NCBI RefSeq assembly: GCF_036971445.1
Contig: NC_091478.1
Location: forward strand, 11,904,001-11,968,000
From: Narcine bancroftii
Taxonomy: Eukaryota
DNA: 64,000 nt
Direction: 5' to 3'
Shown here: positions 1 through 64,000 of the stretch, in pieces
Layout of the letters: each line of letters starts with the position of its first letter
Numbering within the stretch: position 1 is the first letter of the stretch
Notes under the pieces: model-generated
The model's input: only the letters and a program-made list of their open reading frames with translations
What the model was told of the DNA's origin: nothing
The model's database searches: none
Program-made: the position numbers and the translations under genes

Positions 1-269
1 CAAGCTGGGACGTGACAGCAAGGTCCTTGGGTCGTAGGTTTTATATCGGAGTGACCTTCTCCTATTATGAGACATTATGAGACACATTAATATATTAATT
101 TATTAAAACTAGAGAGTCCATTATAGGCAGCTTTACTGTTGGGAACCACTGGCATTCAGCTACTTTCCATTAAGCAAGTACTGAACTTGTTCAGACTCAC
201 TGCAAATACAGTTATGCTAATTGAGAGATTTCAGTTGTGGGAAAAGTGAACCTATACCCTTCAAGAGTA

Positions 270-720
270 CAGGTACACAATCCTTTATCCGGAACCCTTG
301 GGGGACAGGGTATTCTGAATTTCAGATTTTTCCGGATTTCAGAACAAAAGCTAGCTGCCCCAGATTTAAGCCCACCTGAATTGTGCTGCTGTATCCACCC
401 CCTTCCAGTCGCGCTGGCGTCTCTCTCTCCCCCTCGCCCACCCAAGTTGCACTGCTGTCTCTCTCTCTCTCTCTCCTCCCCCACCAGAGTCGTGCTGCTG
501 TCTCTCTCTCTCTCTCTTCTCGCCCACCCGAGTCGCGCTTCTGTCTCTCTCTCCCCCCGCCCACCCAAGTCGCGCTGCCGTCTCCACCCCGCACCCCCCC
601 CCCTCCCAACCTACTCATGCTGCTGTCTCTCTCTCCCTCCACTGTAACAGTACCAGGAAAAAATACCAGTTTTTGGAGCTTTCCAGATTTTAGATGTCCG
701 GATAAAGGATTGTGTACCTG
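270..720. mobile_element. Tc1/mariner-pogo-type non-autonomous DNA transposon (MITE)
   Basis: Perfect 24-bp TIRs CAGGTACACAATCCTTTATCCGGA / TCCGGATAAAGGATTGTGTACCTG with TA on both sides. Internal degenerate CT-rich tandem units. Confidence 0.88.
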
Positions 721-1879
721 TACTTGCTGCCCTGGTAGTTTGGAAATAAAAATGTTGCAAGTTAAACTTATTTACTTTTATTGACTCAAATTTTTTTTAA
801 ATTTTCTATATTTATTTTAATCTTTTAAAAAATATTAAAAATAACCTTAACATTTTTGTACTTCAGAATATAAAATGCATTTAGAAATGATTGCGCAGCC
901 TTGACAAAGTATATTCCTCTGCTTCTTCCTGTAATTTTAATTCTCTGATGGAATTTTGTTGGTAACACATAATTATGAAAAGAGCAGGCCATTTGGCCTA
1001 TTGAACCTGCTCTTGCGATTAATAAAACCCTGGCTGATCTTGCCATTGACTCAATACCAAATCTCCACCTATTTGCCATAACCCTAATTCCTCTATTCTT
1101 CAAAAATATATCTATCAGTATCTTAAGTACATTCAATGAGCAGCCGCGACTGCTTCCTTGGACAGAGAATTTTGCAGGTCCGCCACTCTCTGGGAAAAGC
1201 AGTTGCTCCTTACCTTTCTTAAATCTGTTCTCCCATATCAGGTGCCAGTGTCCCTGAGTTCTTGTCTCATCTGTCTCTATCTTATCTATTCTTTTTATTA
1301 TTTTATGCCTCTGTAAGATTCCTTCCCATTCTTCTGAACCCCAGTAAGTAGTCTCAGGTGACTCAATCTCTGCAAATGACTTGCCCTTTGTAACCCCAAT
1401 ATCCCATTTACCTTTGTAATAACCTGCTGCACCTATAAACTAACTTTTTGTGATTCATGCAGAAGCCCTCCTAGGTGTGTGTCTCTGCACACTATCATGC
1501 TGCAAGTTTTCATCATTTAAATAATAGTCCTAACAACTATTTTTCAATCCAAAGTGGATAACTTCGTATTTACCAAAAGATTTTTGGCCCACTCTCTTAC
1601 CTATGGCTTTTTAAGACTCAGTTCCCTCTACATAATTTGCTTTACCACTCAATTTAGTACGACCACCTAACGTAGATATGCTACACTTGGTTCCCTCCTC
1701 CAGCTCATTTATGCATATGAACGGTTGTGGGCCCAGCACTGATCTCTGCATCATCTATCTCAACACTGGTTACTCACCAGATAAACATTGATCCCAACTC
1801 CCAGCCTTCTCTTAACCAAATACCTTGAATTCGTATGCAGAAATCTTGACGCAGTACTGTATCAAAACGTGTTCTAGAA

Positions 1880-2450
1880 ATCTAATGTCTAATACATCCA
1901 CTTGTGGTCTCTACCTCGGAGAGACCAGACACAGACTGGGAGATTACTTCGTTGAGCAAGGATTTTCCAGTGGCAACCCATTTCAATTCCATGTACCATT
2001 CCCATGCTGACATGTCTATTCATGCACTGCTCGACTGAAGCCATCTGCATACAAATTGGACGAACACCGCATATTCCGTCTGGACCACCCTCTAACCAGA
2101 TGGCATTAATATCAACTTCTCAGGTTTCCGTCCCACCCACTCTTCAGTCTTTCCCTATCCCTCTGCCTCTTTTCCTCCAATTCTGCACTCAGAAAGCCAC
2201 AGCTCTCCCTAAATTAATTCACACCTTCCCTTTCCTCCTGTTCATGTCCAATTACTATGTTTTGCCTGTGCTCCTCCTCTTCCAACCTTATTATTCATGT
2301 GCCTGCCTGATTTGTGCTCACACCTTGATAAAGGGGCCCAAAATTTTTGTTATATCTTTACCTCCTATGGATGCTGCAAGACCTGATGAGTTAGTTCCTC
2401 TAGCATTTCTGTGTTTTTACACAATCACAGCATCTGCAGATTTTCGTGTT
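1880..2450 (+). mobile_element. Penelope-like retroelement remnant (GIY-YIG end)
   Basis: Peptide GLYLGETRHRLGDYFVEQ resembles the Penelope GIY-YIG motif YIGETxRxLxxRFxEH. Nested in CR1-like sequence. Boundaries approximate. Confidence 0.6.
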
Positions 2451-3233
2451 TTACCACATCTACCTGTAATCCTCAAAGAACTCCATTAAGTTAGTTAAAC
2501 ATGACATGATTTTAATCCATGCTGTGTAAGAACAATTTCTGTCCAGATTTCTTGTTATTTCTTCCTTAATGATTGCTTCAAACTCCAAATGTAAAGGCAA
2601 CAGCCCTAAAATTTTGTGGACTTACTTTTTTTTTTAAACAGTGGATTTACATTTGTTGACTTCCAATCTACTAGGACCTGCTCTGATCCAGGACCTTGGC
2701 AAGTATTAACTATTAGCATTTTGCTATTTGACAAAACATCAAATGAAATCTGTCTTAAGGTAAATAGAATTTACTGACCACCACTCAAGAGAGTACTATA
2801 GAAATCGAGAGAGCATTATAGAAACAAACAATATTTATCTACCCTGTGAATAACAATCCAACCTCACAAGTGCATGGGATTTCAGGAATAGTAAATCAAC
2901 ACAATGTCTAAAGGTATATTGGCCATGCTAGTTTGCATTGACCAAAAGACAAAGCTCTAAATCCAAAAGGGTACTATAAATTCCTTCAAAGGAATAAGCA
3001 TTAAATTTACTATGATCTCTCAAAGAATTATTTAAAAACTAGTGGAAAGATTAAAATGCAATTAAAAGTTTCATAACCCTGAAATAAGGATGAACATTTC
3101 ATTATTTTTTAATCCTTTAAGATCTTTTCATTGCGTAACTTCTAAACATTTTTATTTTGTTCCTTTGCATATGCTTATCATCAAATTTCAGATAACGCCT
3201 CAAATCAGAAAGTGCATATTCTCAGCTCCTGAC

Positions 3234-3340
3234 CTGTTGGTAAATCAACCAGCTGCAGTTCATTCCGCACCAATCCCAGATTATTTGGTGTTGAGGTGGC
3301 AAAAGATAAAAAACTGGTCAGGCTTGCCCATTCAATGCCC
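3234..3340 (-). CDS. WDR11: WDR11 exon 12 (GIEWASLTSFLSFATSTPNNLGLVRNELQLVDLPT); gene continues beyond the window start
   Basis: Translated by hand. aacag|G acceptor, ACAG|gtcagg donor. 107 nt. I did not find exon 13 in 1-3233. Confidence 0.95.
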
Positions 3341-5160
3341 CTGTTGAAAGTCCACAAAAGGATTCCATTGTTTAAAAATTGTCGACAACCTTGGTCTCAA
3401 TTCTTATTCGGCTAGACTAGACACACAGTGATAAGTTCAGCAACAAAGTTAGCTATTTGGAGCATTCTAGGTGGCATTTTAACCTGAGGTAACAATGATT
3501 TGAATTTACATGGCGCATTTAACATTATAGAACAGCAATCGGATTTCCTGACCCATCAGATTTCACATCAAAAATTGCCACTTACACATACATTTTACAA
3601 CTTCCTCAGTTATAATTAGTTTCATCATTGTGGAGTCTGATGGAGATGATCCTCACACGACTTTAAACTCCATTAAAGGTATTTCTTATGTTCTCTAAAC
3701 CATTGGTTACATTGAAGTTTAAACAAGTTCAACCCTATCAGAAACAATTATTTTGTGCATTAAATTAGCTTGTAACACAACAAAAAGTTGAAAATAACCC
3801 AGTTGTCAACTTTTGTAAAAATCAGCATTAAAAACCATAAAGTCACTGTGAGAGATTCAAGGTGAAAGGTTGAGCTTCTTTTAGTTTCAATAAATAAAAT
3901 ATAAAAATGTAATATACAAGATATACTTCAACTTTTGCCTGTTTAAAGCAGACAAAGAAGTGACATGAACCTGCCCTGGTTCATCAGCATTCCTCCAAAC
4001 TAAGTCCTGTTTTGTAACCTTCACCAATTTTATCAAGTAAAAATTAAGAAAAAAAAGATATTCCCAAACTAGCTCAGCTGTAGAATATATAATAATGTGG
4101 AGAGATCCACATTTCAGAGTCTGCTGGATCTCAGGAGGGCTTCTTCTGTTCAGTTCTGCAGTAAATGATATACTGTTGGCCTTTAATGGTCATTCCATTG
4201 GCCAGCACGGATTTTTGCAGGAAAACCTGCAAGTTGCAATTTCCTGCCACTCGTTCTTCTCCTGCCACCTCCAACATAACTCAATTGGTTATAATTTCAT
4301 ATGTATAACATTCTACATACTTAGTCTTATTTTGCCATTTTATGACAGTGGGAAAGATTGAGAGGACTGGTTCTGGAAGAAGAGGGAAAGCACAGAACTA
4401 AAAAAAAAGATAACAAGGTATCAAACTCAGAAAAGCATCCAACAATAATTAACTTCTGATTGATCATATAATTTATTTTTCTTAATCGCTCTCTCAAAGC
4501 CAATGACTGCAAACTGTTCATAGGTCATGTCATCGAAAATTAGCTGACCATATCAAATTAACATACAAATATTTAAATTTATAATCTTTAGTTCCACTGA
4601 CCAACTAACTTTAATGAGTTGTCCACGTACACCAAATCGTTCAGGTTCCTCGTAATCATTTTAAGTTTGTGCACCTCAAGGTTCTGTAACCTTACTGTCA
4701 TTGCTCGTCACATTTGTATGGCACGTCAAGAGTAGTTGGAAAAATACTCAGCACACAAGCATCCAACTTGCAAGATATTAAGCAAATGTATTTTTAAAGT
4801 GTTATTCTCTTTATAAAGTATGTATAAAGCTTGCTATACTTCCTGCAGTAATTTCTCAAATGTAGCCAAGATGACATACAGGCATTAAATGCAATCATTG
4901 CAGTTGATGGCTTTCCATTAGGTTCTTCCATCATCAAAGCCAAATTAATTATGCTTGCCTGTTATTTTCTTTTCAAAGAACTCTAGTTTTGTTCAAATGT
5001 GTCTCCTTTATTGCTTTTAATACCTGAAACTTGGTGGTCGAGGAAGTCGGCTGACATTAAAATGCCTCCCTTTAAAATATTCACTTTAAAATGGCCTCAA
5101 GATAATTATCCATTTTATTCCCCTTCCCCCATCCTTAACAGAACATCCTATCCTCTAGTT

Positions 5161-5543
5161 CAGTGGTTTTCAATTTCCACACCCCCCCCACCCCACTCAC
5201 ATACCTCCTTAAGTAATCCCTATGGAAGAGGTGCTCTGTGATTAGTCAAGGATTGCTTAAGGTGGTATGTGAGTGGAAAACAAGTTTGAAAACCACCGTT
5301 TTAATTGTCCCTAATTAACTCGTTATGTGCACGGTTTCATAACTCCAAAGAAAATGAGCCAATGACAAATTTTCTCAAGCAAAATATTTCAGTTACAATT
5401 GGGTCGAGAGCAGAGGTTCTCGACCTGTTTTCTCCGCACTCACATACCATTTTAAGCAATCCCTTACTAATCATAGAGCACCGATGGCATAGGGATTACT
5501 TAAGGTGGTATGTGAGTGGAAAGAAAAAGTTCAAAAACCACTG
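5161..5543. mobile_element. hAT (Charlie-like) composite non-autonomous element
   Basis: CAGTGGTT...AACCACTG termini. Exact 8-bp TSD CTCTAGTT at 5153-5160 and 5544-5551. Two hairpin units (5161-5298, 5411-5543) flank a core. Confidence 0.88.
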
Positions 5544-6069
5544 CTCTAGTTGGTGCCTCACCATGGTAGTACGACAGAGTCTGAGTAACTCAGAGGAAGT
5601 CAATTTTGGATGGTCATATTTCTTTTGTGTAACATTAGATAATATATTTACAAACTAAGCAAGTATTTAATGAATTTTGGGTTACATCAGTGCAAACTCA
5701 CAAGTAGCCTTCTCCATTATGAAACATCAAAGTAATCAATTTCATTCATCTTTTTCATGATAATTACATATACAAAAGTAGGCTCAAGAATTTGGAAAAC
5801 AGCTGCTGCACCATTCTGTCTAAAGTTATTTCAGCACACCTTTGCAATAAGGCATATAACTAGACAGATGTTTATGAAAAATGCTCATAATGTGGAACAA
5901 AGAAGCTCTAGGGCAAAAAGATGACCTTTCAAAGTAAGGGTTGATTTTGCATTCTTTATGCAAATCTTGTTAAATCCATATCTAATAGATTGTTTATAAT
6001 TATGACGTGTATTTTTTTTATTCCTTTTAAAAATTTGCACACATGGAATTTCTACACTGAAAATCTTAC

Positions 6070-6154
6070 TTGACTTCGCAGGAATGTATACTTAATTCCT
6101 TGTGTAACAATCCACTAGTAAGATGATAAATCAACACGGATCCGTTGCTGGTAC
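6070..6154 (-). CDS. WDR11: WDR11 exon 11 (GTSNGSVLIYHLTSGLLHKELSIHSCEVK)
   Basis: Translated by hand. ttccag|GT acceptor, AA|gtaaga donor. 85 nt. Confidence 0.95.
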
Positions 6155-7500
6155 CTGGAATGCACATTGATTGAACAATTGATGAACATGTTTTTTAATC
6201 CATTAATCAATGAAATAATAACCTCATCAATTCTGCTGTCAACTAACTGATCGAAGGTAAAAGATGTAACATATTGACTAATTGTATAATTTTCTATGTC
6301 CATTGAAGTCAATAATTCGTCAATGAAGTTGTATAAACTGATTCAGATTAATCTTACTGGATCAGACATAATCATTGAATCTTCTTGATGGTTCAGTAAT
6401 TTGGAATCAGGCATTGGAGTCTCATCAATAATAAACCTAGGACATTCCAAGGCAAATATGATCTTGGGCAAGCTGCTACAGGATCATTAAAACCAACAGA
6501 CTGCATCCAAATAGCAGCTAATGCCTTTCCAAAAAAAAACCTAGGGATCGGGAGTAAAGAAGAATTACGGGGGGGGTGGGGGAGGGGAGTGAATCTTGAT
6601 TCTAAATTGAGAACTTGGAGGACTCCAAAGTATTAAAAGCTGGAAAATCTCATGTAAAACTTACTATTTTCATTGGATTTTATGAGCTTCAGCTTTTAAT
6701 CATGTTTCACAATTTACAATTTCTGAAGAAAAATTTTATTGACCATATCCAAAATATAATTAGGAGCACAATCGTGAAATTAAGACAGAAATTCTTGTTG
6801 GAATAAATATGAGAAACAGTTACAGAAAAAGCCCTGTTACCAGAATTCAAACAACAAGCATCCTCAAGCAACCGGTAAATTGCCCAGAACGAAGAACTAG
6901 TGATGCTGCTTTCCGTTGGGGAGACTCCCTTAAAGTGTCTCCTTATCTCTGATTAGTAGGAGTTGGCCTGGTCATAGGCTTTATCTGTAAACTTGGAGGG
7001 GAGGGGTGGTAATTATCTATAATGTTATTGTTCGTCTTTTGGGCAGTTCCATGGAGGGGGAGGAACCTGCAGATGCAATGACAGTTAAAAGAATTTCAAA
7101 GAATATGACTGAAATTAAAATAAAATGCTTTAAGATTTATATATTCATGCAAGTGAAGTTTGTTCAGTTTAGGTACAGTATAGTATTTTTGTCTTTTAAA
7201 CTCTTTTATTAATGCTGGTGTATTAGTTAGGTATTGTAAGAGTAAGTCTCAAGCAACCAGAAAAATACACTTATCCAGCATCTACCATTCCCTAGATTGG
7301 CTGTATAGGAGAGGCTGTATTTACTAAGTTGCCTAATGTTCTATCATAATAAAGACCATGGACATGTGCAAATTTGATTACTTCTGGAGAGGTATTTGCA
7401 TTTATTCTTCATGTTTTGGAACAAACACGTGCATGCTTGCAGAGATAGTAAAGAATTTCCACTTAATCCTAAAAATAAAAAACCTGCAACAAGTACTCAC

Positions 7501-7677
7501 CCACCGCCAACAATGGATGATAGCTCTTTATGTTCTTGGTAGTAAGTGGTGGGCACATTCGTACAACAAATGGTGGCAGTGGAAGACCAGACAACAAACC
7601 AGTCAGCAGGAACTTCAGCTGAACCTCTTGTTGGTTCTGAATCCTAGGAGACTCTTCATCTATTGCTATTCTTTGTC
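7501..7677 (-). CDS. WDR11: WDR11 exon 10 (GQRIAIDEESPRIQNQQEVQLKFLLTGLLSGLPLPPFVVRMCPPLTTKNIKSYHPLLAV)
   Basis: Lies within ORF 7469..7750. gtcag|GA acceptor, G|gtgagt donor. 177 nt. Confidence 0.95.
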
Positions 7678-7847
7678 CTGACGGAAAGATAAATTGCCAG
7701 GATAGGTCATGTGGTACATCAAAATAGATTACACTAAGCTTAAATATCAAAAAGGGCCAGTTGGCAGATCAAGACACCACACTCTGTGAGGCATGCTTGA
7801 GAAAAATCAGGTGGCCACTGCACATTTATTTTTATATATTTTTTTTA

Positions 7848-8087
7848 AATTTTAGACATACAGCAGGGTAACAGACCCTTTTAATCTACGAGCCCGTGCC
7901 ACCCAATTGACCTACAAACCCCGGTATGTTTTGAACAGTGGGAGGAAACCGGAGGCCCTGAGGAAAATCCACGCAAGCATAGGGAGAATGTAGAAACTCC
8001 TTACCTACAGCATGGGATTCTAACCCTAGTCCCAATCGCCGGTGCTGTAACAGCAGTGCGCTAACCACTACACCAACCATGCCACCC
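7848..8087 (-). mobile_element. tRNA-derived V-SINE-like element (HE1-like); related copies near 22277-22510, 23466-23632 and 41872-41968
   Basis: Minus strand shows a tRNA-like head (GGTGTAGTGGTTAGCGC...GAATCCC), the V-domain-like core CTCCGGTTTCCTCCCAC, and a shared tail TGCTGTATGTCTAAAT. Confidence 0.7.
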
Positions 8088-10989
8088 TTCTTTTAATTCT
8101 TTAAATTTATACCCTTGACTTACACTGGCCAAATAACTTGAATGACTAGCCCATATTCACCACATCTCTGAGATTCCTGTAAACTATGTTAAAATTGTTC
8201 ACCTAAAAAGTACTCAACATTTCTTCATAATTATATGCATCTTTTAAAACTGATGGTTATGAGGAGAACTTCGGCCATTCAATATTCCACACACAATTCT
8301 ACTTGAGTAGATTATGTACAGCAATTATGAATCCTTTCTCAGAGCATATATTACTATTTCCATTCTTTTATCCAAGTGACAGAAACATAGACTCTGAGTT
8401 GGCTCACGGCATTAGTCTTGGGAATTACATCTAAAAAAATGTGCATGCATAAATTTACAACTAAACAGCACTGTGGAACTGATCAAAGATGTAGCAAATC
8501 CATGGAAAAGGTCTGGTCATGCTTGAAGGGCTATAAGGTTCACTACAGGTTCTTCAGTCTCATTCTATTTTGCAGAAGTCCCTTTCTAAAAGTTCAACAA
8601 AAATTGTACAAGTTTCTGAAGGTGAAAGACTTGATGCTCTGCTTGTCAGTTTCTTGCATTTATAACGTTTTCAATGGTTTCCATGCTGTCTCTAATCACT
8701 CTACCTAGCAACAGTACAATTACCCTCTCAATGGTTTGCTACTGAATGAAAATTCACACTGTTTAACTTTACAGGTACACTGAATCTTCCTTCACTAGTT
8801 CTTTAAATCGATATCGAACTAAAAACACCCTCATAGCCTTCCTTTGAAGTGTGGTTTTCCACTGTTTATTTTAAAAAATGAAAATTATAACATTTTCTCA
8901 TCATAATATTTGCAGTTTAAATACTTGGTGGGGTCAGATACAAACTTGGAGTGCAACAATGAGAATCAAATCCAGTTATGCAATCATATTAAATGTTCTC
9001 TGCAACAGACAAAATATTTTATCACATCACTGGTTTGCTTTGCTCGACTTAAAATACTTCTCTCTATTCCCCTTCATTCTAACTTTACTCTTTGCTGGGT
9101 CGAACTGTCCCCCGGATTCTCTCTGAGAAATGAAAGGACGTTGAACTTTTCTTCCCCCTCCCTCCCCCGCCTCCACAGGAAATAAGAGGTTCCCAATAAA
9201 TTTAAAGTATCTATTAACTGCTCACTGCTAAAAGTCCATGAGAAACACTAAAGACAGGTTATTCTTACTTAATGACCTATTAATAGGGCTTTAAATATTA
9301 TCATTAGCTGTAAATCCCCACATTTAAGGGTGACTATATTTCAAAAACTGGTCAAAAAAAGTGTTAAACATAATAGTTCTTATTCCCTTTCTTTTTTATT
9401 GAAACAGAAGTAACTGAATAACAATAGATATGATTCAAGATTATTGATCAGTTAATTAAAGTGCACTTTTAAAATGGAACTTGGAGTTAATTTCAATCAT
9501 ATTTTTAGTATTTTTCAAAAAATGTAGGAATTCTTGAGCAAAATTATGTATTCTTCCATATTTCTGGAAAGGTTTTAGCAAAAGACTGGTCACAACTTTT
9601 TACAGGATGAGAGCCAGGCAGGCTGTGGCAGAGCAACCATTTTGAGAAGGACTGTCTTAAGGCAGAACTGCCTGCTGGTGGTGAAAGTATCCATTTTTAG
9701 AAACTGGGCTTTGGTGAGGAAGGCAAGTGTAAGTTAAGGGTTTTGCTTTTTTGCTTCCATGATTTTTTTTCCCCAAAAGGCTGTAATGTTAGTCAGTGGA
9801 GTGGGATATGCCTTCTGTCAATTGTGGGAAATCATTTTCATGAGAACATGACTGGGACTAGGGGGCTTGAATTATGAGAACTGGAGCATTTCACCCTGGA
9901 GCAAAGGACGCTAAGGGAGAACCTTGAAGAGGCTTATAAAATCATGAGGGACATAGATAAGGTAAATAGTCAGAATCTTTTTCAGAGTAGGGAAATCTAA
10001 AATTAGATAGCAACGATTTTCAAGATGGGAAAGATTTAAAAAGGCCCCGAGGGGGGATGGAACAAGCTGGCAGTGAAAATGGTGGAACATTCAAAATATA
10101 TTTAGTCAAGTACATATGTAGGAAAGATTTAGTGGCTTATGAGCTAAGTGCAGACATGATCTTGGGTAGAAATCTTTGTTGCCACAGACGAGTTGGGTCT
10201 TTTTCCATGCTGTACAACACTACGAGTCTAATATTCAACTGCCATTACTTATATGATTGTAAACAAGCAGATATAAGGATTGGCATCATCTTGAATCGAA
10301 GATGCCAACCAAGCAACATCCAACCTGGAAACATTCTTACCAGGCAAACACAATCACAATCATTGAGACTTTTGGTGAAAATGTTATAGGTCAATGCCAA
10401 TTGCCTCCCTTCTGAGTACAGAGGGATTCTAGGGCAAAAATGGATAAAAGGAGCAGACAAAAAGAAACTATAACTAAAGCTGTCAATTTGAGATGTTTTT
10501 ATATAAAGAGGAACTTTATATTTAGTCTCTTCTCGTCTTTCCCCACCAGAAAAATAAACTATATTATACTGAATATATTAGAGAGTTCAGCATCAAAAGT
10601 ACTTAAAGACCAACCTCTCCCCACCCCCACAAAAGAAATTTTAACTATAGATTCTGCATCTAGCTTAAAACTCTAGTAATCTTTATCAGTACTATGCTGG
10701 TGCCAGACTGGAAAATCTTTGGGACTATTAAATGCTGTTCTTGTTAAAACTCAAACACATTTTGAAATTCAATTCTTTTAGATGTTACACACCAATGTAA
10801 TAAAAATTCCAGTAAATCCAGTGAGCTGTAGGGGAGTGGGGGAACCAGAGTCCCAGTGTGTCAAAAGGAACATCAACTGGCATGTCAGATGCTGTACCCT
10901 GGGATTTCCAAGTCATGAGCTAACAGATTATCAGCGTTTTACTGTAACGTGCATTACTAAAGCAAAACAGACCAGAATGTTGCAGTTAC

Positions 10990-11099
10990 CTATCATGTTA
11001 TCCAAGGAGAGGTCTGGAAGCTTTCTTTGTTGTGTGCTCAAAGGGATTCCACAAAATGAAGCCGGACTGTACAAAGGAGAGGCTGTGGAACTTGAGCAA
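10990..11099 (-). CDS. WDR11: WDR11 exon 9 (SCSSSTASPLYSPASFCGIPLSTQQRKLPDLSLDNMI)
   Basis: Lies within ORF 10931..11137. acag|T acceptor, G|gtaact donor. 110 nt. Confidence 0.93.
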
Positions 11100-11358
11100 C
11101 TGTAACAAATACAAAACAGCAATAAATAATGCAACAATAAAGCCTAATAAAAATATCAAACACATGCTGACATGAAAACTGAAATAATGAAAGCTTTATC
11201 ATCAATAGAATGATTAAATGAAAATATTATAACAAAAAGTTTACAATGGGCATTATTTTCACTGCTAAAATACAAGGAGAAGATGCGAGGTGCTGTGGAA
11301 TAATCTGAACTTTTACCTCAGTGACATAGAATCAACTTTTAATGAAATCTTTTTCATC

Positions 11359-11465
11359 GGATACAAATATCTTCTTATTTGAAGAATTCATGCTGCAATT
11401 ATCAACCTAATGATTTAGCATCAAATGACACTACATTTCATGTGCATTTTATAGTAAAGACAGTA
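11359..11465. repeat. Inverted repeat arm A (intron 8), partner of 13868-13974
   Basis: Its reverse complement matches 13868-13974 at 106 of 107 positions (compared by eye). Confidence 0.92.
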
Positions 11466-12300
11466 AATCCTATGACTTTTCCATCGGCAGCAATAGTTTC
11501 TGCATGAAATCATTTGAGGCTGCTTGGTCTAATCCTTAGAAGGTACATACGCACAGCACACACCTGAATATCTGCCCTAGGTGCAGCCCCTCGAGAGAGA
11601 TATTCTTGAGGCCTTTTCCCAGTCGAACTAGAACTGGTCCAGTACCTCAGTGAACAATTCTAGTCAGCAGCTCTGCATTATGATTCAAGGCAGAAATCAG
11701 AAAATTCAAAAGACATGGGAATTAAATAACTTACCAGATCGACAGTCTCAACAACGGAAGAAGAATTAGTGAATTTATCAGGGTGAACATTGACATTATT
11801 TATGATAGATAGAGAAACTTCAATGCAAATTTAATTTACACTGCATTATTTTATGTAAGCATGAATAAATAATGAGAAAATATAAGAATCAGTATGCTCT
11901 ATTATGACCAAAGTTCCTTGAAAATTGAACATTTATAGGGGAACTAATTATTCCCTTCATTTCTAACCACAGGAGCAATCAGTTGGATTGTTGAGATGAC
12001 ATTCATCAGTTTTAGCATGCAGCCTATAACTCAAAAGATACACGTTAGAACATGGAATATACAGGTATTATCACGAGTGGCTATTGAACTACAGCCACTC
12101 AGATTTAAGAGAAAAAATAGACAAAAAAAAGAAGTGAATTAGGTCAGGCTTTGGGGAAACTGCAGAGAAATAGGATGTGACTTAACTATCAGATTAACAA
12201 GAAGACAAACTGCTTTGTACATAATTTTCTGTAATTCAGTGAATTGGTTGATCCAGAATATATCAGAAATCATTTAAATGGAATGCGAAGACAAGGATAC

Positions 12301-12499
12301 CTGTGATAAGGTTTTGGTCCCAATAGGTTGGATTTTAACTCCCACACCATCACTCTGCCATCACTGACAATCAATGCAGCAGAATTTTCACTGACAGCGC
12401 AGCACACCATGTTGAAAGGACGAACGGTCTTGGTGACCCTGATAGCATCACATTGACAACGCAGATCATAAGCAAGTTCCTGAGCAGGTTGATCTGGAT
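12301..12499 (-). CDS. WDR11: WDR11 exon 8 (DPDQPAQELAYDLRCQCDAIRVTKTVRPFNMVCCAVSENSAALIVSDGRVMVWELKSNLLGPKPYH)
   Basis: Lies within ORF 12270..12524. ttag|AT acceptor, AG|gtatcc donor. 199 nt. Confidence 0.95.
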
Positions 12500-13867
12500 C
12501 TAATAACATTACAAAAGTAGACATTTAAACAATGTACAATCTGCAAACTTCCTTTCACCCTCCAAGCCAAAGAAAGATTCCAAAAATACGACATGGATTC
12601 AGTAATTATACACATCTAGGATTAAAAATCATTGGAAAGGAATCACAGATGGAATTAACACTTATTTCATCACTGCTTTAATATCTTTGTTGTCAATTCA
12701 ATGTTTTTAATATTTTTTTCCATTTAAAATATTTTCAACCAGATATTCAGCAGTAATCATTCATAGTTCAGACTCTCAAAATAGTTTCTCATTGTTAGAT
12801 CTTGATATGACAGAAAATCTGTAATTTTCTGACACTCCTTGGCAGGAAGCGGAGCTGGAGACAGTGTTCACTTCCATCTAAGCTGTCATTGTATTTTTAA
12901 CATTTTTGAAAGACTTGTATAATTTCAGTGTTAATTTTTCTTTTATAACAATAACCCCCCCTTCCAGAGATATTTTTATGCTTCTCTTCCTTCTTGTGAA
13001 GATCTTTCTCATAGAAAACTAAAAACTCAACATCATTACAGAAATAATTCTCAGCCAATGTTTCATGGAAATTCCGGTTTATTTTCTCTTTTGTCCTTCA
13101 CTGCCCAGACATACAACTCAGAATCTTATTTGCCTTATCCAAGACCTTTAGAAACTCTGGTAATCTTGACGAGATGTTTGAGTTTGACTTGTTCACACTT
13201 GTTTTTCGTTTTACTCTTAAAATTTATATTTTCACCGCAGTCTTCCCCTTCTTTCAAGATATTCTACATAACTGAACCATATCATATCTCCCAGACACCT
13301 AGTCACTTATTTAATACATATACACCAATGCAAGGGGGCGAAATCACATAATTTAAAGAATAAATACGACAATTTTGGAAAGGTCTGGTAGCCATTTCTG
13401 GATCACATAGGGGCCCAAATACAGTAATAAAAGGGAACAAAAAAGGGTATCAAAGTAACTATTTTTGTGTATATAAAGTTTCCCCAACTGTCCTCTATTT
13501 ACTTAAAATATATGTAAGCTCTGACAGTGAATGGATCTGTATGTATGGAAGGGGAGGAGGGAGGAAAGGACTGTTTTGTTTCTGTTGTGTTTGTGAGAAA
13601 AAAGTTTAATATATTGTATATTTAAAATGTCACTATGTATAACTTTTGAAAAACAAAAATAAAATATTCAAAAAAATGTATCTAACATATTCATACACTA
13701 TACTGAAACAGCAGAAAAATCATTTTTTAACCATCACATCCAAGACCTTCCTCTCTAAAACTGTTTGTCCCATCTTTGACTTCTGACTTTCCATGTGAAG
13801 AATAACTCAGTTCATGTTAACCAATCTTTTATTTTCCCCTTGTCAAAATGCACGATTTTAACTGACA

Positions 13868-13974
13868 TACTGTCTTTACTATAAAATGCACATGAAATGT
13901 AGTGTCATTTGATGCTAAATCATTAGGTTGATAATTGCAGCATGAATTCTTCAAATAAGAAGATATTTTTATCC
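13868..13974. repeat. Inverted repeat arm B (intron 7), partner of 11359-11465
   Basis: TACTGTCTTTACTATAAAATGCAC...AAGATATTTTTATCC is the reverse complement of arm A with one mismatch. Confidence 0.92.
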
Positions 13975-14359
13975 TAATTATTAGTAAATCCTATGACTTA
14001 TGCAGGAATATATTTGCAGTATACTGCTAATTTATTAATTCAACTATAAAACAAAACCACTACTCAGTGTAGTAACTTAATTAAGGACTTCTCTTTGAAA
14101 ATGTTATTGACTGAATTTGGGCTGCAAACTCAGGATAAGAGTTTCTGTTCCAATTAGTCAAGAGATAAAATTTAGAAGATGACAGGGAAAATTATAGACA
14201 TATTTGTGGCCATCAGTTGCCAGAAACAGTAAATAAAGATATTGGACTCGATTTTATGCTTTTGATGAAATTCTGGGATGGAGGCATGTTTAAATAGTCC
14301 CTGGAGGCACTAGTTGAAAAATTTGGCTATCAATTGCATTAAGTTTGGAAACAAAAAAG

Positions 14360-14640
14360 CAGGAAATCTTTCATATTCCATTCAGAATGTCCCAAGTTGT
14401 TTAAGAGCCACCAAGATACTTTTCAGTGCAGTTGCTGTTGTAATGTAGGAAACACAAAGGAGTATTGCGATGATGAGCCTATAAACACCGATTTAGGGAG
14501 GGGAAAATAATATCATAAACTCAGTGTCACTTGACAGAACTTTAATGATTCAGCTGGATGTTTCAGTGTTTTGTGCAGAAGAGGTCTTGAACAAGTAGGC
14601 TCAAAGGGAAAAAGTGTTGCCAAATGAGTCATAACTGACA
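14360..14640 (-). mobile_element. Old Deu-domain SINE-like remnant; similar remnant near 27000-27256
   Basis: Degenerate resemblance, from memory, to the SacSINE1/AmnSINE consensus (TTGGTAGCACT...AGTC head at the 27.2 kb copy; TTTCCTACATTACAACAG...CACTGAAAAGTA tail here). Boundaries approximate. Confidence 0.4.
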
Positions 14641-14809
14641 CTATACAAGAATAGATACATTTTTCATAATTTTCAACAGAACTCCAAAATTAGAATACTG
14701 GCTGTAAATCATTCAAATAATGTAATCAAGTTCGATGCTGTTAACATTATTCAATGATAAATCATTGATGTTTTGTCACCCAGCAACTTTGAAGAGAAGA
14801 AATGCTCAC

Positions 14810-14924
14810 CTTGCTCTTCAGTGGGGAGTGCCAGTGAATTGGAATTCGATCGACGTACCCTTAATGTAATACAACCATTTTCATGAAGACAGAATAAAGC
14901 ATCTCGCTGACGACAAGGAATGAC
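14810..14924 (-). CDS. WDR11: WDR11 exon 7 (VIPCRQRDALFCLHENGCITLRVRRSNSNSLALPTEEQ)
   Basis: Translated by hand. ctag|GTC acceptor, G|gtgagc donor. 115 nt. Confidence 0.95.
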
Positions 14925-16399
14925 CTAGGGCATAAAACTAAGCAACTTTAAAAAAATGTGACTTTCCGTAGTGTGGTCTATTTAAATATAAGAAAATAGC
15001 TAAACTTCCATTTCATGGTTATTTCCAGTACAAACTGAAAATATTGAATGTTAACAAAACAAACCAAAAATAGTGACCTCGCACACATCTTGTAATGCTC
15101 ATCACCTGTTGCCATATCTGTCAGCAGGAAAAAGCCACATGGTATATTTATTACAGATACAGGTATTCACACTTTACAAATTCTCACTTTACTCAAATTT
15201 GCTTTTACAAAGAAACCTTTGTTCGCTTTTACAAATGGATTTTTGCTTTTACGAAAGGCGGCCAGCGGGGCGGTCAAAACTTGTTTTCCCAATTCTACAC
15301 TGTGCAGACATTATTTCTACTTTATATAGGCTGTGTATTTATATCATTCCTGCTATTATTACTATATATTAGTGTTATTTTAGGTTTTATGTGTTAATTG
15401 ATATGATTTGGTGAGTTATTTTTTGGATCTGAGAACGTTCAAAAATTTTCCCTATAGAAATCAATAGTAATTGCTTCTTTGCTTTACGCTTTTTCAGCTT
15501 TCAAAAGGTCCCATACGAACACTCTAGTTTTGTAAAATGCTCAGATTATACCTGGGGAGAGAGATGAGATTGTAAATTAGAGTAGAAGTTCTTAGCCCAT
15601 TGAATCTGCTCTACTTTTCCCAACCATTACTACTTCAGCAAAGAAAAGTAAAAAATGTAGATGCTGGAATCTTGAGGGTATAAAGTGAAGTTGTAGGGAC
15701 TTAGCGGTCAGGTACCATTTATAGAGAGAAATAAGCAGTCAATATTTCAGATTCGACCCTTTTATTGTGACTTGTTTTGGGAGGAAAACTAGTTGATGAG
15801 ATGTCCTATTCAGTTCTAGTTTCCATCTCTCCTTTACCTGCTGCCAATCTCACTTTTCATTCCCCACCCAATGCTCCTAGTTATCTCATCCCCTACCTTA
15901 CTTGCCACCACTTCCACCTTCTTCTGTTGTGTATCATATTGCCTCTTTACTCCTCCCCAGCCCCTTCCACCTCTAGTCCTTTCTCTTTACACTTAACATG
16001 TCCCTCTCCTGCATTAGTCTTAATAGAGGGTCCTGACCCAAAACGTTGACTGAACATTTTGCTCCAGGGATATTACCTAACCTACAATGACCAAGTATCC
16101 AGCTTCTAGAGATTAAAAATTCCCAAAGGTTCTTGCTGTGAAAACCTTCCTTCATGTCAGTTCTAGAAGACCTACAATTTCGAAAGTATGGTCCAAGGCT
16201 ATTGCGAGATTCTCTCCAACCTGGGGAAACAGCCTCACAAAAAACATTTTGTCAAACCCTCATTGAATCTGACATATTTCATCAAAATGGTCTTGAATTT
16301 TTCTAAACTCCCAAAAGTATGGGATAATTCTTCTAAATATGAAATTTTCTTGCAATAAATTTAAGTAAACAAGCTTCAACAAGTTGAAGAAAAATGTCA

Positions 16400-17140
16400 G
16401 CACTGCTGGTGTTGCTGTGATGGCAGTGCAGACACAGCGCTGCTCCGAAGGGTTCAACCACCCAGTTCTAGCATCAGCGGCTCCGTACAGGCTTTAAACA
16501 CCTGTAAAAGGAGCCAACAGTGCTGATAAACAAAATCTTGCAACTGCAGGATCTGGGCCCAAGATGACGCCACCTGAGCATGGAAACAGCCACAAGGGGT
16601 TGCAGATTTCGGGGAACAAGGCATCTGAAACAGAAGTACACCTCCTGTTGAGAAGGAGAAGCAAAGGAGGTGACCCTACAAGGAAGGTGACCATGGCAGT
16701 GGAACAGTGAGGGGCTCAGCAGTGAAGGACCCACGAGGCAGCAGGCTGTTTGGTGGACGCGGTTGAAGGTCTCATACAGGCTGTGGGCTGCTGGAGACTG
16801 GCTCATGGGAACCAGGTATCGGAGCCAGGGCAAGGGCTCCTGAAGGGCCTCGGGCACTGAAGGTTTCCTGATTGTGTTAAAGGTTTGCATCTGGAGCTCA
16901 GATGTAATTGCCAATGGATCGAAAAGGAGTCTGTATGGCTACAGAGGTTGTGGGAACGCGGGAGGCGAATCAACAGACACTCAGTGACTCTGAAGGGACT
17001 CTCTTTTGCTTCTCTCACTGTAAGGAATGCTTAGCGACTCTAATGGCTACTCTCTGTCTCCCTTATAGCAAGCAGAGGCAATTTTCTGTAATATTACATG
17101 TTCTTTACTATGGACAAAGGAATCTGAATCTTCAAGATTC
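16400..17140 (+). repeat. Unclassified GC-rich interspersed repeat; second copy near 54500-55125
   Basis: Shared blocks in both copies (GGCTGCTGGAGAC.GGCTC...ACCAGGTATC, TCCTGAAGGGCC, CTCAGTGAC.CTGA..GGA.TCTCTTTTGCTTCTCT). Boundaries approximate. Confidence 0.65.
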
Positions 17141-17231
17141 CATCAATTAAATATTCTCTATGTTAAATATTCTCTATGTATACTGAACACGTCAATGTTA
17201 AACAAAGGCAGCACATCTGAGAAATATTTAC

Positions 17232-17397
17232 CTGTAGAAAAGGAGCTCCTGTTCTTTCAATTGCCACTATGCCTACAGTTTGGTTTACTTCCAAGTCAAG
17301 AATCAGGATTTCTCTGGGGTACAATAGCAGCATATGGTTCCTCTTTGATGGCAGATAAGATAACTGCAGGCAGTCATTCAAAGTTACCGACTCAGCA
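17232..17397 (-). CDS. WDR11: WDR11 exon 6 (AESVTLNDCLQLSYLPSKRNHMLLLYPREILILDLEVNQTVGIVAIERTGAPFLQ)
   Basis: Lies within ORF 17163..17429. ttcag|T acceptor, CAG|gtaaat donor. 166 nt. Confidence 0.96.
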
Positions 17398-18439
17398 CTG
17401 AAAACCAGACAAATTAAATGTAATTGCAAAAAGCTTATTACGTGAAAAATTATTTAGTTTTTCCCCAAATATTGAAACCAAATGCCTTAGAATGAGGGAA
17501 CATGTTTCCTTTCATTCCGATGAAGTTCAAAACATTTAGATATGGAGTAATTCTGAGAGCAAAAATTGACATTTGGCATTTAAAGCTAAATGTGGCCTGA
17601 AGCATCATTAATTCCTTATATGGTACATATCTAAAAGACCGAAAAGTTCAATTATCAAAACTTTTCTTCGGTGGTGTCATGACATCACAAGTTGAAAAGA
17701 TTTTTTCACCCAATAAGCTCATGTTGGGCCCGATTCCCCCACTCCCAAATCCAATGACTCATCGGGTTATACCCAAATTCTCGTTAAATTGGGATGCGTA
17801 AAATCAGGGTTTCACTGTACCTTGCTCTGGACTGACAAGCAAAAAATGGCAAGGTATCCTTTTCTCAATTTTTTAACATTAATGAAACAATTAATAGAAT
17901 TCTTAATATGCAGAAATGCTCAGTTGGGCAATAAGTAAATATGTTTAGCACTTTGATACCCATATTTATTGACAAGCTAAACAGTTTGGCTATTATTGGG
18001 GGAAAAAAAAGTTATAAATTTCTCAAAGTTTTTGGGATAACTGTAATCATGAAAACGACTATCCCTCGATCCAAAATGTCCAGCCACAATCAGGAACAAA
18101 ATAAAAAGCAATTCAACTGGAAGAAACATATTGCTATGACATATTGTCGAAGCAATTCAATTACCGTTGACTGTTTGGTAAAATAATAATCAAAATATAC
18201 ATTTTAAAATTATACATCAGTTATTGTAAACAAATTCCACATTTCCAAATATTCCTGAATAGGAAACCATCAGGGAAAGTTATTTGAATTATTAATGTTC
18301 GTATCATTAAATGCAATGCCTTATAAATAAAATAGTAATTCTCTTCATGACTAGTAGGGATTATTCTCAGTAATGAAATATTAATTCAAAACAACTAAAA
18401 GTGTAAAATACAAATGGTTTACCTTAAAATTCAACTTAC

Positions 18440-18623
18440 TTTGGTTTTTCATTAGTGATGAGGATTTTCACTTTGTTGAAAGCTTTCTTGGCACCAGTTC
18501 CTGCTAGTTTTGTGTGGGCAGGGCTTGAATGAGGACTTGATATATAAACCTTCTTTCCTGAGCTGCTGGGTGGTTTGGATGGTGAAAAGTCTGAGATAAA
18601 TACTATACCTTCACTGGTCAGTA
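18440..18623 (-). CDS. WDR11: WDR11 exon 5 (LLTSEGIVFISDFSPSKPPSSSGKKVYISSPHSSPAHTKLAGTGAKKAFNKVKILITNEKP)
   Basis: Translated by hand. ttcag|TA acceptor, AA|gtaagt donor. 184 nt, phase consistent. Confidence 0.95.
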
Positions 18624-19160
18624 CTGAAATAGGAAATTACGGTAAATATTTTGCTGCTTTAAAAAAGTTTGGAAAAAGGTTTATGTCAAAAAAAACTTTC
18701 TCCCTTGAATCTATAGTTGTTTTATCCTAAAATAATGATGAGCGAGAATAACAAGAGATCTACATATAAAAATAAATGTGAACCACAGAAGTATTTCACC
18801 TTAGAATCATTAAAAAAATTATAACAAAATAGAGGGGCCATTCAGCCCATTATATCACGTATTAAAAAGAACTGGAAAATATAGAATAGAACAGGACCTT
18901 TATCTCAACCAGTCCATGTTGACCAATTTGGGATTCTGGGCTAATCCCATTTTCCTGCATTTGGTCCATATCTCTCAAACCCTGTGCTATCCATGAATTT
19001 GCCCAAATGGCTCTTGAATGTTGTTATTGTACCCGCTTCTACAATCTCCTTTGACAGCCCATTCCAGAGAAGTACCATTCTCTGAGAAAAGAAATGGCAT
19101 ATTAGTTGCCTTCTAAATTATTCCCCTCTCACCTTAAATCTATGCCCTCTAGTCCTAGAA

Positions 19161-19793
19161 GGCTCTAGAGGTGGTCATAGTTGACGTGTGGTAGTGGGGA
19201 CAAATGTTCTTCATGCCGTGCATCTCAAATAGCCTCTAACAACCAAGTCCTTCACGTATGGCATAGTTCTTATGCCCGGCGGAGCAGTTCTCACTGACAG
19301 GAGAAGGGGCAAAGGCAGGCCACTCGCACCTTGAAATCAGATTGGACTCATTAACCACGGATGGTAACTCAACTAGGAGAGGGAAAACTCCGATTTCAAA
19401 CCTCCGCTGCCTTGTGGCTATACCAACTCACGGGAGCAAACCCTGAGGAAAAATCCAGAGTCAGAATCCTGAAGGTGGCTGACAGCCGTACCCAGCACCA
19501 GCTCAGCAACTCCTGTGATGCTGCTGGCACCAAGCTGTATCGACTCTCATCGTTCCTTTGGACCTGTCATTAGCATGGAGAAAGGGGGTCCCACTGTACG
19601 GGCAACAGAGACAGACAGCTCTCCATATCAACTCTACCCTGAAGAAGCCACCCCATCAGACACATGCAGCATCTGTGGCAGAGCCTGCCATTCCAGGATC
19701 CATCTCAATTGCCATAGACAATGATGCTCAACAAACCCGTGACTACCAGAAATTCAGTACCCATTGTCAACCACGACTGACAGAGACCATACA
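19161..19793 (+). mobile_element. Non-autonomous bipartite RTE-derived retroposon inserted in a CR1 fragment
   Basis: 10-bp TSD AGTCCTAGAA at 19151-19160 and 19794-19803. Removing it rejoins the CR1-like flanks. The 3' part encodes an RTE-type zinc-finger end CSICGRACHSRIHLNCH. Confidence 0.72.
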
Positions 19794-20629
19794 AGTCCTA
19801 GAACCATTTACCATGGGGAAAAAGACTGTGAGCATTCACTTTATCCATGACCCTCATGCATTTTCTTTATACCTCCATAAGTTCACCTCTACCCTCCTTT
19901 GCTTGAGATAAAAAAATACCCAGCCTATCCAACTTTCTCTGTAATTTAGCCCCTTCTGTACCAGCAGCATCTTGGTGTATCTCCTCTGAACCCCTTCCAT
20001 TTTACTGATGTCCTTCCAATAGCTGGGTGACCAGAACTGCAAACAACTTTAAAAGTTTGCCTACACCCTTGAAGATCAAGTCATTAATGGTCATCTAAAA
20101 GAGTAATGTTCCATGCTTGAATCACCAGGCATGTTACCCTCTGAGAAACAGTCATTAGTTATAATTGCCTTCCCTTTTTTAAAATTTCATGGTCAATTCT
20201 GCCACAAGCTTTATATGTGGTTCTTATCAAATATTATCCAAGTCTTATATATACACACTCCAAACACTGTACTCTAATAAACCAAGTTCCACTGATTTAC
20301 TTATTTGCAGCCAACAATACATGGATAACAATTCTTCTGAACATATTTTGCAAAGTCCTCCTTCTTTTCCCTTAACTATCTCTATCATGTTCTCCTCTTA
20401 CCAATATTTGTTTAAAGTTTGCTATCTACATTTTCTTTCTGTTTAGTTGCCTATAAAATACAGCAAGTAGCTCTTTACCTCCTTAATTGTTCAATATGAT
20501 TTTTAGATTACTGCTTCAAACAGATATTAACTGTCCCTTGCACCATAAAAACCAGCTATTCTAAAAAAATAAACATGGTTGCATCAGTAATTGACCTTCT
20601 GCCAGGACACTTTGTACTTATTTACACAA

Positions 20630-21331
20630 GTGTATAAAGCTCTGCCACCACGTGTATAAAGCTCTGCCACCACGTGTATAAAGCTCTGCCACCACGTGTA
20701 TAAAGCTCTGCCACCACGTGTATAAAGCTCTGCCACCACGTGTATAAAGCTCTGCCACCACGTGTATAAAGCTCTGCCACCACGTGTATAAAGCTCTGCC
20801 ACCACGTGTATAAAGCTCTGCCACCACGTGTATAAAGCTCTGCCACCACGTGTATAAAGCTCTGCCACCACGTGTATAAAGCTCTGCCACCACGTGTATA
20901 AAGCTCTGCCACCACGTGTATAAAGCTCTGCCACCACGTGTATAAAGCTCTGCCACCACGTGTATAAAGCTCTGCCACCACGTGTATAAAGCTCTGCCAC
21001 CACGTGTATAAAGCTCTGCCACCACGTGTATAAAGCTCTGCCACCACGTGTATAAAGCTCTGCCACCACGTGTATAAAGCTCTGCCACCACGTGTATAAA
21101 GCTCTGCCACCACGTGTATAAAGCTCTGCCACCACGTGTATAAAGCTCTGCCACCACGTGTATAAAGCTCTGCCACCACGTGTATAAAGCTCTGCCACCA
21201 CGTGTATAAAGCTCTGCCACCACGTGTATAAAGCTCTGCCACCACGTGTATAAAGCTCTGCCACCACGTGTATAAAGCTCTGCCACCACGTGTATAAAGC
21301 TCTGCCACCACGTGTATAAAGCTCTGCCACC
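20630..21331. repeat. Perfect 22-bp minisatellite (GTGTATAAAGCTCTGCCACCAC) x ~32 in intron 4
   Basis: 702 bp / 22 = 31.9 units. I saw no variant units and no spacers. Confidence 0.97.
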
Positions 21332-21904
21332 CAGCCTTGAAGCTCTCTTGACTTTAGGAACTGTCGGAGCTCCTCTTTCTCATATTATATACAGTACAAC
21401 ATGGGATTGGCTTTGAAAGGGTCCAGGCTGTCGATCTACCAATAAAGTTTACAATATCTGAACCAAAAACTAGTGACTAAAATCCATACAAATTAAATGG
21501 TATTAATTCAAAGTACCTATTGTAGATTTGTCAAACTTCCTCTCAATCCATGTAGTTAACTATTTTGTGGTAACCCAAAAAAATGGTCAAAGAAGCATAA
21601 AATCAGCACAATTTTCTGATTCAGTTCCGTTTCAAATCTAAAGTTGTACAGCTTTCAAATGTTGAGTTTGCACTAACACAAGGCATAGTTCAACAAATGT
21701 CCTCATTTACACCATCACAAAAGTTACACGATTGGTCATAGGAGTGAAAATAGTTACAGAAATTCAACAGACAGAATGCTGGCAGGAAGGTATTGGAAAT
21801 TGGGAATGCTCAATGATATACAGTTGTGACCCAGAGGTTGGGGAAGGTATTGAGACTAGAGCGATAAAAATGGTCCTATTTCTTTCTATAAACTTCATTC
21901 TTAA

Positions 21905-22140
21905 CCCTTTGGACACCAGTCATTTTTTTTTAACCTTTCATAATATACAGTCTGGACTGGGTCCATGGGTAAACTAAAGTATGTACACTAGTTCAAACCA
22001 GCTGGTGAATGGGTATAAAACTGGCCCTGGAAAATGAGGACAAGGAATATAGGCGTTTGTTAGTGGTACCTGAAAACCAGGACACAAAATATATGCCCTT
22101 GTTGGTAGTCCCTGAAAACAGGGACATGGAGTCCAAAGGG
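21905..22140. mobile_element. piggyBac-type MITE
   Basis: TTAA|CCCTTTGGAC ... GTCCAAAGGG termini, with the right TSD decayed. Homologous to 35185-35372. Confidence 0.72.
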
Positions 22141-23188
22141 TTTGTGGGGTTGTGAATGAAAACATATTTGGCATAGTTGAGCAGAGTGTTGATGTTTGCA
22201 AGGAGGGTGAGGTCAGAGAGTCATTTGATTTCACCCTCCTTGCAAACAGCACTCTGCACAATAAACTGAATTTTTAAATTTTTAGACAGCACAGTAACAG
22301 GCCCTTTCGACCCTCGAGCCTATGTCGCCCAAATACACCCACTTGACCTAAAACCCAGTATGTTTTTGAAGGGTGGAAGGAAACTGGAGCACCTGGAAGA
22401 AACCCATGCAGACAGGTAGAGAATGTACAAACTCCTTCCAGGCAGCACCAGATTCAAATCTAAATCGCTGGTGCTGTCATGGTGTTGTACTAACCGCTAC
22501 GGTTACCCTAATGTGCAAAATAAAATGCAACGACTTGCATGAGCTTTAAGCCTTTCATCTGAAAGGCCAGCTTCTAAGTTCATAGCAATTTCACGGGCAA
22601 GAAAGGGGTGAAGAGTACTCTGGCATGGGATGAATTGCTCTGGCCTGAAAATGACCTCCAAGTACAAGAGTTTGGCCATTCTTGTTCCAAAATCATTCTG
22701 ACAAAATTATATTTGAGCTTTCCTTTTTCAATTTTTTTTTTCCATTGTAAAGAGATGTCTTTTATAGTCTAAACTTACAATATGAATAATTTATAGGTTT
22801 TACAGGTTTTCCTGCTGGCCCTGCGAAATGTTTATAATTGAATTTCAGAATCAGTACTTCAAATACCTAAATTATTCAAAATACACAGTATATCTTGGCA
22901 ACAATGGTAAAGACAGTTCAAGGTCATACCAAAACAAATTTGCAGCATAATTCTTCTAAGGTCCCAAGAAAGGGATTCTCACTATAATTATTTAGAGCTT
23001 AAAATATAATTCTTACTGTGAATTTCTAGACTGCTGCAGACGACATACATTGATGGTTGTTTTACTGAAATCACTGCGACCAAGCATCAGAAAGTTAATC
23101 CATGAAAACATCACATTAGTTTAATTTTGCAGTGCCAAATGAGCCATGCTTATGGCAGACCACACAGGATCAAGTTAAATCAACTTAC

Positions 23189-23362
23189 ATGCCAGATGAG
23201 AGAGCTCAAAAGGGTCAAATGAAAAGGAGAGAATGTTTTCTGCATAACTTTTCTTCCATAATTTTGTACCAGTATCTGCATTCCAAAGAACAATGTAGTT
23301 TGGTGGATGAACTGCCAACAGGAGGTCCCGGGAGGCATCCTGATTCCACAGCCATTCCATGT
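23189..23362 (-). CDS. WDR11: WDR11 exon 4 (DMEWLWNQDASRDLLLAVHPPNYIVLWNADTGTKLWKKSYAENILSFSFDPFELSHLA)
   Basis: Lies within ORF 23175..23504. tag|AC acceptor, T|gtaagt donor. 174 nt. Confidence 0.96.
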
Positions 23363-24300
23363 CTATTAAATAAAATAGGAAAGTGCAAATATCAGGAACA
23401 ATGTCCCTCTGCATTGAGAACAAGAATTTGAGTTTTACAGTAATATATAATTTACTTATTTTTTTATTTAGACATATAGCATGGTAACAGGCCATTTGGC
23501 CCACGAGTCCATGCCATCCAATTTCTCCCCAATTAACCTACATCCCCAGTACATTTTTGAACAGTGGGAGGAAACTGGAGCCCCCAGAGTAAACCCATGC
23601 AGTCATGGGCAGAACGTACAAATTCCTTACAGTCAAGGTATCTGGAAAAAACTAATTATCAGATCTAGGGTTACAAAGTTATTTAAATATTACCATTCAA
23701 CCTATAAATTCTGATTAATTCCAGATCAGTTCCCCTCTGCTAACAATGGAAATTAACACAGAGCAGATTTAACCATCCTTCTAATGGTTTAGTAAATGAA
23801 GGATTCTATTACTAAGTTTTAAATCAGAACTTCGCAATGCAAATTATTTTCCAAGTGAGGGATTTAAAATGTACAAATGTAATGCTTTTAATTATTTTTA
23901 AAAGCTGATTTGCTTTGGTTTGTAAACTAATATCTAAAGCAAACATGAGTCAGAGTTAATAATACTGTAGATCCAATCATAATTTCCCCCACTTCCAAAA
24001 CATTTCAGGGAAAATTGTGTTAGAAAATTGTTAGCTATTATTGGGAGATTAAAACTAAACAGCATCTGCCTACTGAAGAAATATAATTATTACAACATTA
24101 TTCGGAAATGAATTGATTTTTTTTTCAATATACTATATAATACTTCCAAGTTACTTTGCCATTACTCTGGAAGATCAAAGCCCTGAACTAGAACAGGTCT
24201 TTTAGTAATAGCTTGCTATTTTGGGAATGTTCGACTTCAACATTTTAAAGTTCTCTGATGCCCGAATGCATGACAGACCTTGCACATTTTAAACCCTTCA

Positions 24301-24778
24301 AAGTAAAACTCTGAAAATCCAGCACCACCATGATTTTGATGGTATCAGACAAACAGATTTTCTGGACCACTGAATGTTATTCCCAATAATAACCAACATA
24401 CTTTGATTATTTTTTTAATGTTACACATTAGTATAATAAATTTTGCAGTCTACCTGCCCATCCGGGTTAAATGGAGCAGGAAACATACATGTATTCTGGA
24501 CCCCAGCTCAGGCCACAAACCCACCCACTTACTGGACTCCCAATGTTCTGGAGTCAAACCCAGCTTAAGTTCCATTCACAACCCATAGTCTGGACCACGT
24601 TTGGAAGAATAAAAGGTCATTTTATGAACAAAACTGATAGGGTTCTCTGAACTCCTAACACGATCTACACACCCCACTTGCATTCTGGACCACAACTCGT
24701 GTTCTGAATGAGTCAGCCAAATGCTGAACCATCAGGTTTTCCAAACAACTGGATTCTGGATTATCAGAGTATTGATAT
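24301..24778. mobile_element. Degenerate Tc1/mariner-type MITE
   Basis: Imperfect TIRs AGTAAAACTCTGAAAATCCAG / CTGGATTATCAGAGTATT. Internal CTGGACCAC-like repeats. Confidence 0.45.
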
Positions 24779-27283
24779 ACATTTAAAAACATTTCAATAA
24801 GCAAGAGATAGATGGTCCACAATCTGAGCAGACTGGGTCTATGCAGTTAAAAAGAAAGTTTTGCATTTATATGCCTCTTTTAAGACCCAAGAACATCCTA
24901 AACCACCTTACAGCCAAGCCCAATTACTGTTGTTACAAAGAGTGAATGAGTAGGACATGCAGAAATTAATGGTCAGGATATAAAATGCCAGTTACTTTGC
25001 AACCATGGCTGTGAAATAAGATCCAGAAAATACTGCAAGATATTTTTAGATGAGATAGAATAGATGGATTTAAAAGTTAGACAGTAAATAGAAATTATTT
25101 TAGCTCAGAAATAAAATAAATGAAAAAAGTTCTCATGGCGCCAAGAAAGAAAACATTTGTGGTATTTGCATATTGGTCCCCAACCAGGAATGAATTTTTA
25201 AGGCACAATGTACCTCTGGAAATTAGAGGAGCATGCAACAAGGGTATTAAAATCTAAATAAATATACCAAATAAATGAGGGAAGTTGGAGGTACATACAA
25301 CAGGGATAATGCAGTAATCATGCCAGACTTTATATATAGATTAGGAAAATCAATTTACATGATTGTTGCAAAACTAATTGCAGTGTGTGTGTGAGTGGTG
25401 AGGAGAAGGCAAAGACAATTTGGGGGATTACAGATAGATGGGTATGAATAGACTAGGACATGACAGATATACAGGGTGGTAAAATGTAAGGTCAACCATC
25501 TTGACAGAACAAATTTATTTTAAACTGATGAGATGTTGGTGTTTTCAAGGACTTGGATAACTTTGTACATGTATCACTGAAAGCTAATAATTTCAAGTTT
25601 CGGAGACAATTAAATCAAAATGAAAAGTTACTTTATTGGAAGATTTGAAGTTGAGGTGACTTGAATCCAAATAAGATAGCATATGGAATATTATAAACAA
25701 GTCTATTCTCCCCACCAAAGGAAGAACATACTTCTATGAAGGGGAATAATGAAGATTCACCAGAATGATTCCTGAAATGGAAGGTTTGCGAGTCAAAGCA
25801 GATTAAGCTTCTCAAGCTTGAAAGAATGAATTGGCTTAACACTTAACAGGGGAGATGCACAGTCAAGGTTGCCTGAACTAGATGTTACCGAATCAAAATA
25901 AAGGGTTACCCGCTCAGAGCAATGGTGCAACAGTTGGTGCTTCTTTCTCCCAGCTCCAGAAACCCAGGTTTGATCCTAATAATGGCTGTTGGCCTGCATG
26001 GATTTTGTATGTTCTTTGATTTATGGATTTTTATTTCCAGGCGCTCAATTTTTTTCCAAATCCCAAAATTGTGATGATATGTTAATTGGCTACAGTAAAA
26101 TACCCTTACATTTAATGGTAAAATAATCAAAGTAGAATTAATGAGCATGTGAAAGAACATTTGTAGAAGAATGCAGAAATAAGATGAGAGGAAATTGGAT
26201 TATTCTGCTAGGAGCTGGCATGCCTGAATGACCTCATTTGTGTCATAATTTGCAAGGTGAAAAGACAAGTATTGCAATTGATGACCCAAGATACACTCAG
26301 TTGCTGAGTATATTCAAGAGAGATTAATAATTTTTAGGTGTTAAGGGAAATGAAGAGATATGGTATCGAATGGCAGAGCAGATACAAAGGGCTGGATGGT
26401 CTTATGCTCTAATGCAGGGCTTCCCAAACTTTTTAGCTCATGGAACCCTTTTGGGGAGCACTTGGAAATCGCAGAACCGCAATCATCAATTTACAGTTTA
26501 AAAGACCTGATGTAAGAAAGTCAATAAACTCACCAGTAGTGGATAAACTACCACCCAGACAACAGTCAGTTTTAGTAAGGTCCCCCTGACCTTGCCCCTC
26601 ACTCCCCGCCACCCTTGGCTCCTTCCGCTGAGATGAGGTGCATTCTTGCCATGGGGTTTCTGGGTATTTCTGGCAGCCATGAAAATGGCCACTGCGCTGT
26701 TTAGTGTTCTGTGATGTTTGCCTCAGTCACTTTTCAAAAGACCAAGCACCCCAAGTTTCCTGAGTTTGGTTTGGCTCCCCCCCACGACTGCCATCTTGTC
26801 TCCCCCCCAACCCCCACCAAATCAAATTGAATTAAAGACAGAAGTAAAAAGTAGTTTAAAGAAAAATAAGGTAGATCATTATTACTCCCTGTCATTTCTT
26901 CTACAGAACCCCTATGCCTTTCCACTGAACTCGGTTTGGGAAATGTAATTCCAGGAGGGTGGCACAAAATGCTCCAACAAATGTGTATGGGCAAGGTAAC
27001 AAGTTTTAGTGATGTTGATTAGCCAACAGGTGTTCAACATTACTGCCCTGACCTTATTTTTAATGTTGTGCCAGTCGTGATCTCCTCTCTCATTCAAAAG
27101 GATGATGGAACTTCAAATCTGCATCATATTCAAAAAATGGCTCCTCCTTCAGTGGTGAAGAGTTTATGTGCCTATTCTGTGCTCAACTTTTTGGAATAGG
27201 GCGAAACGTGTAAAATTCAGACTTAAGTTGTGAAAGTGCTACCAAATCAGGCCACAGAAGCATATATACAATTCAATCTTTAC

Positions 27284-27437
27284 CTTGAATGGGTTTGGTG
27301 TACTCCTGAATCTCGCATCGGGCTGCTCCTGTAGCTACATCCCAAACAATTATCTTTCCTGTGGTATCTGCTGATGCCAAGCGCAGAGAATAAGGAGAAC
27401 CAATGTTATGGTGATAATTTTCCCTTGCCCATTTTAC
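27284..27437 (-). CDS. WDR11: WDR11 exon 3 (VKWARENYHHNIGSPYSLRLASADTTGKIIVWDVATGAARCEIQEYTKPIQ)
   Basis: Translated by hand; not in the ORF track. cag|GTA acceptor, CAAG|gtaaag donor. 154 nt. WD motif IIVWD. Confidence 0.95.
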
Positions 27438-27574
27438 CTGTGAAAATTAAAGTAGCCCTTGAAATTAGAAAAAAAAACAGGAAACTGTTAAAATTGTACA
27501 TTTGAAGCAATTTGTGATGTTCTGTATACTTAATCCTTCAGCAGAATTCAATCTAGACTTTTCAGATGCTCGTT

Positions 27575-28420
27575 TGTTCAGGTGCCTTGCCATTCAGTGT
27601 GGGCGATGATGGCTCTCCCCCCATCACTGTCTCTGAATTGTAGTTGTTGCCTCCCCTCTTTCTAATCCTGATGTTAATCCATCTCTCATTTTCATTCTAC
27701 ATCTGCCTCTGCTTCTTTTTCCTTCCAGCTTTCCAGTTGTAACTAAATGTTCTAATGTATCACTTCACATGATGTGTCCAAATAATTTTGATGGCTGTTT
27801 TCTTTTAAGTAATATAATAGAAACAACACAACTTTCCTCAACCCACTGGGGTGGCTGTATAACTTGAAGATAATATCAAGGGATATGGGGGAAAAGGCCA
27901 GAATTGGGACGAGATGTGAGAACAATTTAGCTCGGGATGGAGCGGCAGAGCAGACTCGATGGGCCGAGTGGCTTGCCTTTGTTCTTTTATCTTGTGAAAA
28001 TATGTTTTGTTTTTGTTCTTTGTAGAACATTTTTGTCTGTTATCCTGCCTGTACATGATATGCATAGCTTTCTTCTGAGAAACTACATCTCTGCTACATT
28101 GATTCTTTTTTCTATTGCATTTGCATTGGTCCATAACTCGCAGCCATACATCAATGTAGGAAAAATGTAGCAGCTGTGAGTTCTAAGGTGGACGTCAATT
28201 GCTACTTTCTTGTTCATTAGAATGGTTCTCATTTCTATAAATGCTGTTTTTGCCATTGTTATTCTTGTTTTTATGTCTATTTTGTATTTGCCATCAGATG
28301 GTACCCATGATCCAAGGTACTTGAAGCTGTGAACTTGTTTCATGATTTAATTTCCCAATACGATTCTACAATTTGGAATATCAGGTTTCTTTGATATTTC
28401 CATTACTTCAGTTTTCAGAT
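27575..28420 (-). mobile_element. Old RTE-clade LINE 3' fragment, interrupted by a CR1 tail (~27850-27997)
   Basis: ORF 28083..28343 (FKYLGSWV...IKTRITMAKTAF...CYIFPTLMYGCELW) resembles the C-terminal region of RTE reverse transcriptase. Confidence 0.7.
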
Positions 28421-29199
28421 GTTAGTAGCTCCTAAACAAACAACTCAGAAATCAGAATAAAACAATATACATACTTCCCCTTTAATTCAGTTAGTGAAAA
28501 TATCTCAAGAAACATCCGACTGTTTGGTTCCATTCAGAAAGCATGAAGAGGCTTCAAAGTGCTTTCACTAATTCAAGATTTTCAAACCATACAAATCCAG
28601 GTTATCAAGAAGCCTACGGAAAAATACTGAGGATTCCATAGGTACTGGTTTAATACTTGCAGACGACATCTTATGTTCATTTGGAAAGCATGTAATTAGC
28701 CTCTGGCGACAGTGCTATCTTTCAACTAAGCCGACAACATTCTTGAAATCATGGGTATAGTAGCACCAAGAATTAAATTAAACCTAGATGGGAATTTTTA
28801 TGACTTTATTACAGATTATCCTAAAGCAAAATTAACTCCATAATTTTATGCTCCCTTCCATGATTTGACTACAAGTTAGAAACAAAAAAAATCTCATATA
28901 GAACAAGCCAAAAAATTTTAAAACAGAATAATGCTGCTATGAATTTCAGAGGATTATCTTGCAAGTTGATGGCTTAATTTCTCTTACAGGGTAGTTGACC
29001 AATTCAGATACACTGTTCATGCAAGTTACGCAACAGCTCTTGAGGCATTTAACACCCATATTTTGCACAAGGAAAAGTGAGGCAGTAAGAATTTTTTGCA
29101 AAGCACCCTGATGAAATCCTACCAAGCACAAAAGCTACACATTTAATTCCTAAGATTTGGCTTGTACTCTAAAAAGGTACAAAAATAACAATATTCTTA

Positions 29200-29612
29200 C
29201 AGCACAGAAAAGAGGCCCTTTTGGTCCTTCTAGACTGTGCCAAACTATTATTGTCTAGTTCCACTAACCTGCATCCAGTTCATAGCCCTCTGTACCCCTC
29301 CCATCCATATAGCTGTCCAAATTTTTCTTGCATGTGAAAATTGAGCCTGCATTCACCACTTCAGCTGAAGAAATTCCTCCTACTCTTAACCCATGTTCTC
29401 TGATTTGTGCCTCACCTAACCTCAGTGGAAAAAGCCTAATTGCATTTACTCTAAATGTATCCCTCATAATTTTGTATACCTCTACCAAATCTCCCTTCGT
29501 TCTTTTATGCTCCAGGGAATAGAGTCCTAACCTGATTAACCTTTTCCTATAACTCAGTTTCTGAAGTCCTGGCAACATCCTAGTAAATTTTCTCTGTACT
29601 CTTTCAATCTTA
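29200..29612 (-). mobile_element. CR1 LINE 3' fragment (representative; other CR1 pieces near 960-1830, 9800-10230, 18830-20040, 30770-31200, 42020-43510, 46270-47600)
   Basis: ORF 29264..29632 (IERVQRKFTRMLPGL..LSY..RL..LGLYSLE...GDLVEVYKIM) is the typical CR1 ORF2 C-terminus. Confidence 0.85.
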
Positions 29613-32033
29613 GACCTGAAAACAAACCTCACTGCACCAACTTTATCATTGTCAAAGGATACACAGTATTGAATTATAAAAATAGGAAAGACATTTTAGA
29701 ATCAGTGCTTCTAAACCAATAAATTGCCATCACATAAAAATCAAAAGTAGCATGCAGATGCTGGAAATCTAATCCAAAAAAAATAGAAAGTGTTTGAAAA
29801 ATTCATAAGATCAGGCACTGTGGAAAGAGGTACAGGTTAAAAATTCTTAATGATAATTATCAAAGGATCTCAGAGTTAAGATTTCAGGTTAAAGAAACTT
29901 TGCCAGTCCTCATGATAGGCTTCTGAATTAAAATGTTAAATCTGTTTCACTTTTTACAGGTATTCCCTGACATGTTCAGTATTTTCCAGTAAAAATACAA
30001 AATGCTGGAGAAGCTTAGCAGGTTAAACAGTGCCCTTTATGTAGTAAAGGCAAAGATCCATAAATGCCATTTCTAGTTTGAACCCTTCACCAAATTATTT
30101 TCACTAAATCCCTTCATCAAAGCATCAAAGTATGCTCAGTATTTCCAGATTTTTTGGTTTTAAAATTTGTTCACTTCTCTTGATTTAGTGAGATCAAATA
30201 TTGCCCAGTTACCAGTAACTTAGAAGTATCCTTTTGGTTTCATCTATGGAAAATGGATGATCTTTGGCTCACTCCAAAATACAAACAAAACTAACATATT
30301 ACAGGTATGTTGCGTTGCTCAAATACATCCTTTCTTGGGTGTGGAGATCACACACTTCTCCAGATGAAATCTCATCAAGGCCCTGTACAATTTCAATAAG
30401 ATTTACTTACTCCCTATAACTAAACCTATTCATGATAAAGGCCAACATATCATTTGCCTTCCTAACCTTGACCGTTGGTAACAGGCACACATTAAGTCAC
30501 TTTGAATATCAATGCTTCCAAACAATAAAAATTCAAGAGATACAGTTCAGCAATGGTAAAGTTAATTTTCTATATCAGATAAATTGCAAGGGTCAAAACT
30601 GATTATGCTTCTACTAAACTTTCACGCATATTTAAATGAACAAATTCTAATGTTCACTGTTTGCATTTCTGTACCAGTGTTAACAAAATAACATTTAAAG
30701 ATGCTTCATGCTATCAAGAAAAAAATTGATATTGAACCACAGTAGGACATGTGGCCCAAGTGTTCTCTAAAATATATTATCTGGGATACCAGAAGGTTAA
30801 TATATGAGTAGCATTTGATGGTTCTGGGCCTATACTCGTTGGGGTTTAGAAGGATGAGGGAGGATCTCTCAAATCTATCGAATATTAAAATCCTGAATAA
30901 AGGTGACATGGAAGGATGTCTCCAGTCATGGGAGAGTCTTGGACCAGAGGGCACACTTTGGAACAGAAATGAGAAGACATTTCTAAAGCCAGAGGGTGGT
31001 GAATCTGTGGAATTCATTGCCACAAATGGCTGTGGAGGCCAAGTCACTGGGTTTATTTAAAGTGAAGTTGGATAGGTTCTTGAATAGAAAGGGTGTCATA
31101 AAGGTTATGGGGAGAAGGCAGGAGAATGGGTTGAGAGGAAAAATATATCAGCTATGAGTGCAGAGTAGACGATGGACTGATTAATTCTGCTACTACATGT
31201 TATGGTTTGGAGAAGCACCTTTTGGACAAACAGTGTTAATGACTCAAAAAATATTTTATACTTTTGGTGTCTTTCCAGAGACCAAACCTGTTTGCCCTTT
31301 CCACATAGGCCACAACCTTTTCATTCCTGGTTTCATCCTCAGGAGCCTTCTCTTGTGCCCCAATCTCTTATTTGTAATGCAGTGTCCAATTCTATGCAGA
31401 TTAATTCAAAACTGCTCTACATAAAGTTCAATACAACACTAGCCCAATTTATCTACTTTTTAATTTATTCTCTGGAGATGAATGAAGAATAATGCTTTGT
31501 TTGCTTTCTTTAAAAAAATGTCACTGTTAACCTATATTGCTATTTTTAGTCATTTGTGCTTGTGTATAGCTATTCCTAAGTTTACAAAAGTGATGCATTC
31601 CTAAAAATGTTTTGTTAAGCAAAATTTTGTAAGTTTAAAAAGTTGAGTGAAACTCACTGCTGCTATCAGGAAAGAGGAAAAGGAGCCATACAAAACTCGA
31701 ACCACAGGTTCAGAAGCAGATGCAACCCCTCAATCATCAGGTGGCTAAACAACAACCTCGATCATTTAAGGACATTTACTTTGCACAATATTTATTACTG
31801 AATTTTTTTTGTCATTTTCTCTATCAGTTTTATTTACATTTCTTTCTTTTTTTTTTAAATCTTTTGTACATATTTTCTTTTTTCTTGAACACAGTTTACA
31901 GTTACCAATAAGTAGAAATTCTGCCTGGCCCACAGAAAAAAAGAATGTCTTGCATATACTCTGACAATAAATTTGAGCTTTTATTATGAATGTGCAATTT
32001 AATGTGTGCTACAAAGTGACCAATTAGGATTAC

Positions 32034-32145
32034 CTTCACAACATTTGCTTTATGCCCTTCCAGAACCTGAATTGTCTGCGAAGTGCTCGGATCAATGACC
32101 AAAACGAGCGAATGGCAGCCATGGGCAATTAATCTTTGCCAACCC
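32034..32145 (-). CDS. WDR11: WDR11 exon 2 (GWQRLIAHGCHSLVLVIDPSTSQTIQVLEGHKANVVK)
   Basis: Acceptor ttcttccag|G completes the Trp codon from exon 1. Donor AAG|gtaat. 112 nt. Confidence 0.95.
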
Positions 32146-32831
32146 CTGGAAGAAAACAATGCAGTTAAGAATTTAAAACCAGAAAACAAAGTGTAATAAT
32201 TCAATTTCAGAACAAGAAAGAGCAATGCAATGTTATTTTAAAGAACTAGTTCCAAATCAACTGCTCATTCAATGTAATTACTTAATGCAACTGTTTTATT
32301 ATTTGTATTCAAATTGGGGTCATTGCTTGAAAGAGTAACATTTATGATATGTGAAAGAAGATGGAAAGGAGGCTTCACTGAGTAGAGAGATTGAAGAACT
32401 AGGGTCCATGTTACAGGATAAAGAGTCACCAATTTAAGTGGAGACAGAAAATAATTTCTTCTCTCAGAAGTTGAACTTCTCCAAACCACAAAGTTGTAAA
32501 TGCTAAATCAACAAGTATAATGCAGACAAAGATCTAAATCAACAGTAATGAGCAATAAGAAAGTGGAGCTGAGCTTTAGATCAGTTTAAACACAATCGCA
32601 CTGAATGATGGAGCAGGTTTGAGGAGCTATTTGGTCTACTCTTGTGTTTTTATGGCCTCAATTGATATTGTGAAGATAGCAGCATGACATACAACCCTGA
32701 GATTATTTTTCCTGTAGGCAGGCTGAATTTCTGCTGATTACTGGTGCAAAAAAAAGTTGGTACATTTGGACTAATAACCTTAATTTGAGTATTATTCAAT
32801 GATTACCGGTATTTCTTCAGGCTACGTAGCA

Positions 32832-33752
32832 TTTCTTTGGCTTGGCTTCGCGGACGAAGATTTATGGAGGGGGTAAAAAGTCCACGTCAGCTGCAGGCTC
32901 GTTTGTGGCTGACAAGTCCGATGCGGGACAGGCAGACACGATTGCAGCGGTTGCAGGGGAAAATTGGTTGGTTGGGGTTGGGTGTTGGGTTTTTCCTCCT
33001 TTGCCTTTTGTCAGTGAGGTGGGCTCTGCGGTCTTCTTCAAAGGAGGTTGCTGCCCGCCAAACTGTGAGGCGCCAAGATGCACGGTTTGAGGCGTTATCA
33101 GCCCACTGGCGGTGGTCAATGTGGCAGGCACCAAGAGATTTCTTTAGGCAGTCCTTGTACCTTTTCTTTGGTGCACCTCTGTCACGGTGGCCAGTGGAGA
33201 GCTCGCCATATAACACGATCTTGGGAAGGCGATGGTCCACCATTCTGGAGACGTGACCCACCCAGCGCAGCTGGATCTTCAGCAGCGTGGACTCGATGCT
33301 GTCGACCTCTGCCATCTCGAGTACTTCGACGTTAGGGATGAAAGCGCTCCAATGGATGTTGAGGATGGAGCGGAGACAACGCTGGTGGAAGCGTTCTAGG
33401 AGCCGTAGGTGGTGCCGGTAGAGGACCCATGATTCGGAGCCGAACAGGAGTGTGGGTATGACAACGGCTCTGTATACGCTTATCTTTGTGAGGTTTTTCA
33501 GTTGGTTGTTTTTCCAGACTCTTTTGTGTAGTCTTCCAAAGGCGCTATTTGCCTTGGCGAGTCTGTTGTCTATCTCATTGTCGATCCTTGCATCTGATGA
33601 AAATGCAGCCGAGATAGGTAAACTGGTTGACCGTTTTGAGTTTTGTGTGCCCGATGGAGATGTGGGGGGGCTGGTAGTCATGGTGGGGAGCTGGCTGATG
33701 GAGGACCTCAGTTTTCTTCAGGCTGACTTCCAGGCCAAACATTTTGGCAGTT
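32832..33752 (-). mobile_element. Young 5'-truncated RTE-clade LINE (RT C-terminus plus C2H2 finger)
   Basis: ORF 32887..33681 (RLAKANSAFGRL...VYRAVVIPTLLFGSESW...QLRWVGHV...CNRCNRVCLSRIGLVSHKRAC). One frameshift near 33603 separates the upstream FGLEVSLKKTEVL...FTYLGC. CpG-rich, with a CCAAGCCAAAGAAA tail. Confidence 0.9.
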
Positions 33753-33967
33753 ACTAGGGTTCAAAATGCCCAAGTGATCTTCTTCTAAGATTTTGTTTCC
33801 GGGTCTCTTCTGAACCCGATTTCATATCAAATTCTACCCATTTAATTTACCAACTTTTTTCAGTTTAGTTCATCATCCTTAACTTCAGTTTTAGATGCAA
33901 CCTTGATGATGAACCTATTGAAGTCCCAAGTGTTCTGTTTCACTGAGAACAATGTGGACAGCTCATA

Positions 33968-34325
33968 GAGTACAACTCCGATTATCCAAAATGGTCAGGA
34001 CCGGGTCTATTTCAGATAAACTATTTTTTTCCAGTGAACTGGTCATTTTTGAAAAACAGCCCAGTAGCAACACAAATCACTTCTAACAGTGTTCAGCCAA
34101 CAACAACAAGGAAAGGCTTTTTAAGCATTAAAATGTTTAATTCTCACCAAAAAAAAAAATGCTGGCCACCATCAATCACGACACCTCCCCGCCAAGGCCC
34201 CACTGCTGCCAGGAGCCCAACATCCCCACTCCTGCCCGGGAGCCCGACGTCCCTGGTCAGTTTGGCTCCAAAAAAATTTCAGATAAATGAGGATTTCTGA
34301 CTTTGGCTAATCGGAGTCGTATGTG
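33968..34325. mobile_element. Tc1/mariner-type MITE
   Basis: Imperfect TIRs TACAACTCCGATTATCCAAA / TTTGGCTAATCGGAGTCGTA. Confidence 0.6.
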
Positions 34326-34786
34326 TTTTCAGCACATTTGGTTTTAAAATGAGAGTCCAGGTCTCACAATGCCAGACATCATTTTAGCACGTTCTGTAAG
34401 TGCATTACCTGGCCCAACACTCTGAAACAACTTTCGATATTCTAAATCCAAGGAAGAAAATTATTCCAATGCTTTGCGTTATATCTGTTTCTTCCACTTA
34501 ATCATCTTAACTGGTAGCAGTTACCTTACTTGGGGTTCTGTAATTCATTACTTCATGCAAGTCCATTTGCACTGATTATTTATTTAATAGGTTATTGGCA
34601 AATGTATCAACTTTCAAAATGACTGAGAATTAAATTATTCAGAAACTGGTATCTTCAAGTCACATGGCATCTGTTGTGTAAGATTAATATAGTTAGGAAT
34701 GTTATATTTGATTTGAATTGGGCACATTGTACAGTGCAAATGACTAACAACAAAATGGTCCCGATCCTTCGCATAAGCCTTTAAAA

Positions 34787-34913
34787 CAGTGATTCTCAAC
34801 CTTCCTTTTCCATTCGCATACCACTTTAAGTAATCCCTATGCCATCGGTCCTCTGTGATTACCAAGGGATTGCTTAAGGTGGTATGTGAGTGGAAAAAGG
34901 TTGCAAACCACTG
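34787..34913. mobile_element. Single-hairpin hAT MITE (monomer of the composite element)
   Basis: CAGTGATT...AACCACTG termini, palindromic body, exact 8-bp TSD CTTTAAAA (34779-34786 and 34914-34921). Confidence 0.88.
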
Positions 34914-35184
34914 CTTTAAAACTATTTTTGTTAATGTACACCTTTGCTTTGAAAAAAATCACACTAATTCTGATTGTCCAGATTAAAATGATCAGAAATC
35001 TGAAAGAATAAAGCAATATAATATCATTTACATGAATAGTCAGATACACACTCCAGGTTCAAACTTGATTCCCCTGAAATAACAAGTCATTAAGTCTCAA
35101 AATAATCTAAAACTTTTAGCTGTAAAGTCGTATTATTATCTTTAAAATAATCTTAGGATCAATTTTAGCCAAAAATAACATTAA

Positions 35185-35372
35185 CTCTTTGAAGTCTAGC
35201 CATTTTTGACCTTTCATAATATATACTCTGGTCTGGATCCATGGGTAAACTACAGTAAGAACACCAGTACAAATGAGCTGGTGGTTAGGTATAAAACCAT
35301 TCCTGGAAAACAGGGACATGGAGTATATGCACTTATTGGTAGTCCCTGAAAACTGGGACACAGAGTCCAGGG
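35185..35372. mobile_element. piggyBac-type MITE
   Basis: TTAA on both sides (35181-35184 and 35373-35376). Colinear with 21905-22140. Confidence 0.72.
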
Positions 35373-37440
35373 TTAACTTCCAATTCCATCTGCTATGATA
35401 CAAACAGCAGCTGGTTAGCAAGTAGTAATGAGTACTAAAATCTGCCAGGATTTTAAAGAGTCATCTCAGTTAAGAGAATTCTGCTTTGACTGTGCCCCAA
35501 TGCATAAATTAGTGTTAATTAAAGAATTCAATAATCATGTTTAACATTCCTGATCAAATTCAAATGGGAAAATATCACTATATAGCCCCTTTCACATCGC
35601 TGCTAAAAGACAGAATTAACTGCCTTTTAACTACTTTTCCTACCTGTATAAACGCAATGAAGGTGGAATGAGGGGTGTCATTTTCATCCCATATCTGGTA
35701 CTACCAAGGTAGGTGGTATCAGAGCCGATGCATTTTGTAACAGCTTTCTGTCTAAAAGACTGACCCACCCTGCTGGGTCCAGGACAGGAAAAGGCTGTGA
35801 CCTCTTGATGACGTTTAATATGTGCAACCTGTCACTCACAAAGGGCGGGGAGGGGAGAGTGGTAGCAAGGGATGATCTCCCCCCCTCCCCCAACAGTTCG
35901 CCACCAGCCCCGACACTGATCAATGAACTGTGAAGATATCAGATTGCTAACTACATCCATTGCAAACAAACGAGGTATGACTGGACCTGGCATCAGTGGC
36001 ACACATTAAGGCATTAAGGTGTCTGGCTCCAAAGTAATGCGAGGAAACATCCTCTGTTTCAAGCTTACATGTAAAACCAAGGAAGATATGGTTTGAATAT
36101 CCCAGATAGTTACCTGTTCAGCAGTCTCCTGAACAATGATTATTTCACATATGATGAGCCTGTCACACATTATCATTGTTTCCAACATGTACAAAGCACG
36201 ATACATTTTGATTTTGGGAGACTGTCCTGTCTGATCACCCCAAATGAATAACTGCATTGAAATTGAACAAATGGACCATGTAGGCCCTGATTTGGCCTCT
36301 AAGTAGCTATTCACCCAACATATCAATTCTGTAAATGTAAGGATGTATTAAGAAAATACTAGGATATTCAAATCACAAAAGTGGCACAATGAACATGTCC
36401 AACATGTGGGAATCCAACAACCTTACACTGACATCCAATGCACCTATTGAATCATTTGCTATCAACATCTTTGGAGTCTTCTAGAGTACAGTTTTTTTTT
36501 GTAAAGGTACTACTGATAAGTAGAAATTCTGTGCGGTCCAAGGGAAAAGAACCTCAGGGTTGTATGTGATATCATGTTTGTACTCTGACAATAAATTTGA
36601 ACATTGAATTACAAAAAAAAACACATCTTTAGAATCTAGGTTATCAAACATGTTTATCTTTAAGCTATGGTTCATTGGGTTCTCTCAAAATGTAGCAGTG
36701 GCAAACTTAATTCAAGTAACATGCCGGTTTAATTACCATTAATAAACATCAGTTCAGAGTTTGAAGCATCAAAGCAACTGGATAAATAAAAACTTAATAA
36801 AATGTATCAATTTAGACAGAAAACACATCCCATAAAGAATGGAAATTTGCAAATGTTTTCTGTAGTGGTCTTATTTTTTGTGCACCAAAGAAAGCAGAAG
36901 CTAGATATTGAACAAAATATACATTTGCTTTTTTTTTTAAATACCGTATCAGTTGGCCAAAGTACAGTTTCAGCCTCCATTTATCAAGAACATAACACGT
37001 TTGTGTTTACAGTGTATCACGATGAAACTATGGGAGGAGAGGAGCATTTGATAGTGGAGAAATTGGTATCAGGGTGAGGAAGAGAGAGGTAGAGCAAGAG
37101 AGTTTATTCCAGACAATATCATCTCGATTTGAATCGCAGAAGAGCAGAAACATGCACATATCCCAATGGACAAAAAGGAACAAATTAGTAGCATGGTGAG
37201 GTATCCAACAACTTCTGTTATCACTGAGCCAACATAAATTAAACTATCTATGGATACTCCAAATGTAATTTGATGTAACGTTTCCTTTTCCCTCTTTGTC
37301 TAAAGTTCTGCATTTTCTGATACTATTATTTAGGATGAATTGCACAGAAAGCAAAACTTTCAAAGGATAAATGGCCCCTACACTGAATTTGGACAGCATA
37401 TATTTTTGGGAATTAAACAAGAAAGCTTGCAGACACTGTT

Positions 37441-37880
37441 GGCCCTTTCAAACTGCTGTGTAAAGTGGGGTTAACAGGGCAGTTTAGTTTATCACCCCAG
37501 TTACGCAGCAGTATGAAGGGATCCAACCGGGTCAACCCCGTCGGAACTCAACCAGGACCCTGACCTATCTCAGAGGTAGTCAGCGAACCCAGTTAAACTT
37601 ACCTAGGTCAAGTCCAAGGCCGATTTGAAAATGAAAAATGGACGACCCGTTATTCCAATGACATCAGCGCTTGAGCGCGTGCACCACTGGGCAGCCAGCA
37701 TCTGAGCATCCAGTGAGTGTGTGATGTGTCAATTGTGGAGGCGGAATTCCCTTAAACCACTGGGTTGGCAATTTAATGGGTAGATCCCCCTGTGATTTGA
37801 AAGGTCCTTCTAACACCTTTCCCCCAGTAATCACAGCTGGATCCCAGGAGGGCTACCCAGGTGTTGCATTAGAAAGGGCT
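37441..37880. mobile_element. PIF/Harbinger-like MITE
   Basis: Imperfect TIRs GGCCCTTTCAAACTGC / GCATTAGAAAGGGCT. It appears to interrupt an older repeat. Confidence 0.5.
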
Positions 37881-39300
37881 ATTGATTGTAGTGCAATACC
37901 TAAACTTGGCAGAACGGAAGTAAAGGGTAACCAATGTTTTAGGGCCTTTGTCAAGGTAAAAGCAAAAAAAAAGACAGGCATCTGAATAAAATGGTGAAGG
38001 AAGGGGCAGGGGAGAATTAAAGGCTAACAGCTAAGAAGATAAGGTGGGAGGGTAGAAGACAAAAAAAAAAGTTGAGGTGATAGGAGGAGGAGGAGGAGGA
38101 GGAGGTAGCTCTCCGACTGAAGAGCAAATGAAAGGAGGTGGGGAGCTAGAGGAAAGACTTGGTGAGGGGGGGGGGGGGCGAAGAGGTCTAATGAAAACTG
38201 GAAGTCAATGTTAATGCCATCTGGTTGGAGGGAACCCAGATGAAATATTAGGTGTTGTTCCTCCAATTTGTGGGTAGCATCTGTGTGGCAGTACATGAGG
38301 CCATGGATAGATGTCAGTGTGCAAATGGTGTGTCTAATTGAAATGGTTGGCCACTGGGAGGCCCCAGTTATTGCAGTGGACAGAGCAAGTGTGCTCAATG
38401 AAATGAGCACAAGGGGAGCACTGGATGCAGTAGGTGATCCCTACAGATCCACAAGTGAAGTGCAGCTTCACTTGGAAGGATTGTTTCGGCCTCAAATGGT
38501 GGCAAGGGAGGAAGTCTTGCGGTCACAGTAGCCTCTTTCAGGTGGCCAGAATACCCAACAGTAAAGCCGCCTATTCTACCCCAACGCGGCTGCTGGGTGG
38601 CCACCTGAAAGTGGAGAACCCAGCCAGGAGGAACACTTACTTAACCCTCCTCCTGTAGGTCTATTCTCCATTGCAGCTGAAAGCAGCAGTGGGACTACGG
38701 CCACAGTACATACTCCACAGGAACCGGCATTCGCTTGGACACGGCTCTCCTTCAGCCGGCACGTTCAAGTGACAGAAAGGCGTCTTCTCCACGGCCACCT
38801 GAACATCCCAGCTGGACGCCCCTAGCCGCATCTGCCGGCGCATTATCTGCGGCTGAGCACCTGAAAGCGGCTAGTGAAAGGTACCAAGGGGGAATTAGTG
38901 GGAAAGGATGAGTGGGCGAGGAAGTCCCAGAGGCTGCAGTCCCAGCAGAAACCAGAGAGGGGAAGGTGTGTCTGGTGGTGTGATCATGGCAGAAATTGTG
39001 GAGAATAATACGTTGGATGCAAGGCTAATGGAGTGGTAAGTGAGGGGAATCTGTCCTTGGTGCATCTTGGGGTGGGGGGGTATCAGCTCGACATGCAGGA
39101 AATAGAGGAAGTGAGGGCTGAGTTGATGTTGTAGAGAGGAAGCCATGTTTTCTGAAGATCACATACTGGGAGCAGATGAGACAGAAGCAGATGAATTGAG
39201 GAAAAGGATTAGAATCCTTTAAGGAGACAGGGTGTGAAGGGGAACAGTCATGGTACGTAGAAAATACCTGTAAAGCGTTTGCCTCTTGATAGATCAGAAC
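37881..39300 (-). mobile_element. Penelope-like retroelement remnant
   Basis: ORF 38024..38410 contains KLEEQHLIFHLGSLQPDGINIDF, typical of the Penelope GIY-YIG C-terminus. Split by a Harbinger-like MITE. Boundaries approximate. Confidence 0.65.
38530..38872. mobile_element. PIF/Harbinger-like MITE nested in the Penelope remnant
   Basis: TIRs AGCCTCTTTCAGGTG / CACCTGAAAGCGGCT (14 of 15 match). 3-bp TSD AGT on both sides. CpG-rich. Confidence 0.75.
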
Positions 39301-39429
39301 CTCCCTTACATCTCTTCACACCGTATCCCTTGTAAAGGTTCTCAATGAGGCATGCAAAGCATTGTATTGTGGCTGAGGATTTCTGTTGTCTCTGGGGCAT
39401 AAACGGGAAATGTTAACGAGAATTAAAGA

Positions 39430-39729
39430 TAGTGGTTTTCAAACTACACTTACATTCCACCTTAAGCAATCCCTATGCCATAGGCGCTCTGCGATTCGGA
39501 AGGGATTGCCTAAGGTGGCATGCGAGTGGAAAGAAAAAGGTTTGGAAACCTCTGTTTTAATTGTGCCTCGTTGACTCATTAGGCGCACGGTTTCAGAACT
39601 CCAAAGGAAATGGGCCATCAAGCAGTGGTTCTCAACCTTCCCTTCCCACCTTAAGCATAGGGATGACTTAAAGTGGAATGTGAGTTTGGTTTTGGGGGGG
39701 GGGGGGGGGGGGCAGCTTGACAACCACTG
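39430..39729. mobile_element. hAT composite element copy with internal deletion
   Basis: Same hairpin-core-hairpin order as 5161-5543, with a truncated core. No clear TSD. Confidence 0.75.
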
Positions 39730-39843
39730 CTTTAAATCATTTACTTCTACTGTTCCTTCCCTCGGGTACAAAACCTATCCAGCAACTGCATCCAAATTAA
39801 CTTCTGGAGCCTGGGCAGCAGCTGCTCAGTGGAGTCTGTCTGA

Positions 39844-39972
39844 NNNNNNNNNNNNNNNNNNNNNNNNNNNNNNNNNNNNNNNNNNNNNNNNNNNNNNNNN
39901 NNNNNNNNNNNNNNNNNNNNNNNNNNNNNNNNNNNNNNNNNNNNNNNNNNNNNNNNNNNNNNNNNNNNNNNN
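39844..39972. other. Assembly gap (N run) in intron 1 next to the CpG island
   Basis: 129 Ns. Confidence 1.
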
Positions 39973-40460
39973 CTGTGAAGATAACCACGTATATCAAGCC
40001 GTTCCGACACAAACCAAGTGACTCAAGAGGGCGGCGAGGGAGCTGACAGGGAGGGGGGTGGAGGCGAAGCCTGCTCCTCCTGTGTGGGACGTGACCCCCC
40101 GGCCTGGGGCCTGGGGCCTGGGCCCAGGGAGGGCCCGGCTGCCTCGACTCACCAGTCCGCTGCCCCTCTGTTCTGCCCGCTCAGCGTCCCCGTTAACGTC
40201 CTGGCGGACAGCTTGATGTTCACCGACAGCACCATCCTGGCTCCCCCTTCCCCCGCTCCCGAGGAGACCCGACCTCCTTCCCCCACCCCCCCTTCGGCCC
40301 CTTCACGCAGGCAGGTGCCGACTTCCGGGGCTGCCGTGGAAACCGGAAGCGAGTGGGCGGGCGGTCTCCTCGCCGGCCATCCCGGCACTGGCCGCCGGGC
40401 CACGGGGGGCGCTGTTTCCACCTTGGCCTGCTCCGCTTGCTGGATGCAGGAAGTGACCCC
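39973..40460. promoter_or_regulatory. CpG-island, TATA-less promoter of WDR11
   Basis: GC/CpG-rich block around exon 1 in an AT-rich background. ETS-type sites ACTTCCGG (40321-40328) and CCGGAAGC (40343-40350), GC box GGGCGG (40355-40360), CAGGAAGTG near 40447. Confidence 0.85.
40153..40235 (-). CDS. WDR11: WDR11 coding exon 1 (MVLSVNIKLSARTLTGTLSGQNRGAAD + TG)
   Basis: ATG in strong Kozak context (GCCAGGATGG). Peptide matches the WDR11 N-terminus as I recall it (VNFKVSARTLTG...AAVDW). Donor TG|GTGAGT. 83 nt. Confidence 0.93.
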
Positions 40461-43400
40461 TGCTGGAGAGTGCCTTTGGGAGACAGGGGTTGGCAATCCA
40501 TTGCATCAGATCTTGGTCCTTAATGTTTTTAAGTAAAAGCAACAAAAAAAAATGCAAATGCTGGAGATGTAAAATGAAAACACAAAATGCTGAAATAATC
40601 AGTTGGTGTGAGCCATTTGCACAGTTGTGCTCTCATCTACATTATGTCGATAAGTGACCTTCCGCCAGCCTCCACGTTCCACAGAACATCCTGCATAATT
40701 TGGGTCACCTTCAACGAGCTGTTGCATCCTTCTCCTTCCCCTGTCATCCTTCTATAGGGACTGTGCGTTCTGGGAGGGCCATCATCCACTCCCATTCTTA
40801 TACAGTAGAAGTCCAAAACTACGGATGCCAACATTTCAGAGTAGCTGAGAATCTGGGCTTTTTGGAAACTCTCAAACTTTTTAAATTTAGCGGGGTTTTT
40901 TTTTGTGGGTGGGTATTGACTTCATTTTTCTTTAAAACTGCTCGTTTTGATAAATGAACCATGCTGTATTTGCTAATGAATTAACCATCAAAATTTACCT
41001 GTTCACCTCTTCTTACTTCTGCTTAAATTTGAATTTTAAAAGTTCTGCCGGAGAATTGGAAAATCCATTCCCAGAGCAGGCCGGATTTTCAGACAGACTG
41101 AACATCTATCGCTGGCAACCTTCAAGAGATGCGACACCTACCCTCTTAACTCAAAGGCTCCACCATCGAGGGAGCCAAATGTTCTTTTCAGGGGAAGCAA
41201 CTTTTGACGCCCTGGATAAACAGGAGCCTATCAATCTCTGTCTTAAATACACCCAATGACCTGGCCTCCACAACTTCCACTTCCAATTTATTGCACTGCA
41301 AAAGCATCAAATGCCACTAGCGAAATATTCATTTTTGTCAACAAAAAAAAAATTAGGAAGAGGGAGGGGCAGAGTGCTTGAAAAGGTAGTGTCATCTATC
41401 AGTAAGTTTCCCTTGAGAAAGTAGTGCTCATTGATCAAGGGTGGACTGAATGAGGATTTCCTCTTCTCAAGAATATTAGTGGAAATTTACAACCATCTAG
41501 TCCCTGATGCAGGGTCTCAACTAGAAAGATCTACCACCTCTTTGCCTCCCCAGGTGCTGCCTGACCCATTAAATTCTTCCAGCAGTTCATGATTGAATCC
41601 ATTATTTTTGTGGTTATCATTACCGAGAAGGCAAATTTCAGACCATTTACTTAATTTAAAAGTCACAGCTGCCGCAGTGAGATGAGTTCAGTTTTTATTT
41701 CAGGCCTCCTACCCAATAGATGAGTCAATTATCCACAGCAAGGCCTCTGGATCAATAACCTGTGTTTTTTTTAAACTAAAATCCCAACCCTGAGAAAATT
41801 GTTTATTAAGGTTACCTGCAGCCTGATGGGCACAGCAAGGTAAAAATGCTCAACGAATTTAATTTTAAAAAAAATTTAGACATACAGCATGTTATCAGGC
41901 CCTTTCAGCCCACAAGCCAGTGCTGACCAATTACCCCAATTGACCAAGAATTTCTGGTATGTTTTGAATTTAAATCTTTGCTCCTGTACCTCCTGAATAT
42001 TGATATTCATATTTAAGGCCATGTGACATAGGAGCAGAAATAAGCCATTTAACCCATCGAGTCTGCCCCACCATTTAATCATGAGCTGATCCATTTCCCC
42101 ATTTAGTCCCACTGCCCCGCCTACTCCCCATAACCTTTGACGCCCTGGCTAAATAGGAGCCTATCAATCTCTGTCTTAAATACACCCAATGACCTGGCCT
42201 CCCTAAAGAAATCCCTCTGCATCTCTGTTCTCGGTGGCAAAGAAAGCGTATGGTATGCTTGCCTTCATTGGTCAGAGCACTGAGTTTAAGACTGAAGAAG
42301 TCATGTTACAGCTATATAAAATTTTTGTTAGGCTGTAATATGCGTATTGTTCGCTGACCCATTGCAGGAAGGATAAGGAAGCTCTAGAAATGATGCAGAA
42401 GACATTTCCAGTTGAGCGGATACTACTTCAAGTGCAGTCTAACAAAAATTTAATGCAAGACTTCTTCAGTCTTATACTCAGTGCTCCGACCAATGAGGGC
42501 AAGCATACCATATGCTTTCTTCGCCATCCAATCCACTGTGTGGCTACTTTCAAGTATCTGTGGATGTAAACCCCCAGATTCCTCTGTACATCAATGTTTT
42601 AAAGAGTCTTGCCATTATATGTATACTTTCCCCTTACATTTGAACTCCCAAAGTGCAACACCTCCTACTTGTCTGGATTAAACTCCATCTGCCATTTTTC
42701 TGCTGATATCTGTAACTGATTTATATCCTGTTACATTCTTTGATAGCCCTCTACACTATCCACAGTGCCACCAATCCTTGTGTGATCTGCACCCTTATTA
42801 ACGTATCTACTTCAATTTTCATTCAAGACATTTATGAGGTGGAAAGGCATGTCGCAATGAGGACATTATGATTCCTAATGGGCAAAAACAGAGGGGAAGG
42901 TATGAGAGATTATGAACTGCAGTAAAGACAAATTAAAAGGCAGGTTTTATCTCAATGGAGAACAATTGAAAATGAATGGCATTCAGATAGATCTTGTTGT
43001 CCAAGTGCATGAACCTCAACCATTTAGCAGGGAGGTCAAATAGGTAGCAAAAGAGATAATCGTTCATTGGGTTTTGTTGCAAAGGAATTGGAGTTTAAGA
43101 ATAGGGAGGTTTTGTTACTGTTGTACAGAGTGTTGGTGAGCCTACGCCTGGAATAGGATTTAGAGTTTTGATTCCCTTACAGCAGCCAGCATTGGAGATA
43201 GTCCAAAGGAGCTTCACAAGGCAAATGACTGGGATGAGTGTGTTCTCCTATTAAGAAGATGAAACAATTTCAATCTGTAATCCTTGGAGTTTAGAAGAAA
43301 AAAAGATCTAAAACCAAAAGGAGCTGGGCAGTCTAGGTTTGAGATGTTTTCACCAGATAGGGATTTAGCTGCAAAATAAGAGGCATCAAAATTTATTTTA

Positions 43401-45808
43401 GAAGAGAGAATCTCCAGAATTCGCTGCCCCCAAACAGCGGTGAGGCCAGATCATTGGAAATATTTAAGGTGGAAATAAATAAACATTTGAAAAATTTAAG
43501 AACGAAGGGTAAGCTATTCTAAAGGTAATGGTCGCCGCGGGATATTGGTATCTGTGTCTAAACAGTTTATTCATAATCAATACACAAGTAAACTCAATTT
43601 CCATGATTTTGTGCAATACCTTATTCATGTCCACCATTAATGAGATCTGAAAAGCATCAGCAATATAAAATATTGAGTATACAGGTCACCTTCACTAGTA
43701 CAAACACTGTACAATTTATGGTAATATGGCAGTCTGCATGCACTGCCAGAGTTAGAAAGTATTTACTGTTGGATCTGTATGAGATAATGTTTATCAAACC
43801 AATCTCACAGATCCAATCCACCTCCAAGTTTTTTAGATGGCTATTGTTTACACAGACCCACTTTGATAACATAATCATTCAATTGCCAGCTTTCACCCTG
43901 CAGTGAAATTGCAGTATTTTATTTGCATATCAGGTAAATGTTGTGAAATAATGCCAATTTATAGTCCACAATATTCGACATTGAATTTCATCAATATATA
44001 AAGATCCACACATTGTGAAGTATAAATTATGGCAACACACAAGTGAACAGTAAGGTTTGCAAAGAATTGCCTCCACTAATAAGAATTAGAACCTGCATAT
44101 CTGATTCACATTCCAAATTAACCAATGATCTCTGTACATTTTTTTTCTTAATGTAAAACAGGTGAATACTGCCTAATTTCTATTTTTTTCCTTATTCTGC
44201 CTGAAATACTTTTAAATTATTGTGTATGTTTTCATTTTGAATGCAATAATCTATACTGAAAGGCATTATGAAATTAAATTCTACCTGTAAGTGTGAGGTG
44301 TGCTCTATAATTTCACCCTGCCACACACAAACTTTGTTTCAATATGTGCTGATCTTGACTCAATCAAAATAGATTTGAGAAGACTTACTGCAATTTCTGG
44401 CTGAAAGCTAACTGTTTATATCAGAAATATTGATTCCAGTCCAGGGTGATTTGCCCAATTAAATGTTTACTAGTCATCAAGTTTACAACTCCTACCCTAA
44501 GTTGAATGAAGCATGAACTGGATTTCAGATTTTCAAATTTTATTAAACACAGATAGAAGTCTGTTGAGGACTGTGTCATAGACGTTTACACTCAACATTT
44601 CATACACTTGAAGCTGCAGATGTTGGCTGAATATAAACAACAGCTTGATTCATGTTGAACAGCACTTCACATTGACACCTCTCCCTAATGATTACTCAAA
44701 TCAAGCGAGAAACCTAATCCTGCTCTATCAATGGGAGAGAAGAATTGATGGGCCTAATTCTGTTTCTGCACTTTATGGTTTCTCCAATGTAATGGAGGCG
44801 ATGCTTTGAGTACCAAATGAAGTACACTAGATTGGAAGAAATGCAAGTGAATCATTGCTTCACCTGGAATGATTGTTTGGGTCCCTGGATGGTCAGAAGG
44901 GATGAGGAGAATGGGCAGGTGTTCCATCTCCTCTGCTGCGTGGAAAAGTGCCACAGGGGATGCAAAGAAGAAGAAAAGATATGACTGCCATGGGATCATA
45001 TTGGAACAAGACCAGTGATATAGCAATTCACTTGCATTTCTTCCAAATGAGTTAGCTTATTGGTCGCTTCTTTTAAGACTATGTCATTAAATCCATTAGT
45101 GGCTTTGATGTGTTAGCCCACAACTCCAACAATTTACTCAGAACCACTTTACTGATGACTTGAGTTTTTCCACGATTTCTTTCTTCCGATTTGCATTTCA
45201 CAGCTGTTTATATAGCATAACCCTTCTCAAACCCAAAGTTTACAATAGGTAATGCAAATGAGGTCACGCAGAAAAAAGATCTAGCAGAGAACTGGAGTTG
45301 TTGTAACTCCAGCTCTATTTAAATGCATTTATTAACACATTTAGAGCTCAGCATCCAATACAATAAATTGTAAATAGAAATTGAATATAATTCTTAATTG
45401 CTTGTTCTCTATTCAATTTGATCATCCGTTGTTAGAAAGTTCACCTTGTAAATTCTGCATGAGTATTCTCCACATGCCATACAATGTGTTTTACATACCT
45501 AATTCACAATGAATATGCTTGTGAAATGTACATAATATTGGCAAGTAATTGCTATCTCATTTTCTGTTGAAAATGCAGTTCAACAGTTGTATATTCCACT
45601 AAAATTCAATTACCAGGTACAGGAATTATTCATAGAAAACTGCCTTCAAATTAACATGACTACAATATACAATAAGAACTAATTGCATTGTTGAATGAGC
45701 TGCAGGCCACACCAGGGATGCTAAACTTTGAGAACAAATATCATTAACAATACTCTTTGTGGTAAACTGTTGTTTACTCATTTATCCCCCTTGCTGTGAC
45801 TACCATTG

Positions 45809-46030
45809 TGTTATATAGTCAGGATAAAGTGAACTATTTTGTAACCACGTAAGAATGCACCCTTCTCTCTGTAGTAGCTGTAATGCACCACTGTGGGGCT
45901 ATATATAAGTGTGTGTAAACAGTTTCCTGAGATGGTGGAAGGCATCAGTAAGTAAAGTCTCTTCTGTTATTTGAATCTTACATCTCTAAGTTATTTAAGA
46001 AGCCTCCCAAGTAACTCAAGAGACATAACA
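45809..46030 (+). mobile_element. Probable solo LTR, possibly nested in another LTR (45795-46189)
   Basis: TGTTAT...ATAACA termini with internal TATATAA and AGTAAA. The outer sequence has TGTGA...TCACA termini, TATAAA and AATAAA. No clean TSD. Confidence 0.42.
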
Positions 46031-47060
46031 CTGTGGCTCCATCCACTTGACCTTGTATAAAGGATTCAATCCCGTAACCCCTCCCACAAATGCCTGGGTC
46101 ACAGAATGGGATACACTTCAAGTTTTTTTGTTAATAAAAGCCTGATGTTCTGTAACTCCAGTCTTTTGAGTTATTGAAAGCACTTCACACTGTTTTTTTT
46201 TTAAATCTAGTATGTATTTCAAAGCCAGTATGCACTTATATTTCTTCCAGTCATCCTCAGGTTGATTCCAGAGATGAAAGTGTTAGCCAGTGGGGAGAGA
46301 CTGAGTTGCCTTGGACTGTACTTGCTGGAATTCAGCAGAATGAGAGGGGATCTTATAGAAATGTATAAAATTATGAAAGCAATAGACAAGATAAAAGCTT
46401 CAAAGTAAGACTAGAGCAAGGGGACAGAGCCTCAAGATTCGAGGGAGTAGGTTAAGATCAGAAATGAGAAGGAACTGCTTTTCCCAGAGAGTGATGAAGC
46501 TTGGCTGATTAAAGCAGTGGAGATCACAAAATTGAATATATTTAAAACTCAGAGAGATTTTTTTTCAGAGTAGGGGAATTAAGGCTGATAGGGGGAAAGG
46601 CTGGTAAGTGGAGCCAAATCCATGGCCAAAGCAGCCATGGCATGCAAGCTCAAAGGGCCAAATGGCCTACTCCTGCTCCTATTCCTTATGATTCTTTTGC
46701 ACCTTCTAAAGGCGAATTGTATTTTGGCTGGAGCAGGAAGATTAATTTAAGAAGGAGAGAGTAAGGGGGGGGGGGGAGAGAGGGGGAGGGAGAGAGGGAG
46801 AAAGTAAAACAAGAGAACAATTGTAGATCAATTAACTGGTAAAATGCCTAAATTAATTATTAAGAAAGTGGCAGCAGGACACTTGGGAAATAATGGAGTG
46901 AGCTGGGTCAACATTGATCCATGATAAAGAAAGCATCATTGACAAATTTGTTAGTGTTTTATTTAGTTTGTATCTAGCATAATAGATAAGGGCAAACCAG
47001 TTGATGAGACATTATTGGACTCTCAGAAGGCACTCAATAATATACAGCACAGGAGATGAT

Positions 47061-47396
47061 TATGGTAATACACCACTGGCCTACTGCAGGGGGCAACCTC
47101 TGTTCCTGCAGGAGTGTACCGACGGCCTACTGCAGGGGGCAACCTCTACCTGCAGGAGAGTAAGGGGGACAGGACAACGCCTAGCTGGCTATCAATCAGT
47201 TGACTTGATTGGATCCAGCCCCACCCGGTCGGGTGTCAATCACTCTCCGGGATATAAGCCTGCACCGGCCTCCGTAGTCTCTCTCAGAGTTACTGCAGCT
47301 ACAACCAGCCTGGCTCTCTGGAAGTCTTTGTGGATTAAAGCCTGTTGTACAGTCTTTACCTTGTGTGCGTCTGATTCTGTCTAACAGCGCATCACA
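47061..47396 (+). mobile_element. Solo LTR (Gypsy/BEL-like) inserted in a CR1 fragment
   Basis: 5-bp TSD ATGAT (47056-47060 and 47397-47401). TATGG (from TGTGG)...TCACA ends. ATTGG at 47208, GATATAAG at 47251, ATTAAA at 47334. Confidence 0.8.
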
Positions 47397-49679
47397 ATGA
47401 TGAAACAAAATTAAACAGTATTGAGTTAAAACACTACTGTGGAATGATGTTTTGATTAATGAATGGAAAACAAATAAATGGCTCTTTTTTAGGTTGCAGG
47501 ATGTTGACTCTTGAGATTGCTCTGGGATTGGAACTGAGCCCTCAGTAGTTCACAGTCTAAATGTGATTATTACGAGGGATAAATTGAATTATATGCAAAA
47601 TTAGATTCATTCATAGAGAGATGAATCCAATGGAAAAAGGCTTTTCACCAACCAAGTCCAAATTGACCACCAATTATCCACTTGCTTTCGTCTTTCATTA
47701 ATCCCATATTTTATTTTCCTCACATTCACATCATCCCTCCCTTTGGTACTATCCCCACAACAGGGACAAATGACTGGATCAAATTAACTTTCCAATCTCA
47801 CATCTTTACGATGTGGGGAACCGGAGTGCCCAGAAGAAACCCACACCGTCACTAAGAAAATGTATAAACTTTACACGAGATTAGATTTGAGGGTGAACCT
47901 CTGGCACTGCGAACCTCCAGCTCTACTAGCTATGTAAATGTGCTGATTGCGGGAGATGCATAACTCTGGAAAAATGGATAGTGAGGAGGTTTGGGTGAGG
48001 TGTCAAGATATAGATAGATTAAAATGAATGGGCAAGGACAAAAAGCAAATTTTTCAAGAGATAAAAATAGTGATGAAATGCTAAGAAATTGGAAGGAGGG
48101 TTCCTCCCTGCCAGGGAAGGCATATCCGACTGCTCTTAATTATAAACAGGGATTACTCGGAATGGTTAGCAACAAACTGATGGCACCAGTGTCAAAAACA
48201 GTGGGGCAACTTGATTGATGTCACGATCTGGCCATCCTCCCAACATTTCATAGGAATTATTGTGTAGGTATGCTTTCATTTTCTAATATAGCTTCTGACA
48301 CAGCTTACACCCAGAATATTGACTCATGAAGACACCTTTGGGAGCTGAGGCAGTGTTTGTAGAATGCATAAGACAAGCCATACAGAAGTGAATCTTGTGC
48401 TTTTTTAAAAATTTACAATTTTTGTAACATTACCAAGTTTAATTAAAAGTGCTTTATTTGTCTTTGACCCTTGCATGATCACATAACATCGACTGAAACT
48501 AAAAGGTAATTCAGCATGCCTAGCTTCCACCCCCATGGAGTTATTGGCTTTATGTCAGTGGTGATTAACTGACACTGTATGCAAGCAGACTGAGGAATGC
48601 AGTTGGCAAGTGGAAAAAATATAGAAACTGATTACCTTTTGTTGGTAAACTTGAGGCACATTGCATTGTCCTGCAAGAGAACAGGATGGAGGGGGTGAAA
48701 TAAATCAGAGACAATTTTTTTTAAAAAAAACATTGAAAGTACTAAACTCAATATCATTTCACTTGTGTACCAGACGGGAAATAGTGAATCCTTTTGATGG
48801 GGAAATCATGTATGCCAAAGTGTTTGATGGACTATCAAGTCAAGACATAAATAAATGTACTTGAGAGTAAGTCCAGAAAAGTTTCAGTTAGGAAAACAGT
48901 CCAAAAGGATGGCTTATCAAAGAAGGACTATCAGAGGTAAAACAGATGGCAATTTGGATGATTAGATAGCAAACCATAAAAAGATTGAACCTGTGAAGAA
49001 TCTTAACTTGATTCACATGAAATTAGACAGGAAAGGGACCTAGCAAAGAGCTGTGAAAATCAATGTTGATCATTTACTTTTTACTGGAAAGATCCAGATC
49101 GATTCTATTTACATTGAATTGCATTCTCGTTTCACAAGGTATTTGAGAGTAAAGAGCCTACTCAAGGAATTACATACAAATTACATATTTATGTTACAGA
49201 CTTTAAAGTAGAAAAGACATTCCGATGCACTTGAATGAAAAGGTAAAATGGCAGTATATTTTTAGGTTGCATGCAACTTCAGCAGGGCACAAGTGGGCAC
49301 TAAACCAGAAAATAACAGCTAAACTGAACTTAATTTTCTATTCTAATTTGTATAATACAAAATCCAAACAACACAGAAAAGAATCATTAATATCTAAACA
49401 TTTTAAGAAATAGCTTGCATATCACGTCATTTGATACAATCCTAAACCAAATTTGGTCAGCCATATTTTCTTCAGTAATATGTCATGGAATTTTTAAGTA
49501 GGTAACTATTTGAATCATCGATGGCCAGAAAGCTCATCATTCTCCTCATCTACTTAAAATTGTTCAAGAGATTACATTTAAGGTACAAGGTTTAAAATTA
49601 ACTTTAAAAAGTGCAGAAAAAGTTTGAAATACTTCATTTCAGTATTTCTCAAAACTCTAATATGTCCAAAACATATGAA

Positions 49680-49980
49680 TTAATGAATCATCTGTATTGT
49701 TGCATTTATCACATAAAAATGAGATAGTTTGACTCTGGATATGTGAGCCCTATGGACTACTTTAAATTGTAGGAGAGAGTGGTGGGCACATAAAGAAGAG
49801 ATATTAAGCAATTTGAAAATTACACTCCAAGTTTCTTCAGAAATTAAAAGCTGTAGGTCCATGTTCCTAGGCTTTAAAAAAAAAATTATCTGAGGGTCAA
49901 AATCTCTTATTCCCAACAACATATCATAAATGTTAGATATTGAACCATTATAGAAAGGTTATAAATTAATTAATTTTAAA
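49680..49980 (-). mobile_element. L1/Tx1-clade LINE ORF2 remnant
   Basis: ORF 49680..49922 (ISEETWSVIF...SSLCAHHSLLQFKVVHRAHISRVKL) resembles the C-terminal region of fish L1 ORF2. Confidence 0.65.
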
Positions 49981-50365
49981 CCTAATTCCTTAACTGCTTT
50001 ATTTAGTATTGTTAGTTATAACATAACTAATGGCATCGGATTTACATGTATTAGCTTTGATTTCTCTTATGGCTAGGTGGGCAGTGTTACTCAGATAGAA
50101 GGACATTACCCCACCTAATCATGCCCAATGGCTGCGTGACATCGTCATGTTTGCATTTAGAGAAGATTAGATGTTCAATTTCCAATTTGAATTCAAATTT
50201 TCATACAGTGTGGGGACCATTTTTGAATTACTTTCTTAATTTTTGATTTGATATGAAGGGGAAATGTGTTGACTAATAAGGCAATTTAATCTCTCTGATA
50301 AGAATTCTGTCTTTTGTTTTCTGGCCAAACAGCTTCTTTCTTGGTAGTGGGTTTAGATTCTCTTT

Positions 50366-50575
50366 TTTGAAGACCGCAGAGCCCACCTCACTGACAAAAG
50401 GCAAAGGAGGAAAAACCCAACACCCAACCCCAACCAACCATTTTTCCCCTGCAGCCGCTGCAACCGTGTCTGCCTGTCCCGCATCGGACTTGTCAGCTAC
50501 AAACGAGCCTGCAGCTGACGTGGACTTTTACCCCCTCCATAAATCTTCGTCCGGGAAGCCAAGCCAAAGAAAGAA
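50366..50575 (+). mobile_element. Short 3' copy of the same young RTE family as 32832-33752
   Basis: Near-identical to the reverse complement of ~32833-33042. Ends in CCAAGCCAAAGAAAGAA. Confidence 0.9.
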
Positions 50576-51216
50576 TATAAGCAATTAATTTGATTGAAAA
50601 TGTGGGGTACCTTGGATGAACTGTTGTGATTTAAGTGTAATGTATCTTTCTGACTTTTAACATATATCCGTATGTTCTCTATAATTTGTGATGCCAATAA
50701 AAATATTGAAAAAGAAGAAATTACATTTGAAAATAGATTAAAAAATCAAAACACAGGAGCCCAGATTTTCTTGGAAAAAGTGATTTTTCCCACTCTTCCA
50801 CTCTATAGAGTGCTAATTGACAGGCATCAACATCATTACTGCTTTATTTGCCACACTATATTTAGAAAGTGCGAAGGTTCTTTTGCCAGCAGTCCAGTTG
50901 ATTAGCTCAAACATTTTTGCACCATTTACAGAAGAGGAGAACAATTCACAGAGTATGAAATTACACTGGGGGGGAAAAAAAATCCCAATTAATATCAAGC
51001 AAGGGCAGCAGGAGAGCAGTCATGTGGGGTTCATTCAGGAGCCTGATGGGTGCAAGAAGAAAGTTTAAGCTGTTGGTGCATGCTTTCATGCTCTTGATCC
51101 TTCTCTCTAATGGTAGGAGGGAGAAGAGATTCTGTCCAGGCTGCGATGGGTCCTTCAGTATGCTGGGTATCTTTCACAGGAAAAGGGAGATGAAGATGGA
51201 TTCCTCTGAGGGGAGG

Positions 51217-51384
51217 TGTGGTGAATCTCTGCCAAGCTACCAGTCTCCTCTCTGGCGAGCCTTGCTGTACTAACATCGGCTGTGCATTATCTCTACTATT
51301 ATTGTACCATGAGTTTCTGCTAATAAAAGCCATGATTATTGTTTGACCACATCGTCTTTGTCTACTTCATCAACTGGCACTTCA
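51217..51384 (+). mobile_element. Short solo LTR inserted in a Rex1/L2-like LINE fragment
   Basis: TG...CA ends, exact 5-bp TSD GGAGG (51212-51216 and 51385-51389), AATAAA at 51322. Confidence 0.72.
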
Positions 51385-52237
51385 GGAGGGAAGTTTGCAT
51401 TATGTTCTGAGCTTCATTTATCAACTTTTGTAGCTTCTTTCAATCTTGAGGACAGCTCCCATCCCACGCTTTGATGCATCCAGCCAGTATACTTCTGAGG
51501 GTATCCTTGTAGATGTTGCTGAGAGCCAAGGAGGAGATCCTTAGTTTTAAAAAGAAGTAGATGTGTTGATGCGCTTTCTTGACTGTGTGTCAAAGTGCTT
51601 GCCCGGGTTGTCATTTTATATTTTGTCATTTTCTTTAATATAGTCATCGTTCTCCCTCCTAATTGCTACTGTCCCCTCCCTCCCTTCTCCACTTATCACC
51701 TCCTAACTTTGCGACCAAGCCTCCCCCCTACTCTTTTGCTTGGATGCCTGTCGAAATTTTTCTATGCCTTGATGAAAGGCTCCAGCCCGAAACATCAGTT
51801 ATGTATTTTTACCTTTGCTATAGGGGTAAAACACTGTTTGACATGCTGAGTTTCTCCAGCATTGTGTGTTTTTAAGTCATTGGAGTTGTTTATTCCTAAG
51901 AACATGAAGCAATCTACACTTTCCATCTCAGCACCATTGATATAGCCAGGTGTGTGGTCGATGCCCCTGTTCCTGAAGTCAGTATCATCTCCTTCATCTT
52001 TTTGATATTAAGGGAGAGATTGTCCTTTGGCACCATGCCACTCAACTTTCAATCTCTTTCCTATATTCTATCTTATTATTATTTGAATCCCAGCTTCTAC
52101 TGATGTCACTGGTGAATTTGAAAAATGGATTTGGAACAATATTTAACTGTACAATTTTGGGCATAGAGGGAGTGTAGTAAGGGAGTGAGTTAGACAGGAA
52201 GGTAAGCATCCATTACAATGGGGAGAAGATGTTGAAG

Positions 52238-52619
52238 TAGTGGTTCTCAACCTTTTTCTTTCCATTCACATAGCAGTTTAAGTAATCCCTATGCCATCAG
52301 TGTTCTGTGATTAGTAAGGGATTGCTCAAGATGGTGTGTGAGTGGGAAGGGAAGGTTGAGAATCACTGTAAATCACGGTAAAAGAATCACTGCTCTAGGT
52401 CCAATTGTTACTGAAATATTTTGCTTGAGAAAAATTGACATTGGCCCATTTCCTTTGGAGTTATGAATCCGCGCACATGAGTCAAATCAAGTATGATTAA
52501 AACAGTGGTTTCCACCCACATACCACCTTAAGCAGTTGCTTACTAAGGACAGAGCACCTATGTCATAGGGAATACTTAAAGTGATATGTGAGTGGAAAGA
52601 AAAAGGTTGAGAACCTCTG
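52238..52619. mobile_element. hAT composite element, inverted relative to 5161-5543
   Basis: Hairpin-core-hairpin, with the core matching the reverse complement of 5299-5410. Decayed TSD TGTTGAAG / TGCTAAAG. Partial monomers also near 54070-54150 and 54285-54365. Confidence 0.82.
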
Positions 52620-55600
52620 TGCTAAAGGCTAGATCTCATCGTTTTAGAATATGTTTGATTGGGACTATGGTATTGAAGGCAAAGCTGCAGTCTGTCAGAA
52701 ATGGTCTTACATAAGTGTCTGGCATCCAGATAGGTGAATATAGATAGCAGCAGGAATTACAGAAGGTGTTCAGAAGCAGTGACTTCTCACAGAACTCCCT
52801 TCAAAGAGAGGAGAAGAACTTCTTCAGGGTAGGCACCCTTCAAAGAGACTTCACAGTTCAGCAACTGAATGCAGTGAAACAAGAAAGTCTGTAGACGATG
52901 TAATTGTAGTTCCTATTACTTCCAAGCCTTTTTCTCTTCTGCCCTCTGAACCATATCCTCTGGCCTGTGGGCCAGTGCCCCTCTCACACCATTTCATTCA
53001 GCCTGCTTTCCACTCACACCTTGACGAAGGGATCAGGCCCGAAATGTTGAGTTTTTTTTCTCATTGATTATCTTTTCCAGATAAAGAATGTTGCATGACC
53101 TGCTGAGTTTCTCGAGCACTTTTGTGCACTGAACCACCGTATTCAAGGACAGTTTCTTCCCCACCATTACAAGAGTGTTGAACAGACCTCTCATTAGTAA
53201 AACATTTAACTAAACATTTATTCTGTCACACTATTCGCTGCAATTTGTTTTATTTTGCATTCTCTGCTGTATTTGGGCATGGGTTGACTGATCAGGAAAG
53301 CACGTCAAATAGTTTTTCATTGTATCTTGGTACGTGTGAGGCTCATTGTCTGGTTTCAAGCAATACTGTGTCATCCCTTGAAACATTTTCTAGTTCTCCC
53401 TCATTATATAATTAGGCTTTAACTGGAATGCAGCTAATCCATAAGACAAATGTCAAACTGTTCAAACAATATTACCTTCACTCCAGAACCGAGGATTCTC
53501 CAATCTCACATATCGAGCTCCATCCAGTCAGCTGACAATGCCTGTGCATGCAGGCATTCAAAGGGCCAGCATCCATATCACTGTTGACTTGTTCACTGAA
53601 GTGTACCAGAAAATGAACCTTATACTATTGGGGATATGAAAGCTTGCTTCTGCTTGAGTAGCCTGCAAATTGTGGGTGGGGCGGGGGGGGGGGGGGGGTT
53701 GTGTTCATAGCTACATGGTTGAAAATTAAGTTAGCAAAATCCCAACATGCTCTTCATATTGTTGAATGCTGTTAGATTTCATAATCATTTATAATTTAAA
53801 CCAACTTACATAAAATGTAGAAACAGTTGAATGATCTTGTCAGCTGCATAAAACAGAATATAGAATGCAAACTAGCACATAGTTACAGAGCCAATCAGAT
53901 CAAACAGCTGGAATTAAGAGTATATGAGCACCCTCCATGACTTCTTGACGCTGTTTATTCTTCACTCAAGGTCTGCATGAGGAGTGGATCTCCACCATTC
54001 AGCAGAAACCCAAAGCCAAGTTCCAAAGTAAACAACTCACTTTGATTTATTTGTATCCTGCCTTTAGATTAGGGGTTCTCCACCATTTTTTCCCCACTCA
54101 TGTACCACCTTAAGTAATCCCTTACTAACCTCAGAGCACCTATGGCATAGGTTGTCATCGGTGCTAATTAAAAGCACGAGACCATCAGAAACTTTAAAAT
54201 TCACTTGTTATCAATTTAACATCTGATTTTCCTGCATTCCCATTTATGAAAATGATCTTGAAACTTCTTTGTAATCAGAGCATCAATGGCTCTCAACCTT
54301 TTTTTTAAACACTCACATGTCACCTTATGTAATCCCTTTCTAACCACCTACGGCATCCTTATGGATTCCCCCTATTGGTTTCCAGTGGATTTATTTACTC
54401 TTTCCACCATGCTTGTTCAATTACTTACTCTAAAACATGGGGAGAAATTAACATCTAATCTTGTAAATGACAGATGACTCTTTTCACACTTTTCCGGGAT
54501 GAGTTGTTAAATATTTTGTATCAGTCCAGCAGCAGATTGGCGCAGGTGCCCAGTAATGGGGAGAGCACCTCACCGTTGAGGAGAAGCTGAGGAGATGACC
54601 CCCCCCCCCCCCCAAGGTCTGTGACCGTGGCGGCAGACAAGCGAGCATCTCTGTGGTTGAAGGACATACACACACAAGGCGAGCTGTTGGTGACTTGCGG
54701 GCAAGGAACCCACACAGGCTGTGGGCTGACGGCGACTTGAGGACAAAAGACTCACAACAGGTTGCGGGCTGCTGGAGACCGGCTCCATGAGCACCAGGTA
54801 TCGCAACTGGGATATGAGAGGGTGCTAAGGGCAAGGAGGAGTCCTGAAGGGCCCTAGGTACTGAAAGCTTTATTATCATGTCTGGGGTTTAGATCTGAGC
54901 TCAGTTGTCGATGGTTTGAGCTGAATTGGAATCTTGTATGGCTGCTGAGGTTGCGGGAGCACTGGAGCCAAATCTGCCAACGCTCAGTGACACTGAGAGG
55001 ATTCTCTTTTGCTTCTCTTTCTGTGACTGTAAGGGGCACCAGCAAATGCTAATAGCAGGCTAAAGGCAGTTTTGTATAATGACATTTGTTTCATCACATA
55101 ACAATAAAAAATTCTGATATGATCTGATATATTGAAACACAAACTTGTCTAATTTTTAAAGATTTCCATTTTGAAACCACTTTGTGACCCAAATTCATAT
55201 TGTTAAATTTGAATGCACTGTTAACTAATGTGATTTTTATGAATTGACCTTTGATTAAAAATTAATCCCTAATGTCTTCTCCCTTTTATTTTCACTTTGT
55301 AGTCTTTGAGATTTCTAATGATTGTGAACTGCCTGTGGTTTTCAAGGATCTCAATGCCGTCCCATTTGCTCCTTTGGTACTTTGGGCAGACAGGCCAGAG
55401 ATTTCAAGGAGTCAGTGAAAATGTTGCATTGCTTCCGTGCGGGTCTTGAGCACATCTTCCTATTTTTCCTTCTATCTACCTGTAGCAGGGTTCAGAAAGG
55501 ATTCTGAACTTCATCACATGTATTTCAAATGGGGAGCCTTTCACACAAACAATGCAGCTTTCCATCTGCAGCGAGGTCCTCAGTACTTGACCTGCTGTTT

Positions 55601-58600
55601 TCCTTAACAGATCTTGATTTTAAAATACTCTTTTCAATAATAGAAAGACTACTCCTTAGCATCTAAAATCTTGAATGTTCAAATTAAAGCAAGTTAGTTC
55701 AGGAATACATATTTGACAATTGCAACATTTCAAACTGAATCGCCATTAAGCTTTCAATGCCCTCATTACTTCTACTTCAAAACAATCACAAATACCTGTT
55801 GGATAGTTGAATGCTTCCAATCACATCGGAGTGTTCTGAGCACAAGATGTTTACAGATTTTCTTTGACCACAAGTTCTAGAATCTGAACATGCAGAGCAC
55901 ATGAAATATCCAGTATTCATTTGCTATCATAATTTTCCACCTTCCTGTTATGAGATTATGTATTTTGTTTCCGTTTTTTAAAAGACTAATGAAAATTACA
56001 GAGGACTGAAAACATTCTACTCCAGAGAAAATTCACAGTTGAATTATTAACGATTCTTTTGCCGTTATGAACAAGTTGCTGCTTTCTTCGTTGACAGAGA
56101 ATAATGATGAATTTCTTTCCTTAGCTCAACAATTATTATTCACCATTTAAGCCATTTTGGAACGTGATATTATCTTACTATAATATCAGATGCCTAAAAT
56201 AACTGATGAAATTTTGAGTATTTTATGAGTTTATTTTTAAGGTGGTTTATTTATTTCAAGCTGTTGAAGCCAACAAATTGCACATCACCCTGAAATATAT
56301 TATAGTTCCCTTCTTATTGCTGGGTTTAAATACTAAACTACCTACTTAACATTGCTGGGGGAGTACTTCACCGCAAAGGCAACTGCAGTTCAGAAAGGCA
56401 GCTCACTTCGACCTTCTCAAAGGCAATTCAGAAAGGACCATAAAATTTGGCCTTGACACAGTTTATAAATGATCCCCTTTAAAACTCCTTCCTCTCACCT
56501 TAAACCTATGTTCTCTTGTTTCTCAAACCCCCAGAGTGAGAAAAAGATTTAATCAACCATGCCTCTCAAAATCTTACATATTTCTGCAGGTTATCCATCA
56601 TTCAGCCTCCTTAACTCCAAGAAAATGAGCTCAGCTGATGCAATTTCTCCTCATGAATAATATAGTTTAATTTGGCAAGATCCTGTTGCATCTCCTCTGC
56701 AATCTCTCTCTCACATCATCTCATCCTACCTATGGTTTGCTTAGCTTCATTGGCTGCAAAATATTTGGGGACACACTGAAGAACTGCATCCCTCTGACTT
56801 GTATGTCTTTTATAAATTTCTGCTCTACATGAAGCTGAAATGAATTACTATTTAATGCAGGGATCTCTTACATGTGAAAAGTGGTCTTTAGTTTATCATG
56901 GGCCAAGTTGCAGAGTTGTTTATAGCCTCCATGGTGAAGTTCAGCAGTTCCAGGGACAATTTTGGTATTGTCAAAACAAGTTTGTTATCTCCAGGCTGAA
57001 CATTTTGTTATACAAGGAACAAGTTCAATGGATCCAAGAATCCATGAGTCTGGACATAGATTAGTTGTAATAAAAGTCTTTATTTTCCAGTGAGGGAATT
57101 TTTGCCACAGGGAATCACACAAGGCACAGACAGGAGCTGCATCAGGCGCAACTACAAACTGCACTAAATATATATAGAGTAGAGGCAAGATGCAACAACA
57201 GTCCCCGCCACCCTTCTGCCTGGTGCAGGTACAGCACTAAGATAAATTAGAAAGAAGAAACATGGTAAAACAATCATCCGTTAATGTGCACCACTGGCAC
57301 ATGCCTTGATATCAATTCTTCAGCATCGGATCTGGCTCATGACCTGGAGTGTGTCAAGATAGAGTGCTAGTGATACCCCTGACCACTAGAGGGAGTCAGA
57401 GATGAGTTGTTGCAGCTAGGAGTAGATTAAAAATGGATGCCTCCATGAGCCATGAGCACTTTAGCTAACAAAGTATAGTTGTTATAAAAGAACCCAAATT
57501 TATTTATTACGGTAAAAGAATCATCACAGAGTGGAGACCGGGTTTCTTCCTCAGGCAAAAGAGAGTCAGCTGCTCCATGTGTTGGGCTTTATAAGCCTCT
57601 GCTGGTCTGTAGGGCTGGCCCAGATATGCCCAGAAAAGGGCAGATGATTAACAGAGCCACTGGCGACTTGTGTAGTATTTTTGAAAAGGCCAATTACAAG
57701 GTAAGTGTGGGTGGCTCAGTGTGGGTGGCCTCACCCTTGATTGACAGATCTGGTGGCTTCTGATCAGGTCCCAGCCAGAGAGATCAGATGACCCTCCACA
57801 TTATGCACTTGCAAGTTGGCACTGCCTCTGTTAATGTGTATGCATGAACTGTTCATGCATTTTAGAATCTTTACAGAATTTTTAAAAATTACAGGAAGGT
57901 TCCCAAAATGCATAAACCTATTCCCTAACTTAAAAGTGTACATCCACATTTCAAATTGTTTTTAAAGAGGTTCCACAATAGCTAGAATTTCACTCCTCCA
58001 GAATTCCTGGTTGATTAAAATAATTACGGGAATATCTATTCAATTTGTAATATGGACTATTTGAGTTTTACTTTGCTATTGTTGTTTCTTGGCTCAAAAC
58101 ACAAAGCTATTAAATACAGAGGTTTCTGCAACTGTATGAAAAGCTGGTGCTTTGGCACCTCAGAGGAAATGTGTCATTATTAAAGGGATGAATCCCAAAG
58201 GGTTTAAAATCTGATAGAACATCCACTATAGAAAAATAGATTTACCCAAACACTTTGGAGGATTTGTATAAAAACAACAAAATGCTGGAATACTCAGCAG
58301 GGCAGGGCACATCTGGGGAAAGAGAAACAGAGCTCATGTTTCAAGTCTAAGGCCCTTCAGCATTCTCACCCTTAGATATGGTTGTCAGGCTCAATGGTGG
58401 ATGAAGTGTGGTGACCACATTCCCCTGCTGCCACAGATCTCCATCTAAAGTGACCAACAGTTTTCAGAAATCAGAGTTTAACACATATTTTACTGATCCT
58501 ATATCTTCCCTGCTCTGTACATCACCCAATCCAACCATTCCTCCCCTTTCCCTTCACCACCCCTCTTCTCCAGAGAGCTCTATCATATTTTGTCCAGAGG

Positions 58601-59559
58601 TGAGGGTAGGGGAGGATTTCCTGAGCCTTTTTGACGACTGTCATCGAAGAAGTGTGCAAAAGCTACCCATGATTATTTATTCAGCTCGGGATAGTGGGGA
58701 GGGGAGGGGCAACTCTTCACTTTGCCTTGATAGCTAGATTGGAATAATTTAGTTAAATTTACATTCTGCGTAAAAGGTGAGCTTGAATCTTTTTCCTTTT
58801 CCTTCTCTGTTGTGTCCTCATTATTCACACTTTTAAACAGTAGCACTCAGTATGTAGAAAATAATTTAAAATGGCAGTTGGGGTCATTAAATAGAGCCTA
58901 TTGCAATCGAACATGTTGATGAGTTAATGTAGAAAAAACAACCAGGTTGGTTGAGAAGGACTGACTGAAGAAGTCATTCTGCAGCAACAATATCAGAAAG
59001 GGTGTCATAGAAACCATGCTATTTATAAGCTTATTGTAGAATGCACTGCAAAGCTTCCAGACCATAAAGATCATTGCATACTTGCAAACTCTCAAACGTT
59101 GCAATCATGTTCTTCATGATCAATTTTTACCGCTAAGCAAAACCCTTGTTCACCATTTACCAAAACAATCCGTAAAACCTTCTACTGCTGATAAGGCCCT
59201 GAAGACAGTGGTCATTTCTGTATCCAACTTGGCTTGATCTCCTGCACATAATCCTGATTCCTGCATCTGAATAATTTTTTTTATATATTCTCTGCTCCAA
59301 GGAGCTTCCAAAATATCTGCTAACAAGAACGTTAAGAAACAACTGATCCTAACACTGGAAATGTTAGACCAGGTTAAGGCCTATCCAACCCAACGTGAAT
59401 GGCCTAATGGATCCAAACCTGGCTTGATGATAAGAAGTAGAACATGGTGGCGGAAGGTTTGATTGAAGGTCTGTAACTGGTGGTATGCTGGGACCTTTTG
59501 CTTGTGATATATATTAGCAACTGAATAGTGAATGTAAGAGGTGCGAGCAGAAAACCAGA

Positions 59560-59950
59560 GGTGCGCGATTCAGTGATCAATGGGGGAATCAGAGGTGGAG
59601 AGGGTGAACAAATTTAAGTTTTTGAGAGTCACTAATTCGGAGGATCTTTCCTGGGCCAAACACACTAATGGCATCATGAAGATAGCACGTCAGTGTCTCT
59701 ACTTCCTCGGGAGTTTGCGGAGGTTTGGTATGACATCAGAAACCCTGGAAAATTTCTACACTTTATTGATTTTTTTTCCCTTTATATTGCATAGTCAGTT
59801 TGTTTACATTTTTTAACTTATTTACATGTGTGTCTTGTTTTTTTTACATTACCAATAAGTGGTTATTTTGCCTCACCCTTAGAAAAAGATTCTCAAGGTT
59901 GCATGTGATGTCAAGCATTTACCCTGGAAATAAATCTGAAGTTTGAACTT
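59560..59950 (+). mobile_element. Rex1/Babar-like LINE 3' remnant with internal deletion
   Basis: ORF 59580..59816 (VERVNKFKFL....SEDLSW......ARQCLYFL..LRRFGM...L.NFY) is followed directly by an AATAAATCTGAAGTTTGAAC tail. Confidence 0.7.
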
Positions 59951-61397
59951 TGATCAGTATATCTGTGGATGACACAAGAAATTGGTGGAGCTAAGCACCA
60001 ATGCAGGCAAATCGGATTACAGTTCACATGTACCTTGTACAATCTACGGTATATGACCATAAACTCAATATCATTATCTCTTTATCAAATGGCATTGATG
60101 TAGATGGGCAGAGTCATTATTGATGTGGTTGCCAGGAGGGCTACTTTCTGTTCTATACAATTCTATGTCTTTATAATTCTGTGATGAGTCCTAGATCTCT
60201 CCCTTGACTTCTTCATCAAGTGAAACACTGGGGATTATCAGTGTGCTGAGTGAGCTAATGATGTCTATATTTGGTCATAGATTGTAATGAACCAGAATTT
60301 GCAGTCAAAATAATGGTGAGTCCTAACAACAGTTTCCATTATTTATGTGGAAATATTAAAGCAATTCTGCTTTGTGGCAAAGGCAGTTTTAAACTGATAT
60401 CCCAAAGCTGACATCTTAATCATGTCACTTTAACTGTCATAATGAATAGAGCATCTCATGCTGAATGCACTCAGTGTCCTGGAGTTAGTGTGATCTGTTG
60501 TATATAGAAAATAAACTAACTCTGAAAGTTTAATACTGCCATTTCAGTCTAATTTTAACAATGTATAAACTACTTCAGTAACTCTTCAGCTCAAGAAATT
60601 CATAACTGTACATTTGGATTATAATTGACTCAGATTTTACTTGTAGTTGGAGTTATACTTCAGTAAAATGTTACAATCTAGCTTTTATTAATTTTGTTTT
60701 CTGTCACTTTCCCCTCTCTCCTTCTTCATCCAATCTTTCTCAATCGACTACTCTTTCTGTACATGATTTTAGTTTGTATTTCCCCACTCTCAATCTTCGT
60801 TTATTTCTGGACCTTTCAATCTGATTCAGGAGATGTGCATTTGCTTGCCCCAGTTGTGCAGGTCCAAAGTGCCAAAATCATCGATGCCTACTTTTAGCAG
60901 CACGTCTCACAAAATATTGTAGGACCTGAGCATGCGAGAAAACTGGCCTTACTTTGGCAGGTGGCAAAACAACATAAAAAGTGGCAATTTTAGCTCATTG
61001 AGTCTATTCCAGCTCAGAAAGTAACTCCATTCATCATTAATTTTCCATGTAATGCCCATGTTCCAATGAACATTCCCCCAACACCCCCACCAGCGACTCC
61101 ATCTGTCCCACTTACAGGTATGTCATAGGTGCCTTTTAACGTAGCAATAGACATTGTCTTTGGAATGTGCGAAGAAACACAGAACATGTCAACAGAAGTC
61201 AGAATTGAATGTGATTCACTAGAACAGTCAGATGCCAATAATGCCACTGTTACAGCCATAGATTTTTTAGTGCAAAAAGCAAAACTGCTGGAGGGACTCA
61301 AGCAACATCATTATGGAGGGGACAAGGAGGAAGGTGAGAAAGAATCACCAACGGTATAGATCAAAACCCTTCATCAACACTGATTATGGAGAGGGGG

Positions 61398-61624
61398 NNN
61401 NNNNNNNNNNNNNNNNNNNNNNNNNNNNNNNNNNNNNNNNNNNNNNNNNNNNNNNNNNNNNNNNNNNNNNNNNNNNNNNNNNNNNNNNNNNNNNNNNNNN
61501 NNNNNNNNNNNNNNNNNNNNNNNNNNNNNNNNNNNNNNNNNNNNNNNNNNNNNNNNNNNNNNNNNNNNNNNNNNNNNNNNNNNNNNNNNNNNNNNNNNNN
61601 NNNNNNNNNNNNNNNNNNNNNNNN
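61398..61624. other. Assembly gap (N run)
   Basis: 227 Ns. Confidence 1.
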
Positions 61625-61734
61625 CAGAAAGAGAGAAAGAGGGGAAAATGACAAAGAGAGAGAAAAAGAAAAAAAGGAAAGAAAGAAATATTGAAGCAAG
61701 ATGAACCAGGGAAGGGTGAGGATGGAGATCATTG

Positions 61735-62830
61735 GTGGACTGAATCATGTGAAAGCGAGTGGAGAGTCTGCGAGTGGTGATACGAAAGGAGCAGAAGAAT
61801 TTGTTGAAACCCTACATAAACTAATTGTAGATGGAGGTTATTTGCCCCAGCAAATTTTTAATATGGATGAAACCTCCTTATTCTGGAAGCAAATGCCTGA
61901 AAGGACCTTCATCCACAAGGAGGCCAAGTCAATGAAAGGCTTTAAGGCTTTTAAAGAAAGAGTGACAGTATTGTTACGAGGCAATGTTTCTGGCTACAAG
62001 TTAAAGCCATTTCTTATTTGGCATAGTGAAAACCCCAGGGCTTTCAACAACGTTAACAAACACACCTTACCGGCTTATGACAGGAGCAATAAAGAGTCCT
62101 GGATGACACATTGCTGTTTCAGGATACCCTTCTCGCTTGCTATGCCAGTGAAATGGATAAGTACTGCTTGGAAGAAGGCAAACCTTTCAAGTTTTGCTAA
62201 TTGTAGGCAATGCTCTAGGACATCCCCCCTTTCATTGGTGGCCTCCACCCCTCCCACCAAACACCACCTCTTTAATCCAGCCAATGGACCATGGGGTTAT
62301 TGCAGCATTCAAGGCCGACCGTCTGAGGAGGATCTTTACTCCGGATGTTGCTGCAACGGATGACATTGGCAAGATACTGGAGCAGTTCTGGAAGGAGAAT
62401 GACATTTTCTACTGCATAAGGAACCTTGCTTGGGCCTGGGATGATGTGACCAAAGAGTGCATGAATGGCACATGGAAGAAAATACTGAAGCGATATGTGC
62501 ATTACTTTCGGGATTTGAAAAAGATGAGATTGCAAGGATTAATAGAGCTGTTGTTGACATGGTAAACAACAACCTAAACCTAGATGTAGATGAGGACATT
62601 GAAGAACTCCGAGAGGTGGTTCCTGAGGAACTAAAAAAAAAAGAAGAGCTGCAGGAGCAAGAACGAATCACTGAAGAGGCAAGGGGAAAGGAAACTGCAG
62701 GAGAAGAGCAGGTGCAGAAAAGGTTCACTGTTAAGGGGTTCGCCAAATTCTTTGCAGACCATAACAGCCTGCTGAAGAGATGGACCCAAACATTGAGTGT
62801 TTTTCACTGATAGAGAGGAATGCCCATGCA
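61735..62830 (+). pseudogene. Degenerate Tigger/pogo (TIGD1-like) DDE transposase
   Basis: Three frameshifted ORFs give GESAS.D...A..F, QIFNMDETSLFWKQMPERTFI, KLKPFLIWHSENPRAF, LLIVGNALGHP and PPNTTSLIQPMDHGVIAAFK. The second catalytic Asp is replaced by Gly. Confidence 0.88.
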
Positions 62831-63169
62831 GTGTTTGCTTAAACAACTCCCCAAGAGCCTCGACCAGGTCCTTCAGGTATTAGAGTATTCATCAATAGAG
62901 GTCACTCAACCTGAAACTCGATGAGGAAGTTGAGACCAGTGATGTGGATAATCCTGTGTTAAATGTTTAGTGTTTACATAAAAGCTTAAAAAGTGGAAAA
63001 GAAATACAGTTTAATTTAGCGCAAATTCAGTATCTCATACAACTCTGCTAAGTATATACAGTAATATGGTGTTTTCACAACGTCCACATCGCATAACGCC
63101 CAGTTTCACAGAATGCTTCGTAGACGATTAGCTACATATACCTGAAAAGCGGCGATAATGGTTGGAAAG

Positions 63170-63640
63170 GAAACCCTCAGTGGTGTTTCCAATTGCTTGC
63201 TATTTCAACTGCTTTTCCCTTTCCTGCACTGACTTGTCCACCCTTGGCCTTCTCCATTCCCAGGATGAGCTCACACACAAGCTTGTGTTCTGCCTGGGTA
63301 CAGTCCAATCATGTGAGCTTTGGATTTTCCAACTTTGGGAAGTGCTCACCTCCAGAGTTCCCATTTTCTTCCAGTCCACCTCCAGTCCTCCCCCACTCCT
63401 TTTTATGTCCCTTCTCTCATAACCCCTACCCAGGCCCCACCCATTATCATCCCCGTCCCCCTTCTGGTTCCACCTGTTCTTATCTGACCACCTCTCCCCT
63501 GATTGTTCCATTACCACCATTGTCATGTTTACTCATCAGATTCCAGCACTGGTTTCCATCATCCATCAATCTAACTGTTTTCACCTTCACCCTCCCTTGG
63601 CTCAGTTTGTTCATACCACCTCCTTTTCTTCCTCCCTCTC
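63170..63640 (+). mobile_element. Penelope-like 3' remnant
   Basis: Resembles the 1880-2450 and 38 kb copies (KLVFCLGTVQ), followed by a CT-rich tail. Confidence 0.5.
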
Positions 63641-64000
63641 TCTTAGTATTTTATTAGTATTCATTACATATAGAAAAATGTAAAGACAATTAAGATTTAA
63701 GTAAGTCATTAAAATGGAAACAAAGAAAGTAAATTTCACTAAAACACTAACAATGGAAATCATTAAAAGATTAAAACAAAAGTGAAAATAATTTGAAATA
63801 ATTATTTTACACAGACCACAAATTCTAATAAGTTTGGAGTGATAATTTACCAGTGTAATGTGACATCCAGAATCCAAATTAATAAACACAGTGTCCTCTG
63901 TCACACAACATGACCCAGAAAGTGCATTAGAGCAAGGCTGGCCCATACTTCACTTTAACAGGTTTGAACCAAGCTGTCTCCTTCAGAATGGCACTACACA

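Follow-up and report, generated by a model that had tools for sequence, protein, structure and literature searches.

Does a near-perfect inverted repeat that brackets a single exon serve its gene, or is it a by-product of copying accidents in the DNA? This question is raised by two complementary segments in the introns on either side of exon 8 of WDR11 in Narcine bancroftii, within a window of 64,000 nt (the whole stretch of DNA that was analysed). The original prediction proposed that the segments loop exon 8 out of the pre-mRNA and thereby exert a dosage control on WDR11. The present analysis suggests instead that the pair is most probably an ordinary young repair-mediated inverted duplication from intron 7, with little or no effect on WDR11 splicing.

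The gene was identified as WDR11, on the minus strand, through a match of the exon peptide, whose best named-protein match is stingray WDR11 (94%); searched alone against Pfam, the peptide gave no match above the cut-off. Twelve WDR11 exons with an open frame were placed on the minus strand by tblastn and splice-site inspection, exon 1 ending at 40153. Three of them flank or lie within the repeat:

Exon 7: 14924-14810, 115 nt, minus strand; placed by tblastn, RNA-contig joints and splice-site inspection.
Exon 8: 12499-12301, 199 nt, minus strand; placed by tblastn and RNA-contig joints; lies in the loop of the predicted stem.
Exon 9: 11099-10990, 110 nt, minus strand; placed by RNA-contig joints and splice sites; holds a premature stop if exon 8 is skipped.

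Isoform X2 of the stingray protein (P0003) has about 13 extra residues (approximately 175-187) between exons 4 and 5, which tblastn did not place in the window; they possibly represent a micro-exon or an alternative splice site.

The repeat consists of the following arms:

Intron-8 arm (acceptor piece 1): 11359-11465, no strand assigned; inserted inverted copy of 13868-13974.
Intron-7 arm: 13868-13974, no strand assigned; putative donor (original) and sole other copy in the genome, 9 nt from the donor of piece 2.

The arms are reverse complements at 106 of 107 positions, with the single mismatch at 11364/13969, and the complementarity stops abruptly at both ends. They are spaced 2402 nt apart and have only exon 8 between them, at distances of 835 nt (intron-8 arm) and 1368 nt (intron-7 arm). 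A DNA search of the species' own genome (3.33 Gb) returned two matches, i.e. both WDR11 arms, and a 28-mer arm pattern with at most one mismatch gave one forward and one reverse match genome-wide (control, 0). A high-copy repeat or a pair of transposon ends is ruled out by this copy number; no multi-copy family was found, and there is no duplication around the outer ends of the pair. The anatomical part of the original prediction thus stands: a near-perfect 107-bp inverted repeat with one mismatch, no third copy and no transposon termini, which, as RNA-contig joints and splice sites confirm, encloses only the 199-nt exon 8. The concern that the arm might prove to be a high-copy repeat genome-wide was settled by the two matches.

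Contig sets from 8 of the 12 listed sequencing runs were used, comprising X1 (DNA), X5-X8 (taken as RNA) and X9-X11 (other species). In X1, the core shared by the arms (11365-11465, 101 nt) forms one contig with a depth of 26.4, whereas the intron-8 flanks have depths of 12.7 and 13.3; contigs carrying both intron-7 flanks connect to this core contig. The doubled depth and the joining flank contigs indicate that both arms exist in the reads and rule out an assembly artefact. No allele lacking the insert was seen in X1, the only same-species DNA run examined, which may be the assembly's own source sample.

The insert in intron 8 extends beyond the arm and comprises 107 nt of inverted and 13 nt of direct sequence, copied from donor stretches 9 nt apart. 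Its additional features are as follows:

Acceptor piece 2: 11462-11478, plus strand; exact 17-nt direct copy of 13984-14000, the first 4 nt (AGTA) overlapping the end of piece 1.
Donor of piece 2: 13984-14000, plus strand; exact 17-mer partner of 11462-11478.
Left copy of a 12-nt near-direct repeat: 11349-11360, plus strand; 11/12 identical to 11476-11487, the last 2 nt being common with the donor.
Right copy of the 12-nt near-direct repeat: 11476-11487, plus strand; the first 3 nt are common with the donor, and alignment to relatives resumes at 11479.

The 17-mer occurs twice in the window, on the plus strand only. The two pieces meet at a 4-nt microhomology joint without filler, and the three junctions of the insert overlap the donor by 2, 4 and 3 nt. 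No poly(A) tail was found at the insert. The 12-nt near-repeat, present around the intron-8 arm only, was equalled at 11/12 by 7 of 8593 control positions (slack of +/-5), and represents either a target-site duplication or templated filler. Copying in the opposite direction, from intron 8 to intron 7, would require a filler of 8 nt as well as an overlap by coincidence. It is unusual that the two copied pieces share a single site of origin, on the same donor strand.

Comparison with relatives gives the direction and age of the copying. Orthologous contigs from X10 and X11 skip 11339-11478, so that the site is empty in both informative other-species runs; the third, X9, yielded no orthologous contig and was excluded from this count. 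The empty site shows that the intron-8 arm is the derived copy. X10 and X11 carry 18 letters at the site, 8 of which match 11341-11348 while 10 differ, and owing to the latter a true target-site duplication looks the same as a deletion with filler. Neither run gave an arm-like contig (92% and 55% of those runs were read), the donor locus lying outside the compared stretch; the ancestry of the intron-7 arm as donor is therefore inferred. The two copies differ at 1 of 120 positions, versus 6.8% and 8.1% substitutions to the relatives over aligned pieces that include some exon. Were the copy as old as the split, the probability of at most one mismatch would be 0.003 and 0.0007, respectively. On this sequence comparison the copy appears to be young, or else homogenised, since high identity could also stem from gene conversion. 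Given its absence from relatives 7-8% apart, youth accounts for the 99% identity, which is thus no sign of selection. The pair is lineage-restricted, as had been anticipated, X10 and X11 both lacking the insert.

These features are most readily accommodated by templated repair of a DNA break or stalled fork, which would have copied intron 7 into intron 8, about 2.4 kb away. A break at approximately 11350-11480 may have left two ends that both primed on one (plus) donor strand at sites about 26 nt from each other; copying would have extended over 107 nt from the left end and 17 nt from the right, and the new 3' ends would then have annealed at AGTA/TACT, as in two-ended SDSA. A single nascent strand undergoing three template switches at an uncoupled fork would give an identical product. 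Under either course the arms would be 99% alike through recency of the copy rather than selected pairing, and the enclosure of an exon would be due to chance. The lack of poly(A), together with a template strand that runs antisense to the mRNA, makes WDR11 RNA an unlikely template.

The closest known products are the repair-mediated duplications (RDs) of Pace et al. 2009 (PMC2671141), which in the accessible text have donors within 5 kb, a mean length of 162 bp and microhomologies of 2-9 nt, show deletion, filler or duplication at their breakpoints, include chimeric acceptors annealed at microhomology, and also occur in zebrafish and chicken. The WDR11 insert resembles them in its length of 120-130 nt (theirs being at least 50 bp), its one other genome copy, a donor 2402 nt away (<5 kb), microhomologies of 2-4 nt, the lack of poly(A), the empty orthologous site and two donor pieces joined at microhomology. 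It differs in that its donor pieces lie 9 nt apart on one strand, whereas the five cases with two nearby donors given there span 289-3432 bp, and in that it sits in unique intron DNA rather than in a TE. Its host, a cartilaginous fish, is outside the species list of that source. Similar products were reported among human polymorphisms as the 'Inverted Dup' class of 1000 Genomes phase 3 (PMC4617611), described there as inverted copies of <1 kb within 5 kb, not attributed to retrotransposition and making up 54% of validated inversion-type sites. The WDR11 copy is likewise <1 kb, inverted and <5 kb from its partner; unlike those polymorphisms, it includes a second piece in direct orientation, and the single same-species DNA run showed no empty allele. 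None of the papers listed by the literature search mentions WDR11, which does not in itself establish absence from print.

The same origin may be granted and the stem may still act on the RNA, measurably looping out exon 8 in some tissues to give an NMD-bound frameshifted mRNA and/or a 199-nt circle and so lowering WDR11 output. This reading is unlikely, although several observations speak for it. The MFE structure of the region 11200-14100 (2.9 kb) contains 106 predicted arm-arm pairs, and the predicted arm duplex reaches -170 kcal/mol at 37 °C versus -16 and -18 kcal/mol for the single arms. The stem is predicted to be stable, but it would last only until the removal of intron 7, and transcription reaches the 3' splice site of that intron about 1 kb ahead of the partner arm. 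That skipping of exon 8 shifts the frame, as originally predicted, is borne out by the computed skip frame, which stops in exon 9, 48 nt ahead of the next junction, with more junctions downstream, and encodes a product of 349 aa. By the 50-55-nt rule the skipped mRNA would be a target of NMD, which would hide the product. A coding circle was rejected, as the 199-nt circle runs into stops in the other two frames, and a search of 11000-15000 against Rfam returned no structured RNA family at gathering score.

Transcript evidence came from X5-X8, four runs of one study with the tissue unstated, which were guessed to be RNA, as fits their GT-AG joints. Canonical joins between exons 7 and 8 and between exons 8 and 9 were found among the assembled contigs of all four runs, so that canonical inclusion is the assembled path throughout. 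In X6, X7 and X8 exons 9-8-7-6 are all covered by one uninterrupted contig; the only break in X5 is at the exon-8 donor, where there is likewise an intron-8 contig, and no contig breaks at the 7-8 joint. Neither a 7-9 skip joint nor a back-splice joint is present among the 15 joints listed of 290 in the contigs of these runs. Contigs lose rare and NMD-bound forms, and low-level skipping or circles may therefore escape notice. Clustered A-to-I editing of the duplex by ADAR would leave base changes, and over the intron-8 arm, the arm to which this comparison applies, none were seen in either contig that spans it, from X6 (605 nt, depth 7.0) or from X5 (1085 nt, depth 10.3), so that these two intron-8 contigs appear unedited. 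RNA cover of the bin 13818-14054, containing the intron-7 arm, was nil in all four runs while intron 8 was partly covered, and this was not used as evidence. Thus the proposed looping of the pre-mRNA by the arms holds as far as predicted pairing goes (106 pairs), but assembled RNA shows normal inclusion of exon 8 in every run.

Several other features of the RNA contigs were recorded. Low-depth contigs cover intron 8 (11100-12300) in all four runs (1085 nt in X5), which may reflect partial retention or slow splicing. A donor weaker than all others is not supported as the cause: the intron-8 site has 6 of 9 matches to the consensus, the same as 4 of the other 9 donors scored. A repeat fragment at about 13480-13670, in intron 7 and inside the loop, draws many diverged RNA contigs, and a repeat near 16.7-17.1 kb dominates the RNA-contig matches in 10500-17600.

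Two precedents bear on the looping of exon 8. Stem-induced exon skipping is represented by the TBXT AluY/AluSx1 pair and the mouse Tbxt allele insRCS2 (PMC10901737); in the latter, an inverted copy of 220 bp of an intron arose at a CRISPR target site and the skipped isoform became the major one. As there, a non-TE intron segment is inverted into the neighbouring intron of WDR11 and brackets one exon; unlike the Tbxt case, where skipping was measured and dominant, the WDR11 arm is 107 bp (half the Tbxt length) with 29% GC, lies 835 and 1368 nt from the exon, and shows no skip in the listed contig joints, and skipping would shift the frame. For RCM-driven circRNA, the accessible part of Liang and Wilusz 2014 (PMC4201285) reports that circles form in minigenes with repeats as short as 30-40 nt, that circularization was poor for ZKSCAN1 exons no longer than 400 nt, and that it did succeed for exons of 336 and 360 nt from other genes. 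Complementary introns that are predicted to pair flank the WDR11 exon too, and the arm exceeds the 30-40-nt minimum. In contrast to those systems, the exon of 199 nt is shorter than the natural-exon inserts that circularized in that source (336, 360 and 500+ nt), distances of 0.8-1.4 kb separate the arms from the splice sites, and no back-splice is among the joints listed.

Origins other than local repair are far less probable. They would make the arms the terminal inverted repeats (TIRs) of a transposon or separate insertions of one rare element, or would trace the pair to an L1-type retro-insertion by twin priming or to an inversion of which it is the relic. In the twin-priming model, inverted and direct pieces are joined at microhomology, a geometry resembled by the inverted upstream and direct downstream pieces here. 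Unlike such an insertion, the WDR11 insert has no poly(A), and both pieces would have been templated on the plus strand, antisense to WDR11 RNA. Unlike the TIRs of DNA transposons or MITEs, the arms exist in only two copies, the 12-nt repeat occurs at one of them, and the outer ends are without duplication. An inversion finds some support in an X9 contig (196 nt, depth 2.56) which links the inner flank of intron 8 to the intron-7 allele of the arm, in the shape of an inversion junction. However, exon 8 is in its native orientation and colinear in the relatives, and the contig can equally be read as trace DNA assembled across a collapsed repeat, the run having no other orthologous cover. This contig covers window positions 11359-11498 plus 56 further letters, and likely derives from trace DNA.

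How often such pairs arise was estimated in a background sample of 1.464 Mb, consisting of the window and 140 tiles from two contigs. Pairs were retained if they were at least 50 nt long with at least 93% identity and the partner led any other match by a margin of 4 points. Of the ten inverted pairs retained in this way, one has a 185-nt spacer, four are long (623-1335 bp) and spaced at 5.8 kb or more, and the remaining five have spacers between 1335 and 2402 nt. The five with intermediate spacers, including the WDR11 pair, are 105-317 bp long and 95-100% identical, and cluster in a narrow band of 1.3-2.4 kb. The others in this band have partners 1.3-1.9 kb away with 95-100% identity:

L013:2261-2511, local inverted copy.
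L039:9885-9994, local inverted copy.
L104:7731-8047, local inverted copy.
L044:784-888, local inverted copy.

For all four of these control pairs the local partner is the sole full-length match in the genome, and two of them lie within 200 kb of the window. Outside the window (1.4 Mb) the rate is 2.9 pairs per Mb (95% CI 0.8-7.3), resting on four events in two contigs, and would correspond to about 9,500 pairs genome-wide (2,600-24,000) if the sample is typical. This density exceeds the human figure of 0.62 per Mb of TE DNA given by Pace et al. 2009 (PMC2671141), although the methods differ. The 0.5-5-kb band also contains seven direct matches, one of them from a tandem array, so that the pattern extends beyond inverted copies. 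The enclosure of an exon was evaluated by placing a pair with the 2402-nt spacing at 28,388 positions with both arms in WDR11 introns: exactly one exon was enclosed in 52% of placements, and a frame-shifting set in 46%.

Other repeats were noted in the window. A 71-nt direct pair upstream of WDR11 exon 1 (41199-41269 and 42132-42202; 96% alike, 862 nt apart) has other copies in the sample at 87% or less, and is a candidate second local duplication. A 205-nt inverted pair around exon 1 (32832-33036 and 50369-50572; 97%, 17 kb apart) failed the single-partner filter and is therefore likely to belong to a young repeat family. Intron 4 contains a near-perfect 22-bp tandem array of about 32 units at 20627-21331. 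Palindromic MITE-like copies with 70-88% identity are scattered in both orientations across the WDR11 introns and upstream DNA:

5193-5545, MITE-like copy.
34776-34919, MITE-like copy.
39418-39617, MITE-like copy.
42235-42526, MITE-like copy.
52236-52630, MITE-like copy.
54065-54151, MITE-like copy.

The proposed dosage control on WDR11 is not supported by these comparisons: the anatomy of the insert and the empty site speak for an accident of repair or copying, pairs of this kind number about 3 per Mb, and half of the placements (52%) enclose one exon. The least credible reading is that the pair is a selected lineage-specific regulatory element whose near-identity is held by selection for pairing, which might be argued from the 99% identity, the lack of an empty allele in X1 and the presence of the insert also in RNA contigs of X5 and X6, from other samples, but youth explains the identity, comparable pairs are common, no product was seen among the joints listed and there are no compensatory changes to examine.

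As a probable young repair-mediated duplication, the single WDR11 locus matters little, being a clean and readable case of a known repair product. The significance of the class may be broader. At a density of about 3 young inverted pairs per Mb, perfect non-Alu stems would bracket exons in many of the genome's genes, and the class would constitute a natural experiment on how often such stems alter splicing and whether selection purges those around frame-shifting exons. One could go further and suppose that the genome keeps making short near-perfect non-transposon inverted copies from 1.3-2.4 kb away (about 10,000 young events, by extrapolation), and that those straddling exons act as spontaneous splicing alleles like Tbxt insRCS2; in some tissue, the WDR11 pair would then send a real share of transcripts into exon-8 skipping with decay, or into a circle. 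This proposition as a whole is unlikely. Should the WDR11 pair indeed lower output, it would represent a case from the wild of a break-repair scar creating a splicing-based change in expression.
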